Origin: Syntrophomonadaceae bacterium
GTDB taxonomy: Bacteria > Bacteroidota > Ignavibacteria > Ignavibacteriales > SURF-24
Direction: 5' to 3'
Length of the DNA: 64,000 nt
Assembly: GCA_050259615.1 (NCBI GenBank)
Contig: JBLNAZ010000020.1
Span: forward strand, 1,513 to 65,512
The notes below the pieces were generated by a model. It was not told the origin of the DNA, ran no database searches, and saw nothing but the letters and a program-made list of their open reading frames with translations. Position 1 is the stretch's first letter; each line of letters begins with the position of its first letter. Positions 1 to 64,000 of the stretch are shown here, one piece after another. Position numbers and translations under genes: made by a program.

Positions 1-1529
1 AGATAGAGGTACTGCTGGTTAACTGCCTGCAGAAATGCCCTGGCGCTCGCCTCAATGATATCCGTTGAAATGCCGCGCCCCGTAAAGGATTTCTCGCTGC
101 ACCTTATTCTTACAATGGCTTCACCCATCGCCTGGCGGCCTGATGTCACAGAGCGCACGTGATAGGCTTCAACAACGGGTTTTATATTTAAGACCCTTTC
201 AATTGCATTAAAGCACGCATCCACCGGTCCGTCGCCAATTGCCGATTCCTGAAGTACTCCTTCCAAAGTCTTTATTCCCACAGTTGCAGTAGGAATTGCC
301 GTATTGCCCGACTGCACCTGCAGAGAGACAATCTCAAAAGATTCTTCCTCCTTACAGACCTCGTCTCCCATCAGAAGTCTCAGGTCCTCGTCAAAAACTT
401 CCTTTTTCTTATCTGCAAGCGCGAGGAATTTTTCATAAACCGACTGGAGTTCCTCACCTGCTGCATTATATCCAAGTTCAGCAAGGCGGGATTCAAGTCC
501 GTGGCGCCCGGAGTGGCGGCCAAGCACTATCCTGCTTTTATTTACGCCCACCTGTTCAGGAGTTATTATCTCATAGGTCTGCTTGTTCTTAAGCATTCCA
601 TCCTGATGGATTCCGGACTCATGGGCAAAAGCGTTCTCGCCCACAATTGCCTTATTCGGCTGAACAACCATTCCGGTAAAGCCCGAAACCATGCGGCTTG
701 TGTTAAATATCTCTGGAGAATTTATGCCCGTATAAAATCCGCATAAGTCACGTCTTACCTTAAGAGCCATTACAATCTCTTCAAGCGATGCGTTGCCGGC
801 TCTTTCACCAATGCCGTTAATTGTGCATTCCACCTGGCGCGCACCATGATTAAGAGCGCTTAAGGTGTTTGCCACTGCAAGACCAAGGTCGTTGTGGCAG
901 TGCACACTGATAACGGCTTGATCTATATTTTTTACTCTTTTCTTAAGCTCACATATAATCGCACCGAACTCTTCAGGAAGAGTGTATCCTGTAGTGTCTG
1001 GTATATTAACAGTTGTTGCACCGGCTTCAATTGCAGCCTCAATAACTTCACTGAGGTAGCCGATGTCTGTCCTTCCCGCATCCTCGGCAGAAAACTCAAC
1101 GTCACTTACCAGCGTCTTTGCAAATGCTACGGCGTCATAAGACATCTTAACTACCGTACTTCTCTTTTCATTCAGTGTTCTGCCATACTTCTCATCGCCG
1201 AACTTGCCGAGAATATGTATGTCCGAAGTGCTGGAGAATGTATGAATCCTCGGATGTCTTGCACTCTTCAAGGCCTCATATGCTGATTTGATATCCGCTT
1301 CCTTTGCCCTTGCAAGAGCAGCAATTACAGCCTGGGATTCATCTGCAATTCTTTTTACAGCTTCAAACTGTGCAGGTGAAGAGACGGGAAAACCCGCCTC
1401 TATTACATCCACATTAAGCCTTACAAGCTGACGCGCAATTTCGAGCTTTTCAAAGACGTTCAATGATGCCCCTGGCGACTGTTCGCCATCGCGCAGTGTT
1501 GTATCGAAGATTACTATTTTATTGTCCAA
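1..1529 (-). CDS. leuA: 2-isopropylmalate synthase (3' end runs off window; about 509 codons present)
   Basis: Not in the ORF track because it is truncated. The minus frame is open from the window edge to TTG at 1529-1527, with GGAG at 1538-1535. My translation starts LDNKIVIFDTTLRDGEQSPGASLNVFEKLEIARQL and contains HCHNDLGLAVANTL and GIGERAGNASLEE (LeuA/HMGL-like signatures). It lies directly downstream of leuB in the same operon. Confidence 0.9.
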   Translation of the reverse strand, partial: MDNKIVIFDTTLRDGEQSPGASLNVFEKLEIARQLVRLNVDVIEAGFPVSSPAQFEAVKRIADESQAVIAALARAKEADIKSAYEALKSARHPRIHTFSSTSDIHILGKFGDEKYGRTLNEKRSTVVKMSYDAVAFAKTLVSDVEFSAEDAGRTDIGYLSEVIEAAIEAGATTVNIPDTTGYTLPEEFGAIICELKKRVKNIDQAVISVHCHNDLGLAVANTLSALNHGARQVECTINGIGERAGNASLEEIVMALKVRRDLCGFYTGINSPEIFNTSRMVSGFTGMVVQPNKAIVGENAFAHESGIHQDGMLKNKQTYEIITPEQVGVNKSRIVLGRHSGRHGLESRLAELGYNAAGEELQSVYEKFLALADKKKEVFDEDLRLLMGDEVCKEEESFEIVSLQVQSGNTAIPTATVGIKTLEGVLQESAIGDGPVDACFNAIERVLNIKPVVEAYHVRSVTSGRQAMGEAIVRIRCSEKSFTGRGISTDIIEASARAFLQAVNQQYLY

Positions 1530-1559
1530 TTTTTCTCCTGTAAGAATTATTGCAGAGAC

Positions 1560-2657
1560 TTATTTTACTGAGAAAACCTTTCCCGCGCGGGAAAGTATTT
1601 TTTCAGTCTGTTCTAAAACCGCTTCCGTCATATCCGTTGTGCTTAAGAGCTTTGTGCCTTCGGAATATATGTCGGCTGTTCTGTACCCTTCAGAAAGAAC
1701 GCCTTCAATTGCACCGTTTACTACAGCTGCAGCTTCCGTGTTCTTAAGCGAATGCTCAAAAAGCATTGCCGCAGAGGCAATTGTAGCAAGTGGGTTTGCC
1801 TTGTTCTGCCCTGCGATGTCAGGGGCGCTTCCGTGAATAGGCTCATACAAAGCATACTTTGTGCCCATACTTGCCGAAGGAAGCATTCCAAGACTTCCTG
1901 TTATCATGCCGGATATATCGCTTAGGATGTCGCCGAACAGGTTGCCCGTTACAATAACGTCGAACTGTTTCGGGTTTCTTACAATCTGCATTGCCGCGTT
2001 ATCAACGTACATATCGGAAAGTGCAACATCCTGGTATTCCTTATGGACTTCATGCACCACGGTTCTCCAGAACTGCGAGACTTCAAGTACGTTGGCCTTA
2101 TCAACAGACATAACATTTTTGCTTCTTGTCCGCGCCATCTCAAATGCTGTTCTTGCAATGCGCTCAACTTCATCCCGCGTATATTCCATGGTGTTCCAAC
2201 CCCTCTTCTCATCATAGCCCCGGGGTTCGCCAAAGTATATCCCGCCTGTAAGTTCTCTTACCACAATAAAATCCGTTCCCTTTACCACTTCACTTTTCAG
2301 CGATGAGGAATCAACAAGGCAGTCGTAGACTTTTGCAGGCCTGATATTGGCAAAGAGTCCCAGTTCCTTTCTGATCCTTAATAATGCTGCCTCAGGCTTC
2401 AGGTGGTGGGGTAATGTTTCCCATTTGGGCCCTCCCACGGCGCCCAGGAGCACGGCGCCAGAAGCCTTGCACTCACGGAGTACATCTTCTGAAAGCGGGA
2501 TGCCGTATTTTTCGTATGAGCATCCGCCGATGAGTCCCTCTGTAAATTCCAGAGGGAAGCTCATTTTTTCCGAAACCATTTCCATAACCTTCACGGCAGA
2601 GCTTACGATATCAGGGCCTATACCGTCGCCCGGGAGCAGCATTACCCTGAAACTCAT
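1560..2657 (-). CDS. leuB: 3-isopropylmalate dehydrogenase
   Basis: 365 aa. Starts [18 protein letters not shown] and contains NLFGDILSD (isocitrate/isopropylmalate dehydrogenase signature). Its ATG overlaps the ilvC stop by 4 nt (2654-2657). Confidence 0.93.
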
Positions 2658-3670
2658 ACTCCCACCTCTTCCCTGGCGCTTTTCTTAAAGAGCCAGCTCA
2701 TCATGGAGCGGAGTTTGGAGCCTGTTTTTTCAATTGAGTGCTCTTTGTTTTCTTCTCTCATCTTCTGCATATTCGGCATGCCGGTGCTGCATTCATCAAG
2801 CCATTCCTTTGCAAAACGCCCGTCCTGAATTTCAGCAAGGATCTTTTTCATTTCGCTTCTTGCCTCGGCGTTTATAATTCTTTTTCCGCGGCTCATTCCG
2901 CCATATTCCGCCGTATCGCTTACAGAATAGTTCATTCTTGTAAGGCCTCCTTCATAGTAAAGGTCAACAATAAGCTTCATCTCGTGCATGCATTCAAAGT
3001 ATGCAAGTTCAGGAGGATATCCGGCATCAACGAGAGTTTCAAATCCCGCCTTTATGAGTTCAGCCGAGCCGCCGCAAAGGACTGCCTGCTCGCCGAAGAG
3101 GTCTGTTTCGGTCTCATCCTTAAAGTTTGTTTCAATAACGCCGGCCTTTGTGCCGCCAATGCCCTTAGCCCAAGCAAGAGCCATTTCCTTTGTTGTGCCT
3201 GATGGGTCCTGATTTACAGCTATCAGGCAGGGTACGCCTCTTCCTTCAAGGTAAGTTCTTCTTACCAGGTGGCCCGGGCTTTTAGGTGCAATCATCATTA
3301 CGTTAACGTCAGCCGGAGGAACGATCTGTTTATAATGAATATTGAATCCGTGACCGAATGCCAGTGTGGCTCCTGATTTAAGAAACGGTCCTATTTCCTC
3401 GTCATAAACTTTCTTCTGCGTCTGGTCGGGCAGAAGCACCATTACAACGTCAGCATCCTTAACTGCATCTTTCACGGTTTTAACTTTGAGTCCCGCTTTT
3501 TCAGCCTTTGGCCATGAAGCGCTTGATTCTCTCAGGCCCACGCATACGTCGAGGCCGCTTTCCATTAAATTAAGCGAGTGTGCGTGTCCCTGGCTTCCGA
3601 AGCCGAGGACGGCAATTTTTTTATCTTTTAATACATCCAGGTTCGCATCCTGTTCATAATAAACTTTCAT
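2654..3670 (-). CDS. ilvC: ketol-acid reductoisomerase
   Basis: 338 aa. [22 protein letters not shown] Rossmann motif, with class I KARI length and context. Confidence 0.94.
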
Positions 3671-3684
3671 TTTAATTCCTTGTG

Positions 3685-4203
3685 TTATAATTGTGAATAA
3701 TTTGTCTGCTTTTTAAGATCTTTAGTCTGTTCGCCTCTTTTTAAGGCTACAGCACCCGAGCGCGCAAGTTCCTTAATGCCGTAAGGGGCAAGGACGTTAA
3801 TTGCGGCGTCAATTTTATCAGGCGGTCCCGTAATTTCGAGCGTTATGGTTTTATTGTTTATGTCAACCACATTGCCGCGGAATATTTCGCCCACGTTCAG
3901 GATCTCGGAGCGTGTGCCTTTCTGGTAGAATACGGTAATCATGGCAAGTTCCCTTACTACCGTAGGAGTCTGCGTCAGATCAATCACCTTTATTGTATCG
4001 ATAAGTCGGTTAAGCTGCTTTACCACCTGTTCGATTATCTTATCGTCGCCCGAAGTAACGAGCGTCATTCTTGAGACCTCAGGTATTTCAGTTTCGCCAA
4101 TTGAAATACTCTGGATGTTAAAACCCTTTCCGCTGAACATTGTAGCAACACGGTTAAAAGCGCCGTACCTGTTTTCCAGCAATACAGAAATTATATGTTT
4201 CAT
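3685..4203 (-). CDS. ilvN: acetolactate synthase small (regulatory) subunit
   Basis: 172 aa. Starts [34 protein letters not shown] (ACT domain typical of IlvN/IlvH). Sits immediately downstream of the large subunit. Confidence 0.9.
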
Positions 4204-4208
4204 ATTTT

Positions 4209-5927
4209 TTACTTCGTTGATTTGGGATTCAGTCGTTTAACGATCATCTTGTCGTATGAAGCTCCCGGAGGAACCATTGGGAACACCATATCCTCACGCA
4301 CCACCTTGAATTCAATGAGTACCGGTCCGTCATTTATTTCAAAAGCCCTGTCCAGTATATTCTCCACTTCCTTTGGTGAATCGGTAGAGAAACCCTTAAG
4401 CCCGAAAGCCTCGGCAACCTTCATAAAGTTGGGGTTGCTTTCTGAAAGGTCGGTAAAGCTGTACTTTTCAAAATGGAACAGTTCCTGCCACTGGCGCACC
4501 ATGCCGAGGAAGCTGTTGTTTATTATGATAAACTTAATTGGAAGCTTGTATGCGGCAGCTGTAATGAGTTCCTGTATATTCATCTGGAAGCCGCCGTCGC
4601 CGCTTATGGAAATTACGGGGCGGTCTTTAATGGCAAATGCAGCCCCTATGGCAGCGGGCACCGAGAAGCCCATAGTGCCAAGTCCGCCGCTTGTAAGAAG
4701 CGAGCGCGGATTTCTGAACTTATAGTACTGTGCAGTCCACATCTGGTGCTGGCCCACGTCAGTAACAACAACGGCCTCACCCTTTGTCTTCTCCGACAAT
4801 TTATCAATTACGAATTCAGTTCTTAAAAGCCCGTCGCCGCCTTCATAGTCGAGCGGGCATTCATCCCTCCACGCATTAATCTCATTCCACCATTCCGGGA
4901 AGCTCAAGGGCTCACCAAGCTCAGCTGCAAGTTCAGCCATTACGTGCTTTACATCCCCCACAATCGGAAGGTCGACAACAACGTTTTTATCTATTGCGGT
5001 GGGATCGATATCCACGTGTATCTTAAAAGCCTTCGGCGCAAAGTTTTTAACGTCGCCGGCCACGCGGTCGTCGAAGCGGGCACCAAGTGCAATCAGAAGG
5101 TCGCAGCTGCTTACGGCCTTGTTGGCATAGTAAGTGCCGTGCATTCCCAGCATTCCAAGCGACTGGTCGCTCATACCGTCAAAGGCTCCCAGGCCCTGAA
5201 GCGTCATTGTTACGGGAAGGTTATGTTCACCTGCAAGAACCCTGAGCTCATTAGATCCGCCTGACATAATAACGCCGCCGCCCACATATAGCAGCGGGCG
5301 CTTTGCGCTTTTTAACATCTCGGCTGCTTTCTTTATCTGGTACTGATGCCCGTAGAAAAACGGCCTGTAGCCTTTTAACTCAACATTTTCAGGATACTGA
5401 TATTCACACTCCGAGGCTACGACGTCTTTGGGAAGATCCACCAGTACGGGTCCAGGTCTTCCTGTAGATGCAATAAAGAAAGCCTTCTTAATTGTTGAGG
5501 CCAGTTCCCTAACGTCGCGAACGAGGAAGTTATGCTTTGTAATAGGGCGCGTAATGCCTACGATGTCTGCCTCCTGGAAAGCATCGTTACCTATAAGGTG
5601 GGAAGCAACCTGTCCGGTAAAAACTACAAGAGGAACCGAATCCATGTAAGCATCGGCTATTCCTGTAACGGTGTTTGTTGCACCGGGACCTGAAGTTACA
5701 AGCACCACGCCCGGTTTTCCTGTTGCCTTTGCATAGCCTTCGGCCATATGTGTGGCACCCTGTTCATGGCGTACAAGAATGTGCTCCAGGAAATCCACGT
5801 CATGGAGTTTTTCATAAAGCTTTAAGACTGCGCCTCCCGGATACCCGAAGATATATTCCACCTTCTCCTGTCTGAGGCATTCAAAAAATATGTCTGATCC
5901 TCTCATCATACCGTTGTTTTCTTTCAT
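4209..5927 (-). CDS. ilvB: acetolactate synthase large subunit (ThDP-dependent)
   Basis: The track ORF (to 6071) carries a 48-aa Arg/Ser-rich extension that overlaps ilvD. The ATG at 5927 gives MKENNGMMRGSDIFFECLRQEKVEYIFGYPGGAV (canonical N-terminus) and lies 1 nt after the ilvD stop. ThDP motif GDGGFQMNIQEL is present. Confidence 0.92.
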   Translation of the reverse strand: MKENNGMMRGSDIFFECLRQEKVEYIFGYPGGAVLKLYEKLHDVDFLEHILVRHEQGATHMAEGYAKATGKPGVVLVTSGPGATNTVTGIADAYMDSVPLVVFTGQVASHLIGNDAFQEADIVGITRPITKHNFLVRDVRELASTIKKAFFIASTGRPGPVLVDLPKDVVASECEYQYPENVELKGYRPFFYGHQYQIKKAAEMLKSAKRPLLYVGGGVIMSGGSNELRVLAGEHNLPVTMTLQGLGAFDGMSDQSLGMLGMHGTYYANKAVSSCDLLIALGARFDDRVAGDVKNFAPKAFKIHVDIDPTAIDKNVVVDLPIVGDVKHVMAELAAELGEPLSFPEWWNEINAWRDECPLDYEGGDGLLRTEFVIDKLSEKTKGEAVVVTDVGQHQMWTAQYYKFRNPRSLLTSGGLGTMGFSVPAAIGAAFAIKDRPVISISGDGGFQMNIQELITAAAYKLPIKFIIINNSFLGMVRQWQELFHFEKYSFTDLSESNPNFMKVAEAFGLKGFSTDSPKEVENILDRAFEINDGPVLIEFKVVREDMVFPMVPPGASYDKMIVKRLNPKSTK

Positions 5928-5928
5928 A

Positions 5929-7668
5929 TTACTGCACCTTCTCCTTCTTTCTGGTTTCGGGGATTCTAAGGACCGCGCCCGTATTGGCTGAAGTAACCAT
6001 GCGTGAGTACCGGGCGAGATATCCCGTTTTAATTTTAAGTTCGAATTCCGGCAGGACCTCAAGGCGGCCATTTATTTCGTCTTCTGTAAGATCCACTTCA
6101 AGTGTTTTTCCGGGAATGTCAATTTTAATAATGTCGCCGTCCATGAGGGCTGCAACGGGCCCCATATCTGCGGCTTCAGGAGAAACGTGTCCTATGCAGG
6201 CACCTCTTGTTCCGCCGGAGAATCTTCCGTCAGTAATAAGAGCCACCTTGTCGCCAAGTCCCATTCCTGCAATTGCGCTGGTAGGTGAAAGCATCTCGGG
6301 CATTCCGGGTCCGCCCCTGGGGCCTTCATACCTGATTACAACCACGTCGCCCGCCTTAATCTTTCCGTCCATTATGGCGCTTACGGCCTCATCCTGTGAA
6401 TTAAAAACTCTTGCCGGACCCGTATGCCTAAGCATCTTTTCGTCCACGGCTGCAGTTTTAACAACCGATCCCATTGGGGCGAGGTTGCCGAAAAGGATAG
6501 CCAGGCCGCCCGTATGGCTGAAGGGGTCCTCTACGGAATGTATAATGCCGGGATTTTTAACTTTTGCTGAAGCAATGTTCTCCCCCAGTGTTCTGCCTGT
6601 AACGGTAGGTCTTTCCAGGTCCAGCACGCCGTCAATGTGCGAGAGCTCATTTAAGATTGCCGGGATACCTCCCGCCATGTCAACGTCTTCCATATGGACG
6701 AGGGCTGTAGCAGGGCTTACCTTGCAGATATAAGGGACTTTCTGTGAAAGTTCATTTAATTCATTCAAGTCGAACTCCAGTCCGGCTTCACTTGCAACAG
6801 CAAGTGTGTGCAGAACCGTATTTGTGCTTCCGCCCATTGCCATATCGAGCGCAAATGCATTAAGCATTGAAGAGCGTGTTATAAGGTCCCGCGGCTTAAG
6901 GTCTTTCTCGACGAGTTCAATTATTTTTTTACCGGCTTCTTTGGCCAGTTCTTTTCTTTTGGGGTCAAGCGCAAGTATGGTTCCGTTTCCGGGAAGGGCC
7001 AGCCCTAAGGCTTCAAGCAGGCAGTTCATTGAGTTGGCAGTAAACATACCCGCGCATGAGCCGCAGGAGGGGCAGCTGAAGTCTTCAAGTTCTTTAAGCC
7101 TTTGGGATGTGATCTGCCCCGACTTATACTGCCCCACGCCCTCGAAGACCGATATGAGGTCGGTTCTTTCGCCGGTGGAGGGCATTTGACCGGCCTTCAT
7201 AGGCCCGCCGGATACAAATATGGCAGGTACATTTATGCGCGCTGCTGCCATCATCATCCCGGGGACTATCTTATCGCAGTTGGAGATGCATACCATGCCG
7301 TCGAAGCGGTGAGCTTCCATTACGGTCTCAACCGAATCTGCAATCAGCTCGCGGCTGGGCAGAGAGTAGCGCATTCCAATATGCCCCATTGCAATGCCGT
7401 CATCGACGCCGATGGTATTAAATTCAAAAGGTATGCCTCCGGCTTCAAGAACAGCCTCCTTAACAATTTTGGCAAAGTCCTGAAGGTGCACGTGGCCGGG
7501 AATTACATCTATATACGAATTGCAGATGCCGATAAACGGTTTCTTAAAGTCCTCGTCGGTCTTGACTACTCCCGTAGCCCTCAGGAGGCTGCGGTGGGGA
7601 GCCTTATCGAAGCCCTGTTTTATTAAATCAGATCTCACGTTTTCCTCTGAAAATATCTTCAGAAACAT
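5929..7668 (-). CDS. ilvD: dihydroxy-acid dehydratase
   Basis: 579 aa. Contains [34 protein letters not shown] and [16 protein letters not shown]. An alternative GTG start at 7638 is preceded by GAGGA and would give the usual (M)RSD N-terminus. Confidence 0.93.
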
Positions 7669-7756
7669 ACCATTGGGGTTCAGGTCAACCCCTGATCTGA
7701 TCTTTAATTTGCTTTTGTGTTAGTGTTTGATTCTTGATTAGGGATTGACAAGTATT

Positions 7757-7927
7757 TTAGCCTAGAATGCTAATAATAATACCGAGCACTACGACTATAA
7801 TGCTAATCCCAAGGATGAGAATTTCTAAAGAAATGTTGTTGAATGAAGTAATTGGCAAGACATAAGCGTGGCTTCCGTATAATACGGCAGCTTTTTCTTT
7901 TGTTATATGTTTTGTTATGTCTTTCAT
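7757..7927 (-). CDS. unlisted 56-aa ORF: candidate ilv-leu leader peptide or small membrane protein
   Basis: My translation is MKDITKHITKEKAAVLYGSHAYVLPITSFNNISLEILILGISIIVVVLGIIISILG*. The C-terminal 24 residues contain 17 Ile/Leu/Val. The ORF ends about 90-120 nt upstream of the ilvD start. It falls below the track's length cutoff. Confidence 0.35.
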   Translation of the reverse strand: MKDITKHITKEKAAVLYGSHAYVLPITSFNNISLEILILGISIIVVVLGIIISILG

Positions 7928-8610
7928 GAGTTTTAATTATTGGTTGCAATATATTACCTCACATCCGTTTTGTCAAGCTCATTTCTGAATATTTTGCATT
8001 AATGTTCACCTTTTTGTGTTTTTTATTCAATTTTAAGGAAAAAATTTCCCATTTTTCTAATTTTCTTCAGTTTGGGTCCCGGAAAAAGATGCGGGAGGAA
8101 GTGGTTTGATCAATAAATTAGTAATTTGGCGAAGGTTTTTCCCCGGGGCTTCTGCCTTTTTTGTTGCTGATATTTGTAAATCCCTGAAAATTCCGGAAAT
8201 AACACCTTAACTCCCATAAAGCCATACCGGACTAAAGTTTATCTTGTTTTCCACGATATTTTTCGGTATTCTTGTAAACGGTTTACTTTTCCGTTCTTAC
8301 TCAAAGAGTAATATGATTTTATTCCCCTTGTAACCAGGTTGTAATTTAATCCAGTCTTTATCTGTACAATTAGGTGTCGAGCCTATTGTATATATCACCT
8401 TGCGTAAAAACGGCTGCCGCCAGGCCAGTATGTCTTAAAAAGTAAGACTACTGTAATAGATTATAATTAGTTTTTCATTTCCCCTATTCTCTTAAAAGAA
8501 AAACCGGGCACCGGAATTCTTAATCCGGCGCTCACATTCTGATGAGGCGGGGATTGATGTGCTGAAAAGTAGCCGTCTATATATTATATTTCATAAAAAT
8601 TGGGATTTTA

Positions 8611-10392
8611 ATGAACAAAAGGTTTGAAGAACTTAACTTATCAAAAGAAATTCAAAAGGCAATTACTGATCTGGGATACGAAGAAGCTACACCTATTCAG
8701 TCTGAAGCTATACCAGTCCTGCTCGCCGGACACGACATTATTGGGCAGGCACAGACCGGAACAGGTAAAACCGCCGCATTCGGAATACCTGCCCTCGAAA
8801 TGCTCGATCCGCATAACAGAAATGTCCAGGCACTCATTCTCTGCCCTACAAGGGAACTGGCTTTACAGGTTTCTGAGGAAATAAGTAAAATAGCAAAATA
8901 TAAAAAAGGATTTTCTCTCCTCCCGGTCTACGGAGGACAATCCATTGAAAGACAGCTTAGCGTCCTTTCAAGAGGTGTGCAGATCGTAATCGGTACGCCA
9001 GGCAGAGTTATGGACCATATGGAACGCGGCTCCTTAAGACTGAATGATATAAAGATGGTTGTGCTTGACGAAGCAGATGAAATGCTGGATATGGGCTTCA
9101 GAGACGATATTGAAATGATATTAAAGCATACACCTGCCGAAAGACAGACGGTGCTGGTTTCAGCTACAATGCCAAAGCCTATTAAGGACCTGGCAAAAAG
9201 ATACCAGAAGGACCCGGTTAATATAAAGGTCGTCCATGAGGTGCTGACCGTGCCGAGCATTGAGCAGATTTACTTTGAAGTAAGGGAGAAAAATAAGCTT
9301 GAAGCTTTAACACGCGCAATTGACCTCTATAACATCAAACTTGGACTTGTATTCTGCAATACAAAAAGAGGCGTTGATGAGCTTACCGAACACCTTCAGG
9401 CACGCGGCTATGCTTCAGACGCCCTGCACGGGGATATGAAACAGGCAACACGTGAAAAAGTAATGGCCAAGTTCAGAAAAGGAATTATTGAAATTCTTAT
9501 TGCAACTGACGTTGCTGCACGCGGACTTGATGTTGAAAACGTGGAAGCCGTATTTAACTATGATATGCCCCAGGATGAAGAGTACTATGTTCACAGAATC
9601 GGCAGAACCGGACGCGCCGGAAAGTCGGGACGGGCATTTACCTTTGTAACAGGAAGAGACTTGTACCGCCTGAGGGATATACAGAAGTACACAAAGACAA
9701 AGATGAAGCTCATGGAAGTTCCTACTTTTGACGACGTAAGAGAAGTTAAAGCAGGCATCTTCCTGGATGAAATCAGAAAAGCTATTAAAGAAGGCGGTCT
9801 TAAAAAATACGTCCGCTTTGTTGAAACGCTTATTGATGAAGAAAACAGCTCACTCGACATCGCCGCTGCAATGATGAAGATGAACTTCCAGAAGGAAACG
9901 GCAACCCCGGATTTCGTGCCTGAAGTAAGAGAGTCTTTCTCCTGGGAATCAGCAGGCAGAGAAGGCAGACAAAGAGACGGACGCAGAAAAGAAGGCCGCA
10001 GAGAAGAGTCCGGCAGAAAAGATAGCCGCAGGGAAGATGGCCGCAGAGATGATAAACGCAGAAAAGATGACTTCAGAAAAGATGACTTCAGGGATGAAGG
10101 CGGCAGAAAAGACAGGTCCAAAAAGGGAAACCTGGATAAAAGCGACGGCGCAGTTGCACGACTCTTTCTTAACGTAGGGAAAAAGGACAAGGTTAAGCCG
10201 GGCGATATCGTGGGTGCAATTGCCGGGGAAACAGGACTTCCCGGAAAAATAATAGGCGAGATCAGTATGTTCGACAAATTTACTTTTGTTAACGTCCCTG
10301 AAAAATACGTCAGCGATATAGTGGAAGTAATGCAGGACAACCAGATCCGCGGCAAGAAAATAAATATAGAAGTTGCCAAGGACAGGATTTAA
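8611..10392 (+). CDS. deaD: DEAD-box ATP-dependent RNA helicase (DeaD/CsdA type, with C-terminal DbpA-like RNA-binding domain)
   Basis: 593 aa. Carries the Q motif, AQTGTGKT, DEAD, SAT and HRIGRTGRAG. An Arg/Asp/Lys-rich linker is followed by ARLFLNVGKKDKVKPGDIVGAIAGE (DbpA domain). Confidence 0.92.
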   Translation: MNKRFEELNLSKEIQKAITDLGYEEATPIQSEAIPVLLAGHDIIGQAQTGTGKTAAFGIPALEMLDPHNRNVQALILCPTRELALQVSEEISKIAKYKKGFSLLPVYGGQSIERQLSVLSRGVQIVIGTPGRVMDHMERGSLRLNDIKMVVLDEADEMLDMGFRDDIEMILKHTPAERQTVLVSATMPKPIKDLAKRYQKDPVNIKVVHEVLTVPSIEQIYFEVREKNKLEALTRAIDLYNIKLGLVFCNTKRGVDELTEHLQARGYASDALHGDMKQATREKVMAKFRKGIIEILIATDVAARGLDVENVEAVFNYDMPQDEEYYVHRIGRTGRAGKSGRAFTFVTGRDLYRLRDIQKYTKTKMKLMEVPTFDDVREVKAGIFLDEIRKAIKEGGLKKYVRFVETLIDEENSSLDIAAAMMKMNFQKETATPDFVPEVRESFSWESAGREGRQRDGRRKEGRREESGRKDSRREDGRRDDKRRKDDFRKDDFRDEGGRKDRSKKGNLDKSDGAVARLFLNVGKKDKVKPGDIVGAIAGETGLPGKIIGEISMFDKFTFVNVPEKYVSDIVEVMQDNQIRGKKINIEVAKDRI

Positions 10393-10412
10393 GCTTTATT
10401 GTTCTTTAAGTC

Positions 10413-11156
10413 CTATGTGGAGCTGACGCCTTCGCTGTTTAAGGCCAGCTTTTCGGATAGGACTTTTAAGAGCATTGGCTCAGATTTAGTTATATAAAAA
10501 TGATCGCCGGGCAGAAGATTCAATTCAAACGAAGAATTTGTCATCTCTGCCCAGCTTTCAAGCTCATCCAGACGTATACCGTCATCAGCCAGTCCGCCGA
10601 AAGCCGTAATAGGACATTCGGCCCTCAGGCCCGGCTTATACATATATGTTTCGCACACAGAAAAGTCAGCCCTCAGAATCGGCATCATGAGTTCCATCAA
10701 TTCCCTGTTGTTCAGAACCTCCTCGGGCATTCCGTTCATTTCCTTTAGTTTTTTAATAAATTCACCCTCGGGCAGTTTATGCATAACAGGTTCTCTTTTA
10801 TGCACGTTCGGAGCCGGATGCGCCGAGACAAAAATGTGTTCGGGTTCAGGCAGAATATTTTTCCTTAACGCATGCGCCATTTCAAAGGCTATTAGTGCCC
10901 CCATGCTGTGACCGAAAAAACAATACGGCTTATCGAGGTAAGGCAGAATTGGATTCATCAGCTCATTAATCAGTTCCGGAAGCCTGTAGCAAAGCCTTTC
11001 AGTATAGCGCCTTCCCCTGCCGGGAAGTTCAACCGCTACAACCTCAACATGCTGACAAAGGGATGCCTGCCATCTTCTGAAGATGTGCGAGCTTCCGCCG
11101 GCATATGGAAAACAGATTAGCCTTTTGCTCGCGTGGTGCTCTCCGTTAAAATACAT
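10413..11156 (-). CDS. type II thioesterase (alpha/beta hydrolase, GrsT/SrfAD-like)
   Basis: Contains LICFPYAGGSSHIFRRW and the GHSMGALIAFEMA nucleophile elbow. The ATG at 11156 is preceded by GGAGG. The track start at 11180 is a GTG. Confidence 0.75.
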   Translation of the reverse strand: MYFNGEHHASKRLICFPYAGGSSHIFRRWQASLCQHVEVVAVELPGRGRRYTERLCYRLPELINELMNPILPYLDKPYCFFGHSMGALIAFEMAHALRKNILPEPEHIFVSAHPAPNVHKREPVMHKLPEGEFIKKLKEMNGMPEEVLNNRELMELMMPILRADFSVCETYMYKPGLRAECPITAFGGLADDGIRLDELESWAEMTNSSFELNLLPGDHFYITKSEPMLLKVLSEKLALNSEGVSST

Positions 11157-11436
11157 TTCCCCTCCCTTATTTATATTCACTATTTGGAGCTTTATGGAAA
11201 TCTTTTATTATTACTGTAATGCCGTAACACAAAAACCCTGGAAAAGCCTTAAAGAAGGTCATCTGTTTAAAAAATTCAATTTTCACATTATATAAAACTA
11301 TAATGAACCAGCGGCTGCATAAATCAATAAACGGTTCTTAAAAACAATCTGCGGTAGTTCTGAAAAGGTATCATTTCACTTGCCCTAATAAATAATATAT
11401 TCTTATTACAAATAAATTCAACAGGAGAATTTATAA

Positions 11437-12582
11437 ATGAAAAATATTACAGTGCTTGGCGCCGGTATGGTCGGAAGCGCAATGGCAAAAGACCTCGCAA
11501 AAAAATACAAGGTTACTTCAGTCGACCTTTTTGAAGAACATCTCTTAGCGCTTGAACTCTTAGGCATCCGTACCATTGCCGCAGACCTGAGGGATACGGA
11601 AGAAGTAAAGAAAGTGATAAAGACTGCCGACCTGGTAATTGGCGCTGTGCCGGGCTTTATGGGCTTTGAGACTCTTAAGGCCGTTATTTCCGCTGGTAAA
11701 AACTCCGTTGATATTTCTTTTTTCAATGAGGACCCATTTCTTCTGGATTCGCTTGCAAAGGACAATAACGTAACTGCTGTTATCGACTGCGGCGTGGCGC
11801 CCGGCATGGGGAATATCATACTGGGGCATTATGCTTCAAAATATAATGTTGAAAGCTATAAGTGCATGGTAGGAGGCCTGCCTTCTGAAAGAACATTCCC
11901 CTATCAGTACAAGGCCCCTTTCTCTCCTATCGATGTCATTGAGGAATATATGCGCCCTTCAAGAATTGTTGAAGGCGGGAAAGTAATTGTAAAGGAAGCC
12001 CTTTCGGAACCTGAATACGTGGACATAAAAGGCATCGGCACTCTTGAAGCATTTAATACCGACGGCCTGCGCACCCTTATAAGAACAATGAACGTTCCCA
12101 ATATGCTGGAGAAAACCCTTCGGTATCCGGGGCATCTTGAAGTTGTTAGAGCCTTAAGGGATACGGGATTTTTCAGCAGCGATTTTATCGATTTAGGCAG
12201 CCATAAGGTAAGACCTGTTGACCTCACCACCAGGCTTCTTTTTCCATTATGGAAACAGGTGCCCGGAGAAAAAGAATTTACAGTAATGCAGATTCTTATT
12301 TCGGCAGTTACACCCGAAGGTAAACTGGAAATTACTTCTTCACTTTATGATGAGGGCAACCTGCAGGAAAAACTTTCCTCCATGGCACGCACTACCGGTT
12401 ATACCTGCACGGCTGCAGCAGAGCTCATCCTTCAGGAGGATATTACTGCAATAGGAATAATACCGCCTGAGGCTCTTGGAAAGGAGGAGAGGATATATTC
12501 CAAAATTTTGCAGTACCTTGAAAAAAGAAATGTGCATTACCAATTTAATGAACACCGGGTGACCACGGGCATTGCGCTCTAG
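11437..12582 (+). CDS. saccharopine dehydrogenase family NAD(P)-binding oxidoreductase
   Basis: 381 aa. Starts ITVLGAGMVGSAMAKDL (Rossmann), then DCGVAPGMGN and a C-terminal region typical of Sacchrp_dh proteins. Confidence 0.65.
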   Translation: MKNITVLGAGMVGSAMAKDLAKKYKVTSVDLFEEHLLALELLGIRTIAADLRDTEEVKKVIKTADLVIGAVPGFMGFETLKAVISAGKNSVDISFFNEDPFLLDSLAKDNNVTAVIDCGVAPGMGNIILGHYASKYNVESYKCMVGGLPSERTFPYQYKAPFSPIDVIEEYMRPSRIVEGGKVIVKEALSEPEYVDIKGIGTLEAFNTDGLRTLIRTMNVPNMLEKTLRYPGHLEVVRALRDTGFFSSDFIDLGSHKVRPVDLTTRLLFPLWKQVPGEKEFTVMQILISAVTPEGKLEITSSLYDEGNLQEKLSSMARTTGYTCTAAAELILQEDITAIGIIPPEALGKEERIYSKILQYLEKRNVHYQFNEHRVTTGIAL

Positions 12583-12818
12583 CCTTATTCCGGTATCTGC
12601 CTAAATGACTTGACTATTTTTAGAAAAAACAGGATTCTGTATTGCGCTAGTCAGAGCTTTTTATTAAACTGATTGAGGAATGGGGGTTTAAGCTGTGAAG
12701 CCTTTTGCAAATTCAGCCCCCGGCTTACGGAAAAGAGGGCAAAGCCGCAAGTTTTCTGCTTCCTTAAATACTGCTCTTTATATGCTGATTATAATAATTA
12801 AATATAAGAGGTATATTT

Positions 12819-13292
12819 ATGGTTACCAGCAAGGTGAAAGAGTTTTTGGAAAGGACGGATATTCACTACAGAAACATTAATCATCCCCTGGCATTTACAG
12901 CCCAGGAAACCGCAGCCTCAATTCACATCAAGGGAAAGGAATTTGCCAAGACGGTCATGATCAGAATTGACGGCCAGCTTGCAATGGCCGTGCTCCCGGC
13001 CTCCCAAAAGATCGATTTCGAACTGCTTAAAAGCATTCTGGACGCCCATGAAGTGAAACTCTGTACGGAAACGGAATTCAGGAATAAATTCCCCGACTGC
13101 GAGGCTGGAGCCATGCCGCCTTTCGGAAAACTGTACGACATGGATGTTTATATGGCTAAAAGCCTTCTGAACAACAAGGAAATTTTCTTTAACGCCGGCA
13201 GCCATACAGACGCAATTGAACTGACAATGGATGAGTTTAACCGTATTGTAAATCCTATTATACTGGATTTCAGTAAAAAGATAAAAGTCTAA
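12819..13292 (+). CDS. YbaK/EbsC-type aminoacyl-tRNA deacylase domain protein
   Basis: 157 aa. Contains INHPLAFTAQETAASIHIKGKEFAKTVMIRIDGQLAMAVLPAS and AMPPFG, typical of the YbaK/ProX editing domain. Confidence 0.65.
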   Translation: MVTSKVKEFLERTDIHYRNINHPLAFTAQETAASIHIKGKEFAKTVMIRIDGQLAMAVLPASQKIDFELLKSILDAHEVKLCTETEFRNKFPDCEAGAMPPFGKLYDMDVYMAKSLLNNKEIFFNAGSHTDAIELTMDEFNRIVNPIILDFSKKIKV

Positions 13293-13342
13293 AGAAAAGG
13301 ATTAAAGCGGAAAAGAAACTTTACTGTTATTAAATTCCTCAT

Positions 13343-13369
13343 TTTCCCCTCTGAAACTGGAGGGGAAAA
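13343..13369. other. perfect 10-bp hairpin (TTTTCCCCTC/GAGGGGAAAA) downstream of the ybaK-like gene
   Basis: Inverted repeat read directly from the sequence. No clear U-tract on either strand, so a terminator role is uncertain. Confidence 0.35.
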
Positions 13370-13405
13370 CTCCGGCTTCTGGAAAAATTAAAAACCGGTC
13401 AAGCC

Positions 13406-14689
13406 ATGCTAGTCTTAATTTTCATATTAATGCTTCTTGCTGCCCCTTCAAATGCACAGCCCGGAAAGGTTTATCTTATTTCAATTGACGGGGCGATAAC
13501 TCAGGTAACAGAAGAATACCTGAGCCTGGGCATTTCGAAAGCCGCCGAAAACGTGGCCGAATGCCTCATAGTAAAGCTTAATACGCCCGGTGGTCTCCTT
13601 TCTTCCACGCGCGATATGGTCTCGGAAATTCTCAGATCACCCGTTCCCGTAATCGTCTACGTAACTCCTGAAGGAGCCCAGGCTGCCTCGGCAGGCGTAT
13701 TTATAACGCTTTCAGCACACATTGCAATTATGTCGCCCGGCACTAACATAGGGGCTGCACATCCTGTGATGCTCCAGGGACAGGCGGATTCTGTGATGCT
13801 TGCAAAAGCCACAAACGATGCGGCGGCATTCATAAGGACTATAAGCGAAAAGAGAAACAGGAACATTCAGTGGGCTGAAGATGCTGTGCGTAAGAGCCTT
13901 TCTATTACTGAAACAGAGGCTCTGAAGACTAAGGTAATAGACCTCATTGCAAAGGACACACGGGACCTGCTGCAAAAGGTTAACGGAATGAAAGTCCAGA
14001 CCTCTGCGGGAGAAAAGCTTCTTAAAACAAAAGACGTAAGGCTGGTAAACGTTGAAATGACATTCCAGCAGAAGCTGCTGAAAGTCCTGAGCGATCCTAA
14101 TATTGCATATATACTGCTTATACTCGGCATGTACGGTATTATGTTTGAGCTCTACAATCCGGGCTCTATATTCCCCGGAGTAATCGGGGCCATAAGCCTC
14201 ATACTTGCCTTCTATGCAATGCACACGCTTCCAATTAACTACGCAGGTATATTCTTAATCATCCTCTCGGTCATTTTATTTATACTGGAAATCAAAATTA
14301 TAAGCCACGGACTTCTGACAATTGGGGGAGCCGTTTCGCTCTTCCTGGGTTCCATGATGCTGTTTCAGACAAGCTCTTTTCTGGAGGTCTTAATGCTTTC
14401 AAAAGAGATAGTAATCGCCATCGTGTTGATGACTGTTGTTTTCTTCCTCTTTGTAATCGGTATGGGAATAAGGGCACAGAAACTTAAAACTTCAACAGGA
14501 GTCCAGGGAATAATCGGGGAGGCCGGAGTTGCAATTTCGACATTGTCCCCCGCCGGGCAGATACACGTGCATGGAGAAATCTGGTCGGCTGAAAGCCTGG
14601 AAGGAGGTATAGAAAAGGGTGAAAGGGTTATTGTTGAACAGGTCGACGGGATGAATCTGAAAGTAAGGAAAGAGAATCACGACATATAA
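13406..14689 (+). CDS. nfeD: NfeD-family membrane-bound ClpP-class serine protease
   Basis: 427 aa. Has a signal peptide, a ClpP-like N-domain (LNTPGGLLSSTRDMV...GAQAASAGVFI), several TM helices and a C-terminal NfeD OB-fold (GQIHVHGEIWSAES). It is followed by a stomatin gene. Confidence 0.85.
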   Translation: MLVLIFILMLLAAPSNAQPGKVYLISIDGAITQVTEEYLSLGISKAAENVAECLIVKLNTPGGLLSSTRDMVSEILRSPVPVIVYVTPEGAQAASAGVFITLSAHIAIMSPGTNIGAAHPVMLQGQADSVMLAKATNDAAAFIRTISEKRNRNIQWAEDAVRKSLSITETEALKTKVIDLIAKDTRDLLQKVNGMKVQTSAGEKLLKTKDVRLVNVEMTFQQKLLKVLSDPNIAYILLILGMYGIMFELYNPGSIFPGVIGAISLILAFYAMHTLPINYAGIFLIILSVILFILEIKIISHGLLTIGGAVSLFLGSMMLFQTSSFLEVLMLSKEIVIAIVLMTVVFFLFVIGMGIRAQKLKTSTGVQGIIGEAGVAISTLSPAGQIHVHGEIWSAESLEGGIEKGERVIVEQVDGMNLKVRKENHDI

Positions 14690-14723
14690 ATGAGCAAAAG
14701 TATTAACAACAACAGGAGGTTTT

Positions 14724-15500
14724 ATGGAAACCGCATCTGCATTACTGACGGTACTGGTTTTCTTTTTACTGATTATTCTTTTTAGTGCAATCAGAATACT
14801 GCGTGAGTATGAACGCGCAGTGGTCTTCCGTCTTGGCCGCCTGATCGGAAGTAAAGGTCCCGGACTTGTTCTTCTCATTCCGGTAGTCGACCGCATGGTA
14901 AGGGTAAGCCTTAGAACTGTGGTTTTTGACGTACCGGAGCAGGATATAATTACTAAAGACAACGTTTCACTTAAGGTAAACGCAGTTGTATATTTCCGCG
15001 TATTTCACCCCGAAAAAGCTATTGTGGAAGTGGAGAATTATTTCCAGGCAACGTCACAGCTTTCGCAGACAACCCTAAGATGCATTTTAGGGCAGTCGCT
15101 GCTAGATGAACTGCTTGCAGAAAGAGAAAAGATCAATGCAGAACTGCAGAAAGTAATTGATGCACAGGCATCCCCATGGGGAATAAAAGTCTCGAACGTG
15201 GAAGTAAAGCATGTGGACCTGCCCATTGAGATGAAGCGTGCAATGGCAAAGCAGGCTGAGGCCGAGCGTGAAAGGAGAGCCAAGATAATTCACGCCGACG
15301 GGGAATTTCAGGCAAGCCAAAAACTTTATGATGCTGCAACAATCATAGGCATGAATCCTGTGGCAGTGCAGTTAAGATTTCTGCAGACATTGACAGAAAT
15401 AGCCACAGAAAAGAATTCAACAACAATATTCCCTGTTCCAATAGACCTGTTGACCCCATTTCTGCAAAACCACACCAGGCACGACCATGAAGTGATGTAG
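14724..15500 (+). CDS. SPFH/band-7 (stomatin-like) protein
   Basis: 258 aa. N-terminal TM helix, then [30 protein letters not shown] and [14 protein letters not shown] lies upstream of the ATG. Confidence 0.9.
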
Positions 15501-15527
15501 GAGAACAGGCGTCTTACTTTTCATCAA

Positions 15528-15561
15528 AAAGGCGTCAGAAAATGTTTCCTGGCGCCTTTTC
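15528..15561. terminator. bidirectional intrinsic terminator between convergent genes
   Basis: AAAGGCGTCAG-loop-CTGGCGCCTTT (11 bp, one G-U), flanked by an A-run on the 5' side and a T-run on the 3' side. Confidence 0.65.
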
Positions 15562-15573
15562 CGGACGGAATAT

Positions 15574-16395
15574 TTATTTTAATTCTTTCAGCCATTCCGA
15601 GGCAAATTTGCGGCCAGCCTCTGTGGTCTGTCTGCCCGCCCTGAAGCAGAGCTTCCAGAGGTCGGGTTTGTTTTCGTAATCAGCATTTACAAAGCGCTTT
15701 TTACCCGATCCGTCTTCGCTTACCTGGGCATCAAAATTCACGTCAGAAGAAATCTTTAAGAACTCCTCGAGCCATCTTCTTATCATCATATCCGGCTCCT
15801 TGGGGTAATCTTTCTCCCACTCTTGAAGCTTTTCTTTATACTCCTGCATTTCAGCTTCGTAACCCTGCTTCATATACTGCTCCGTCTCGGCGCTGTAGGT
15901 AATATTTTGCTGCTTTTGGATTTCAGCCATCTGCAGTTTTAATGCCTCAATCAGCTTCTCAAATTCGGCCTTTTGCGAAGCTGGCATGTTTGCCTTTGCC
16001 TTTTCCATGTCCTGCAGGCTTTTTTTCATCTGCTCTTTTTCTTTGGTTTTCATCTCTTCCATTGATTCAGGAGCCTCTGGGGCCTTAGGCTTGCTGGCTT
16101 CACGATGCTCCAGATAACGGCTCCTGAAGTCGCCCGATTTTGTGTAAAGCTTCACAAATTCACCAACGGCTTTAACAATCAGGGGGCGTTCGTTTAAGGG
16201 AGTAGCTTTCAGCTCGCCCGGCAGGGGATAACTGAAGTAACAGCCCGAACAGTCATTCCAGGCATACTCTTTTGCATCTTCACTCGTCATTTGAAGTTTC
16301 TGAAGTACTGACTCAATAGTATGACTTGCAAGAATGAATGCTGAAAAGCAAAATAAAAGAAAAAGGATGGGAATAATAAGGTATTTTTTCTTCAT
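15574..16395 (-). CDS. hypothetical secreted/membrane-anchored protein with Lys/Glu-rich coiled-coil centre
   Basis: 273 aa. Hydrophobic N-terminal signal/anchor. No recognisable catalytic motif. Confidence 0.7.
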   Translation of the reverse strand: MKKKYLIIPILFLLFCFSAFILASHTIESVLQKLQMTSEDAKEYAWNDCSGCYFSYPLPGELKATPLNERPLIVKAVGEFVKLYTKSGDFRSRYLEHREASKPKAPEAPESMEEMKTKEKEQMKKSLQDMEKAKANMPASQKAEFEKLIEALKLQMAEIQKQQNITYSAETEQYMKQGYEAEMQEYKEKLQEWEKDYPKEPDMMIRRWLEEFLKISSDVNFDAQVSEDGSGKKRFVNADYENKPDLWKLCFRAGRQTTEAGRKFASEWLKELK

Positions 16396-16531
16396 GAATT
16401 GACCCCGGTAATTTGTTTCGGGGAAATATAGGGTGAGAAGAAATGAAAAGCAAGCCAGGGGTGCCGTTAAGCAGCTTGCGGCACCCCTGCATAGTAATCA
16501 CCTTTAGTTAAAATTCTGCTGAACAGTTAAA

Positions 16532-17506
16532 TTAATTTTTCTCCTTTTCCATCAGATAATCACCTACTCTTCCAAACTTTCTTTCGTGTTTGATACCTTC
16601 ACTCTCCCCGTAAGGGTGGCCGCCGAAACCGTGGCGCATCATGGCAATGGCACGCGCCCAGTTATTCTGGCTGTCGCGCGATGCAAAAAGTCGCATTACA
16701 GACTGGCTTATTACAGGTATTGGAACTTCCATATGCATGGCATCACCTACAAGCCAGTTTACCTCGCCTGTATCTTCTATATATGGAGGGACAGACTCCA
16801 TGCCGTCAAGATCTTTGTATGTTTCTTCCATCAGTTCAACAAGCCACGACCTGATAACTGAACCATGGTTCCAGGCGTGAAGAATATCCTTTATGTTAAG
16901 TTTAGCCCTGTATCTTTCCAGCATGTCCATGCCTTCACCAATTGCCTCCAGCATTCCGAATTCAATTCCGTTATGGACAAGCTTCACAAAGTGCCCCGAA
17001 CCCGAAGGTCCCGTGTGCACAAAACCCTCAGGCACGGCCAGGTCCTTCAGGATAGGAGCAATTAAATTAACCGGCTCGGTTTCGCCCCCAACCATAAAGC
17101 ACGCACCATCTCTTGCTCCTGAAACGCCGCCGCTTGTACCGCAGTCAATAAAATAAAGCCCCTTGTCCTTCATTCTTCCGGCACGCCTTATCGAGTCCCC
17201 CCAGTATGAGTTGCCGCCGTCTATAATAATGTCGCCCTTGGCCATAACTGCCGAAAGTTCATCTATTACTGTGTCAACCGCTTTTCCGGCCGGGATATAA
17301 AGAAATACAACGCGTGGCCTTTCAAGACTTTCAATCAGTTCTTTTACGTCTTTTACCTTCTGCAAAGCCGACTGCCTCAGCTCCTGTGACAGTTCTGACT
17401 TATCCACACCAGCAACCCTGTAGCCTTTTCCCATAGCCTGAAGTGCCAGGTTGCCGCCCATCTTCCCGAGTCCGATTATTCCGAACATTCTTTTTTTATT
17501 GTCCAT
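16532..17506 (-). CDS. gnd: 6-phosphogluconate dehydrogenase, short (YqeC/Gnd-like) form
   Basis: 324 aa. Contains MFGIIGLGKMGGNLALQ, GGNSYW and HFVKLVHNGIEFGMLEAIGEG. Confidence 0.8.
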   Translation of the reverse strand: MDNKKRMFGIIGLGKMGGNLALQAMGKGYRVAGVDKSELSQELRQSALQKVKDVKELIESLERPRVVFLYIPAGKAVDTVIDELSAVMAKGDIIIDGGNSYWGDSIRRAGRMKDKGLYFIDCGTSGGVSGARDGACFMVGGETEPVNLIAPILKDLAVPEGFVHTGPSGSGHFVKLVHNGIEFGMLEAIGEGMDMLERYRAKLNIKDILHAWNHGSVIRSWLVELMEETYKDLDGMESVPPYIEDTGEVNWLVGDAMHMEVPIPVISQSVMRLFASRDSQNNWARAIAMMRHGFGGHPYGESEGIKHERKFGRVGDYLMEKEKN

Positions 17507-17521
17507 TAGAATTCTCCTTTT

Positions 17522-18172
17522 TTATATTTTCCTCAAAACCGCTCTTGCCGGGGCCCCGTCTGATCCGATCAGCCTCAGAGGCAGGCAGATCATTTCGTAG
17601 CTTCCTTCTGGTATATCTTTAAGATAAAGGCCTTCAATTATCCAGATCCCTTTTCCAAGGAGCGTCCTGTGCACGTCTTCATCTTCCTTATAAGTGCCTA
17701 TGGAAAGAAAATCAATACCCACAAGCTGCACTTCCCTTTCGGCAAGGTATTCAGCTGCACGGGCTGAAAGGCCCGTATAGCCGGTGCTGAAGTCCATGTT
17801 GAACCACTCCTTATCTGAGTTAGCAGTCTTAAAGAGCACACGGGCGCCCTGTCTGATGTCCGAATCTCTGATATCCTGTAAATCCACGCACTTAGGATTT
17901 TTCACATCTATTACCAGCGCCGGTCCTATCAGCACATCAAACGGGACCTGTGAAATATCTTTCCCGTCGTTAATGAAGTGGTAAGGGGCATCCATGTGGG
18001 TTCCCGTATGAGCACTCATGGAAAGTCCCGAAACGTTGGCATCTTTTCCTTCGCTGATGCTTGCAATCTTATAGATCAAAACATCGGGCTCTCCGGGCCA
18101 GTGCTGCATTCCGCTGCGGACCGGGGCGCTGACTTCAAGCCACGGACTGTTTGAAGTGCGTTGATTATTCAT
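17522..18172 (-). CDS. cyclase-family protein / kynurenine formamidase-like
   Basis: 216 aa. SAHTGTHMDAPYHF metal-binding motif, and length typical of the family. Confidence 0.72.
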   Translation of the reverse strand: MNNQRTSNSPWLEVSAPVRSGMQHWPGEPDVLIYKIASISEGKDANVSGLSMSAHTGTHMDAPYHFINDGKDISQVPFDVLIGPALVIDVKNPKCVDLQDIRDSDIRQGARVLFKTANSDKEWFNMDFSTGYTGLSARAAEYLAEREVQLVGIDFLSIGTYKEDEDVHRTLLGKGIWIIEGLYLKDIPEGSYEMICLPLRLIGSDGAPARAVLRKI

Positions 18173-18408
18173 GCTCTGCTTCCCTTATAGTTTTAGAATT
18201 TTGTTGCAGCATGAGAGTTCACCTATTATCTATAGAAAAAACTCGGCCCAAGAAAATCAAGGCATTAAGCCGATTCTGAAGCTGAAGCACCCTGGTTTTA
18301 ACCGGGGTAATAAAATTTCCATCAATTGAATTAGGGCCGATAATTTATTAATAATCACTAAGTGAAGTTTTATGAGATTATATTTTTGATCAAATTTAAG
18401 GGACGGAA

Positions 18409-19779
18409 ATGAAGAAGCATTCAGAGCCAAAGGGTCAGTCTGAGTCAAAAGGTCAGACTGAAACAAAAGAAATAAGAGAAACTAAAAATAAAGTAAGGAC
18501 CGATGATCTCTTTACAAAAAGAACAGAAATAATACAGAATTTTAAGTCGGTGCGTTATTTTACCTGTACTCTCTGCAATCCGCTTAAAATTGAGGACTAC
18601 GTGGTACAGTCTATGCCGGATGTAAGCCCCGCCAAGTGGCATCTGGCTCACACGAGCTGGTTTTTTGAAAACTTTATATTAAATAAGGTTAATAAAGATT
18701 ACAGCTTTTTCAATCCCATATACAACTATCTTTTCAACAGCTATTATGTCCAGGTCGGGAAATTCTTTGCGCGTCCAATGCGCGGACTCATATCGCGCCC
18801 CACAGTTTCTGAGGTATGCGACTACAGAAAATACGTTGACGACCACATGCTGGAGTTTCTTGACAGTGCTTCGGATGAAGAATTTGACGCCATTGCTCCT
18901 GTAATTGAGCTGGGACTTAATCACGAGCAGCAGCACCAGGAGCTTATACTTACAGATATAAAGCACGTATTTTCTATTAATCCCCTTTACCCGGTTTACA
19001 GTACCGCAAAGGAGGCCCAGATTGTGCATATACCTCCGATGGAATGGATCAGCTTTGATGAGGGAATTTACCGCATCGGGCATGAGGGAAAGAGTTTCGC
19101 TTTCGATAACGAAATGCCCGTTCATAATGTTTATCTGGAACCATACAGGCTTGCATCGCGACTTGTAACAAACGGGGAATACCTCGATTTTATTGAAGCC
19201 GGCGGCTACAGGCACCCGGAACTCTGGCTTTCAGACGGATGGATGCTTGCAGCAAAGGAGAACTGGCTGGCACCTCTTTACTGGCAAAGAAAAGACGGTG
19301 AATGGTTCAACTTTACGCTCGGCGGATTACTCAGGATGAATCCCTCGGAACCAGTCTGCCACGTCAGCTTCTATGAGGCAGATGCTTATGCGCGCTGGGC
19401 CGGATTCCGCCTCCCGAGAGAAGAGGAATGGGAAGCTGCATCATCGGACCACCCGATTGACGGTAATTTCGTTGAGAACGGACGCTTCCATCCCGACCCC
19501 TTAATGCACAGCATTACTTCACCCATTCTTCATCAGATGTACGGCGATGTATGGGAATGGACTTCCAGCCCTTATTCGGCTTATCCCGGGTTCAGGACAC
19601 TTCAGGGTGCCCTGGGCGAATACAACGGGAAATTCATGTCGAACCAGATGGTCCTCAGAGGAGGTTCATGTGCAACCAGCCTCTGGCATATTAGAAGAAC
19701 TTATAGAAATTTTTTCCATCCTGAAAGCAGATGGCAGTTTACAGGAATACGCCTTGCCAAGGGGGCACCTGTTATCTGA
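18409..19779 (+). CDS. egtB: ergothioneine biosynthesis sulfoxide synthase EgtB (DinB_2 + FGE-sulfatase domains)
   Basis: 456 aa. Contains AKWHLAHTSWFFENF, ELGLNHEQQHQELILTDIKH, VSFYEADAYARWAG, GDVWEWT and RGGSCAT. Confidence 0.85.
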   Translation: MKKHSEPKGQSESKGQTETKEIRETKNKVRTDDLFTKRTEIIQNFKSVRYFTCTLCNPLKIEDYVVQSMPDVSPAKWHLAHTSWFFENFILNKVNKDYSFFNPIYNYLFNSYYVQVGKFFARPMRGLISRPTVSEVCDYRKYVDDHMLEFLDSASDEEFDAIAPVIELGLNHEQQHQELILTDIKHVFSINPLYPVYSTAKEAQIVHIPPMEWISFDEGIYRIGHEGKSFAFDNEMPVHNVYLEPYRLASRLVTNGEYLDFIEAGGYRHPELWLSDGWMLAAKENWLAPLYWQRKDGEWFNFTLGGLLRMNPSEPVCHVSFYEADAYARWAGFRLPREEEWEAASSDHPIDGNFVENGRFHPDPLMHSITSPILHQMYGDVWEWTSSPYSAYPGFRTLQGALGEYNGKFMSNQMVLRGGSCATSLWHIRRTYRNFFHPESRWQFTGIRLAKGAPVI

Positions 19780-19873
19780 AGAAAAACTTTGTTTGCGGTT
19801 TTGCCGATGGTCACGATCCGATTGTTGTGCAGCTAAGTATATTTCTATTATAATTAACCGGAGGAAAGACTCT

Positions 19874-20824
19874 ATGTTACAAATCCAGCTCTTAAAAGAA
19901 CCCGGCCTGCATGAGGAAATTCTTGAAGGCCTGCTTGCAGATTCAAAAAAGCTGCCGAGCAAATTATTTTATGACGAAAAAGGCTCAAAACTCTTCGACC
20001 TTATCTGCATGCTTGATGAATATTATCTGACACGGACAGAAACCCGAATCATGGAGGATAATATCAATGAGATAATAAGTTTTATTGAGGGCCCCCGGAC
20101 AGCTCTTGTTGAATTCGGGAGCGGAAGCAGCATCAAGACGCGGCTTCTGTTTGATAATATGAATAAATTCCCGCTTTATGTGCCCGTGGATATTTCAAAG
20201 GAACACCTTAATAATACTGCAGAGGCACTTAAACGCGACTATTCCGGCCTGCAGGTTACCCCTGTTGCGAGCGATTACACAAAAGAGTTTGAATCCTCCT
20301 TTGACATGATCCCTAAATATTACAAAAAGGTGATTTATTATCCCGGCTCAAGCATCGGCAACTTTACACACAGGGAGCTGCTGCATTTCCTTAAAAGGGT
20401 AGCCCGCTTTCTCGGGCGAGGCGGCGGGTTCCTGGTTGGAATCGATCTTAAGAAGGATCCCTCAATTCTCAAAAGCGCATACAACGACCGAGAAAATATT
20501 ACAGCGCTTTTCAACCTTAATATACTCGAAAGACTCAACAGGGAATTTGGAGCAGACTTTAACGTCTCCAATTTTGAGCATAAGGCTGTATATAATCACA
20601 TAAAAGACAGGATAGAAATGTACCTCGTCAGCAAACTTGTGCAGACAGTGCATATTTTCGGCACCAGGATATTTTTTGCCAAAGGAGACAAAATCCTTAC
20701 GGAATATTCATACAAGTACGACCCGGACGAATTTGAAAGGCTGACGCATGAATGCTTCAAAACAGAAAGCGTATGGACTGATGAGAAAAATTATTTTAAC
20801 ATCCGGTACCTGAGCGTCAGATAA
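19874..20824 (+). CDS. egtD: L-histidine N-alpha-methyltransferase EgtD
   Basis: The ATG at 19874 is preceded by GGAGGAAAG. Contains LPSKLFYDEKGSKLFDLICMLDEYYLTRTE, VEFGSGSSIKTRLL, YYPGSSIGNF and SYKY. The track ORF's 109-aa upstream extension overlaps egtB and is rejected. Confidence 0.85.
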   Translation: MLQIQLLKEPGLHEEILEGLLADSKKLPSKLFYDEKGSKLFDLICMLDEYYLTRTETRIMEDNINEIISFIEGPRTALVEFGSGSSIKTRLLFDNMNKFPLYVPVDISKEHLNNTAEALKRDYSGLQVTPVASDYTKEFESSFDMIPKYYKKVIYYPGSSIGNFTHRELLHFLKRVARFLGRGGGFLVGIDLKKDPSILKSAYNDRENITALFNLNILERLNREFGADFNVSNFEHKAVYNHIKDRIEMYLVSKLVQTVHIFGTRIFFAKGDKILTEYSYKYDPDEFERLTHECFKTESVWTDEKNYFNIRYLSVR

Positions 20825-20958
20825 ACTTCCTGGAGGATGAACTTGGCATTATGCTCTTCGAAAGAAATAATATTAGTCTTTGCGTATAACTATTATTGAT
20901 TAGAACTTAAGCAAAAAAACTGATATCTTGTCCAGTAATAAATTTGGATTTTTAAGGC

Positions 20959-21876
20959 ATGAGAAATCAGTTATACGCAAAGATTGCATTTATATTGCTT
21001 ATTGTTCTTTGCATTCTTCCTTTTGTACCCGCGCCCCTGGCGCTTCTTTTAGGAATTGCATTTTCACTTGTTACCGGGAATCCGTTTCAGGAAAAAACGG
21101 GCAGGCTGACACACAAACTTCTCCAGTATTCTGTAATTGGGCTCGGCTTCGGCATGAATGCCCTTGCAGCGCTGGATGCAGGCAAAAAAGGACTTATATA
21201 TACAGTAGCAGGAATTACTTTCACCTTCTTATTCGGTTTTATTATTTCACGCATACTGAAAGTGGACAAGAAAACCTCATACCTCATTTCAGCCGGGACG
21301 GCCATATGCGGAGGCAGCGCCATTGCTGCTGTTGCTCCCGTGATAAATGCTAAAAACGAGAACACTTCGGTAGCTCTGGGAGTGGTTTTTATTCTTAACA
21401 GCATTGCTCTTCTTGTATTCCCTGCTATCGGACACCACTTTCATCTTTCTGAAGGCCAGTTCGGCCTCTGGTCGGCAATTGCAATTCACGATACCAGTTC
21501 CGTAGTCGGGGCTTCTTCACAGTACGGCAGCACGGCACTTGCAACGGCAACAACTATAAAACTGGCCCGTGCCTTATGGATAATTCCTGTTGCCTTAATG
21601 TCGGGCCTTGCCTTCAGGAGTGACGTAAAGAAAGTTAAAATTCCTTACTTCATAATCGCATTTTTTATTGCCATGATTCTTAATACTTATCTGCCTGTTA
21701 TAGCTCCTGTTTCCGGCGTTATTTACCAGATTGCAAAAAGAGGACTTGTAGTTACGCTTTTCCTGATCGGGGCAAACCTGTCCCGCGCCACACTAAAAAC
21801 AGTGGGGGTAAAACCGTTTATATTGGGTGTAATACTGTGGCTTGCGGTTTCATCCATTTCCCTGTTTTTTGTTTAA
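20959..21876 (+). CDS. YeiH/UPF0324-family membrane protein (putative sulfate exporter family transporter)
   Basis: 305 aa and polytopic. Contains AGTAICGGSAIAAVAP, characteristic of the family. Confidence 0.65.
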   Translation: MRNQLYAKIAFILLIVLCILPFVPAPLALLLGIAFSLVTGNPFQEKTGRLTHKLLQYSVIGLGFGMNALAALDAGKKGLIYTVAGITFTFLFGFIISRILKVDKKTSYLISAGTAICGGSAIAAVAPVINAKNENTSVALGVVFILNSIALLVFPAIGHHFHLSEGQFGLWSAIAIHDTSSVVGASSQYGSTALATATTIKLARALWIIPVALMSGLAFRSDVKKVKIPYFIIAFFIAMILNTYLPVIAPVSGVIYQIAKRGLVVTLFLIGANLSRATLKTVGVKPFILGVILWLAVSSISLFFV

Positions 21877-21909
21877 TAATTTAGGGTTGGAGAGGAATGT
21901 TTACCGACA

Positions 21910-21966
21910 CCCCGAGCAAAAAGCTCGGGGCTAGTCATAAAATCCATTTTTAATTTGACTAGCCCG
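21910..21966. other. two adjacent, slightly overlapping hairpins in the yeiH-like / DUF3667-like intergenic region
   Basis: Hairpin A is CCCCGAGC/GCTCGGGG (21910-21930). Hairpin B is GGGCTAGTCA/TGACTAGCCC (21928-21966). They share 3 nt. No clean U-tract. Confidence 0.35.
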
Positions 21967-22003
21967 GGGAACTTGCAAAAAATTAAATTACATCCTATTT
22001 TGG

Positions 22004-22921
22004 TTGTTCACAAAATACGGATGTAAAGAATTGAGCCACAATCACTCGAAACCGGAAGCATGCCTTAACTGCGGCTATCAGTTTAAGGATGAAAATAATT
22101 ACTGCCCCAGCTGCGGCCAGCAGAACCATACACTTAATGTGCCATTTAAGCACCTTGTCCTGGAATTCCTTGAAGGAACAATTCACCTCGACACAAAAAT
22201 ATTCCAGACTTTCAAATTCCTGCTTTTCAAGCCGGGATTTTTAACGCGTGAATTCAATACCGGCAAAAGAGCCACATATGTCCCGCCTGTAAGAATTTAT
22301 GTCTTTGTCAGCTTTATATTCTTCCTTCTTGCCGGATATAATTCGGGGCATAAATTTGAGGAAAAGGGGAATAAAATAAAAGACAAGAAGTCATTAGCAC
22401 TTTTGCAAATAGGCCCTTCAGATACTAATGATAAAGCCTCAATACAAAAGCGGGATTCTTTATTGGCATCCAAAGCAGTAAAGAATTCAGCCATTGCCCA
22501 TTTTGCATTGTCTATGTCAAAAAAATCTGAAGGAACGGAATTAAATCATATAGTGCTTAAAAATATTTCCTATCTTATGTTTTTCCTGATGCCTCTTTTT
22601 GCATTTTTTGTATTCCTCTTCAACTCCCAAAGAGGTCATTATTACTATGAGTTTCTTATTTATTCCATTCATCTGCACAGTTTTCTGTTTATACTTTTTA
22701 TCTTTTTTGTGCTCATTATGACATTCCTATTCGAATCCGGATGGCTCGTTTTTGCGGCTATAGTTATCTCCATTTATTATTTTATTGTATCCATGAAGAA
22801 TGCATTCCCGCAGAAGACTTCCCAGGCATTGTTGAAATCACTTTCCCTGGTTGTCATTTACGGCATAACAATTCTTGCGGGGCTTGTAGGAACAGCAGTT
22901 ATCAGTTATTTGATGGTCTGA
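22004..22921 (+). CDS. zinc-ribbon membrane protein (DUF3667-like)
   Basis: 305 aa. N-terminal CLNCGYQF...YCPSCGQ zinc ribbon followed by several TM helices. The track start is a TTG, so the true start is uncertain. Confidence 0.6.
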   Translation: MFTKYGCKELSHNHSKPEACLNCGYQFKDENNYCPSCGQQNHTLNVPFKHLVLEFLEGTIHLDTKIFQTFKFLLFKPGFLTREFNTGKRATYVPPVRIYVFVSFIFFLLAGYNSGHKFEEKGNKIKDKKSLALLQIGPSDTNDKASIQKRDSLLASKAVKNSAIAHFALSMSKKSEGTELNHIVLKNISYLMFFLMPLFAFFVFLFNSQRGHYYYEFLIYSIHLHSFLFILFIFFVLIMTFLFESGWLVFAAIVISIYYFIVSMKNAFPQKTSQALLKSLSLVVIYGITILAGLVGTAVISYLMV

Positions 22922-22949
22922 GGATTCACTCGAAATTAAATTCAATCAG

Positions 22950-22979
22950 GATGGTCCTGGGTTTCTAAACAGGACCATC
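22950..22979. other. perfect 10-bp hairpin between convergent genes (possible bidirectional terminator)
   Basis: GATGGTCCTG-10 nt-CAGGACCATC. No strong U-tract. Confidence 0.4.
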
Positions 22980-23014
22980 GCTGGAAGAAAATTCTTTAAT
23001 TAAAATATCTGGAA

Positions 23015-23746
23015 TTAATATATCTGGCAGGTTTTTGAAATCGAGAGTGCAGATTCAATTTTGCTCCCTGCTCTGAAGCCCTGGTATATTGTTCCGGTTA
23101 TTGTGGAAGTCAGGGTTATTTGTGTCTTTGTTATATTCTGCGTGCTCTGGAAATATGCCGAAGGAATTGTAAATTTTCCTGATGACAGATTCTGCTGAGG
23201 AATATACATTGAAAAAGTTTCGGTCAGCTCCGAATTATCCTTCTTGTAAAAATTTAATATTTCCAGCTTCAGCTCCCTGCCGGGGTCGATTTCCGTCCAG
23301 CTTATATTCATATCCTCAGAGCGGTTATGAGACGAAGGAAGCGTCAGTGTAGCAAGATCCCTTTCCTGTATTTTAATCGAAGCATCGAATGTTTTCTCAG
23401 AATTAAGCTTTATTGCAACTGTATATGTGTAGCCAGGACGTATATCTGAAACAACATCAAGTCCGGAATAGTAAGGAAGTCCCAATAAACTCTTAACCGG
23501 CATGGCTTTACCGTTAATGGATACTCCCCCGTTTTTAAGCTCGACGGGGTTATTATTTTTATCGTTTATCCATGCATAAATAAACTGTGTAATTGAGCCG
23601 CCGTTTTTGGATCTGGAAAACGTAATTTCAGGACGTATAACGGAAGGATCCGTAATTTCCACGTCCGAAAGAACTGATTCCTGCACGCATCCGGCACAGC
23701 TGAAGAGCAGGACTGCAAAGATGAAGATGAATAGTTTTCGCTGCAT
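23015..23746 (-). CDS. hypothetical lipoprotein
   Basis: 243 aa. Starts MQRKLFIFIFAVLLFSCAGC, a lipobox-like signal. Confidence 0.7.
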   Translation of the reverse strand: MQRKLFIFIFAVLLFSCAGCVQESVLSDVEITDPSVIRPEITFSRSKNGGSITQFIYAWINDKNNNPVELKNGGVSINGKAMPVKSLLGLPYYSGLDVVSDIRPGYTYTVAIKLNSEKTFDASIKIQERDLATLTLPSSHNRSEDMNISWTEIDPGRELKLEILNFYKKDNSELTETFSMYIPQQNLSSGKFTIPSAYFQSTQNITKTQITLTSTITGTIYQGFRAGSKIESALSISKTCQIY

Positions 23747-23915
23747 TTTCTATCCTGGATATTTGGGGGAATAAGCTTTTAGCACCGCTGCTGCTGCAGA
23801 ATAACCAAACTACAGAACAAATATTAGTAATTTTTCTTATTATAGCAAAAATATTTTCTGATGGAAGAATTTCCCTGGGATCGCTTCATGGGCCATCAGG
23901 CTGCCCGGTCCATAT

Positions 23916-23958
23916 AAAAATCAAAAAGCGCCTGCAGGATTCTCCCGCAGGCGCTTTT
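23916..23958 (-). terminator. rho-independent terminator ending the TonB-receptor/1186-aa/PorV-like operon
   Basis: 12-bp perfect stem AAAAGCGCCTGC/GCAGGCGCTTTT, followed on the minus strand by TTTTTGATTTTT. Confidence 0.8.
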
Positions 23959-23981
23959 GCTATATCCATATCACATTGATC

Positions 23982-25013
23982 TTAGAAACTGATACCAAGG
24001 TCAATATACTGAATGTTCTTCAGCCTGCCGAAGTCGGCATATGCATAGTTTACCTGTATCTTAAAGCCGGGACTTACCTCATAGTTAATGCCTGCTCCCA
24101 GAGTAAAGCTCTGTTCGCTGTCTGCGAGGAAGAGTGACTTATAGCCGCCGCGGACAAAGAATGTTTCGTCGTAAGCAAGTTCAGCACCTGCATTGACGTA
24201 TTCATTATTGTCATTAGGATGCGTTGCATCCACAGCTGCCTTCAGGCGGATATACCTGGTTTTAACCACATCCATTGCAAGACCGATCTTGAAACTGAGC
24301 GGCATATCATAGCTGTCCATTTCATACTTTGAAGGTATGTTATTCGGGCCTGTGTTGCCATCGGCATTAGGATCAGAATTAAACTGAATGTCGCGTCCGT
24401 CAAGCTGCATCTTTGAACCGAAGTTAGAGATGCTGGCACCTATTACGAGGTCGTTAAAAGGAGTCACATAATAAGTACCCACGTCGAGGCCGAAGCCGCT
24501 TGCGCTTGAGTTCCAGATGCTTTCCTTGATATATTTTGCCTGGAAGCCGATAGAGAAACGGTCAGTAAGTTTTCTGGCAAAACCGAATCCCATTTCCAGA
24601 GAACCTGCATCCCAGTATCTTCCGTCGCCTTCAGGGTTGTCAAAAGTTCTGACTTTCTCCTCGGGAACACCCAGGGAGGTCAGGGTTATGAACATTGTTC
24701 CCATTTCAGGCAGGTTAATTGAACCTGCTGCATAATCATAACTTACATTAGCAAGCCATTGTGTGTGGTTGAAAGCAACCTGGCCTGATCCTTCGGTATT
24801 GGCTATACCGGCAGGGTTCCAGTAAGTAGAATATATGTCATTACTGACAGCCGTATAAGCTCCGCCCATACCGATAGCCCTGGCGCCAGGACCTATTTTC
24901 AGGAACTGTGCCGCGGTAGTACCGACTTTGGTAATATCCCTGAAGATCTGGGCATTTACCTGGCCGAAGCTGAAGGCTGCAAGTAAAATCATTAAGTAAA
25001 GTGATTTTCTCAT
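23982..25013 (-). CDS. PorV/PorQ-like outer-membrane beta-barrel protein
   Basis: The ATG at 25013 has GGAGAA upstream; the track start at 25028 is a TTG. Has a signal peptide, then GTTAAQFLKIGPGARAIGMGGAYTAVSNDIYSTYWNPAGIA, the N-terminal motif I associate with the PorV/PorQ family. C-terminal aromatic residue (ISF). Confidence 0.62.
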   Translation of the reverse strand: MRKSLYLMILLAAFSFGQVNAQIFRDITKVGTTAAQFLKIGPGARAIGMGGAYTAVSNDIYSTYWNPAGIANTEGSGQVAFNHTQWLANVSYDYAAGSINLPEMGTMFITLTSLGVPEEKVRTFDNPEGDGRYWDAGSLEMGFGFARKLTDRFSIGFQAKYIKESIWNSSASGFGLDVGTYYVTPFNDLVIGASISNFGSKMQLDGRDIQFNSDPNADGNTGPNNIPSKYEMDSYDMPLSFKIGLAMDVVKTRYIRLKAAVDATHPNDNNEYVNAGAELAYDETFFVRGGYKSLFLADSEQSFTLGAGINYEVSPGFKIQVNYAYADFGRLKNIQYIDLGISF

Positions 25014-25070
25014 GCTTGATTTCTCCAAAATTCTCTTGTCATTTAGTATCTTCGAATTTCTGCTTTTAAG

Positions 25071-25098
25071 AGGGGCGGAAGCTTTTAACTCCGCCCCT
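25071..25098. other. 9-bp GC-rich hairpin between the 1186-aa gene and the PorV-like gene
   Basis: AGGGGCGGA-10 nt-TCCGCCCCT. No U-tract. Possibly an intra-operon RNA stability or processing element. Confidence 0.35.
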
Positions 25099-25154
25099 TA
25101 AAATCAGATTGTATTTATACTGTTATTCAATAACAGCATTGTTTACCCGCAGTA

Positions 25155-28100
25155 TTATTTAATAACAGCGAATTTACCTATCTTTTCACCAACACCGGGA
25201 ATGTCCACATGGAACAAGTACACGCCGTATGCTATTCTCATTCCTTCTTTGCTCAATAGATCCCACGATGCGGTGCTGGTCATATCATCTTTCTGTATTG
25301 TATCAACCAGTTCACCTGTTAACGTATATATTCTAATTGTACATTTTGGAGGTAAATTCCTGAACTGAAGATCCCTGTCGCCGCGTTTATTGGTCGTACG
25401 GCCAGGATTTTCAGAAAGGCCGTAAGCCACATACGGGTTAGGAACGACATAGATATCATTTAACTGTTCCTTTGCCGATTCAGGAGAATACTCTGCCTTA
25501 TTTGTCTCGAAGAGGTAAGCATCACCTTTCTTGAAAGGCTTAGAAGTCTTCAACTGGAAGACGTCTCCTGCCTTCGGCAGAACTGGTGTACTCTTCGATG
25601 TATCAATTTTGAATGTAAACTGATAAGAAGCGGTAGTTCCCTTGTCACCCTGCGGCATCAGAACAATGTAATCGCCCCAATCCCACTGTTTATTTGCAAC
25701 TTTGGGTTCGTACAGGAAGATATTTGCAGGCACATTGTTTGTAACATCCATTATCTTGAACGGAAATTTCATCCAGGTACTGCCCAGAACTTTTACTGAA
25801 TCGTAAACTTTCCAGGTCCCGTTTGCATTCTGTTCTGAACCCAGCCATGTTACTTCAAAGTCTGCAGGTAATTTTACAAAATTCTTTGCATTAATTGTAG
25901 CAGGATATATTAGTTCCGTTTTTACAGTAACTGCATCGTCGTTGACGAACTTAGTTTTGGATTTATCTATATCCAGCTTTTGGTTCTGAACGTATACTCT
26001 GAGCCCGTCAAAGGCCGGGTTGCCGTCCTCAGAATTCAGCAATGTACTTTTGTAGACCGGATAGTACCTGTACTTTACAGTATAGGTATTTCCCTTCGGT
26101 AAACTGCCCGGATAAACACCCGCAATTTGTCCGATAAGAGGATTAATGACATATTTTGAAGAATCTACCTCATTATTTGAAGCATCAAATACTTTAACGC
26201 TTTCTTTAACCAGATGGCCGTACTTTAAGAATATAAGCACTGTATCCTTTGAAACTATATCATTGCTGACGCCTGTTGCATCGAGCACGTTATAAGAAAG
26301 CGAATCAACGAATTCCAATTCATACTGTTTGTTTAGAACCGCCTGGTTGTCAAGAATTTTCATCTGGACTTGACCGGTACTTATTCCGGAAAGAACTTTT
26401 GGAAGTCCGTTTGTTCCGGCCTCAGATTCTCCGAGTCCTGAAGTTTTAGCTCCCGGGGTTACCTGGACGGTATTGACGTCGAACATGAGCTTGCCGGTAA
26501 GAGGATCCTGCTGAATTACAGACTGGGTTTCTGTCGGAGGCAGTTCCATCTGTCCGGTTACTTTGCTAATTGCACCTCTGTCGTATGCAACAACAGCATA
26601 GTAGTATGTAATACCGTTCTGAGCAGTTGAATCCACATACTGATGAACAAGTCCGGTATTTGCACCAAGGTTGTACTTTACACCGCGTCCGTCATATTCC
26701 TTTTCAGCAAGACCCGAGAAATTATCGACAAGATCCCACTGTGCATAAGAAGCTGTTTTTGAGTTATAAAACGGCTGACCCAGGAACGGGTTTCCGTTGG
26801 CGTCTGTAATTTTATAGACATCAGAGAAGTTATAGTCTCTGCTTCTGTAGATTTTATATCCCTCGAAATCTTTTTCACTTGTTAAAGGATCAACTGACTG
26901 TTCGGAATTTGAATCCCAGTAAAGTGTAACCTTATGATCTCCCGCAACTGCTTTAACTACCGGTTTTGCAGGAGGCTGTGCGAAGCGGTAGTCAGCTTCC
27001 AGAATTCTGGCTGAAGTAACGGCGTTCAGAATAAGATCCTGAATATCTACACCCATCAGGATAGCCATTGAGAATCTCTGTGTTTCTCCTTTTGCCAGGG
27101 TCGTTGGTCCGGTTGAGAAACAGAATACGTTATCGCCGTATGTTCTCAGAAGCGGCTGCTCAGGGTCTATTTCGGGTTTTGTAAACCACTGCCACATCAG
27201 TTCGTCTTCTTTAGGAGCATTGGCTCCGGAATTATCGTAAGAGGCTGCAGTAAATCCCGTAAGACCTATCTGATCAGATTCAGAGATATCCCTGTAACCG
27301 AAGTTAGGTTCTGAGCCTGCCCACTTGTATCCGGGAAGAGCATCTTCAGTAAGAGTTGCTTTTTCTTCCGGATCGAGAACGCCGTTTCCATTCAGGTCGT
27401 TAAACCATGCCTGTGTCGGCATTCCGTCGCCTTCGCCGAAATCGGGTCCGGGATAGTTCTTGGAATCAGGACCAATACCGTCAATACCAACGTCATGTTT
27501 TGTCGGATCCCAGTCGCCATCCTCATCTCCCGACCATCTTGGCTTAGGAGCTCCATATACAGATGTATATTTTGCCAGGTTGCTGATGCCTGTTGTGAGG
27601 GGCTTGGATACACCATCTATATATACGCCTTTTCCGTTAAAAGGACTTTCATCTGTTATACCATCATCATCATTATCCACCATATCATTGGCCCGGGATG
27701 GTGATTCAAGGAACTTCCATCCAAAGTAGCCTGGTGTTTTTCCGCCCATACCTTTTCCGTCATTGTCCCATGAGAAGACCATGCTTCTTGCGCGCTGGTC
27801 ATATCTGTCTGCCAGTTGGCCTGTGGGAGGAATAAAGTACGACATATCGTCAGCATAATCAGATGACCCGCCGACGTGGGGATCGCCATACATACCGAAA
27901 TATATATTGTCGAGATCCTTTTCACTGGCATTCGTAATCTGATAAACTGAGAAAATGATGTCTTCAGCCATCGGGTTGTTGAACTGGAGTATTCTAACAG
28001 AAGCATCCAGACCGAGTCCGCCTTTGGTCGGATCACTCGGGAAAGGAGCATACTTGCCCTGGAATTCGTAGTTTGTGTAGTCATCCATTACGTAATAAAC

Positions 28101-28715
28101 TTCTTCATCAGGAGCAGTTGCCATATCGCCTAAGAATGCGGGCCAGAGATACTTGCCTGCGCCTGCTGAATACCAGGTTTCAGGCCATGAATCCGGCTTT
28201 CCGTCGCCGTTCAAGTCACCGGCATTCAGAGAAGCAACATGTTTCTGATTCGGATCTGAATAACCGTTCTTAGGCAGCCAGCCCCATTTGAGTTCTTTTT
28301 TTGAATCGTAATCGCCCTGCGAGGCGCTTACGTGAGAGTCGCTTATTATGTGAAGCGGGTTTCCGTCAACGTCAGTCACTTCGGCACCGGCCAGGACACC
28401 GAATTCAAATCCGTATCCAAGACCGTTCCATACAAGATCCTCTATGTTTGACAAAACACCGGGAGCGCAGATTGAACCATAATTGTATAATTTGGTTGTG
28501 ATCTTGTTCCCTTTAATAATGATGTCTTTTATTTCCCTGCGGTCGCCTGCGACCTTGTTGAGCCTTACACCCGTAATGGGTCCAAAAATTCTCAGGTAAT
28601 CATCGTGCGAGAGTTTTTTCAGTTCGTAATTACCTAAAGAATCCTTTTCCTGGGCAAAACTAAAGCAGGTAAAAGCCAGCACGTATGTTAATATTAGAAT
28701 TAAGCTTTTTTTCAT
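25155..28715 (-). CDS. large secreted protein with Ca-binding-like Asp-rich loops and a T9SS/FlgD-Ig-like C-terminal domain
   Basis: 1186 aa. Has a signal peptide. DLNGDGKPD, DNDDDGITDE and DLNGNGVLDPEE loops. C-terminus VVPNPY...CTIRIYTLTGELVDTI...GVYLFHV...GKFAVIK. Confidence 0.8.
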   Translation of the reverse strand: MKKSLILILTYVLAFTCFSFAQEKDSLGNYELKKLSHDDYLRIFGPITGVRLNKVAGDRREIKDIIIKGNKITTKLYNYGSICAPGVLSNIEDLVWNGLGYGFEFGVLAGAEVTDVDGNPLHIISDSHVSASQGDYDSKKELKWGWLPKNGYSDPNQKHVASLNAGDLNGDGKPDSWPETWYSAGAGKYLWPAFLGDMATAPDEEVYYVMDDYTNYEFQGKYAPFPSDPTKGGLGLDASVRILQFNNPMAEDIIFSVYQITNASEKDLDNIYFGMYGDPHVGGSSDYADDMSYFIPPTGQLADRYDQRARSMVFSWDNDGKGMGGKTPGYFGWKFLESPSRANDMVDNDDDGITDESPFNGKGVYIDGVSKPLTTGISNLAKYTSVYGAPKPRWSGDEDGDWDPTKHDVGIDGIGPDSKNYPGPDFGEGDGMPTQAWFNDLNGNGVLDPEEKATLTEDALPGYKWAGSEPNFGYRDISESDQIGLTGFTAASYDNSGANAPKEDELMWQWFTKPEIDPEQPLLRTYGDNVFCFSTGPTTLAKGETQRFSMAILMGVDIQDLILNAVTSARILEADYRFAQPPAKPVVKAVAGDHKVTLYWDSNSEQSVDPLTSEKDFEGYKIYRSRDYNFSDVYKITDANGNPFLGQPFYNSKTASYAQWDLVDNFSGLAEKEYDGRGVKYNLGANTGLVHQYVDSTAQNGITYYYAVVAYDRGAISKVTGQMELPPTETQSVIQQDPLTGKLMFDVNTVQVTPGAKTSGLGESEAGTNGLPKVLSGISTGQVQMKILDNQAVLNKQYELEFVDSLSYNVLDATGVSNDIVSKDTVLIFLKYGHLVKESVKVFDASNNEVDSSKYVINPLIGQIAGVYPGSLPKGNTYTVKYRYYPVYKSTLLNSEDGNPAFDGLRVYVQNQKLDIDKSKTKFVNDDAVTVKTELIYPATINAKNFVKLPADFEVTWLGSEQNANGTWKVYDSVKVLGSTWMKFPFKIMDVTNNVPANIFLYEPKVANKQWDWGDYIVLMPQGDKGTTASYQFTFKIDTSKSTPVLPKAGDVFQLKTSKPFKKGDAYLFETNKAEYSPESAKEQLNDIYVVPNPYVAYGLSENPGRTTNKRGDRDLQFRNLPPKCTIRIYTLTGELVDTIQKDDMTSTASWDLLSKEGMRIAYGVYLFHVDIPGVGEKIGKFAVIK

Positions 28716-28741
28716 AATTAATTTTATACCTCTGACAAATA

Positions 28742-31582
28742 CTAATTGAATAATAGTGAGAAACCTAACCTGACTTCGCGCGGCCTGTTCAAGTTTTCAG
28801 ACCTTTTGTAGTAGTTATCGATTTCAGAAATAGGTATCATACCACGATCTCCCAGAATGCGTTTTCTGATATCATTGAACTGAGCCACATTCAAAGTCTG
28901 TTCGACATTCGACAATGCCCTTCCTGAAGAAGCATAGACATATCTTTCATTTTCAGTATCAAAGAGGTTTTCAACCTGCAGGAATATTGAATAATTAATG
29001 CTTCCCATCCTGAAGAATTTTTCAGCCTTGAAGTCAACGTTCCAGTTCATCGGTTTCGGTGATGAATTCTGTACATAAGTTATCGGTGAAAGCGACGGCG
29101 GCAGAGCCGGAGTATAAGGAGTACCTGCCTGTATATTATAGATAAGACCAACCGACCAGCTTTCAGGATCTGAAAAAGTAACTGTACCGTTGATCAGGTG
29201 AGGCCTGTCGAAGCTCAGGGGCACGAGGAATGTTTCACTCTGCTTGCCTGAAGCCTCGCTGAAGAAAAGGTCTTCTGTCGGCTCGGTTCTGTTGCCTTCT
29301 GCTATCTGGAAAGTATAATCCAGCGTGGCTGACAAGTAGCTGTCGGGAGATCTTCTTTTCAGGAATGAAAGCGTGATACCCTTAACGTTTGAATAAGCAA
29401 GGTTTGTCAGAATTTTGTACTGTCTTGCACTTGCCGTATAAACTGTCTGAGTAAAAATATAGTCGCGTACATCTTTATAATAACCTGTAAGGTCAAACTT
29501 CAGATCGTCTGTAAGCTGCTGCTGAAGACCGAGCTCATACTGAACTGACTTCTGAGGCTTTACGTTCGGATTACCGAAAGTAGGAACAGAAGCTATGTTT
29601 GCAACGTAAAGTTTATCATTCAGATAGAGTTCTGATAAAGACCCGATCTGATAGAAATGTCCGTATGAAAACCTGATTATACCCTTGTCTGTTATTGGAT
29701 AAGAAACGCTGAATCTGGGTGAAACCATGTGCTTGCCCTTAACCTTTTCAAGTCCTTCAGTCATATAGCCGGCCATAGCATCGGTCAGGTTTCTTGAAAT
29801 ATCAGGATTATACAGTGTATTGGGATCGAAATATTCATATCTCAAACCGACGTTGAGTATGAGGGATTTATCCAATTCGATCTTATCCTGCAGATAAGCT
29901 GCAATCTGGTAAGGTTTCTTGTGATACGTGCTTGCGCTTTGAATCGTATCCCTTACTATATTAAGGTTCTGATTGTAAAGCAGATCGCTCACGTTAAGAG
30001 ATGTTTTTGTAGGAATCCCGTTAATATCCTGAAGTTTCCTGAAATTGATTGAATATGAAAGCCTGTCGATCTCATGCTGTCTGAGTTCAAATCCGGCTTT
30101 AATCTCATGGACGCCGAACATCTGTGAAACCAGGTCGCCTTTAAGGCTCATGGTTTTTGTATATCTGTACGACTGGCTGTTATCAGTTCCGCCTGTCAGG
30201 AATTCTGTTCCTGTAAGAGCTTTGCTGTAAAGACCAGGCAGATAACGCGGGTCCCTCCAGTCTTTATATAGATAGTATTCGCTCTGGTTATAAGAATAAG
30301 AACCCTTTAAGGTATAGAAAGTACTTTTGCTGACAGTATGTGTAAGGTCAACTGAATGGAGGTACCCATTGCTGTAGTTGGTTCCTATACCGTCGGGGTT
30401 GTACTTATAGGCTCTGTCGTAATCTTTTGACTTTCCCTTCTCAAGTACCAGTTCATATTTTACCTTGAAGAGAGGACCAAACCTGTGGCTTATGTTGCCC
30501 TGGAAGTTCCAGCTCTGTGAGGGATTCATTGGTACAATTGCGCTGTCACCTGTATTTAAACCGCTGCTGCCCTTAGTGTAAGGATTGAAGACGTAAGCCT
30601 CTGTAGCTAGGTCATACCTGGGATCAGTTGATCTGAAGTTATCAGGTGATAGATAAGAGTCTGTAGTATTGTAAAATCTTCTTCCGTAATAAGAACCCTG
30701 AAAATTTTCAAAAATACTTGAGACAAAGAAATTTGTACCGCTGAGGAAAGGAACCGGTCCGCCAGTTGTGGCTTCCAGTCTGCCCCTGTTAAGCGGTTTG
30801 ATATCATCCAGGTGATAAAACAGATCTTTTCTGGTTGTAACGTAATCTCCGGCATAGCCTCTTACGCTGAAAGAGTATTTATCGGCTCCTTCTTTTGTAA
30901 CGTAATTAACAACACCCGAAAGAGCATTGCCGAATTCGGCGCTGAACGTGCCTGTTGAAACAGAAACTTCCTGGACTGCATTTGTTGCAATACCTACAGA
31001 TCTGCCGTTTCCGTAAGGATCGTTCATCGATAAACCATTTAAAGAATAAGCAACTTCATTTCCATAGCCGCCTCTGACGTGAATACTTCCGTCGTCACCT
31101 GTAACAACACCGGCCTGTAATTTTATAACGTCTGAAATATTATCTACAGGGAGAGTCTGAATTGATTCCGAAGTAATTGCCACTGTAGGGTTTGTAAGAT
31201 CCTGCCTGATAAGAGGATTTCTTTCACCCTGGACAACAACTGCACCCAGTGTAATCTCACCTGAACTAAGACCAATTTCGAGCCTTGTGGTAAAGCCCAC
31301 ATTAACTCTGACATCCTTAACGGTTGTTTTCTGGTAGCCGATATAGGATGCAGTTACGCTGTAAAGTCCCGGAGGGATATTCATTACAACAAAATTTCCA
31401 TCAGCATCTGTAGACGCACCGAGAGAGGTACCTTCCAGAACAACGTTGGCATAAGAAACCGCCTCGCCTGTAGCCTTGTCCTGAACTTTACCCATGATCT
31501 TACCGGTGGATTGCGAATACAGACTGCCTGTAACAGCAAAACTTAGAAAAATCAAAAGAGTAAGTAAATTTCTAATTTTCAT
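28742..31582 (-). CDS. TonB-dependent receptor-like outer-membrane protein with N-terminal CarboxypepD_reg domain
   Basis: 946 aa. GKIMGKVQDKATGEAVSYANVVLEG...GNFVVMNIPPGLYSVTASYIGY (CarboxypepD_reg-like), then a plug-like region, a long beta-barrel and a terminal aromatic residue (LLFN). Confidence 0.8.
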   Translation of the reverse strand: MKIRNLLTLLIFLSFAVTGSLYSQSTGKIMGKVQDKATGEAVSYANVVLEGTSLGASTDADGNFVVMNIPPGLYSVTASYIGYQKTTVKDVRVNVGFTTRLEIGLSSGEITLGAVVVQGERNPLIRQDLTNPTVAITSESIQTLPVDNISDVIKLQAGVVTGDDGSIHVRGGYGNEVAYSLNGLSMNDPYGNGRSVGIATNAVQEVSVSTGTFSAEFGNALSGVVNYVTKEGADKYSFSVRGYAGDYVTTRKDLFYHLDDIKPLNRGRLEATTGGPVPFLSGTNFFVSSIFENFQGSYYGRRFYNTTDSYLSPDNFRSTDPRYDLATEAYVFNPYTKGSSGLNTGDSAIVPMNPSQSWNFQGNISHRFGPLFKVKYELVLEKGKSKDYDRAYKYNPDGIGTNYSNGYLHSVDLTHTVSKSTFYTLKGSYSYNQSEYYLYKDWRDPRYLPGLYSKALTGTEFLTGGTDNSQSYRYTKTMSLKGDLVSQMFGVHEIKAGFELRQHEIDRLSYSINFRKLQDINGIPTKTSLNVSDLLYNQNLNIVRDTIQSASTYHKKPYQIAAYLQDKIELDKSLILNVGLRYEYFDPNTLYNPDISRNLTDAMAGYMTEGLEKVKGKHMVSPRFSVSYPITDKGIIRFSYGHFYQIGSLSELYLNDKLYVANIASVPTFGNPNVKPQKSVQYELGLQQQLTDDLKFDLTGYYKDVRDYIFTQTVYTASARQYKILTNLAYSNVKGITLSFLKRRSPDSYLSATLDYTFQIAEGNRTEPTEDLFFSEASGKQSETFLVPLSFDRPHLINGTVTFSDPESWSVGLIYNIQAGTPYTPALPPSLSPITYVQNSSPKPMNWNVDFKAEKFFRMGSINYSIFLQVENLFDTENERYVYASSGRALSNVEQTLNVAQFNDIRKRILGDRGMIPISEIDNYYKRSENLNRPREVRLGFSLLFN

Positions 31583-31636
31583 TAAAGCCTCATGTGAATA
31601 TTAAGACACTTTCCCGCATACTAAGCTTAAAATGGA

Positions 31637-31668
31637 AGCCGCGGTACACTATTTGTGAATCGCGGCTC
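31637..31668 (-). terminator. possible terminator downstream of the FG-GAP gene
   Basis: AGCCGCG/CGCGGCT 7-bp stem, followed on the minus strand by a weak T-rich run (CCATTTTAAG). Confidence 0.3.
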
Positions 31669-31685
31669 CTTAAATTCAAGAATAA

Positions 31686-33647
31686 TTACTTGAGTAATGT
31701 CATCTTTATTGATTGAGAATAATTTCCAAAAATGAGTCTGGCAATATAGTTGCCGCTTGCAGCATTCTGGCCGCTGTTTGTCATACCGTTCCACATAACT
31801 TCATATTTACCTTTCTTGTAGAGCTGGTCGTTAACCAGAGAAGCTACTTCCTTGCCAAGCATATCGTAGACCTTAAGAGAGATCTTCTTATCCAGAGGCA
31901 GTGTGAATCTGATGTTTGTTGTCGGGTTGAACGGATTTGGATAGTTCTGTTCAAGTTTATAATCTTCAGGATAAACTAAAGAGTAGTTCTGGTCCTTTAA
32001 TCCGCTTGTTCCAGTCTGCTCAAGAACACGGATAGTTTTGCGGTAAGGATTGAAAACTTCCTTGGTTTTCAAGGTATCCTGCTTCCACTGATGTGTGCTG
32101 TCTACCCATACATATTCATGGATAACGTTTGTTTTGAAAACGTTCTGTTCTGAAAGTACAATTTCCATTTTACCGTCTTTATTCAGGTCGACATGGTCGG
32201 CAAAAATGGAAGCCGTAAACGGAGGATCTATATGAACTGTATCAATCTTTGTCTGATCGAGCGTATAGGTAGTATCAGTAGCTGATATAATTGTATCCAC
32301 CACGCCATGATAAATATCGAACTGATGAAAAACGTCGTTTCCGGTACCTGAATAAACAAGGTTCTTAACATAGCTGTTCGGATCGTTCAGTGCGCCTGTC
32401 CCTTTGTACTGAATAGCAAAAAGGTTCACGCCTGCACCACCGCCGGTGTAGACTTCGTCTTTACCGTCCTTGTTAAGGTCACCCTTTGAAAGCGCCATGA
32501 ATTGTGCAGCTTTTTTGCCTCCCATTTTGGCAAGTTCATCTTTGGTAGCGATACGGCCGTTTCTTCTTGCGATTGTAGCAGCGTCTGTTTTCCAGATATA
32601 AACACCTGTATCGGCTTTTGAGAAAGTCATTACTTCAACACCGGTATTTCCAGCATATTTTGTGGCAAAGACTTCATCTTTTTTGTCGCCATCCACATCA
32701 GCAGTAATTATTCCCAATATGGAATAGTCATCTACTCCTGGAGTATATTGTGCATAGATAGAGTCTTTATAAGGGCTGTTGAAATCAGGATATGTATATG
32801 AATCAGGCCCATTTACAACAATATTCCAGAAACCGAAATTATTATAGTGATGATTGACGATTTCGAGTTTGCCATCGCCATTGATGTCGCCGGCGGCAAC
32901 CGAATAGAAAGATCCTGTTGCCCAGCTGTGTCCATTGGTAGGAACCTTAGCTGGATCTCCGCCTTCGAGTACAATCTTTGTACCGAATGAAGCAGGAATG
33001 TCGCCGTCCACACCGAGGACGTAGACGTCTCTGCCCGGGTTTGAGCCTGCGGTAATAATTTCGCTCTTGCCATCGCCATCGAGATCCTTAACAAGCAGGG
33101 TTTCTCTGGTAAGCCTGAGATCTTCTATAGCACCGGCAGCTTTATAGGAAGCTGTATTGATAAAGAAATCGGGGGCGCCGCTGGGATCTGATCCCCAGGT
33201 TTTTGCATCGGGGTTCCATTCATAGAATACGAGCTTTCCGTCGCCGCCGCGGCTAAAAATTATTTCAGGAAGACCATCTCCGTCGCAGTCGCCAACCTGG
33301 GGACATCTTGGACTTGAACCGCTTGCTCCTGCAACAACTGGAGAAGACCAGATCACTTCCAGAACGGAAGGATCGGACTCCGAGGGAGCAATAACGTGAA
33401 CTCTTCCGCCATTGGAGTAGTCGGTAGCGATGATTTCCTGCTTTCCATCGCCTTTTGCATCCGCAACTATTACCTTTCTTACACCCAGATCACTGTAATA
33501 CGGCTGTACTTTCTGAGCCGAATCTGAAAGCGACTGATCAAAAGCTGCGTTGTAAATAGATGTAGTATGCATAGTAATGGGAGACTGTGCATTTACTACT
33601 CCGCAAAGAACTAAAGTAACCAGTAGAAACGAGTAGATTTTTCTCAT
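31686..33647 (-). CDS. FG-GAP/VCBS-repeat secreted protein with T9SS C-terminal sorting domain
   Basis: 653 aa. Repeated D-x-D/N-G-D-G-K-x-E-I loops (at least six). C-terminus NYPNPFNPTTNIRFTLP...KVYDMLGKEV...GNYIARL. Confidence 0.82.
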   Translation of the reverse strand: MRKIYSFLLVTLVLCGVVNAQSPITMHTTSIYNAAFDQSLSDSAQKVQPYYSDLGVRKVIVADAKGDGKQEIIATDYSNGGRVHVIAPSESDPSVLEVIWSSPVVAGASGSSPRCPQVGDCDGDGLPEIIFSRGGDGKLVFYEWNPDAKTWGSDPSGAPDFFINTASYKAAGAIEDLRLTRETLLVKDLDGDGKSEIITAGSNPGRDVYVLGVDGDIPASFGTKIVLEGGDPAKVPTNGHSWATGSFYSVAAGDINGDGKLEIVNHHYNNFGFWNIVVNGPDSYTYPDFNSPYKDSIYAQYTPGVDDYSILGIITADVDGDKKDEVFATKYAGNTGVEVMTFSKADTGVYIWKTDAATIARRNGRIATKDELAKMGGKKAAQFMALSKGDLNKDGKDEVYTGGGAGVNLFAIQYKGTGALNDPNSYVKNLVYSGTGNDVFHQFDIYHGVVDTIISATDTTYTLDQTKIDTVHIDPPFTASIFADHVDLNKDGKMEIVLSEQNVFKTNVIHEYVWVDSTHQWKQDTLKTKEVFNPYRKTIRVLEQTGTSGLKDQNYSLVYPEDYKLEQNYPNPFNPTTNIRFTLPLDKKISLKVYDMLGKEVASLVNDQLYKKGKYEVMWNGMTNSGQNAASGNYIARLIFGNYSQSIKMTLLK

Positions 33648-33975
33648 AACTGTTCCTTTTGTTTTGGGTTAATTAAATAAAACTGACAGTCCGGCCTGCA
33701 CCGCTACTGCCTTCGAACCAGGTCCATCTGATCTATAATTGGAGCTAAATTACCTCCGGTGTGGAGTTCAGCTTGCTCCTGAAAAAAAGCACATTAATAT
33801 TTCTCAGACATCACCGTTAACCTGAAACATTAGGAACCAAAGCATTGTAAAACTTCAAACGAAAACGTATAAACATAGAATCAAAGCATAGACACACTAA
33901 AAACGTGATCATGCCGGAAACATAAAATTTAACAAAGTGTAATTTGAAACAATCTTCTGAGGACTTGAAAGCCCC

Positions 33976-35820
33976 TTAAGGCATTTCCTGTTTGGCCTTA
34001 AGCCAGGGCTCCACCCAGTTTGTAAAAGGAACTGTAAGCGGGACAGCCATAAGCCTGCCGCCGAATCCCATGTAGCGGTAAGCAAAAATATTCATATTGA
34101 GTGCATCAGCTGAATTTAAGGCATCCTCATTGACACTGACTCCGTAGCTTTTGGCAAGCGAAACTGTGTAACCGGTAAGTTTCTGGAGATATTCTTCGTT
34201 TATAAGATCCTTTGCAGTCATGCCGCTTTCTTTTGCATCTTTACCGCCTTTAAGGACGGTTTCTTCTTTTTTCCTGCCTATCAGCTTAAATATTGAATAT
34301 CCATCCTCAGTTTTCAACGGACCGTATACATCGCCGACTCTCATCTGGCCTGCAATTCTGCCGATCTCTCCATACATGGAGGAAGGGAAAAATCCGAACT
34401 CGCCGCCTTTTTCTCTTGTCCACTCTCTTTTTGTGTATAAACGCGCAAGCTCATGTATGTCTTTATGGTTTTTAAGTCCGTCCAATACCTTTTCAACCGT
34501 TTCAAGACTGTCAGTTAAGACTTCAGCAATATTAACCATTGTCAGTTCTGCAGCTGTATTTTTTTGCGCTGTCTGCTTTTTAAAGGCATTCAGGTCCCCT
34601 GGATTCGTTTTTACAGAATCCATTATCTGAGATTTAAGAAGCTGAGCCAGGTAGCTGTCGCGCCACATATGTATGGATTTTTTAACTTCGGGCAGATTCT
34701 GAAGGCCCATTCTGAAACCCTCACGCGCAAGAAGTTCATTTTCTATATAATTTTTAACCCTGCTGTCGAGTTTTGCCCTGAGTGTCCGGGGTTCAACTGT
34801 ATTGCTGAAGAAACCATCAAAGGCAACCTCATCAATAAACTGTTTCAATGTAACGGGGCTGTTATCCAGGCTGACGAATGTCATTTTCAGACTGTCGGGC
34901 CCGAATTCTTTTTCAATTTTTAGAAAATCCGGCACACTTAAATAAGTCTTTTCTTTAGCGGGCATTTTAACATCCTGCTGCTTTTCATTCAGGATGGAAA
35001 TAACCTTATCGGCAAAACTCCAGAAAATGTAACCGTCTACGTTAATTTTCCTGCCGCTAAAGAATCTGTTATGATAACTCTGATAAATATTATTGGCGGC
35101 TCTGTCATTTAGGATCTTTCTGGCCTCGGTGACAACCTTTTCTCTTTCTTCATTTGAAAGTGAATACCTGTCTGTACGTTTAACCAGCCTGAAGATAAGC
35201 CATCCATCCGGCGCAGCAACAGGAGCAGTATATTTGCCCGGTTTCAGGCTGAATAGTACTGCTTCCAGAGAACTGTCCACTTCACCGAAGGAGACCTCCA
35301 GGAGTGAGTCTTTCTCCAAAGCCGAATTCTTTTCAAGCATGGAATTAAACGAGATGCCTTTTTTCAGGGAATTATAGAGGGTTTGAATTCCTTTTTCGTC
35401 AGGGGCTTTCAGACAGTCGAGTTTGAGTCTGTACCGGTTCTTTTGGACGGCATTATCCAGGTCAACATTGGTAATATTGACCTTGCTGCTTATCTCGTGC
35501 TTATAGAGGGCATCTCTGACATACATTTTCTCTATGGTTTTAAAAGCCGAATTCATGACAGCAGAAGTATCGTAACCGAGGTCACGGGCCTTCTGAGCCA
35601 AAAGCTTTTCAGCAATTAAGGTATAGAGAAAATCAGATTTGGGATCTTTAGATAGTTTTTCTTTATCACCTTTGGGCCAGGGAGTAAGAGAAAAACGCTC
35701 TTTAATTTCCGAAGCATTTATGGTTGAATTACCAACTTTGGCAACTATCTGATCCTGAACCTGAGCACTAACTTTTATACTGATACTAACTAAAACCGCA
35801 GCTAAAAAAATTTTCTTCAT
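33976..35820 (-). CDS. periplasmic peptidyl-prolyl isomerase/chaperone (SurA/PpiD-like, parvulin domain)
   Basis: 614 aa. Signal peptide, SurA_N-like start (IVAKVGNSTINASEIKERF) and a parvulin-like GGEFGFFPSSMYGEIG...GDVYGPLKTEDGYSIFKL. Confidence 0.7.
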   Translation of the reverse strand: MKKIFLAAVLVSISIKVSAQVQDQIVAKVGNSTINASEIKERFSLTPWPKGDKEKLSKDPKSDFLYTLIAEKLLAQKARDLGYDTSAVMNSAFKTIEKMYVRDALYKHEISSKVNITNVDLDNAVQKNRYRLKLDCLKAPDEKGIQTLYNSLKKGISFNSMLEKNSALEKDSLLEVSFGEVDSSLEAVLFSLKPGKYTAPVAAPDGWLIFRLVKRTDRYSLSNEEREKVVTEARKILNDRAANNIYQSYHNRFFSGRKINVDGYIFWSFADKVISILNEKQQDVKMPAKEKTYLSVPDFLKIEKEFGPDSLKMTFVSLDNSPVTLKQFIDEVAFDGFFSNTVEPRTLRAKLDSRVKNYIENELLAREGFRMGLQNLPEVKKSIHMWRDSYLAQLLKSQIMDSVKTNPGDLNAFKKQTAQKNTAAELTMVNIAEVLTDSLETVEKVLDGLKNHKDIHELARLYTKREWTREKGGEFGFFPSSMYGEIGRIAGQMRVGDVYGPLKTEDGYSIFKLIGRKKEETVLKGGKDAKESGMTAKDLINEEYLQKLTGYTVSLAKSYGVSVNEDALNSADALNMNIFAYRYMGFGGRLMAVPLTVPFTNWVEPWLKAKQEMP

Positions 35821-36196
35821 TAAAACTAAATCAAAAGAGCCTAAAAAGAACTCATAGGTTTATTAATCACGCAGCACATAATATAATAATAATATTCTGC
35901 TCTTAACTATCCCCCCAAACCGTTCCAAAAATTTCAGGTCAAATTTACTAAAAAAATTCTTTAAATCAACAATGCTAACCCGATTAGAATAAAAATACTT
36001 TGATGCCGTAAAACATTAACAGATAAGCCCATAAGAAAAGACACTTAAATTGTTGCTTTATGGGTATGCGGCCCTATTTTGCACTATAAACTCTCCGCAA
36101 TTACAGGAACTGCAGGAGCTGATTGCTTAGATGCAAATTTCATTATTTCTCACTAACTTTACTTCTATTATTAACCTTTAGAGGAGGAAGGCTAAA

Positions 36197-37780
36197 ATGA
36201 CAGGAAAAGGCACTGCAGAAAAAAAGGATAATACGATAGCCGTTTTGTTTATCCTGTCGCTTTTTACGCTTTTAATCCACTTCTTCACGAACTTTTTTAC
36301 CGAATTCGGCATTTTTCGTGATGAATTCTATTACCTTTCCTGCAGCAGACGGCCTGCAATGGGCTACGTAGACCAGCCGCCCTTGTCAATATTCCTTCTC
36401 GGCGTAAGCCGCCTGGCCTTCGGGGATTCACTCTTTGCTGTAAGAATACTGCCCGCCCTTTTTGGCGCAGTAACTGTTTTTATTACAGGACTTACGGTCC
36501 GGCGCATGGGTGGAGGCATTTATGCCATAATTTTATCTGCAGCCTCTTACATTGCGGCTCCCATATTCCTGGCTATGAATAATATATATTCAATGAATGC
36601 CATTGATATTCTTCTCTGGACAGCTGCTTTCTATATATTGATATTAATGCTGGGCAGGAATTCTCAGGAAAAAGATGCAAAATACTGGATATGGCTGGGC
36701 ATTGTACTGGGACTGGGGTTGATGAACAAAATAAGCATGATGTGGTTTGGCGCAGGACTTTTCCTTGCACTTCTTACCAGGCAGTACAGGCACTACCTTA
36801 AAACTCCCTGGCCTTATATTGCGGCTTTAATAGCATTCTTGATTTTCCTGCCATTTGTTATCTGGAATCTTTCACACAGCCTTGCACATCTCGAGTTTAT
36901 GCGCAATGCATCAGGACTTAAATACGGCTCCGTTACACCGGTTGACTTTATCTTAGGACAACTACTGCTGTTTCTGCCTGTAAGTATACCCGTCTGGGCC
37001 GCAGGCATATACTACTTCTTTTTTAATAAACAGGGGAGGAAATACCGGGCTGCAGGAATTATTTATGCTGCAACTATTGCAATACTGATTATTAACTGGC
37101 ACAGCAAGCCTGAATATGCTTCGCCTGCCTACCCCGTGCTTTTTGCCGGTGGCAGCGTTTTAATTGAAGATTTTTTCAGAAGAAGGCGGCTAAAATGGCT
37201 TAAGTATTCACTTCCTGCCATTATTATGCTCTTTGGAATCCTCCTTGCGCCTTTTGTACTGCCCGTCCTTCCGGTAAACAAGTATATCGCCTACAGCAGA
37301 CTGACAGGTTTTCAGCCCGACGGGCATGAGGGAAAAAAGCTTTCGGAACTGCCGCAGCTTTATGCCGATATGTTCGGCTGGGAAAATATGGTAAAGACAG
37401 TATCAGACGTATATCTTTCCCTTCCGCAGGATGAAAAAGATCATGCATTCGTTTTTGCTCAGAATTACGGCGAGGCCTCCGCCCTGGAATATTATAGTAA
37501 GAAATATCCTCTTCCTAAAGTAATCTCACCTCACAACAGTTTCTGGATCTGGGAATGGGAGGAACTAAAGGACACGACAAAAAGAAATAATTACAGTACA
37601 GTAATAATAATCGGCGGCCAGGTGGAAGACCACCTTAAGGCTCTAAAGAGTGTGGCTCAAAAAGGGATAATTCAAAGCCGGTATGCCATACCCTATGAGA
37701 ACAACCTTCCTGTTTTTGTAGGAAAAGGCTTTAAGATACCCGTTGAAGTGATCTGGAAGTCCGAGAAAAACTTTATTTAA
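36197..37780 (+). CDS. GT39/ArnT-like membrane glycosyltransferase (PMT_2 family)
   Basis: 527 aa and polytopic. Contains FRDEFYYLSCSRRPAMGYVDQPPL, typical of 4-amino-4-deoxy-L-arabinose transferase-like enzymes. GAGGAGG lies upstream. Confidence 0.72.
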   Translation: MTGKGTAEKKDNTIAVLFILSLFTLLIHFFTNFFTEFGIFRDEFYYLSCSRRPAMGYVDQPPLSIFLLGVSRLAFGDSLFAVRILPALFGAVTVFITGLTVRRMGGGIYAIILSAASYIAAPIFLAMNNIYSMNAIDILLWTAAFYILILMLGRNSQEKDAKYWIWLGIVLGLGLMNKISMMWFGAGLFLALLTRQYRHYLKTPWPYIAALIAFLIFLPFVIWNLSHSLAHLEFMRNASGLKYGSVTPVDFILGQLLLFLPVSIPVWAAGIYYFFFNKQGRKYRAAGIIYAATIAILIINWHSKPEYASPAYPVLFAGGSVLIEDFFRRRRLKWLKYSLPAIIMLFGILLAPFVLPVLPVNKYIAYSRLTGFQPDGHEGKKLSELPQLYADMFGWENMVKTVSDVYLSLPQDEKDHAFVFAQNYGEASALEYYSKKYPLPKVISPHNSFWIWEWEELKDTTKRNNYSTVIIIGGQVEDHLKALKSVAQKGIIQSRYAIPYENNLPVFVGKGFKIPVEVIWKSEKNFI

Positions 37781-37783
37781 GAC

Positions 37784-39877
37784 TCACTTTAGAAAAACAA
37801 GCTTCCGGGTTTCCGAATAGCTGCCCGACTTAAGATGGCAGAAATAAATTCCGCCCGGAAGATTCCCGGCATTAAAACGGATTTCGTGCTTTCCTGCCGA
37901 CATAATTGTGTCCACCAGGGTTTCCACTTCGCGCCCTAATGCATCAATTATCTGTATCTTTACCTCTCCCCTTTCAGGAATCTGATACGGAATCACAGTT
38001 GCCGGATTAAAGGGATTCGGGTAATTCTGAAAAAGCCCGTAACCGCTTAAAGGACTGTTAACAGGCACACTTGTAAGATTTATGTAACCGGGCTGTGCCA
38101 TTACACCACTTTCCTTGCTCAATATACTGTAAAGCACCGGATCAGTAAGAACTTTATCTGTCTTATAACTTACTCCGTCTATCGATATATCTGAATTAAG
38201 AAGACGGATGCCGTGGCTGTAGTCTACATATGTATCTATATGTATATTCGTTAAAGGCTGAATTGCTGATCCGTCCAGCTTATGCCAGCCATAAATGACT
38301 ACATGGCGGGGCCTTGCGGGATCGGTAATCTTATTGCTTACAACAACATCTTTTTTTGTCCCTCCGGTTAACTGCCCCAGACTTCCTCCTGCAGAAATCC
38401 TTTCAGATTCAATTGCCTGGCTGTGCTCAATAAATTTTGCCACCATTTCATTTGCATTTCCTACGGGAGTGTATGTAACAGGAGCAAGCTTTATTTCCGA
38501 GTGGGTGTAAATATCATCAACCAGTTTGCTTGTAGGCATCGTGGTACCCGAAAGATTGGCCAGCTTCTGTGCCGTTATGGGTCCCATCGGTATACGGCAG
38601 AAGTCCGAATTGGAGCCTATTGCAAGGTAATCGGGTGTAACATCGTAACTTACAGAGTGGCTTATTCCAGAAGCATCTTTTAAGGTGGTCCTTATGGTAA
38701 CCATATTTCTTAAAAAGTCGGGCACGTTGCCTCTTGAAATTTCATTGTATATTTCAGTTTCTCTCTGCTCAAATGTCATAAACTGCACTTTCTGCATAAA
38801 AGCTGAACCCGTAAGGGCGTTTGCCGGGCGCTGCGGCAGATTGAGCATTTTAGGAACGTACACTTCTGGCTGAACCAAATCCGTATATGACCTCTGGCCA
38901 AAATACTTATAGCCCTGCTCTTCGTAAGGTGTACCTGAAGCTATTGCCTGTATGAATCCGTTCAGTTCAACCTGCACGGTGTGTAAAATCTGCCTTAGGG
39001 GATTTTCCTTCAGTATTATTTTAATTCTTCCGTTAAGGGCCGTATATTTTATGAATGATGAATCTGCCGCAGACGTAAAGCTGAAAAACTGCGAAAGGTA
39101 TTTTTTCATCATTTTCGTTCTGTACCACGTGCCTCCTGTGGGGCTTACAACAGGCTGGCCATTATAAAGAGCTATGCTGTCGTTATAGGCTATAACGCTT
39201 AAGAAGTGCTTATCCGAGGATTTAAGCCAGTCTGCAAGCTTTTTGCCATAAGTGTCGTCGTAATTATAATCGCTGTCCAGAAAAGAAATCCTCTCAACCC
39301 GGTCCGGAATTGAATCCATGGCATTCATAAAGCTGAAAGTAAAGCCCCCGCCGCCGCTGTGGCCCGAAAGGATAACAAAAGGATTTGTATTTTTAAAAAT
39401 ACTTAGCACCGAATCGGCTATATTTTTTACCAGAAGCGCATTATCCGGGTGTTTGCTTCTCCATGAAGGCCAGCTTTTCTGGTCGGTCTGAAGATATATA
39501 GTTACAATATTATAATCTTTCATCTGCCTGCGCAGGAATCTAGTCTGCGCGCCTATATGCTGTATGTCAAAGTGCCAGTCGTCCCCTGTTTTTAACGTTT
39601 TACCTATTGTCTGCTCAATTGTGTTGCCGTTAGGAAGCGCAAAGAAAACAAGCCCCGTGGGTTTAGTTAAGTCGAAGGAACTGTCATCAGGAGCATTTAT
39701 CTGGATCCTGACCTCGGGACTGAAAGTAAAGTTTAGGATCTGCTCGTTAAAAAAAGGGCTTTTTATAAATCCCTTCAGCCTTCCCGTACCTGTCTGGGCG
39801 TTTAATGCTGAAGAGACAGGGCAGAAAACCTGAGAAAAAAGGGTGAATAAAACATAGAGGAAATTTTTCGCAGTCAT
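37784..39877 (-). CDS. secreted protein with hydrolase-like GHSGGG motif and T9SS C-terminal sorting domain
   Basis: 697 aa. Signal peptide, ILSGHSGGGGFTF (nucleophile-elbow-like), and C-terminus NYPNPFNPATVIPYQIP...IIDALGREV...GGIYFCHLKSG. Confidence 0.75.
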   Translation of the reverse strand: MTAKNFLYVLFTLFSQVFCPVSSALNAQTGTGRLKGFIKSPFFNEQILNFTFSPEVRIQINAPDDSSFDLTKPTGLVFFALPNGNTIEQTIGKTLKTGDDWHFDIQHIGAQTRFLRRQMKDYNIVTIYLQTDQKSWPSWRSKHPDNALLVKNIADSVLSIFKNTNPFVILSGHSGGGGFTFSFMNAMDSIPDRVERISFLDSDYNYDDTYGKKLADWLKSSDKHFLSVIAYNDSIALYNGQPVVSPTGGTWYRTKMMKKYLSQFFSFTSAADSSFIKYTALNGRIKIILKENPLRQILHTVQVELNGFIQAIASGTPYEEQGYKYFGQRSYTDLVQPEVYVPKMLNLPQRPANALTGSAFMQKVQFMTFEQRETEIYNEISRGNVPDFLRNMVTIRTTLKDASGISHSVSYDVTPDYLAIGSNSDFCRIPMGPITAQKLANLSGTTMPTSKLVDDIYTHSEIKLAPVTYTPVGNANEMVAKFIEHSQAIESERISAGGSLGQLTGGTKKDVVVSNKITDPARPRHVVIYGWHKLDGSAIQPLTNIHIDTYVDYSHGIRLLNSDISIDGVSYKTDKVLTDPVLYSILSKESGVMAQPGYINLTSVPVNSPLSGYGLFQNYPNPFNPATVIPYQIPERGEVKIQIIDALGREVETLVDTIMSAGKHEIRFNAGNLPGGIYFCHLKSGSYSETRKLVFLK

Positions 39878-40038
39878 TTTTTACTTTTGTCCTTAAAATA
39901 CAGTTGCAATATTTTTCAGGTAAAACTAAGATTTTTCCTCCCAAATATGAATAGAATTAAATTTTATTTTCAGGCACTTGAATTTTTAACTTACTAATAT
40001 TATGTTACCAGTTAAAATAATTGCTAGTGACAACTATT

Positions 40039-40446
40039 ATGACTAAAGTTATAGATCTGATTTTTGAGATCAAGAACAAGTGCATCTTAAATGAAGAAGA
40101 AATTATGGGAGCCTATAGGCTTTCCCCCGCTGAATACAGGGGCCTTTTGGCTATAAGTCAGGGGGAAACGGTTACATGCAGGGAGCTTTCGGAAAAGATG
40201 GGACTTTCACCTTCCAGGGGAAGCAGAGTAATTTTCAAGCTCATAAAAAACGGTTATATTAAACAATGGGCCTCTGCTGAAGACAGAAGGTGCCTCTTTG
40301 TAAGCCTGGATGAAAAAGGAATCGGCGTACGCCATAGGATCGAACAGGCCAGATTGGAGTGCGAGGCTCAGATTAAAAGCCGCCTTTCAGCCGAGGAAAT
40401 GGAATTTGTAGTTAACAGCCTTAATAAATTAATAATGGTATTATAA
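40039..40446 (+). CDS. MarR-family transcriptional regulator
   Basis: 135 aa from the ATG at 40039; the track start at 40021 is a TTG. Winged-helix pattern LSPAEYRGLLAI...TCRELSEKMGLSPSRGSRVIFKLIKNGYI...EDRRCLFVSL. Confidence 0.75.
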   Translation: MTKVIDLIFEIKNKCILNEEEIMGAYRLSPAEYRGLLAISQGETVTCRELSEKMGLSPSRGSRVIFKLIKNGYIKQWASAEDRRCLFVSLDEKGIGVRHRIEQARLECEAQIKSRLSAEEMEFVVNSLNKLIMVL

Positions 40447-40449
40447 CAA

Positions 40450-41097
40450 ATGGATACAATTGAGATAAATAAACGCTACAGCCAACTGGCTGAAGAGTCA
40501 TGCTGCCTTTCGTGCGGAGGCGCTCTCGACTTAAGTCAGCCTAAGGAAGGTGAAGTATGCGTGGATCTGGGCTGCGGCCGCGGAACTGATGTGCTCCGCC
40601 TGGCTCAGACGGTGGGTGAAAAAGGATTTGCATACGGAATCGATATTTCAGACGGAATGCTCGAAAAAGCCGCAAAAAACGCGGAGAAGCTGGGAATTAT
40701 GAATGCCCGGTTTATTAAGTCGGAGCTTGAAAAACTGGACCTCGAGAGCAATATAGGGGACCTGGTAATTTCCAACTGCACAATTAACCATGCACATGAT
40801 AAAAGCGCCGTATGGAACGAAATTTACAGGGTTCTTAAAAAGGGTGGAAGATTTGTTATAAGTGATATATATTCAATTGAGGCGGTTCCTGAAGAGTACA
40901 GAACCGATCCGGCAGCCGTTGCGGAATGCTGGGCAGGAGCTGTCCCGAAGGAAGAGTACCTCGCAGTTGTAACTCAGGCAGGATTTACCGGGGTAGAGAT
41001 ACTGGAAGAAAGCAGGCCTTACGAAAAAGGTAAGATTCAGGTTGTCAGTTTCACATTAGCCGGCAAAAAGCCTTCCTGCTGCTGCAGTTGTTCATAA
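40450..41097 (+). CDS. class I SAM-dependent methyltransferase, arsenite methyltransferase (ArsM)-like, with Cys-rich C-terminal tail
   Basis: 215 aa. N-terminal ESCCLSCGG, SAM motif I VDLGCGRGTDV, ISNCTINHA, VLKKGGRFVISD and AECWAGAV. This is the ArsM-type layout with Cys at the three positions I recall as catalytic. Tail is KKPSCCCSCS. The start lies 3 nt after the MarR stop. Confidence 0.6.
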   Translation: MDTIEINKRYSQLAEESCCLSCGGALDLSQPKEGEVCVDLGCGRGTDVLRLAQTVGEKGFAYGIDISDGMLEKAAKNAEKLGIMNARFIKSELEKLDLESNIGDLVISNCTINHAHDKSAVWNEIYRVLKKGGRFVISDIYSIEAVPEEYRTDPAAVAECWAGAVPKEEYLAVVTQAGFTGVEILEESRPYEKGKIQVVSFTLAGKKPSCCCSCS

Positions 41098-41115
41098 CTA
41101 AAAGAAGGAGAAAAA

Positions 41116-41211
41116 GTGAAGTCGTTAGTAAATAATGTTAAGAAATCCGATAAGAAAGTGGCCCAGTGCTGCGCAAAAGTAAGTAAGACCGTTGCAGGCT
41201 GCCACGATTAA
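41116..41211 (+). CDS. unlisted 31-aa Cys-containing peptide ORF (candidate RiPP precursor or thiol-rich ligand peptide)
   Basis: GTG at 41116 lies 5 nt after GAAGGAG (41104-41110). Translation is (M)KSLVNNVKKSDKKVAQCCAKVSKTVAGCHD*. It is followed 40 nt later by a strong terminator and lies immediately upstream of a radical SAM/SPASM gene. Confidence 0.55.
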   Translation: MKSLVNNVKKSDKKVAQCCAKVSKTVAGCHD

Positions 41212-41250
41212 ACTTCTGTTAAAGCTTACCGGAAAATGAAAATTATTTAA

Positions 41251-41284
41251 CTGCAGGGGACATTTCCTCTGCAGTTTTATTTTA
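41251..41284 (+). terminator. rho-independent terminator/attenuator directly after the small peptide ORF
   Basis: CTGCAGGGGA-CATT-TCCTCTGCAG (10 bp, one G-U), followed by TTTTATTTTA. Confidence 0.8.
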
Positions 41285-41313
41285 TTCTGATTACAAAATT
41301 AACTCTTCCGCCG

Positions 41314-41367
41314 GCAGGGATTTTTCCTTAAGCAGGAATTTTTCTGAATCCCGGAAAGGAATCCTGC
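41314..41367 (+). promoter_or_regulatory. three copies of a GCAGGrATTyyTTCC-like motif (two direct, one inverted) upstream of the radical SAM gene
   Basis: Copies are GCAGGGATTTTTCC (41314-41327), GCAGGAATTTTTC (41332-41344) and the inverted GGAAAGGAATCCTGC (41353-41367). This could be an operator or a 5'-leader stem. Confidence 0.35.
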
Positions 41368-41399
41368 ATCAAACCCTTATAAATTAATTGGTCTGTCAA

Positions 41400-42698
41400 A
41401 TGCACTTTTCAAAGTATAATATTTTCTCCAGGATAAGAAACTCGGATAATTACTATCTGGTAAATATCCTCACGGGCAGTGCCGACATTCTCACAAAAGA
41501 AAAAGCTTCCGAGATTAAAAGCGGCAATTACACAGATATTGAGGAGTATATAGAAAAAGGCTACCTCATTGATGAAGTAAAGGAAAAACAGCTTTATAAC
41601 TCAAAGTATCTGGACTTTATAGACGAAAGAGAAAAAGATGAAGTCCAGATCTTCTTTGTGCCCTGGTACGCCTGTAATTTCAGCTGCTCATACTGCTATC
41701 AGTCGGGATATGAAAATAACCCCGGTAAACTCACCAAAGATGTAATAGACGCTTTTTTCGGATACATAAGCAGGGAATTTGCCGAAAGAAGAAAGTATAT
41801 CACGGTTTTCGGCGGTGAGCCTTTATTACCGGGTAAAGCTGCCATGGAAACGGTGGAATATTTTCTGGATAAAGCATCCCAAATGAACCTCGAAACCGCT
41901 TTTGTTACCAACGGCTACACGCTTTCAGAGTATGCGGGTATACTCCGCGGCAGGAAGATCCGTGAAATACAGGTAACACTGGACGGGACTTCTGAAGCGC
42001 ACGATAAAAGGCGTCCTCTTAAAACGGGAGAACCTACTTTTAACAGGATCGTTCAGGGAATAGACAGCGCTCTTAAAGAAAACATAACCGTAAACCTTCG
42101 CATGGTGCTCGACCAGGAAAACATGGAGGCGCTTCCTTTTCTTGCAGCCTTTGCAGTTGAAAAAGGATGGACTAAAAGCCCTCTTTTCAAGACTCAGCTC
42201 GGGCGCAACTATGAACTGCACTACTGCCAGACGGGACAAAGCAAGCTTCTTAGCCGTATAGAATTTTACGAATCAATATATAACATCATATTAAAACATC
42301 CGGAAATTATGGAATTCCACAAACCGGCTTTCTCCATATCCGGATTTTTATTTAAAAACGGCGAGCTCCCCTCGCCTCTTTTTGACGCGTGCACCGGATG
42401 CAAAACCGAATGGGCCTTTGACTATACGGGCAACATATATTCCTGCACAGCTACAGTCGGAAAACCCGGCGAGTCGCTGGGTACATTCTACCCTGAAGTA
42501 ACACGCAAGAGCAAGGTTATAGAGCACTGGGAGGAAAGAGACGTAACTGTTATACCGGAGTGCAGGGACTGCAGTCTGCAGCTTGCATGCGGAGGCGGAT
42601 GTGCAGCAGTGGCTTTTAACCGTACTGGAGAATTGCATTCACCGGACTGCAGACCGGTTAAGGAATTAATTGAAATGGGATTATCATTATATTTTTAA
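41400..42698 (+). CDS. radical SAM enzyme with C-terminal SPASM domain and roughly 80-aa N-terminal extension
   Basis: 432 aa from the ATG at 41400; the track start at 41388 is a TTG. CNFSCSYC (CX3CX2C) begins at residue 92. CKTEWAFDYTGNIYSC (CX9GX4C) and CRDCSLQLACGGGC (CX2CX5CX3C) form a full SPASM motif for auxiliary Fe-S clusters. Confidence 0.85.
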   Translation: MHFSKYNIFSRIRNSDNYYLVNILTGSADILTKEKASEIKSGNYTDIEEYIEKGYLIDEVKEKQLYNSKYLDFIDEREKDEVQIFFVPWYACNFSCSYCYQSGYENNPGKLTKDVIDAFFGYISREFAERRKYITVFGGEPLLPGKAAMETVEYFLDKASQMNLETAFVTNGYTLSEYAGILRGRKIREIQVTLDGTSEAHDKRRPLKTGEPTFNRIVQGIDSALKENITVNLRMVLDQENMEALPFLAAFAVEKGWTKSPLFKTQLGRNYELHYCQTGQSKLLSRIEFYESIYNIILKHPEIMEFHKPAFSISGFLFKNGELPSPLFDACTGCKTEWAFDYTGNIYSCTATVGKPGESLGTFYPEVTRKSKVIEHWEERDVTVIPECRDCSLQLACGGGCAAVAFNRTGELHSPDCRPVKELIEMGLSLYF

Positions 42699-42714
42699 CG
42701 GGAGACAACCTGAC

Positions 42715-44001
42715 ATGCATGAAAATATTAAATACATCAGGCAGGAAGAATTTGAAAATGAAGTATTAAATGCGGGCAAAGTGGCAGTGGATTTTTATTC
42801 AACCGAATGCCCTCCCTGCGAAGCTCTGGCAAGCAAATATGAAACACTAAGCAGCATTTATGGCGATGACATAAAATTCATTAAAATTTTCAGGCAGGAA
42901 AGCCGCGAGCTTGCACTTTCACTTGGCGTTACATCCTCGCCCACAGTTCTGTTCTATGACCATGGAAAACTTACAGGCGAGAGGCTTTCAGGAGGAATAA
43001 AAAGAGCCGACCTGGTTAAAAACCTCGACGCACTTTTACCCATGGAAAGAGTGGGAGAGCTTAAGAAGAAAATTAAACCTGTTGAAACCGAATGCGACGT
43101 TCTTATTATTGGAGCAGGCCCGGCAGGACTTACTTCGGCAATATATACAGCGCAGGCAAAACTTAAAACAATTGTAGTGGATAAAGAGCTCCCTGGCGGA
43201 CAGGTGAAAGTTACTCATCAGGTAAGCAATTATCCGGGCTTTACAGAACCTGTTTCAGGCTATATGCTTATGCATTATATGGCTGAACAGGCAAAGTCGG
43301 CCGGGGTTGACTTCAGAGCTGCAGTTGACGTGACTGAAATTAATCTACAGGATAAATATATTGTAATTGACGGTTTTGAGAAAATATCGGCTGAAAAGAT
43401 AGTGCTTGCCACCGGAAGTTCACCACGGTCCCTAAACGTAAAGGGTGAGAAGGAGTATAAAGGCCAGGGAATATCCTACTGCGCCACATGCGACGCCAAA
43501 TTTTTTGAAGGCAGGCATGCAGTTGTAATAGGCGGGGGAAATTCGGCAATTGAAGAGGCCCTTTTCATTACCAAATTCGCCTCGAAGGTTACGGTTATAC
43601 ACCAGTTCGACAAGCTGCAGGCAAATAAACTGGCGCAGGAAAAGGCTTTTGCAAACCGGAAAATTGAATTCATTTTCGAGCATGAGCCGAGGGAATTTGT
43701 GAAGAACGGACAAAGTGTAAATGAGGTTGTAATGGAAGACCTCAGGACACATGAATTAAAACGCCTTAAGTGCGACGGAGTGTTCATTTTTGCCGGCATG
43801 AAACCTAATATCTCTGAATTCTGCGATAACTTTGAGCTGGATAACTGGGGATATGTAAAAGTGGACAGCGGAATGCATACAAACCTGAAAGATGTTTTTG
43901 CAGTGGGAGACGTTGCAAGCAAACCTTACAGGCAGATAACAACAGCCGTTTCAGACGGGACTGTTGCTGCTATTACAATCTCAAAAGAATTCGAAGGCTA
44001 A
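42715..44001 (+). CDS. fusion protein: N-terminal thioredoxin domain (CPPC) + thioredoxin-disulfide reductase (CATC)
   Basis: 428 aa from the ATG at 42715; the track's TTG start at 42670 overlaps the rSAM gene. Trx fold VAVDFYSTECPPCEAL...SPTVLFY. TrxR part VLIIGAGPAGLTSAIY, ISYCATCDAKFF, VVIGGGNSAIEEA and FAVGDV. Confidence 0.85.
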   Translation: MHENIKYIRQEEFENEVLNAGKVAVDFYSTECPPCEALASKYETLSSIYGDDIKFIKIFRQESRELALSLGVTSSPTVLFYDHGKLTGERLSGGIKRADLVKNLDALLPMERVGELKKKIKPVETECDVLIIGAGPAGLTSAIYTAQAKLKTIVVDKELPGGQVKVTHQVSNYPGFTEPVSGYMLMHYMAEQAKSAGVDFRAAVDVTEINLQDKYIVIDGFEKISAEKIVLATGSSPRSLNVKGEKEYKGQGISYCATCDAKFFEGRHAVVIGGGNSAIEEALFITKFASKVTVIHQFDKLQANKLAQEKAFANRKIEFIFEHEPREFVKNGQSVNEVVMEDLRTHELKRLKCDGVFIFAGMKPNISEFCDNFELDNWGYVKVDSGMHTNLKDVFAVGDVASKPYRQITTAVSDGTVAAITISKEFEG

Positions 44002-44027
44002 GTTCAAGGTTCAAAGTTCAAGGTATA

Positions 44028-44056
44028 AAAAGGTCAGGAATTTATCTGGCCTTTTT
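44028..44056. terminator. hairpin between convergent trx-trxR fusion and histidine kinase genes
   Basis: AAAAGGTCAG-8 nt-CTGGCCTTTT (10 bp, one G-U; AT-rich ends). Overlaps the kinase stop codon. Confidence 0.5.
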
Positions 44057-46844
44057 ATACCGGTATAGTAAAATAGAATGTTGTGCCTTTACCCTCTTCA
44101 GATTCCACCCAGATATTTCCGCCATGATGCTCAACAATTCTCTTGCAGATGGCAAGACCGATTCCGGTTCCCGGATAAGACTCCCTGTCGTGCAGTCTCT
44201 GGAATATTACAAATATTCTTTCTTTGAACTGCGGATCAATGCCAATTCCATTGTCCTTGACGGAAAAAAGCCACAGCTTGTCCTTCTTTTCCGCGCTGAT
44301 ACCGATTTCAGGATCATTCTGACCCCTGAATTTTATGGCATTTGAAATCAGATTCTGAAATACCTGGCGGATCTGTGTTGTATCTGCATAAATTACAGGG
44401 AGTTTTCCATATTTAATTTTGGCGCTGTTTTCTTCAATAGTCACCTTAAGATCGGTAATAACATTATGCATAACCGCGTTTAAGTCAGTATTCACAAAGT
44501 TTTCGCCCTTTACTGTTATTCGGGAGAATGAGAGCAGGTCCTGTATAAGTGACTGCATTCTTCTGGAGCCTTCAATTATAAATTCAAGCAGCTGATCAGC
44601 CCTTTCGTCGAGCTTATTCCGGTATCCTCTTGAAAGCATCTGAGTATAATTGGCAATTACTCTGAGAGGCTCCTGCAGATCGTGCGAAGCCACATAGGCA
44701 AACTGCTCAAGTTCCTCGTTTGAACGCTCGAGGTTTCTGAGTGTCTCCTCAAGCTGCAGCATCATCTTTTCCCTCTCAGTTATATCAAGCACCAGCGAGA
44801 GCACCGAAATGAGCTCCCCGTTTGAATCCACAAGAGCCGAGTTATACCACTCGCATGTAATAACAGAGCCGTCTTTACGGTAATTGCGGTTCGTATGCAG
44901 ATTGCTGGTTTTCTTTGAGGCGAACATTGCAGCACTGAGTTCTGAAACTCTCTGTGCGTCATCCTCATGAACCCATCTGAAATCACCGATGTTTTTGCCG
45001 ATAACTTCATCAGCCTTCCAGCCGAAGATCTCCTCGGCTTTGCCCGACCAGCTTTTTATCTGGTATCCATTATTGAACTCAACTACAGCCAGCGGGGAAT
45101 TCTCGACGTGAAACTTCAGGTGCTGAAGTGCAACCTGAAGCGATTTTTCGGCCTGTTTTTGCTCTGTAACATCCAGAATAACAAAAATAATAAGTACAAT
45201 CTCCCCCTGAGTGTTGCGCACAGGCTCTACAAAATAGGAAAGAGTTCTTTCCCTGCCTGTATTTTTATTGCGCAGGCACAGCTCATAATTCTTTACAAAT
45301 TCACCTTTAACTGCTCTTGAGATGGGCCATTCTTCCAGGGGCATAACTTTCCCGTCGGGATAGAAAAGGCCGAACCTTTCATTATACTCATTGAGGTTTG
45401 ATGGCAAGCTTTCACCCTGTAAACCGAGCATGGCAATACCTGCCTTGTTAAATGAATTTATTTTGCCATAGGGATCGCTTACGCCAACTCCGGCGGGCAG
45501 GTTCTCAATTATAGCAGCCAGTTTACCGCGTTCAATTTCAAGTGCTTCGGAAAGTTCCTTGTAACGCCTTTCACTCTCGCGCAGCCGCTCTTCGTCATTT
45601 TTGCGTTCAGTAATATCCCTCCATGCAACAATTCCGCCCGTAATTTCCCCCTGCCTGGATCTTATCGGGGCAGCATTGCACAATAAATGGAGCGACTCGC
45701 CTTTGGAATTAATCTGAATTACTTCGGCGTTAATTACCTCCTCACCCTTTTCAATTGCACGCACAAGAGGCAGGTTCTCCGTTTTCATTTCAGTTATGCC
45801 ATCCGGGTAATAAACGTTCCACTTTTCAGCAACCGCATCAGCCGACATCCCCCGGTGAGCTCCGCCGAGTTTTTCTTCTCCGTAGCGGCTGACCATACGA
45901 ATGTTTATATCCTTTGCATCTGCAATCGTAATTCCTTCAGGCACAAATTCCATCAGTGCATCAAGTATGAGCTTGCTTTCTTCTATTTCAGCTTCTGCCC
46001 GTCTTTTATCGCTTATGTCATAAAATGTACTTACTGCAGCAATGATATCGCCATCGGCATTCTTAACAGGAGCTGCATTAACTGAAAGATATGTAAAGAT
46101 CCCGTCGCCTCTTTTATACAGCATCTCCTCACCCAGAACCACCTCTCCTTTTACTGCTCTTACAATCGGGTATTCTTCCGGAGCGTAAGGGATTTTATAG
46201 TCGTGCATTGCGCCGTATTTTGAATAACCTGTTAAGCCATCTACCTGGATCAATGGATGACCCAGCAGTCTGGATGCTTGTTCATTATGGTATAGCAGCT
46301 TCCCCGACGGAGCTTCAGCAATTGATACCCCGGAGGGCATCTGAGCCATTATGGAATTAAACCATGCACGTTCAAGCTCAAGTGTCTGCAGAAGCTCTTT
46401 ATTCTTTTCAGGCTTTGGACTGCTTTCTTTCCAGCTCAGTGCAATACTTTTCTCTAATGACGAAATATTGACGTCAATTATGCCTTTTTCACGTCTGTTT
46501 TTAATTTTATATGAAAGCGATGTAATATTAACAGGAAGGTGGTTTTTCAAAACCTTACGAATTGCGTTATACAGTTTTACGTTCTGCTTTTCGGGAAAGA
46601 GATCTGATAAACCTGTGCCTGCTGCTGCTTCCCTGTCAAGCCTCAGATGTCTTGCAGCGGCTTCATTGATAAATGCAACTGTAAAGCCTTCTGTAGTTTT
46701 CCCCTTTGCGCGTTCCGGTAAATCTCCTGCGGGTAGGATTACTGCAAAAGGCTCAATAAGATTTTCAAATACAGAAAACAGCTCACCGTTTCCGCCTGGC
46801 AGCGTGCTGTTCCGGGCAGATGCATCAGTATGATTTCTTTCCAT
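44055..46844 (-). CDS. cytoplasmic multi-PAS sensor histidine kinase (HisKA + HATPase_c)
   Basis: H-box FAYVASHDLQEPLRVI. N/G boxes NLISNAIKF, DNGIGI and GTGIGLAICKRIVEHHGG. Four PAC-end junctions (DISDKRR, DITERKN, DVTEQKQ, DITEREK). The start at 46844 (MERNHTD...) is preferred over the track start at 47030, but this is uncertain. Confidence 0.85.
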   Translation of the reverse strand: MERNHTDASARNSTLPGGNGELFSVFENLIEPFAVILPAGDLPERAKGKTTEGFTVAFINEAAARHLRLDREAAAGTGLSDLFPEKQNVKLYNAIRKVLKNHLPVNITSLSYKIKNRREKGIIDVNISSLEKSIALSWKESSPKPEKNKELLQTLELERAWFNSIMAQMPSGVSIAEAPSGKLLYHNEQASRLLGHPLIQVDGLTGYSKYGAMHDYKIPYAPEEYPIVRAVKGEVVLGEEMLYKRGDGIFTYLSVNAAPVKNADGDIIAAVSTFYDISDKRRAEAEIEESKLILDALMEFVPEGITIADAKDINIRMVSRYGEEKLGGAHRGMSADAVAEKWNVYYPDGITEMKTENLPLVRAIEKGEEVINAEVIQINSKGESLHLLCNAAPIRSRQGEITGGIVAWRDITERKNDEERLRESERRYKELSEALEIERGKLAAIIENLPAGVGVSDPYGKINSFNKAGIAMLGLQGESLPSNLNEYNERFGLFYPDGKVMPLEEWPISRAVKGEFVKNYELCLRNKNTGRERTLSYFVEPVRNTQGEIVLIIFVILDVTEQKQAEKSLQVALQHLKFHVENSPLAVVEFNNGYQIKSWSGKAEEIFGWKADEVIGKNIGDFRWVHEDDAQRVSELSAAMFASKKTSNLHTNRNYRKDGSVITCEWYNSALVDSNGELISVLSLVLDITEREKMMLQLEETLRNLERSNEELEQFAYVASHDLQEPLRVIANYTQMLSRGYRNKLDERADQLLEFIIEGSRRMQSLIQDLLSFSRITVKGENFVNTDLNAVMHNVITDLKVTIEENSAKIKYGKLPVIYADTTQIRQVFQNLISNAIKFRGQNDPEIGISAEKKDKLWLFSVKDNGIGIDPQFKERIFVIFQRLHDRESYPGTGIGLAICKRIVEHHGGNIWVESEEGKGTTFYFTIPV

Positions 46845-47039
46845 ACAGGACTTCTTCCAAATGGGCTTATTATTAATATTTCCGGACTTCTGCGGACAGA
46901 AAAAGAATAAACCGAATCCGCAGGTCCGGTCTAGGAAAAAATAAGGGAAATAGGTTATAATAGCAAGGAGAGAACGCCTCCTGCCCCCAAAGTCAGATCT
47001 GCTTCCGGGGGGCAGGCTTTTATCATACATTACGGGCTC

Positions 47040-47555
47040 TTAGAGCAGTTTTGACGCAAGATTGTATGCCTGCTCCGAGTGTGTGGTTACGTCGACATTC
47101 CGGATTATGGTATTAATAATTCCCTTCTTGTCAATTATGAAAGTTATTCTGTTATCCATTCCAAGTTTATTTAAGACGCCATAGGTTTTCGAGACATTTT
47201 TATCCTTATCGGAAAGAAGAGGGAAATTCAGGTGGTAATCGTCTATGAACTTCTTAATGTCTTCTTTAGAATCCACACTGACTCCAAGAACCGTAATATT
47301 GCTTTTCTTAAATCTGCCCATATCGTCCCTGATTCCGCAGGCTTCCTTAGTGCAGCCCGAGGTTCCGGCCTTTGGATAAAAGTAAAGAATAACGGGCGAC
47401 TTATCCCTGAAGGAAGAAAGACTGTAGCTCTTGCCTGAAGCATCCTGAAGCGTGAAGTCGGGCGCTTTGTCGCCTTCCTTCAATTGAGGGACATCTCCTC
47501 CCAGGACTGCAAAAATAAGACTGCTGAAGACTGAAACTAAAAATAACCTTAACAT
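47040..47555 (-). CDS. bcp: peroxiredoxin Bcp/PrxQ type with N-terminal signal peptide
   Basis: 171 aa. FYPKAGTSGCTKEACGIRD (CX4C). Hydrophobic N-terminus MLRLFLVSVFSSLIFAVLG. Confidence 0.82.
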   Translation of the reverse strand: MLRLFLVSVFSSLIFAVLGGDVPQLKEGDKAPDFTLQDASGKSYSLSSFRDKSPVILYFYPKAGTSGCTKEACGIRDDMGRFKKSNITVLGVSVDSKEDIKKFIDDYHLNFPLLSDKDKNVSKTYGVLNKLGMDNRITFIIDKKGIINTIIRNVDVTTHSEQAYNLASKLL

Positions 47556-47646
47556 AAAAGTTCCTCAAATGCTGTTGTTATTATTATAACGCTTTGTATA
47601 AGGGTAAAAGTTCAATGGGAACGCCTGGACTGGAATGACCGTCTGG

Positions 47647-49149
47647 CTATTTCACCTTCTTTTCCTTTTCAACCTGCTCTGCAAGGTTTGCCTTCACCTT
47701 GGGAAGGTTTTTAAGTATGTTTTCATCCTTAGGGTTTGCCAGGAGCCCCCGTTCCCAGATTTCGATAACTTTATTCCAGTCCTTCCGGATTGAATAAAGG
47801 CATCCCAGATTATAATAATAACTGCTGTTTTGGGGCTGAAGTTCTATCAGCTTCTTATAATCCTTTGCAGCATCTTCGTACTGCTTAAGGGCAAGAAGGC
47901 ACTGCGCACGGTTTATCCGGGCAGGAAGCGACTTTGAATTGAATCTTATTGCTGAAGAAAAATCGGTGGCTGCCTCGTTCAGCTTCCCCAGGTTCCTTAA
48001 GCATATTCCCCTGTTAATTAAAAGCGTATCGTTGATTTCATACTTCAATGCTTCAGAGAAATTCTTAACGGCAGCTTCCAGGCGCCCCGTTTTATAGCTG
48101 CAGTTGCCGAGATACTTGTAAAGTGTGAAGTAACCGGGATCCAGCGCGAGGGCCTTCCGGAAGTCCTCTTCTGCTTTTTTATAATCACCTTCTTCATAAA
48201 ACAGGCTTCCGCGGTTGCTGTATGCGGCAGTAAACTTCGGGTCAATTTTAATTGCATCCGTATAGAGCGATATTTTCCCGGCTCTGCTTCCAGTGCTGTC
48301 AGCTTTATGGAAAAGTTTGAGTGCTTCTGCATTAATGAGGCGGTCCTTAGGATTATAATTATCCAGTTCATTCAGTGCAATCTGGGTTATGCCTTCTTTA
48401 TACTTTGGAGGAGCCGATTCTACTGCCTTAACAATGCCTGAAGAGTATATTCTCAGATCCTCATCAGTTTCATTTTCCGAAAGCGGTTTAAGCTTTGTAA
48501 TTATTTCACCGGGCAGTATTGCAATACCGTATGGGCTGTTCTGCACAGCAGGGCTGCCGCTTTCAGATTTTGGGACGTCTATTTCATTCAGCATCCTCTT
48601 TAAGGCAAGCCAGCAGCGGAGTCTTTCCTCCTTTTTCCCGCATTCCGAGAGTATGCGTATCTGCCTTCTCATGAGGCCTGTTTTCATCCGGCTTAAGTCG
48701 AGGTTTGTGGTAGCAAAAATTGCCATGCTTACAAGTTTTTTATCTGAACGCTGGTTCTGGAAAAGAATTTCCAGCCGCCTTTGAACGGCATTCAGCATGC
48801 GGAAACTAATCTCCGAAAAAGAGATTTCAGGCATGAAGTCATTTGAAATGGAGGAGTAAACTGCCAGTGCATCAACCTGGAGTGATACTTTCTCTATTTC
48901 CACCAGCAGGGAGTCGAAATCATTTGAGGAGTTGTCTAATATTTCGCCTGAAGAAAGCAGATCTGAAATTTCAGTTATCTTTTTAGCCGAAGGGCTGTTA
49001 TACTGCCTTTCGAGGCCGTTTACTTCATGCGATAAATTCCTTAATATCTTAATGGAATTAATTGGACTTATTCCTGCAGAATCCTGTGCGGAAATACCTG
49101 CAGAAAACATGGAGATAATAAATAGCAGTATAAAATACTTCCATCTCAT
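47647..49149 (-). CDS. TPR-repeat protein, secreted
   Basis: The start at 49149 (MRWKYFILLFIISMFSAGISAQ) is preferred, because the track start at 49242 would overlap the MCP terminator. The C-terminal half has multiple TPR units (AAYSNRGSLFYEEGDYKKAEEDFRKALALDP...). Confidence 0.78.
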   Translation of the reverse strand: MRWKYFILLFIISMFSAGISAQDSAGISPINSIKILRNLSHEVNGLERQYNSPSAKKITEISDLLSSGEILDNSSNDFDSLLVEIEKVSLQVDALAVYSSISNDFMPEISFSEISFRMLNAVQRRLEILFQNQRSDKKLVSMAIFATTNLDLSRMKTGLMRRQIRILSECGKKEERLRCWLALKRMLNEIDVPKSESGSPAVQNSPYGIAILPGEIITKLKPLSENETDEDLRIYSSGIVKAVESAPPKYKEGITQIALNELDNYNPKDRLINAEALKLFHKADSTGSRAGKISLYTDAIKIDPKFTAAYSNRGSLFYEEGDYKKAEEDFRKALALDPGYFTLYKYLGNCSYKTGRLEAAVKNFSEALKYEINDTLLINRGICLRNLGKLNEAATDFSSAIRFNSKSLPARINRAQCLLALKQYEDAAKDYKKLIELQPQNSSYYYNLGCLYSIRKDWNKVIEIWERGLLANPKDENILKNLPKVKANLAEQVEKEKKVK

Positions 49150-49210
49150 CGTTATCAAACCAATTTCACAAAGGCTGTTACATTCAGGCGCGCAGTAATG
49201 AACTGACGTA

Positions 49211-49266
49211 AAAAAGATAAAGATTAGCAGTAAAAGAAGCAATGCTTCTCTTAATCTGCTAATCTT
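49211..49266 (-). terminator. nested-hairpin intrinsic terminator after the MCP gene
   Basis: Outer stem AAAGATTAGCAG/CTGCTAATCTTT (12 bp). Inner stem AGAAGC/GCTTCT. On the minus strand it is followed by ATCTTTTTT. Confidence 0.65.
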
Positions 49267-49275
49267 TAATGAAGT

Positions 49276-51189
49276 TTAGTGCTCGTGGAGGGATATTTCA
49301 GATCCGGTATTGAATTTACTTACAAGCGTCTGCAGGCCGAGCGTAAGGCGCTCAAGGCCTTCGGCAGCTTCAGCCACCTGGTGAATTCCTGCAGAGGACT
49401 GGCGTGTCACATCTGTAATAGCCTCTACACTTTTACTGATTTCTTCGCTTGCAGCCGACTGTTCCTGACTGGCTGAAGCGATCTGCAGAATAAGTTCAGA
49501 TACCTTTTCAGTTCCCATGATAATTTCATCCAGTGCCGCACCCGCCCGGTTAGCAAGCGCCTTTCCATTTTCCACTTCGAGTGTACCCTTGGAAATTGAG
49601 TTGATCGCTGCAGCAGTATCATTCTGGATGTGGCTGATCATCTGGGATATTTCCTTAGTAGCCTTAGTGGTCTTTTCGGCAAGTTTGCGGACCTCGTCGG
49701 CTACAACTGCAAAGCCGCGTCCCTGTTCACCGGCACGCGCAGCCTCAATTGCGGCGTTGAGTGCAAGCAGGTTTGTCTGGTCTGCAATGTCGTCAATAAC
49801 CTGAATAATCTCGCCGATCTGGCCGCTGTTTCTGCCCAGTTCCTCTACTGTCGAAGCGGATGTTAAGACGACCTCTGCAATCTTGTTCATTCCGGAAATA
49901 GTCTCTTTTACCACTCTGCCGCCGTCGCGTGCTTTTTCACCTGCATCCCTTGCAGTGTCAGCAGCAAGCGAAGAATTCTGCGTGGTATCAATTATGGTCC
50001 TTGTCATCTGGTCAATTGCTGATGCAATTTCAGCTGCCTGCTCAGCCTGGCTTGTGCTGCCTTTGGCAATCTCCTCTGTGCTTGAGGAGATCTGAGCGCT
50101 TGCAGTAGCAGTCTCCCCCACCGCCCCGGCGACATTGGATACCATATAATTGAAATTTTCTACTGTACTGTTGAAACCATTGAACAGCCTGCCGATAATG
50201 TCGTCATTATCGCTGTGAAGTCTTACAGTCAGATCTCCATTTGAAAACTTTTCCATTCCCCGGAGCATTTCTTCAACAGATCTTGAAAGATATTCTTTTT
50301 GTTGTTCCGATTCCTTAACGGCTTCTTCTACTTTTTTCTCAACGCCCGCCTTTTCGGCCGAGAGATGATCCAGCGTCTGGTTCAGGCTGCTAACCATTTT
50401 ACTCATAGACTGGGCAAGCATTTGTGTTTCATCTTTACTGTTTACAGAAAGAGAAAGGCTCAGATCGCCATCGGCTATTTTCTTTGCAGTCTCTGCAAGA
50501 TAATGAATGGGTTTTATGATCTTCTTCAGGACAATGAAAGTAATGAATAAGAATACGGCATACAGTACTGTGCCTGCCCCGATATTTGTCAGGAGAGTCT
50601 TTGTTCTGCCCGATTCAATATCCTGGAGCGAGTAGTCGGCGCCGACAACAAAAACCTTTCCTTTCGGAGTAGTAAAAGGAATCAGCACTGAACGCAGGGT
50701 ACCCCAGCGATCGGTATACTCCTCAAAGTGAATTTCCTTATCCTTAAAGGTTTCATGCATTTTCTCTGAAGCTTCAGAATAAACCTGATAGAAAGGCGAG
50801 TAAGTGCCCTTTTCAAGCTCTTCATCTGTAGCGCTGGAGGAAGTAAAATGTATTGAATCATCCGGAGTTTCAACCATTGTATAGACATACTTGAGGCCCA
50901 GTTTGTTTGTAATAAGGCTGAGTTTTTTAGTATTCTCCAGATTTTCCTGTTCCGAAACAGCAGTGGCGCTGTCTATACGGTCGTGGTACTCATTCCCGAA
51001 TGCATAATAGGCGCTGTATGCACCGGAGATCAGTTTATCATCTATTGATTTTGAAAGAATCGATTTCTCATTTTCGTAGGAATAGTAAGTGTAAAAAACT
51101 ATCATAACGAACCCGAACAAAGAGATCAGGAGCATTATTTTGTCCCTGATCAGAAGATTCCCCATTTTATGTTTAAGTGCCCGGATCAT
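49276..51189 (-). CDS. methyl-accepting chemotaxis protein (periplasmic Cache-like sensor, HAMP, MCP signalling domain)
   Basis: 637 aa. Two TM segments flank a roughly 170-aa sensor. Highly conserved [40 protein letters not shown]. Confidence 0.92.
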
Positions 51190-51227
51190 ATAAGCTTTCC
51201 CCTCAAATAATTTGTTATGGAAGCGGT

Positions 51228-51259
51228 TGCTGAGCCGGAGTTAAAGTTCCGGCTCAGCA
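51228..51259. other. perfect 11-bp hairpin between the porin-like gene and the MCP gene
   Basis: TGCTGAGCCGG-10 nt-CCGGCTCAGCA. No U-tract. Confidence 0.4.
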
Positions 51260-51302
51260 CAGGCTAAGACAATTGAATGCCGCAAAAGGTTTAATATATT
51301 AC

Positions 51303-52076
51303 TTATAAACTGACCTTAAAAACAACGTATGTGTTTTTGACGTGCGGGTTCATAATAAAGGAAAGTCCCACGGGAAGATTGAAATCCTGCGTGATTTTAA
51401 TTTCTTTTGAAACATTAAATCCCAGGTTGATCACCTGGAACTTATCGGATGTAACACAGTGCCATACGCTCGGTCCCTGTGCGGCACCGGCAAAAAAGTT
51501 AAGCGAAGTCCCGTTAAATTTAACCGGGTAGCCTAATTCAACATAAAGAGATTTCTGATCAGGCAGATCGTTATATATATTGCTGCTCAGTGTAAAACTG
51601 ACAGGAAATGCTTCGGGTCCTGTATATATAAAGGCAGCCTCCATAGTATGGGCGCCTTCGCCGTTATTCTTGAAGTCAGAGAGTTTAAGGCTGTCTATAT
51701 AAGGATAATAATAATCTGTTGCCGTAGCCGAAAACGTACCAACTGAAGTTTCATAAGAATATTTAAGATAGAAGTCATTTTCAGCATAATTTCCCGTTAT
51801 GCCGTAGGATCCCCAAAGTCCCAGACTGAAACTTCCTGCTGAATTAAGGTTCAGGTCAAATGAACCGTAAGGCTGTATCTGCGGAACCGCCGGAGAGCCC
51901 CCAAGCTCTATTCCGCGCCATACATAGCGGCTTACAACGTCGGCGCCAAAATTAAATGAATACGGCTTAGCTTCCACTTTTGTAGAATCTTCCGCTTCCT
52001 GAGCCTGAAGAAGTGAAGAACTCATTAAAAATGAAATAAAAATAATCACAGGCAGGTAAAAATATTTCGAACGCAT
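51303..52076 (-). CDS. putative outer-membrane beta-barrel porin (TorF-like)
   Basis: 257 aa. Signal peptide, alternating beta-strand pattern, SRYVWRGIELGG motif. Ends VVFKVSL. Confidence 0.55.
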   Translation of the reverse strand: MRSKYFYLPVIIFISFLMSSSLLQAQEAEDSTKVEAKPYSFNFGADVVSRYVWRGIELGGSPAVPQIQPYGSFDLNLNSAGSFSLGLWGSYGITGNYAENDFYLKYSYETSVGTFSATATDYYYPYIDSLKLSDFKNNGEGAHTMEAAFIYTGPEAFPVSFTLSSNIYNDLPDQKSLYVELGYPVKFNGTSLNFFAGAAQGPSVWHCVTSDKFQVINLGFNVSKEIKITQDFNLPVGLSFIMNPHVKNTYVVFKVSL

Positions 52077-52415
52077 GTAATTCCCCTCATAGTATGTAGA
52101 TTTAGTGATATAGGTCCCATTCCCTTTTCTAAAAAAACAGGATTTTTAACTGCTTTCAGGTAAAAACAGATAAAGTCAACTTATTATCGGATGAAGAAGG
52201 GTACTAATTTAGTGCCCTTTTGTAATTTTTGGCAAAAAGTCACTTAAAACCCTCATTTTTCTGAAAATAAATAATATTATATTGGAAGAGGATTAAAAGT
52301 GCTTAATGTATTACCTGCATAATAAGAACTGCTGCAAGAGGCATTGTCATGGAATTAAAGAAAAAACCGATCATTGTTTATCTAATTCTGCTCTAAATTC
52401 CTTTTACTATAATTT

Positions 52416-54938
52416 TTACCGGAAGGTGTTCCCCTTTTTAGTCTTATTTGTCGCCTCTGCCTTAAGCGGATCATCGGGCCAGACGTGTTTGGGATATTTT
52501 ATGCGCATCTGTTTTAATATTTCAGCGTATGTGTTTGTCCAGAAACTCCTTAAGTCCTGTGTTATTGCAAGAGGCCTCATTGCCGGTGAAAGCAGGTGTA
52601 TAAGAACAGGGACTTTCCCTCCGGCAATCCTGGGAGTATCCACCTGTCCGAAGAGCTCCTGAAGCCTTACTGCAAGAACAGGCTTTTCACCCTCATCGTA
52701 TTTTAATCTTACATTTGATCCGCCCGGAACCTTTATTGACTGGGGTGCCATTACGTCAAGCATATTCATCTGCTCATAGGAAAAAACAGATTTTATAACT
52801 GCCGTCATATCCAGCGCTTCAATATCTTTCTTTCTTTTTACTCCAATAAGGTAAGGCTTAAGCCAGCTGTCCATTGTATTAAGCAGATTTTCATCAGTCA
52901 GAACGGGCCAGAAAGAAAACCGGGGATCATTTTCACCGGCAAGGCTGAGTCTGAGCCATTCCGATCTTTCTCTTATATTAATACTTTCTTTATCCCAAGG
53001 CAGGGAGTTAATCCCTTCAGATCTCAGATGGTCTATTACCGCTCTTTCAATTTCCTCTTCTGTAGGAGCAAATTCTTTTTCATGTATTGCAACTGAGCCC
53101 AGCTTAACTTTTCTGAACCCCTTTACCGCAGAACCCGACCACAAGACAGTCTCCTCGTTTTGAAGAATGTCCCCGAAGGTGTCCAGTATTTCGTCCCTTG
53201 TAATTGGAGCAGCAAGAAAAACTTTTGCGACGGCAGCGGCGGCATCAACCTCGGCAACTGAAAGGAATTCCTCCCTTAAAAGTAGATTTCCTTCTGGAAT
53301 TGAGACCATTGTGCCCTGTGCCATCTGGTACTGACTGGAAGATTTTTTAACGGCTATCCGTTCAGGATATGCCATAGCAAGAAGAACTCCCAGACTTTCC
53401 CCGCTTACTTTGTCTTCGGATGCATGAACTATTTTCATGAGGCGGCGCGCATGCAGATGGATCCTTTTACTAAGCATCGCCTGCCTGTCATCTTTGGGAT
53501 TCACGAGTAAATGCCAGCGTTCATAAAGGTTTATTTCTTTACTGCCGAAAGCGCTGCCTTCTTCAAGAAGGGATGCGAGCAGGCACGCCTCAGACGCCAA
53601 GCCCTTTTCGAGGGCATGCAGTATCATTGCCGAGAGGCGCGGGTGAACAGGAAGACCTGTCATTTTCTTTCCGTATGGCGTCAGCTTTCCCTGAGTATCC
53701 ACAGCGCCCAGCATGAAAAGAATTGATCTTGCCTGTGAAATGTTAGCCTTTGGAGGAGGATCTGGAAACAGCAGTCCCTCGCCTTCAGGTGCCCCCCACT
53801 GCGCAAGTTCCAGTGCAAGAGGTGCCAGATCTGCCGACAGAATTTCGGGCATCGTGAAATCCGGATGAAACTCCTCTTCCTCTTTTGTCCATAGCCTGTA
53901 GCATACTCCTGGCTCCTGTCTTCCGGCACGCCCGCGCCTCTGGTCGGCTGAGGCTTTGGAGACCGCGACAGTCAGAAGACCCGGCATCCCCCTTTTCACG
54001 TCAAAAGCAGATATGCGCGAAAGCCCGGCGTCAACTACTATCCGGACCCCGTCAATTGTAAGACTCGTTTCGGCAATGCTTGTTGAAAGTATGACTTTTC
54101 TTTTGCCCATGGGAGCCGGGCGCAGTGAAGCCTCCTGCTCCTCCCTGGAAGCTTCTCCGTAAAGCTCATGCAATAAAACATCGCTTCCGCGGAAACGGTC
54201 AATAAGGAGTTCACCTGTACGTTTTATCTCCTTTTTGCCCGGCAGAAAAACAAGAATGTCGCCGTCCTCTTTTTTCAGCGCATTAAGTATAGCTTCGGCA
54301 GTTTTAATTTCAAGTTTTTTATCGGCCGGATGCTTCAGGTAATGGGTTTCAACGGGATATGCCCTGCCGGAAGATTCAACTACGGGAGGCTTACCGAGCA
54401 GTGAAGAAAACTTCTCTATGTCCGGCGTAGCCGACATAATGAGGATTTTAATACCGGGGCGCAGGTTCTTCTGAACGTCCAGCAGGAATGCAAGCCCCGT
54501 ATCGGCATTGATGCTGCGCTCATGAAATTCATCGAATATTACCATTCCCGCCTCAGGCAGCTCAGCGTCCGACTGCAGCATGCGTGTAAGTATGCCTTCG
54601 GTTACAACTTCAATTTTTGTTTCAGGCCCAGTGCAGGTTTCTGTCCTTATGCGGTAGCCAATGGTCTGGCCGCATTTTTCATTTCTTTGGGATGACATAT
54701 ACTCAGCCGAACGCCTTGCAGCGATGCGGCGGGGTTCAAGCATAATAATTTTTTTGCCCTTCAGATACTCCTCACCCAGGAGCGCCACAGGCACTATGGT
54801 TGTTTTACCTGCTCCGGGAGGTGCAACAAGAATACATATATTGCTTTCATGCAGCGCCTTTTTAAGCCCCGGGAGAGTTTCTTCTATAGGATAAACTTTT
54901 CTTTCCAGTGTTAAAAATCCGACAATGGGTAAAATCAA
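52416..54938 (-). CDS. hrpB: ATP-dependent helicase HrpB (DEAH-box)
   Basis: 840 aa. Contains APPGAGKTT, DEFHERS, SATPD, TSIAETSLTI, QRRGRAGR and an HrpB-type C-terminal region. TTG start. Confidence 0.9.
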   Translation of the reverse strand: MILPIVGFLTLERKVYPIEETLPGLKKALHESNICILVAPPGAGKTTIVPVALLGEEYLKGKKIIMLEPRRIAARRSAEYMSSQRNEKCGQTIGYRIRTETCTGPETKIEVVTEGILTRMLQSDAELPEAGMVIFDEFHERSINADTGLAFLLDVQKNLRPGIKILIMSATPDIEKFSSLLGKPPVVESSGRAYPVETHYLKHPADKKLEIKTAEAILNALKKEDGDILVFLPGKKEIKRTGELLIDRFRGSDVLLHELYGEASREEQEASLRPAPMGKRKVILSTSIAETSLTIDGVRIVVDAGLSRISAFDVKRGMPGLLTVAVSKASADQRRGRAGRQEPGVCYRLWTKEEEEFHPDFTMPEILSADLAPLALELAQWGAPEGEGLLFPDPPPKANISQARSILFMLGAVDTQGKLTPYGKKMTGLPVHPRLSAMILHALEKGLASEACLLASLLEEGSAFGSKEINLYERWHLLVNPKDDRQAMLSKRIHLHARRLMKIVHASEDKVSGESLGVLLAMAYPERIAVKKSSSQYQMAQGTMVSIPEGNLLLREEFLSVAEVDAAAAVAKVFLAAPITRDEILDTFGDILQNEETVLWSGSAVKGFRKVKLGSVAIHEKEFAPTEEEIERAVIDHLRSEGINSLPWDKESINIRERSEWLRLSLAGENDPRFSFWPVLTDENLLNTMDSWLKPYLIGVKRKKDIEALDMTAVIKSVFSYEQMNMLDVMAPQSIKVPGGSNVRLKYDEGEKPVLAVRLQELFGQVDTPRIAGGKVPVLIHLLSPAMRPLAITQDLRSFWTNTYAEILKQMRIKYPKHVWPDDPLKAEATNKTKKGNTFR

Positions 54939-55011
54939 AAATTAAATATAAAGCTTATTATCCTTAGCTGCGATTGAATTCCATCTGCATGCAGGTTTCC
55001 CTTATTTCCCC

Positions 55012-55049
55012 CAAAAAAAGAATGCCGGCTTTTTAGGCCGGCATTCTTT
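55012..55049 (-). terminator. rho-independent terminator after rhlE
   Basis: AGAATGCCGGC/GCCGGCATTCT 11-bp stem, followed on the minus strand by TTTTTTT. Confidence 0.8.
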
Positions 55050-55081
55050 GTAATGTAATTTCATGAAATTCTGTTCAAATC

Positions 55082-56341
55082 TTAACGCCCGTATCTTGTT
55101 TCCCGCCTGCGGTTTCTGTCTTTAGAAAAAGAGGGGCGGTTTCTTCCTGCCGCAGGCGCATTCTGCCTGGCGGGTGTCTGAAAAGCGCCCGCATATTCCG
55201 TAGTTTTCATCGGGAACGGATGGTCTTCAATTACAGGAATAGATTTATTGATGAGCTTGTTTACATCTTTCAGAAACTGTTTTTCTTCAGAATCGCAGAA
55301 TGAAAGTGCTGTTCCGCCTGCACCGGCTCTTCCTGTACGCCCGATGCGGTGAACGTAAGTTTCGGCAACGTTCGACATCTCAAAATTTATTACGTGCGAC
55401 AGGTCCTCAACGTCAATTCCTCTTGCAGCAATATCGGTTGCAACCAGAACTCTAGTCCTTTTTGTTTTGAAATTGCTTAAAGCCTTCTGGCGTGCGCTCT
55501 GGGATTTGTTGCCGTGAATGGCCTCGGCATTAATGCCTGCCTTTACAAGATCTTCGGCAACTTTATTTGCACCGTGCTTGGTTCGTGTAAAAACGAGTGC
55601 AGAGGCGATTGTGGAACCCTTCAAAAGGTGAATCAGAAGTGATTTTTTGTTGGATTTATCCACAAAGTATACCGACTGATCTATTATATCCACTGTCGAA
55701 GAAACCGGAGTAACGGCAACGTGCAGAGGATTTATCAGAATTGTTGTAGAGAGTGCTTTAATATCCTGCGGCATGGTTGCCGAAAAAAGCATCGTCTGTT
55801 TTTTTGCAGGCAGTTTTGCAATAACCTTTTTAACATCATTAATAAAGCCCATATCCAGCATGCGGTCTGCTTCGTCGAGTACGAACATTTTAACGTGCTG
55901 AAGATGTACATAGCCCTGATTCATAAGATCAAGCAGTCTGCCCGGAGTTGCAATAAGAATATCAACGCCGTTGCGCAAAGCATCTGTCTGGGCTCTCTGC
56001 GGCACGCCGCCAAAGATAACCCTGTGGCGCAAGCCGGTATGTCTTCCGTATGCATTGAAGCTCTCACCAATCTGAATAGCAAGCTCACGGGTTGGAGTTA
56101 ATACCAGCGCCTTAATGGTTCTATTTCCCTTTTCTGCCTGTTTTTCAGAATAAAGTATCTGTAAAACAGGAATTGCAAAAGCGGCTGTTTTTCCAGTGCC
56201 CGTCTGAGCGCAGCCAAGCAGGTCGCGCTTTTCCAGTATAGCCGGAATGGCCTTCTGCTGTATGGGAGTAGGTACAGTATAGCCTTCAGTTTTCAGGGCT
56301 TTCAGAATTGGCTCAATCAGTTTTAAATTTTCAAACGACAT
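55082..56341 (-). CDS. rhlE: DEAD-box ATP-dependent RNA helicase RhlE-like
   Basis: 419 aa. Contains AQTGTGKTAAF, DEAD, SAT, HRIGRTGRAG and a basic C-terminal tail. Confidence 0.9.
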   Translation of the reverse strand: MSFENLKLIEPILKALKTEGYTVPTPIQQKAIPAILEKRDLLGCAQTGTGKTAAFAIPVLQILYSEKQAEKGNRTIKALVLTPTRELAIQIGESFNAYGRHTGLRHRVIFGGVPQRAQTDALRNGVDILIATPGRLLDLMNQGYVHLQHVKMFVLDEADRMLDMGFINDVKKVIAKLPAKKQTMLFSATMPQDIKALSTTILINPLHVAVTPVSSTVDIIDQSVYFVDKSNKKSLLIHLLKGSTIASALVFTRTKHGANKVAEDLVKAGINAEAIHGNKSQSARQKALSNFKTKRTRVLVATDIAARGIDVEDLSHVINFEMSNVAETYVHRIGRTGRAGAGGTALSFCDSEEKQFLKDVNKLINKSIPVIEDHPFPMKTTEYAGAFQTPARQNAPAAGRNRPSFSKDRNRRRETRYGR

Positions 56342-56729
56342 TTTTAAGTTTCCTTTTGTATGTAAAAATCATGTGCGGCCAGGATATTCCTATCCCGTGT
56401 AATCAGCAATTGATCTTCAGTTATTAGATTCACCTGCCGACCTGATCTACAAATCAAAATCTTCTTATATCTTGTTTATTCGGATGAAAATAAAACACGC
56501 TAGTGTTGAAGGGAGTCACCGGAAGCAATCCAAGTTGATAATGCAAGTTTTCTATATGGGGTTATTTTTAGTTAAATAATAACGCCAGGACAAATATACA
56601 AATTAAAGCCGGAATTAACAAAGAATGTACATAAGTGTGAAAAGGGCGGGAATTCCCCAAAAGCCTTAAAACGGCTTAATTCAAGGCAGGAGAAGAAATT
56701 ACCCCGCTTTTTTTTTGGATTTGCCGGAT

Positions 56730-57083
56730 TCAGGCCTGAGTTTCACTTGTAGTACCGGTTTTCTTCTGCTTTGAGGCAATCAGGGTTTTAACCCACGGGT
56801 ATAACCAGTAACCTGCATACCCGTAAAACAGGCAATTAAATAAAAGCGACAAAGACCATGCAAAATAAATATTATAAGAATGCATGCTTTTGAAAAAGAG
56901 CCAGATAAGCGGGAATGTCGGGACTGATCCCGGGATCTGCAGATAAAAGTGCATCTGATCCAGAAAGTCTCCGTTCATTCTGAAGATATCTCCGTTTTCA
57001 ACGGCATTCCGCAAATCTATTCCCAAAGAGACCAAAAGGAACACAACAGCAAATAAAATAAATGTGAGTTTATTTCTTTTCAT
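56730..57083 (-). CDS. hypothetical small membrane protein
   Basis: 117 aa with 3 predicted hydrophobic helices. No recognisable motif. Confidence 0.55.
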   Translation of the reverse strand: MKRNKLTFILFAVVFLLVSLGIDLRNAVENGDIFRMNGDFLDQMHFYLQIPGSVPTFPLIWLFFKSMHSYNIYFAWSLSLLFNCLFYGYAGYWLYPWVKTLIASKQKKTGTTSETQA

Positions 57084-57190
57084 TAAATATGATTTCTTAA
57101 ATAGTTAATATAAATAATACATCAGATCCGGGTTTGCAAAGATAAGTATTTTCCCTGAAATAAAATATTAATTTACTTCTGCAAGCCAGG

Positions 57191-58213
57191 TCAGAAGTCC
57201 AGAATGGGCTTAAATTCCAACTGAATAATGCTGCCATCCTTAATTAAATACTTTTTATTCCCATTTTTATATTTTACTTCAATCGTGGGACGGAAAAACA
57301 GATAATCGCGGTGTATACGCGACTTGTTCTTCCCGCCCGGGAAATCCTCATTGTTCCCAAAGGCAATGTGGGCTGTAAATAGAGCTTTTTCATCTTCAAG
57401 CATATTGCCTGTAATGCGGGCGCCCGGGTTAAGACCTATTCCCAGCTCACCGATTACTTTTGCTTCCTCGTCCACCTCTGAAAGCAGAGTTATTCTACGC
57501 ACCAGGTCATTATCTTCACTTTCAAAGTGAGTAATTCTGCCCTCATGTACAAAAACTTTCAGGGGACTTTTAAGCAGGCCAATATCCCCGATGCTTGCGT
57601 TAAAGACAATAACTCCTTCAGCTTCGGTTTCCACTGGCGCGCAGTAAATTTCCCCGCAGGGGATGTTGCACATTTCACCTTCTTTTAACCCAATGTCGCT
57701 GGTGAATTTTCTATCCCTGATTCCAAGCTTAATATCGGTTCCCTCCGGTGTTGTGATATGCAGTTCATCTGCATTTTCGAGCCCCATTTTAAGCCTTTCT
57801 GCACTCAGGCTCATTCTGCTGAAATCGACATTAACCGAGTTTAGCATCATGTCTTCGGTAATTCCCGGCATGTGGCCCATTCTTATTTTTATATTTTCTT
57901 CGACCCTAAAAATCCACTTGATCCTGAATGGAATCTCTTCAGGAATAGAACGCATGATATTCAGCACTATCGTCTTTTCAGGCAGAAGATTTTCCAGCTC
58001 CGCGGGAATTTCCTTCAACGGACGCAAACTGTCTGCAATGAGAAAATTTTCAGTGAAGCAATGAAATTGCTCAAGAGCTTCACCAAATGCGCTGGCAATA
58101 TTTTGAGAGTATGTGTCTGAAATTACAAGAACTTTATCGGCCGGCGTTGGATTAAAAATATATTTCAGTGTCCCCAAAGCAGCAGCTGTCATTTTTTCCT
58201 GCTTGTTTTCCAT
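57191..58213 (-). CDS. M29-family (AmpS/PepS-like) aminopeptidase
   Basis: 340 aa. Contains CGEIYCAPVE, GELGIGLNP, HIAFGNN and RIHRD, motifs I associate with thermophilic metalloaminopeptidases. Confidence 0.65.
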   Translation of the reverse strand: MENKQEKMTAAALGTLKYIFNPTPADKVLVISDTYSQNIASAFGEALEQFHCFTENFLIADSLRPLKEIPAELENLLPEKTIVLNIMRSIPEEIPFRIKWIFRVEENIKIRMGHMPGITEDMMLNSVNVDFSRMSLSAERLKMGLENADELHITTPEGTDIKLGIRDRKFTSDIGLKEGEMCNIPCGEIYCAPVETEAEGVIVFNASIGDIGLLKSPLKVFVHEGRITHFESEDNDLVRRITLLSEVDEEAKVIGELGIGLNPGARITGNMLEDEKALFTAHIAFGNNEDFPGGKNKSRIHRDYLFFRPTIEVKYKNGNKKYLIKDGSIIQLEFKPILDF

Positions 58214-58348
58214 TTTTATCCTCCCCTCTTAAATTGAATTTCCAGGCCTGCAATACACTATAATTGTCTTAGAAATATTGAAAGAAGGCAGTCAAAAAAA
58301 AGGATATAAAGTTCCGGCCAGATGCCCTTACGCAGGCGGCCCTAATAT

Positions 58349-59428
58349 TTAGTATTTTTTCAGATAACTCAGGAGCTGATAAAGGCTCTTATCTCCAAAC
58401 TCCGATTTAACCTTCCGGAAACCTTTGCCGTATGTATCGTCCTCATCATCTTCAAGCTGCCTGATCAGCTCATTTGCTTTTGAACTGTTAAGAGTTCTTA
58501 AATACAGGTAAGACATAAAGTTACAGCTCCCTTCCCGGAGTTTATCAGGATGGTCGTCCTTTGTATTATCATTAAGCCATACGTGCATCAGCTCATGGGC
58601 AATTACAGATTCAATATTCAGCGAAGGCACGCCGTTCAGGACAAATATCTCATGTTTCTTTGTACTTTTTGATGCGCGATTATTTATGTACTCTGTTTGT
58701 GAACTGGTGTTGCAGATACCCCGCATATTGCCGTCGTACCTGTTTCCGGCAGCTCTTTTTAGTTCTCTTCTGTCTACACCCCTGATTGAAATAGTCCTTT
58801 CGCTGAAATTAAGTCCCAGGCTTTTAAGTCTCTGCATAACTTTGCTCAATAAAGAATTTATCCGGGAATTGTCGAATACCGCATCCTGAAAGCACAAATT
58901 GCAAATGTGTCTTCCATCTGAATAAGCTCTTCCTCCGCCAGTGGTTTTTTCGGAAATGATTCTGCTGCAGTTATCGCATTTGGAAAGTTCACTGTTATGA
59001 TAGGAATGGTATTTGTTTCCATAGGGGTCAATTGTATATTCCCCCTTAAGAGGCCTTCCGCATACGGCGCATTTGGAAAGCACGTTATTCTCATAGCAGT
59101 CCGGGTGGTACTTTTTCCCTTCACTTGTAACGTATTCCCCTCTTATGATCTTTTTGCAGTAGTCACATATTAAACCTTCCTTTACGGCATAGCAGTCGGG
59201 ATGAAAAAACCTGTCGCCCTTTTCCGCAAAGGGACCTGTAATAACTTTTCCGCACCCGGCACACAAAAAGTGTTTAGGGTGGAAGTATTTTCCATCGGCT
59301 TCAATATATCTGCCCGTGATCTTTTTACCGCAATAATCACATTCCTCCTGAGTCTGCGCATAAAGCGGTGAAAGAAAGAAAATTATGAGCAGAAAGCCGA
59401 AAATATATTTTGAATTTAACCTGTTCAT
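58349..59428 (-). CDS. secreted LIM-type zinc-finger protein with C-terminal DA1-like zinc metallopeptidase domain
   Basis: 359 aa. Signal peptide (...LSPLYAQ). CDYCGKKITGRY...HPKHFLCAGCGKVI...HPDCY is a canonical LIM spacing, followed by a second LIM-like unit. KCDNC...HICNLCF and HELMHVWL plus EGSCNF and YGKGF parallel plant DA1 C-terminal motifs. Confidence 0.7.
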   Translation of the reverse strand: MNRLNSKYIFGFLLIIFFLSPLYAQTQEECDYCGKKITGRYIEADGKYFHPKHFLCAGCGKVITGPFAEKGDRFFHPDCYAVKEGLICDYCKKIIRGEYVTSEGKKYHPDCYENNVLSKCAVCGRPLKGEYTIDPYGNKYHSYHNSELSKCDNCSRIISEKTTGGGRAYSDGRHICNLCFQDAVFDNSRINSLLSKVMQRLKSLGLNFSERTISIRGVDRRELKRAAGNRYDGNMRGICNTSSQTEYINNRASKSTKKHEIFVLNGVPSLNIESVIAHELMHVWLNDNTKDDHPDKLREGSCNFMSYLYLRTLNSSKANELIRQLEDDEDDTYGKGFRKVKSEFGDKSLYQLLSYLKKY

Positions 59429-59448
59429 CTGTTTTAAATTTTTACTTA

Positions 59449-59478
59449 AAATAAAAAGGGCTCCTTATTAAGAGCCCT
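59449..59478 (-). terminator. probable terminator of the TonB receptor gene, about 20 nt upstream of the DA1-like start
   Basis: AGGGCTC/GAGCCCT stem, followed on the minus strand by TTTTTATTTT. Confidence 0.55.
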
Positions 59479-59621
59479 GCAAATATCACAAATTTACCAT
59501 TAATCAAAAACGTCAAAAATAATTCCTATGCCTGCCGGGAATTTGGCCATGAAGCAATTATCTATACTCTATTTTGTTCAGCCGGCTGAAGAGAGAATTC
59601 CTGGAAAGTTCTTAATCCGCA

Positions 59622-61781
59622 TTAATTAAATCCTATAGATAAAGAAGCTGAAATATTCGCCGGAAGCCCGGGTTCGAGGTAAACGGGACTTCCCTGTAGA
59701 ACATCAGGATTTACAAATGCCGAGGCTGCATATTTCTGGTCAGTGAGGTTATTTATACCCACCTGTCCCTTAAGGCTCAAGCGGTCACTGATCCTGAAGT
59801 CATCAAATCCAATATATGCGTTTATTATGTTGTAGGCCGGGACCTCTGTTTTATTTGCGTCATCGGCGAAGTACTTTCCGACTCCGTTAAAATCTATTTT
59901 CAGGTAAGAACCCAACAGGAATTCAGGTTTATAGATTATTCCTGCACTGTAAAAAACGTCGGGCACACCGGCTGTTTTGTTTCCTGAATAGTCGGCAAAC
60001 TTTCCAGCCTTAGACAAGTCGTAATGCACGGAATCAACTTTGTACTCATCATATTTATTTATAGAATAACTGAGGCTCCCCTGCAGGGATAATGAATGGA
60101 AGAAATTAAATATAGTGCTCACCTCAACTCCCGCCCTGTGTGTCCTGCCCGCTGTAAAGAAAAACCTCCCTCCCCTGTATGGGATTATATCGTTCTTTAT
60201 ACTGATATAATATAATGCCACATCATACGAGGCTGAGCTGATGAAACCGCCGACAGGCAGTATATGTCTTGTGCCCACTTCAAATGTGGTTGAGGTGATC
60301 GGTTCCAGGAGAGGATTTATGAGATAGACTGTATCCTGCCCGTATGTTCCAGCCGGGTCTGTTTCATTGCCCGCCGGGACCTCAATGCCGCCTCCGAGAT
60401 TTGCGTAAATGCTCTGAAGAGGTGTAATTCTAAAAACAATTCCCGCCTTGGGAGAGAACTTTTCAAAAGATTTCTTCTGATAATTGTTAGTTTGAGCAAC
60501 GTAGCTTTCATAGAAATATGTCACATTATCGTACCGGCCCCCAAGAGTAAGGCCGAGCTTCCCCAAAAGAGTTATTTCATCCTGAAAGAATGCGCCTAAG
60601 CTGTTTGCTCCTTCTCTTTTATTGTCCCTCAGCTCACTTCCGCGACCGTTTGTCGGGGACAAACTATAAAACAGAATTGCCCCGTCCTGGTAGGCTTCAT
60701 CCATGCCGAGAGAGAATCTGTTTTCAATATCACCGGGATTACCCGATCTATTACTGTAGATTAAATTGCCCCCGGTGTGATAGCGTGTAAAATCCCTGAA
60801 GGTGCCTCTTTCCGAACGCTGCAGGTATTTTGGATTTATATAAGCCAGAGATGAAATTGAGTTAGACTCATCTATATTGTCCTCAAATGCAAGGCCAATT
60901 CTTCCCAGCCGGTTAAACCTGCGTTCATCTCTTGCCTCATAGGTGGGATTTGACAATTGAGGATCCCGGTCAAACTGTGCCTTTGTTAAAGGTCCCGGTA
61001 TGTGAAAGATGTCTGAAGTGCCTGCAATAAATATTCCTAAAGCGGAGGCTGCATCGGGCTTCGACAAAATCCCCAGGTTCACAAGCGACCTGCTGCTTTC
61101 GGAATGTCTCCGCCATCCGTTAAAATTTACATTAGAGAAAGAGGCATAGAGTTTACCCTGTCCCAATGGAGCACCCGTCCTTAATATAAAATTATTCAGT
61201 CCGAAGCTGCCGAAGGTTTCAGAGGTTGTAATATAAGGGCTGCTGAAATCAGGCACCGTTGAAATATTTATAACTCCCCCGGAGGCATTTCCCCATAATG
61301 CCGAAGCATTTGAGCGGATGACTTCCACACCTTCAGCTATATTGGGGTCGATAAGATCAAATGATGTTCTTCCGTCAGGCTCGGTCTCAGGTATGCCGTC
61401 GAGCAGAATTTTAAGTCCCCTGGATGTTCCCGAATTGGAGCGGTCGCCTGCCCCGCGGGCGCCGAAGCCGCGGATTGTAAGACGCACATCCTGGCTGCCG
61501 TAGCGCGACTGGGCCAGTACGCCTGGAACTGTTCTTAATATTTCATCCAGACCGTAGCCCCGTTCGGCCTTTAGCTGCTCACGGCCAAGGACAGTCACTG
61601 CATACGGAATCTGCATAATGTTTTCAGGGTAACGGGCCGCAGATACAGTAATTTGGCTCAGGTAGTAAACCGTGGAATCAGCCCTTCCGTTTTCCCGTTT
61701 GCCCTGGCGGTCCTGAAGCCGGGCAAATGATAATTGAAAGAGAAGACAGTTTATGATGGAAAACAGCATAAATTTTTTCAT
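59622..61781 (-). CDS. TonB-dependent receptor
   Basis: 719 aa. Signal peptide, plug region (LDEILRTVPGV..., IRGFGARG, EVIRSNASALWGNASGGVINI), a beta-barrel and C-terminal SIGFN. Confidence 0.88.
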   Translation of the reverse strand: MKKFMLFSIINCLLFQLSFARLQDRQGKRENGRADSTVYYLSQITVSAARYPENIMQIPYAVTVLGREQLKAERGYGLDEILRTVPGVLAQSRYGSQDVRLTIRGFGARGAGDRSNSGTSRGLKILLDGIPETEPDGRTSFDLIDPNIAEGVEVIRSNASALWGNASGGVINISTVPDFSSPYITTSETFGSFGLNNFILRTGAPLGQGKLYASFSNVNFNGWRRHSESSRSLVNLGILSKPDAASALGIFIAGTSDIFHIPGPLTKAQFDRDPQLSNPTYEARDERRFNRLGRIGLAFEDNIDESNSISSLAYINPKYLQRSERGTFRDFTRYHTGGNLIYSNRSGNPGDIENRFSLGMDEAYQDGAILFYSLSPTNGRGSELRDNKREGANSLGAFFQDEITLLGKLGLTLGGRYDNVTYFYESYVAQTNNYQKKSFEKFSPKAGIVFRITPLQSIYANLGGGIEVPAGNETDPAGTYGQDTVYLINPLLEPITSTTFEVGTRHILPVGGFISSASYDVALYYISIKNDIIPYRGGRFFFTAGRTHRAGVEVSTIFNFFHSLSLQGSLSYSINKYDEYKVDSVHYDLSKAGKFADYSGNKTAGVPDVFYSAGIIYKPEFLLGSYLKIDFNGVGKYFADDANKTEVPAYNIINAYIGFDDFRISDRLSLKGQVGINNLTDQKYAASAFVNPDVLQGSPVYLEPGLPANISASLSIGFN

Positions 61782-61888
61782 TGTCAGATTCCTTACATAA
61801 TGTCCCGCTTTTAACCGATAATAATTATTTTACCGCGAGGAGTCCAGCCAAATTTAAGGAAAAAGAGGCGATTGAGAAACTCTTTCCT

Positions 61889-61920
61889 AAAAAAAAGTCC
61901 CGGTAAAAAAGCCGGGACTT
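61889..61920 (-). terminator. rho-independent terminator after the DUF5916-like gene
   Basis: AGTCCCGG/CCGGGACT stem, followed on the minus strand by eight T. Confidence 0.8.
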
Positions 61921-61943
61921 TCCTTAAGGCAATAAATAACTGC

Positions 61944-64000
61944 CTAGAGCCAGTAAGACAACTTCAGCATAAATATATTATCCGGCTTTACGTCAAATAA
62001 ACTCTCAGATGAACGGCCAAAACCAAAGCCGGCCTCTGAGTCCTCATTGAACCTGTTCTGAGTCCAGACAAGATACAATGTTGATCCGGGCAGGTATTCC
62101 CATCTTAGAACTGCGCTTCCGCGAAGTGAGAGATAGTTGAAATCGGGGTTGCTGATTACCTTTGAGTCCGCACTGCCCTGCTGCCCGTCGGCATCAAGTA
62201 AATAGATTATCTGCCCGTCCGGTTTTACTGTTTTCTCCAGTGTTGAACCATTTTCACCATACTTAATGAAGTCAAAAGTCCCCGGCTCCACTAGTGCCTT
62301 AAAGTCACGGTATTTACCCGAAGCAATAAGAGGCTGAAGGTACATCTGGAGACTCAGCTTAGGGCTTATTATCCAGTCTGTGCGGAAATTCATGGAATAG
62401 ACACTCTGGTCCATGCAGGCAAAGACGTAGCGTCTGCCATATGTTTCGCCGGCTTTCCGGTCGGGGTAGGCTGTTACCCACTGTGCATTAAGGTTATCCC
62501 TGGAATATCCTGGTCCTGCCTGAAGTGTAAGTGTAGTAGTCAGCTTTAATTCCAGAGTAGTATTTAAGCTGTAGGAGCGGGCATCCTCGCCTGAACGTGA
62601 AGAGGCAGTTAAAATAACGAACCACCATGGGCGGTTGTCTGTATTGGCCGTTAAGGTGAAGCTGCGGCTTACGGGGTTTTGTGTCAGAGGACCGCCGCGT
62701 GTCTTACGAGCGTTGTAACTTTTGGGATTATAAATATATGAAACCTGTACACCATAGAGGTTAGGGAGCATGAGATTGCTGCTCATATATAATCCGTTTG
62801 AGGTTCTGTTGCCGCTGAAATCGTAATTAGTAAAGACAGCACCCCAAAGGTTAAAATTCCTGTAAAACCAGGCCGGTTCTGTCCATCTGTATCCGACAGC
62901 AGCATGAAAGTTTATGACGTCGCTGTAAGAATTAAAGCCCAGGTCATTTATTTCAAATTTGGGACTTAGGAAGCCCAAGGCAGAGTTAAAGATCCAGGGG
63001 CCCCTGTTCTTATTGACCACCAGTCTTCCTGCAAAGCCTGTTAAATGTACAGCTGAGCTGTCCACATGGAGATATTTTGCATCGGGTCTCTGGAAATAAT
63101 GGCCTGAATTTCTCTGAAGGGCAATCATGCGTTCAGTGCTTCCCGTTACATTTGAAATGGCGCCCCACCCGTTGAGGACAAATGTGCCTTCTTTATCAAG
63201 ATATGTCCATCCGTCCATTGCTGCAGTAAGTGCATTAGCGTTAATGTAACTGCTCAGGCTTTTGTCGTTAAAAATCCTATCGGTAAAAGTTGCAAGCAGG
63301 CCCAGCCCCTGCCGCCTGTTGTTAAAATCTTTCTGGGCGCGGAAGACTCCGTAATAAGTAAGGGGTTCAATCTCAGGGCTTTTTCTATTTCCCTCAAGAT
63401 CAATTTCTGCAAATTCTCTTTCTGTAAGGGCGTGAATTGTTCCTATTCTCCATCCGTCAAAAATTTTACCCGTAATTTTTGCTGCGCCCAGGATGTGTGT
63501 TCCCTTCGGTATGTCGGCATAGTCATAAGCCGGCAGGGGACCCTGCGGGGCTCTTCCTATGCGGCGGCTGTAAAAAATGGTTGGGGTGGCCCAGTTGATG
63601 CCCATATTACTGTTTATTCCCCCGCGGCCGAAGGTAAATATTGTAACCCCCTCGGTAAAGAACGGGCGCTTCTCTTCAAAAGATGATTCTACGTCAGTCA
63701 GGTTTACTACGGCAGGATCAACTTCCACCTGTCCGAAGTCAGGATTTATTGTGGCATTAAGCGTCAGACTGGGGCCAAGGCCGGCTCTTATGTCAAGCCC
63801 CGCACCCGGCAGATATCTGTGTCCCGTGTTGAAAGGATCGTTTTTACTGCTTCTCACAAATTCGCCTTTTGCAGTTACATAGGGAAGAAGCTCAAAGCGT
63901 GCCTTAGGTGATATCCCTTCAATTCCCGCCAGTTCAGGAAACCTTGAAGTAAATCCGCTTTCATTATAGGGAGTATAAGCCAGCACATCGGTTTCAACAT
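61944..64000 (-). CDS. DUF5916-like outer-membrane/carbohydrate-binding-associated protein (5' end beyond window)
   Basis: The frame stays open upstream of the track's GTG (63986) to the window edge. INPDFGQVEVDPAVVNLTDVESSFEEKRPFFTEG is the motif I associate with DUF5916 proteins. Ends LKLSYWL. Confidence 0.6.
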   Translation of the reverse strand, partial: VETDVLAYTPYNESGFTSRFPELAGIEGISPKARFELLPYVTAKGEFVRSSKNDPFNTGHRYLPGAGLDIRAGLGPSLTLNATINPDFGQVEVDPAVVNLTDVESSFEEKRPFFTEGVTIFTFGRGGINSNMGINWATPTIFYSRRIGRAPQGPLPAYDYADIPKGTHILGAAKITGKIFDGWRIGTIHALTEREFAEIDLEGNRKSPEIEPLTYYGVFRAQKDFNNRRQGLGLLATFTDRIFNDKSLSSYINANALTAAMDGWTYLDKEGTFVLNGWGAISNVTGSTERMIALQRNSGHYFQRPDAKYLHVDSSAVHLTGFAGRLVVNKNRGPWIFNSALGFLSPKFEINDLGFNSYSDVINFHAAVGYRWTEPAWFYRNFNLWGAVFTNYDFSGNRTSNGLYMSSNLMLPNLYGVQVSYIYNPKSYNARKTRGGPLTQNPVSRSFTLTANTDNRPWWFVILTASSRSGEDARSYSLNTTLELKLTTTLTLQAGPGYSRDNLNAQWVTAYPDRKAGETYGRRYVFACMDQSVYSMNFRTDWIISPKLSLQMYLQPLIASGKYRDFKALVEPGTFDFIKYGENGSTLEKTVKPDGQIIYLLDADGQQGSADSKVISNPDFNYLSLRGSAVLRWEYLPGSTLYLVWTQNRFNEDSEAGFGFGRSSESLFDVKPDNIFMLKLSYWL

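Follow-up and report, generated by a model that had tools for sequence, protein, structure and literature searches.

Within the 64,000-nucleotide window (the whole stretch of DNA that was analysed, to which all positions refer), five genes on the same strand form a unit that encodes a MarR-family regulator, a short ArsM-like SAM methyltransferase, a Cys-rich peptide of 31 aa, a radical SAM/SPASM enzyme (hereafter, rSAM), and a fusion of thioredoxin and thioredoxin reductase (hereafter, Trx-TrxR). Genes on the opposite strand flank the unit (Table 1). Start positions follow the gene callers for the MarR regulator (ATG; the mechanical ORF begins at TTG 40021) and the Trx-TrxR fusion (mechanical ORF from TTG 42670), and the ATG was used for the rSAM gene (mechanical ORF from TTG 41388). 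The peptide gene begins 18 nt (6 codons, in frame) after the TAA stop of the methyltransferase gene (41095–41097), and the rSAM gene starts 188 nt 3′ of the peptide gene.

Table 1 Genes and signals of the cassette, in order of position in the window
Feature	Position	Strand	Details
MarR-family regulator	40039..40446	+	First cassette gene; 135 aa; Pfam MarR E 4e-9
Short ArsM-like SAM methyltransferase	40450..41097	+	215 aa; Cys-rich C-terminal tail SCCCSCS
Shine-Dalgarno (SD) sequence of the peptide gene	41104..41110	+	GAAGGAG, 5 nt 5′ of the GTG
31-aa Cys-rich peptide gene	41116..41211	+	GTG start; TAA stop 41209–41211; product MKSLVNNVKKSDKKVAQCCAKVSKTVAGCHD
Intrinsic-terminator-like hairpin and T-tract	41249..41288	+	12 bp, 4-nt loop; between the peptide and rSAM genes
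Radical SAM/SPASM peptide maturase	41400..42698	+	432 aa; ATG 41400; Pfam Radical_SAM
Thioredoxin (CPPC)-thioredoxin reductase (CATC) fusion	42715..44001	+	428 aa; NCBIfam TRX_reduct E 3e-98; Pfam Thioredoxin E 1.5e-17

The initial annotation had proposed an unannotated 31-aa ORF with a GTG start and a strong SD, and all of these elements were found at the positions given in Table 1. Based on four public assemblies with an identical rSAM protein, the peptide is indeed uncalled in the source organism: the MarR, methyltransferase, rSAM, and TrxR genes are all called, and the 302-nt gap between methyltransferase and rSAM is left empty by the gene callers. Exact look-up recovered peptide orthologues in NCBI and JGI records, where they are named only ‘hypothetical protein’. 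The peptide opens with a motif resembling MKSL(I/V)KK and closes, directly before the stop codon, with the invariant core AQCCAKxSxxxxGCHD; a variable Lys-rich linker joins the two. It gave no match to Pfam or NCBIfam models, even at E-values up to 1, and contains no GG-type cleavage motif.

Related loci were retrieved with the rSAM protein alone, not with the peptide. An alignment of 18 rSAM homologues was used to fetch loci, one genome per species; at least 591 species-level genomes were matched in this way, and 80 loci, spanning Ignavibacteriota, Spirochaetota, Bacteroidota, and Latescibacterota, were kept for analysis. One culturable host of the cassette is Spirochaeta isovalerica, whose rSAM protein (P0082) was recovered. 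A tblastn search 5′ of homologous rSAM genes, combined with an inspection of substitutions, had been suggested as a check on the ORF. With the 31-aa peptide as query, it returned a co-oriented ORF just 5′ of rSAM in all 78 loci having upstream DNA, with a coding pattern of change. Each locus carries one copy of the core (A-Q-C-C-A-K-x-S-x4-G-C-H-D-stop), preceded by a common N-terminus (M-K-S-L-(I/V)-K-K) and a variable, Lys-rich middle of about 5 to 30 residues. Frame, length class, the three Cys, and the stop position are kept in 78/78 related loci, which bears out the claim of a real small gene. Across the last 18 codons of 75 distinct sequences, none departs from A, C, C, A, K, G, C, and H, and Q, S, and D of the core show one change each. 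At each of these 11 (near-)invariant residues, 2–4 synonymous codons are used, and the full set of synonymous codons occurs, including four Ala codons, four Gly codons, and both Cys codons. The pN value at the 11 conserved codons was 0.005, with synonymous sites saturated, and nucleotide identity was 0.70 in the core compared to 0.26 (chance level) over the 51 nt past the stop.

An SD-like motif precedes the peptide start in 19/19 Ignavibacteria loci and in 21/23 Spirochaetota or other loci (40/42 outside Bacteroidota). None of the 36 Bacteroidota loci has one, as expected of a phylum in which SD sequences are known to be little used. Of the 78 loci, 77 start the peptide with ATG, the GTG in the window being the exception. 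Given 11 near-invariant residues with free synonymous change, an SD, and a conserved stop, the ORF is therefore a protein-coding gene under purifying selection; it is also tightly linked to three enzymes. None of the four phyla (Ignavibacteriota, Spirochaetota, Bacteroidota, and Latescibacterota) departs from the CC-x9-C spacing or from the C-terminal GCHD; a lack of conservation of the frame or of the Cys positions in related genomes had been named as grounds for refutation, and this objection fails decisively. In the window, where the ORF is short, starts with GTG, and is uncalled by gene finders, it might be suspected to be open merely by chance within untranslated spacer DNA, with the hairpin as the only functional element. 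Such a frame, however, would not be expected to keep its amino acids invariant in 75 distinct sequences from several phyla whose synonymous sites are saturated, nor to keep its stop position and, where the lineage uses one, its SD. In addition, NCBI and JGI records list orthologues of the ORF as hypothetical proteins. We give this possibility practically no credence and, judging by the alignments, regard it as already refuted by the comparative data.

The peptide gene is in the same frame as the methyltransferase gene, a relation that the initial annotation had rightly treated with caution. Across the loci, the offset between methyltransferase stop and peptide start is 0, 1, or 2 (modulo 3) in 28, 20, and 30 cases, respectively, and the gap between the two genes ranges from 0 to about 600 nt. 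From this distribution, the shared frame in the window is no more than coincidental, and on the same two counts read-through into, or fusion with, the methyltransferase was rejected.

A GC-rich hairpin followed by a T-tract had also been reported 40 nt past the peptide stop. It is present: the stem (41249–41276; AACTGCAGGGGA-CATT-TCCTCTGCAGTT) contains 12 pairs, of which six are G-C and one is G·U, its GC-rich core begins 40 nt past the stop, and the T-tract TTTTATTTTATT follows (41277–41288). When the 91 nt from 41205 to 41295 were folded, the centroid was the hairpin stem alone (−18.8 kcal/mol; z-score −4.6), and 0/200 shuffled sequences folded as well. Rfam, searched over 39800–44200, returned only a sub-threshold match to a miRNA model, located on the hairpin. 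The further claim, that a terminator separates a precursor gene from its maturase gene, holds for part of the family. About 13/19 Ignavibacteria loci have a hairpin with a T-tract after the peptide gene, the stems being unrelated in sequence, and it is rarer elsewhere (about 5/23 in the group of Spirochaetota and others and about 7/36 in Bacteroidota). The rSAM gene of several Bacteroidales starts 5–8 nt after the peptide stop, where a terminator is impossible. These counts are approximate, since a strict perfect-stem scan and an RNAfold window scan disagree on a few loci; the terminators of L006, L011, and L028 were found by the strict scan only. Absence of the hairpin from orthologous loci had been named as a refutation and applies in part, in that Ignavibacteria mostly keep the hairpin and other clades are mostly without it. 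A universal terminator was thus rejected in favour of a lineage-specific one. Among Ignavibacteria, the comparison of stems indicates that the structure, and apparently not the sequence, is kept. An attenuator is plausible for the Ignavibacteria lineage, with termination itself being inferred, and is no defining feature of the cassette.

The order of a small ORF and then a terminator 5′ of structural genes would also suit a cis-acting regulatory leader or arrest peptide, in which the Cys codons or the GCHD-stop control the terminator and the expression of rSAM and TrxR, and in which the released peptide has no function of its own. The distance between the conserved block and the stop codon is fixed, and, from what is generally known of TnaC/SecM-type peptides, the whole 31-aa chain would fit the ribosomal exit tunnel. 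Nevertheless, such a leader is very improbable in our judgement: most Spirochaetota and Bacteroidota loci have no terminator and can leave only the 5–8 nt before the next gene, the downstream gene differs by lineage (rSAM, TrxR, or others), and the N-terminus is conserved as well, across a linker that varies in length. In addition, the fold of 41095–41405 offers no obvious antiterminator alternative (z-score −1.5), and the Rfam search yielded nothing in support.

The rSAM enzyme shares with its family an invariant CxxxCxxC motif (C92, C96, and C99; alignment of 18 homologues) and seven invariant SPASM Cys (C331, C349, C388, C391, C397, C401, and C417). Its best NCBIfam matches are CefB, TIGR04463, PapB, Clo7bot, and the SCIFF maturase, all far below cut-off. 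CefB is the top-scoring family (165.9 bits vs. a cut-off of 600, E 1e-48), and the other scores include TIGR04463 (133 bits vs. 525, E 1.5e-38), PapB (115 bits vs. 340, E 4e-33, covering positions 12–330 of the 330 in the model), and the SCIFF maturase (84.8 bits vs. 425); the MftC model scored 66.9 against a cut-off of 265. Because the enzyme falls so far below the cut-off of every named maturase, their chemistry cannot be transferred to it with confidence. Compared to solved structures, CteB was the best match by sequence (phmmer against PDB, E 6e-12), and a Foldseek search with the AF2 model of rSAM (overall pLDDT 79.5) again placed CteB first over the full length (E 6e-15), followed by anSME, SuiB, ChlB, and TigE, all of them SPASM enzymes that modify peptides or proteins. 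Residues 7–79 of the model form three strands and three helices (pLDDT 84–94 for this N-terminal domain). This predicted fold, on which the assignment rests, has the layout of a RiPP recognition element (RRE), so that the N-terminal domain may be called RRE-like; Pfam gave no PqqD/RRE match on rSAM.

Clustering of all ORFs in the 80 genome loci (window region included) identified three constant partners of the peptide: rSAM (80), the methyltransferase (79), and Trx-TrxR (79). The methyltransferase adjoins the peptide gene in 77 of 78 genome loci. No conserved protease, transporter/exporter, or immunity gene was found by this clustering, and no arsR, arsC, acr3, arsB, or other ars gene occurs among the conserved neighbours in the 80 loci; an ars-operon context was rejected on this basis. 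A degenerate DNA pattern covering only the core motif was also run against metagenome contigs and returned 120 of them. The rSAM gene lies directly 3′ of the peptide gene in 83 of the 104 contigs with enough flank, and an ArsM-like methyltransferase lies 5′ of it in 79 of 88. Most exceptions belong to one high-GC lineage (65–71% GC) with peptides of the form MKLLTKxKKACCAPEKAAQCCAKASRLVSGCHD, in which the order is methyltransferase, peptide, and TrxR, and the rSAM gene is convergent on the other strand, so that all four genes are present; this rSAM is a clear orthologue (about 38% identity) with the same motifs. The peptide gene is single-copy in 199/199 loci. A few contigs (L102, L151, and L184) contain the methyltransferase and peptide genes with no rSAM within reach, and they raise the possibility that the link of the peptide with the methyltransferase is no weaker than its link with rSAM.

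Taken with its neighbourhood, the peptide is in our view likely to be the dedicated substrate (precursor) of the adjacent rSAM/SPASM enzyme, although the substrate relation, the level of translation, the chemistry, and the role are all inferred. The precursor interpretation made in the initial annotation fits this neighbour, an enzyme with an RRE-like domain and a SPASM domain that is closest to CteB and whose best-scoring families are maturases of Cys-rich peptides; were the peptide not an rSAM substrate, the adjacency of rSAM and its RRE-like maturase type would be hard to explain. The MKSL(I/V)KK segment would then be the probable handle for the RRE-like N-terminal domain, the variable Lys-rich stretch would serve as a linker, and the invariant 16-residue C-terminal core (AQCCAK-x-S-x4-GCHD) would be the part that is modified. 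The likeliest chemistry would be the radical-based formation of one or more thioether crosslinks from Cys sulfur to carbon, because of the homology with CteB, PapB, and other maturases of Cys-rich peptides. Candidate acceptors may include the invariant C-terminal Asp and also Ser, Lys, Gln, and His. Peptide and enzyme would act within a self-contained cassette together with the ArsM-type methyltransferase and the Trx-TrxR fusion. By analogy with known systems, the product most likely remains inside the cell as a thiol/thioether redox or metalloid-handling factor and is not a secreted antibiotic, an inference drawn from the invariance of the core between phyla, from the single copy at each locus, and from the lack of any conserved protease, exporter, or immunity gene. 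The signals in the window suggest that its organism would make far more peptide than enzyme, because the peptide gene has a strong SD and is followed by a terminator and the rSAM start has no obvious SD; among Ignavibacteria, an SD was found on 5/19 rSAM genes compared to 19/19 peptide genes.

The methyltransferase matched the NCBIfam arsenite methyltransferase model PRK11873 (E 1e-54; 185.7 bits, below the cut-off of 263), and its best PDB matches are the ArsM structures 5EVJ and 4FR0. In phmmer alignments to 4KW7 and 4FR0, its lsCGG, visnC, and eCwaGA segments lie opposite ygCGs, visnC, and eClgGA of ArsM, and the aligned Cys are presumably the As(III)-binding Cys72, Cys174, and Cys224 of CmArsM. 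By these alignments, the methyltransferase keeps the As(III)-binding cysteines of ArsM. Turnover of ArsM is known to draw on thioredoxin and its reductase, which the constant Trx-TrxR fusion fits. About two thirds of the methyltransferase orthologues have the Cys-rich C-terminal tail. Extra Cys (CC or CxC) in the peptide linker occur in 5 of 23 loci with a tail-less methyltransferase and in 1 of 52 with a tailed one (Fisher’s exact test: p = 0.009). The idea that the peptide is a split-off N-terminal CC motif of ArsM was rejected, given that the short methyltransferase retains its own SCC and CGG.

These features also allow the peptide to be viewed mainly as a partner of the methyltransferase. 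Its three thiolates (the CC pair and the third C, with His and Asp) would bind As(III) or another soft metalloid and hand it over to the enzyme, in a role like that of glutathione conjugates for classical ArsM; Trx-TrxR would re-reduce the enzyme or the peptide, and rSAM would be secondary (pre-organising the peptide) or unrelated. The metalloid binding in this proposal is inferred. It draws on the retained Cys triad and the ArsM structures as best PDB matches, on the methyltransferase being the most constant neighbour in the motif-only scan, on the loci that have methyltransferase and peptide and no nearby rSAM, and on the association between loss of the methyltransferase tail and extra peptide Cys. 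General knowledge points the same way: ArsM uses Trx/TrxR, As(GS)3 is a preferred donor, and ArsD and ArsR use CC/C triads. However, an rSAM of the peptide-maturase type with an RRE-like domain adjoins the peptide gene in 78/78 genome loci, arsR, arsC, acr3, and arsB are missing from the conserved neighbours, and the methyltransferase scores below the ArsM family cut-off, and we therefore consider a role mainly as metalloid carrier unlikely. As(III) binding by the peptide is nonetheless not excluded, and it gains some weight because the methyltransferase keeps the As-binding cysteines of ArsM; there are no binding data.

The two activities could also be combined, such that the cassette carries out peptide-templated metalloid chemistry. 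The three invariant thiolates would hold As(III) or a different soft metalloid, for instance Sb, Se, or Te, the SPASM enzyme would form a radical-made bond either on this complex or on the peptide itself, methylation would fall to the ArsM-type enzyme, and Trx-TrxR would recycle the thiols. The outcome would be a ribosomal peptide carrying an organometalloid group, or a dedicated peptide cofactor with which bacteria that possibly have no glutathione methylate metalloids under anaerobic conditions. We regard this combination as a quite doubtful speculation.

Returning to the preferred reading, in which the peptide is the rSAM substrate, one close likeness is to SCIFF (CteA) and CteB, where a short Cys-rich peptide also lies beside an RRE, radical SAM, and SPASM enzyme, the peptide shows high conservation instead of hypervariability, and no protease or exporter is conserved. 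CteB is the SCIFF maturase and forms a thioether from Cys-S to Thr-Cγ in a ranthipeptide; SCIFF is about 45 aa long with six Cys and is found in Clostridia, whereas the peptide described here has three Cys and a C-terminal GCHD. We know of no SCIFF locus that carries an ArsM-like methyltransferase or a Trx-TrxR fusion. The combination of Cys with an invariant Asp as possible acceptor recalls PapA/PapB (freyrasin) and QhpC/QhpD, in which PapB forms Cys-to-Asp β-thioethers and QhpC/QhpD yields Cys-to-Asp/Glu thioethers. PapA contains six repeated C-x3-D motifs, compared to a single C-H-D at the very C-terminus here. CefB (Cys-every-fifth) and TIGR04463, the two best-scoring named families, are by name maturases of short Cys-rich peptides, but the Cys pattern of their systems is different, and the present peptide matches no NCBIfam or Pfam model. 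One observation that speaks against a substrate of rSAM is that the peptide has three Cys only, in neither a CX3D nor a SCIFF-like pattern.

A single-copy precursor with an invariant C-terminal core ending at the stop, conserved tailoring and redox enzymes, and a lack of export genes are further shared with mycofactocin (MftA/MftC) and PQQ (PqqA/PqqE). Their chemistries use Tyr/Val or Glu/Tyr, not Cys, and the present cassette differs in having no conserved peptidase gene. By analogy, the invariant core, single copy, and absence of export genes would make the system resemble SCIFF, mycofactocin, and PQQ more than antibiotic RiPPs. The As(III) tri-thiolate sites of ArsD and ArsR consist of a vicinal Cys pair plus a third Cys in folded proteins of about 120 aa; the peptide likewise has a vicinal Cys pair and a third Cys, without sequence similarity to these proteins and without binding data. 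A pairing of ArsM with a radical SAM enzyme is known from ArsS/ArsM for arsenosugars, a system for which no precursor peptide is known either, and the radical SAM enzymes ArsL and ArsS carry out SAM-derived small-molecule chemistry, not chemistry on peptides. In arsinothricin biosynthesis, an ArsM-type enzyme is genetically coupled with a radical SAM enzyme (ArsL/ArsM), and no precursor peptide is described in that system (PMC8552651). A further difference from ArsL/ArsM and ArsS/ArsM is that the cassette described here lies outside any ars operon. As far as sequence comparison can tell, the system works like a ranthipeptide/SCIFF-type system, yet lies outside every named family, because the scores fall far short of every curated cut-off and no model matches the peptide.

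No description of the peptide or the cassette was found in a full-text literature search that included Bacteroidales RiPPs, and we consider this a RiPP-like cassette that is conserved, has no name, and combines an unusual set of enzymes. At least 591 species-level genomes carry it, from anaerobic Ignavibacteriota, Bacteroidota, Spirochaetota, and other groups, and we found no account of a radical SAM maturase for a Cys-rich peptide, an ArsM-type methyltransferase, and a thioredoxin system working jointly. Small genes under annotation cut-offs are routinely lost, and this peptide is uncalled yet among the most conserved features of its locus. If it is a crosslinked redox or metalloid factor, it would represent a new, conserved family of RiPP-like peptides whose role is physiological and not antibiotic, and, if true, this could bear on the methylation of arsenic (and related elements) by anaerobes in sediments and paddy soils. 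The family is directly testable, with substrate, enzyme, and both partners known from sequence.

In addition to the constant partners, the composition of the loci varies. The MarR gene is present in 20 of the 80 loci (window region included) and lies 5′ of the methyltransferase in 19 related loci, mostly from Spirochaetota. Bacteroidales loci carry an additional gene, for a lipoprotein thioredoxin, between those of the methyltransferase and the peptide; this hints at a step outside the cytoplasm, for which an intracellular model offers no explanation. The accessory genes across the 80 loci comprise DUF1847 in 22 and a small DUF6132 membrane protein in 14.

The cassette (ArsM-like methyltransferase, 31-aa Cys-rich peptide, radical SAM/SPASM protein [rSAM] and Trx-TrxR fusion) is bounded in the window by unrelated genes on both sides, one of which encodes a secreted protein bearing a Por/T9SS C-terminal sorting domain. 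The other flanking ORF, 991 aa long, resembles a multi-PAS sensor histidine kinase when its translation is inspected by eye. The genes around the cassette vary from locus to locus, and therefore it acts as a self-contained module.

Features in and around the cassette (window, genome loci L001–L080 fetched through the rSAM protein, and metagenome contigs L102, L155 and L176 from the motif-only scan)
Feature	Position	Strand	Remarks
Genes flanking the cassette	window 37784-39877; 44055-47030	-; -	opposite strand
Methyltransferase C-terminus	window 41065-41097		Cys-rich, SCCCSCS
Inverted repeat GCAGGAATTTTTCTGAATCCCGGAAAGGAATCCTGC	window 41332-41367	+	between terminator and rSAM start
DUF1847 protein	L058:2185-2772; L036:7308-7877; L054:7305-7865; L040:6324-6875; 18 more loci		Cys-rich; Pfam E 5e-40
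Inserted thioredoxin	L043:5354-5812; L052:5350-5814; L032:4227-4688; L056:5405-5884; L062:5377-5856		between methyltransferase and peptide genes
Zinc-ribbon protein, ~150 aa	L032, L043, L046, L052, L056, L057, L064, L068, L079, L080	opposite, divergent	5' of methyltransferase; CxxC...CxxC
ORF of ~60 aa, high-GC variant	L155:about 1300-1463; L176:about 8550-8735		conserved; between methyltransferase and peptide
Methyltransferase and peptide, then 164-aa and further ORFs	L102:8501-10079 and downstream

Comparison of methyltransferase C-termini in L001–L080 revealed a Cys-rich tail in approximately two thirds of the loci, with the variants CCCC, CGCKG, and CNCS outside the window. Where this tail was absent, an extra CC or CxC in the peptide linker was more common (Fisher p 0.009). 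The DUF1847 protein is a frequent fifth cassette member, its gene usually lying between those for rSAM and TrxR. Its function is not known, and searching full-text literature for the name turned up no paper.

Two further neighbors were noted in Bacteroidota loci. The inserted thioredoxin, found in Bacteroidales and related Bacteroidota, has a WCPPC or WCAPC active site and an N-terminus that, read by eye, resembles a lipobox-containing signal peptide, hinting at an extracytoplasmic redox step. The divergent zinc-ribbon protein was noted in the 10 Bacteroidales loci of the table, where it takes the place that MarR has in Spirochaetota loci and in the window. By eye it resembles a transposase N-terminus, and it may be an alternative regulator.

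In contig L102, the 164-aa ORF that follows the peptide looks TsaA/YaeB-like by eye, and the other ORFs past the peptide encode a DUF1847-like protein, another methyltransferase (class I-like), and a multihaem-like protein rich in CxxCH motifs; neither rSAM nor TrxR was found in the 13 kb of contig covered. The high-GC variant, in which the rSAM gene is convergent on the other strand, carries C-x3-C ... C-x2-C in its ~60-aa ORF (e.g., MKVELSDKELSLLLQSLSHCLATCKHKGKAEPCEDCEAATALKNKL) and a second CC motif in its peptide (ACCAPEK-AAQCCAK).

A second inverted repeat, imperfect and without an Rfam match, lies 5' of the rSAM gene in the window; it may serve as an operator or fold into an RNA structure.
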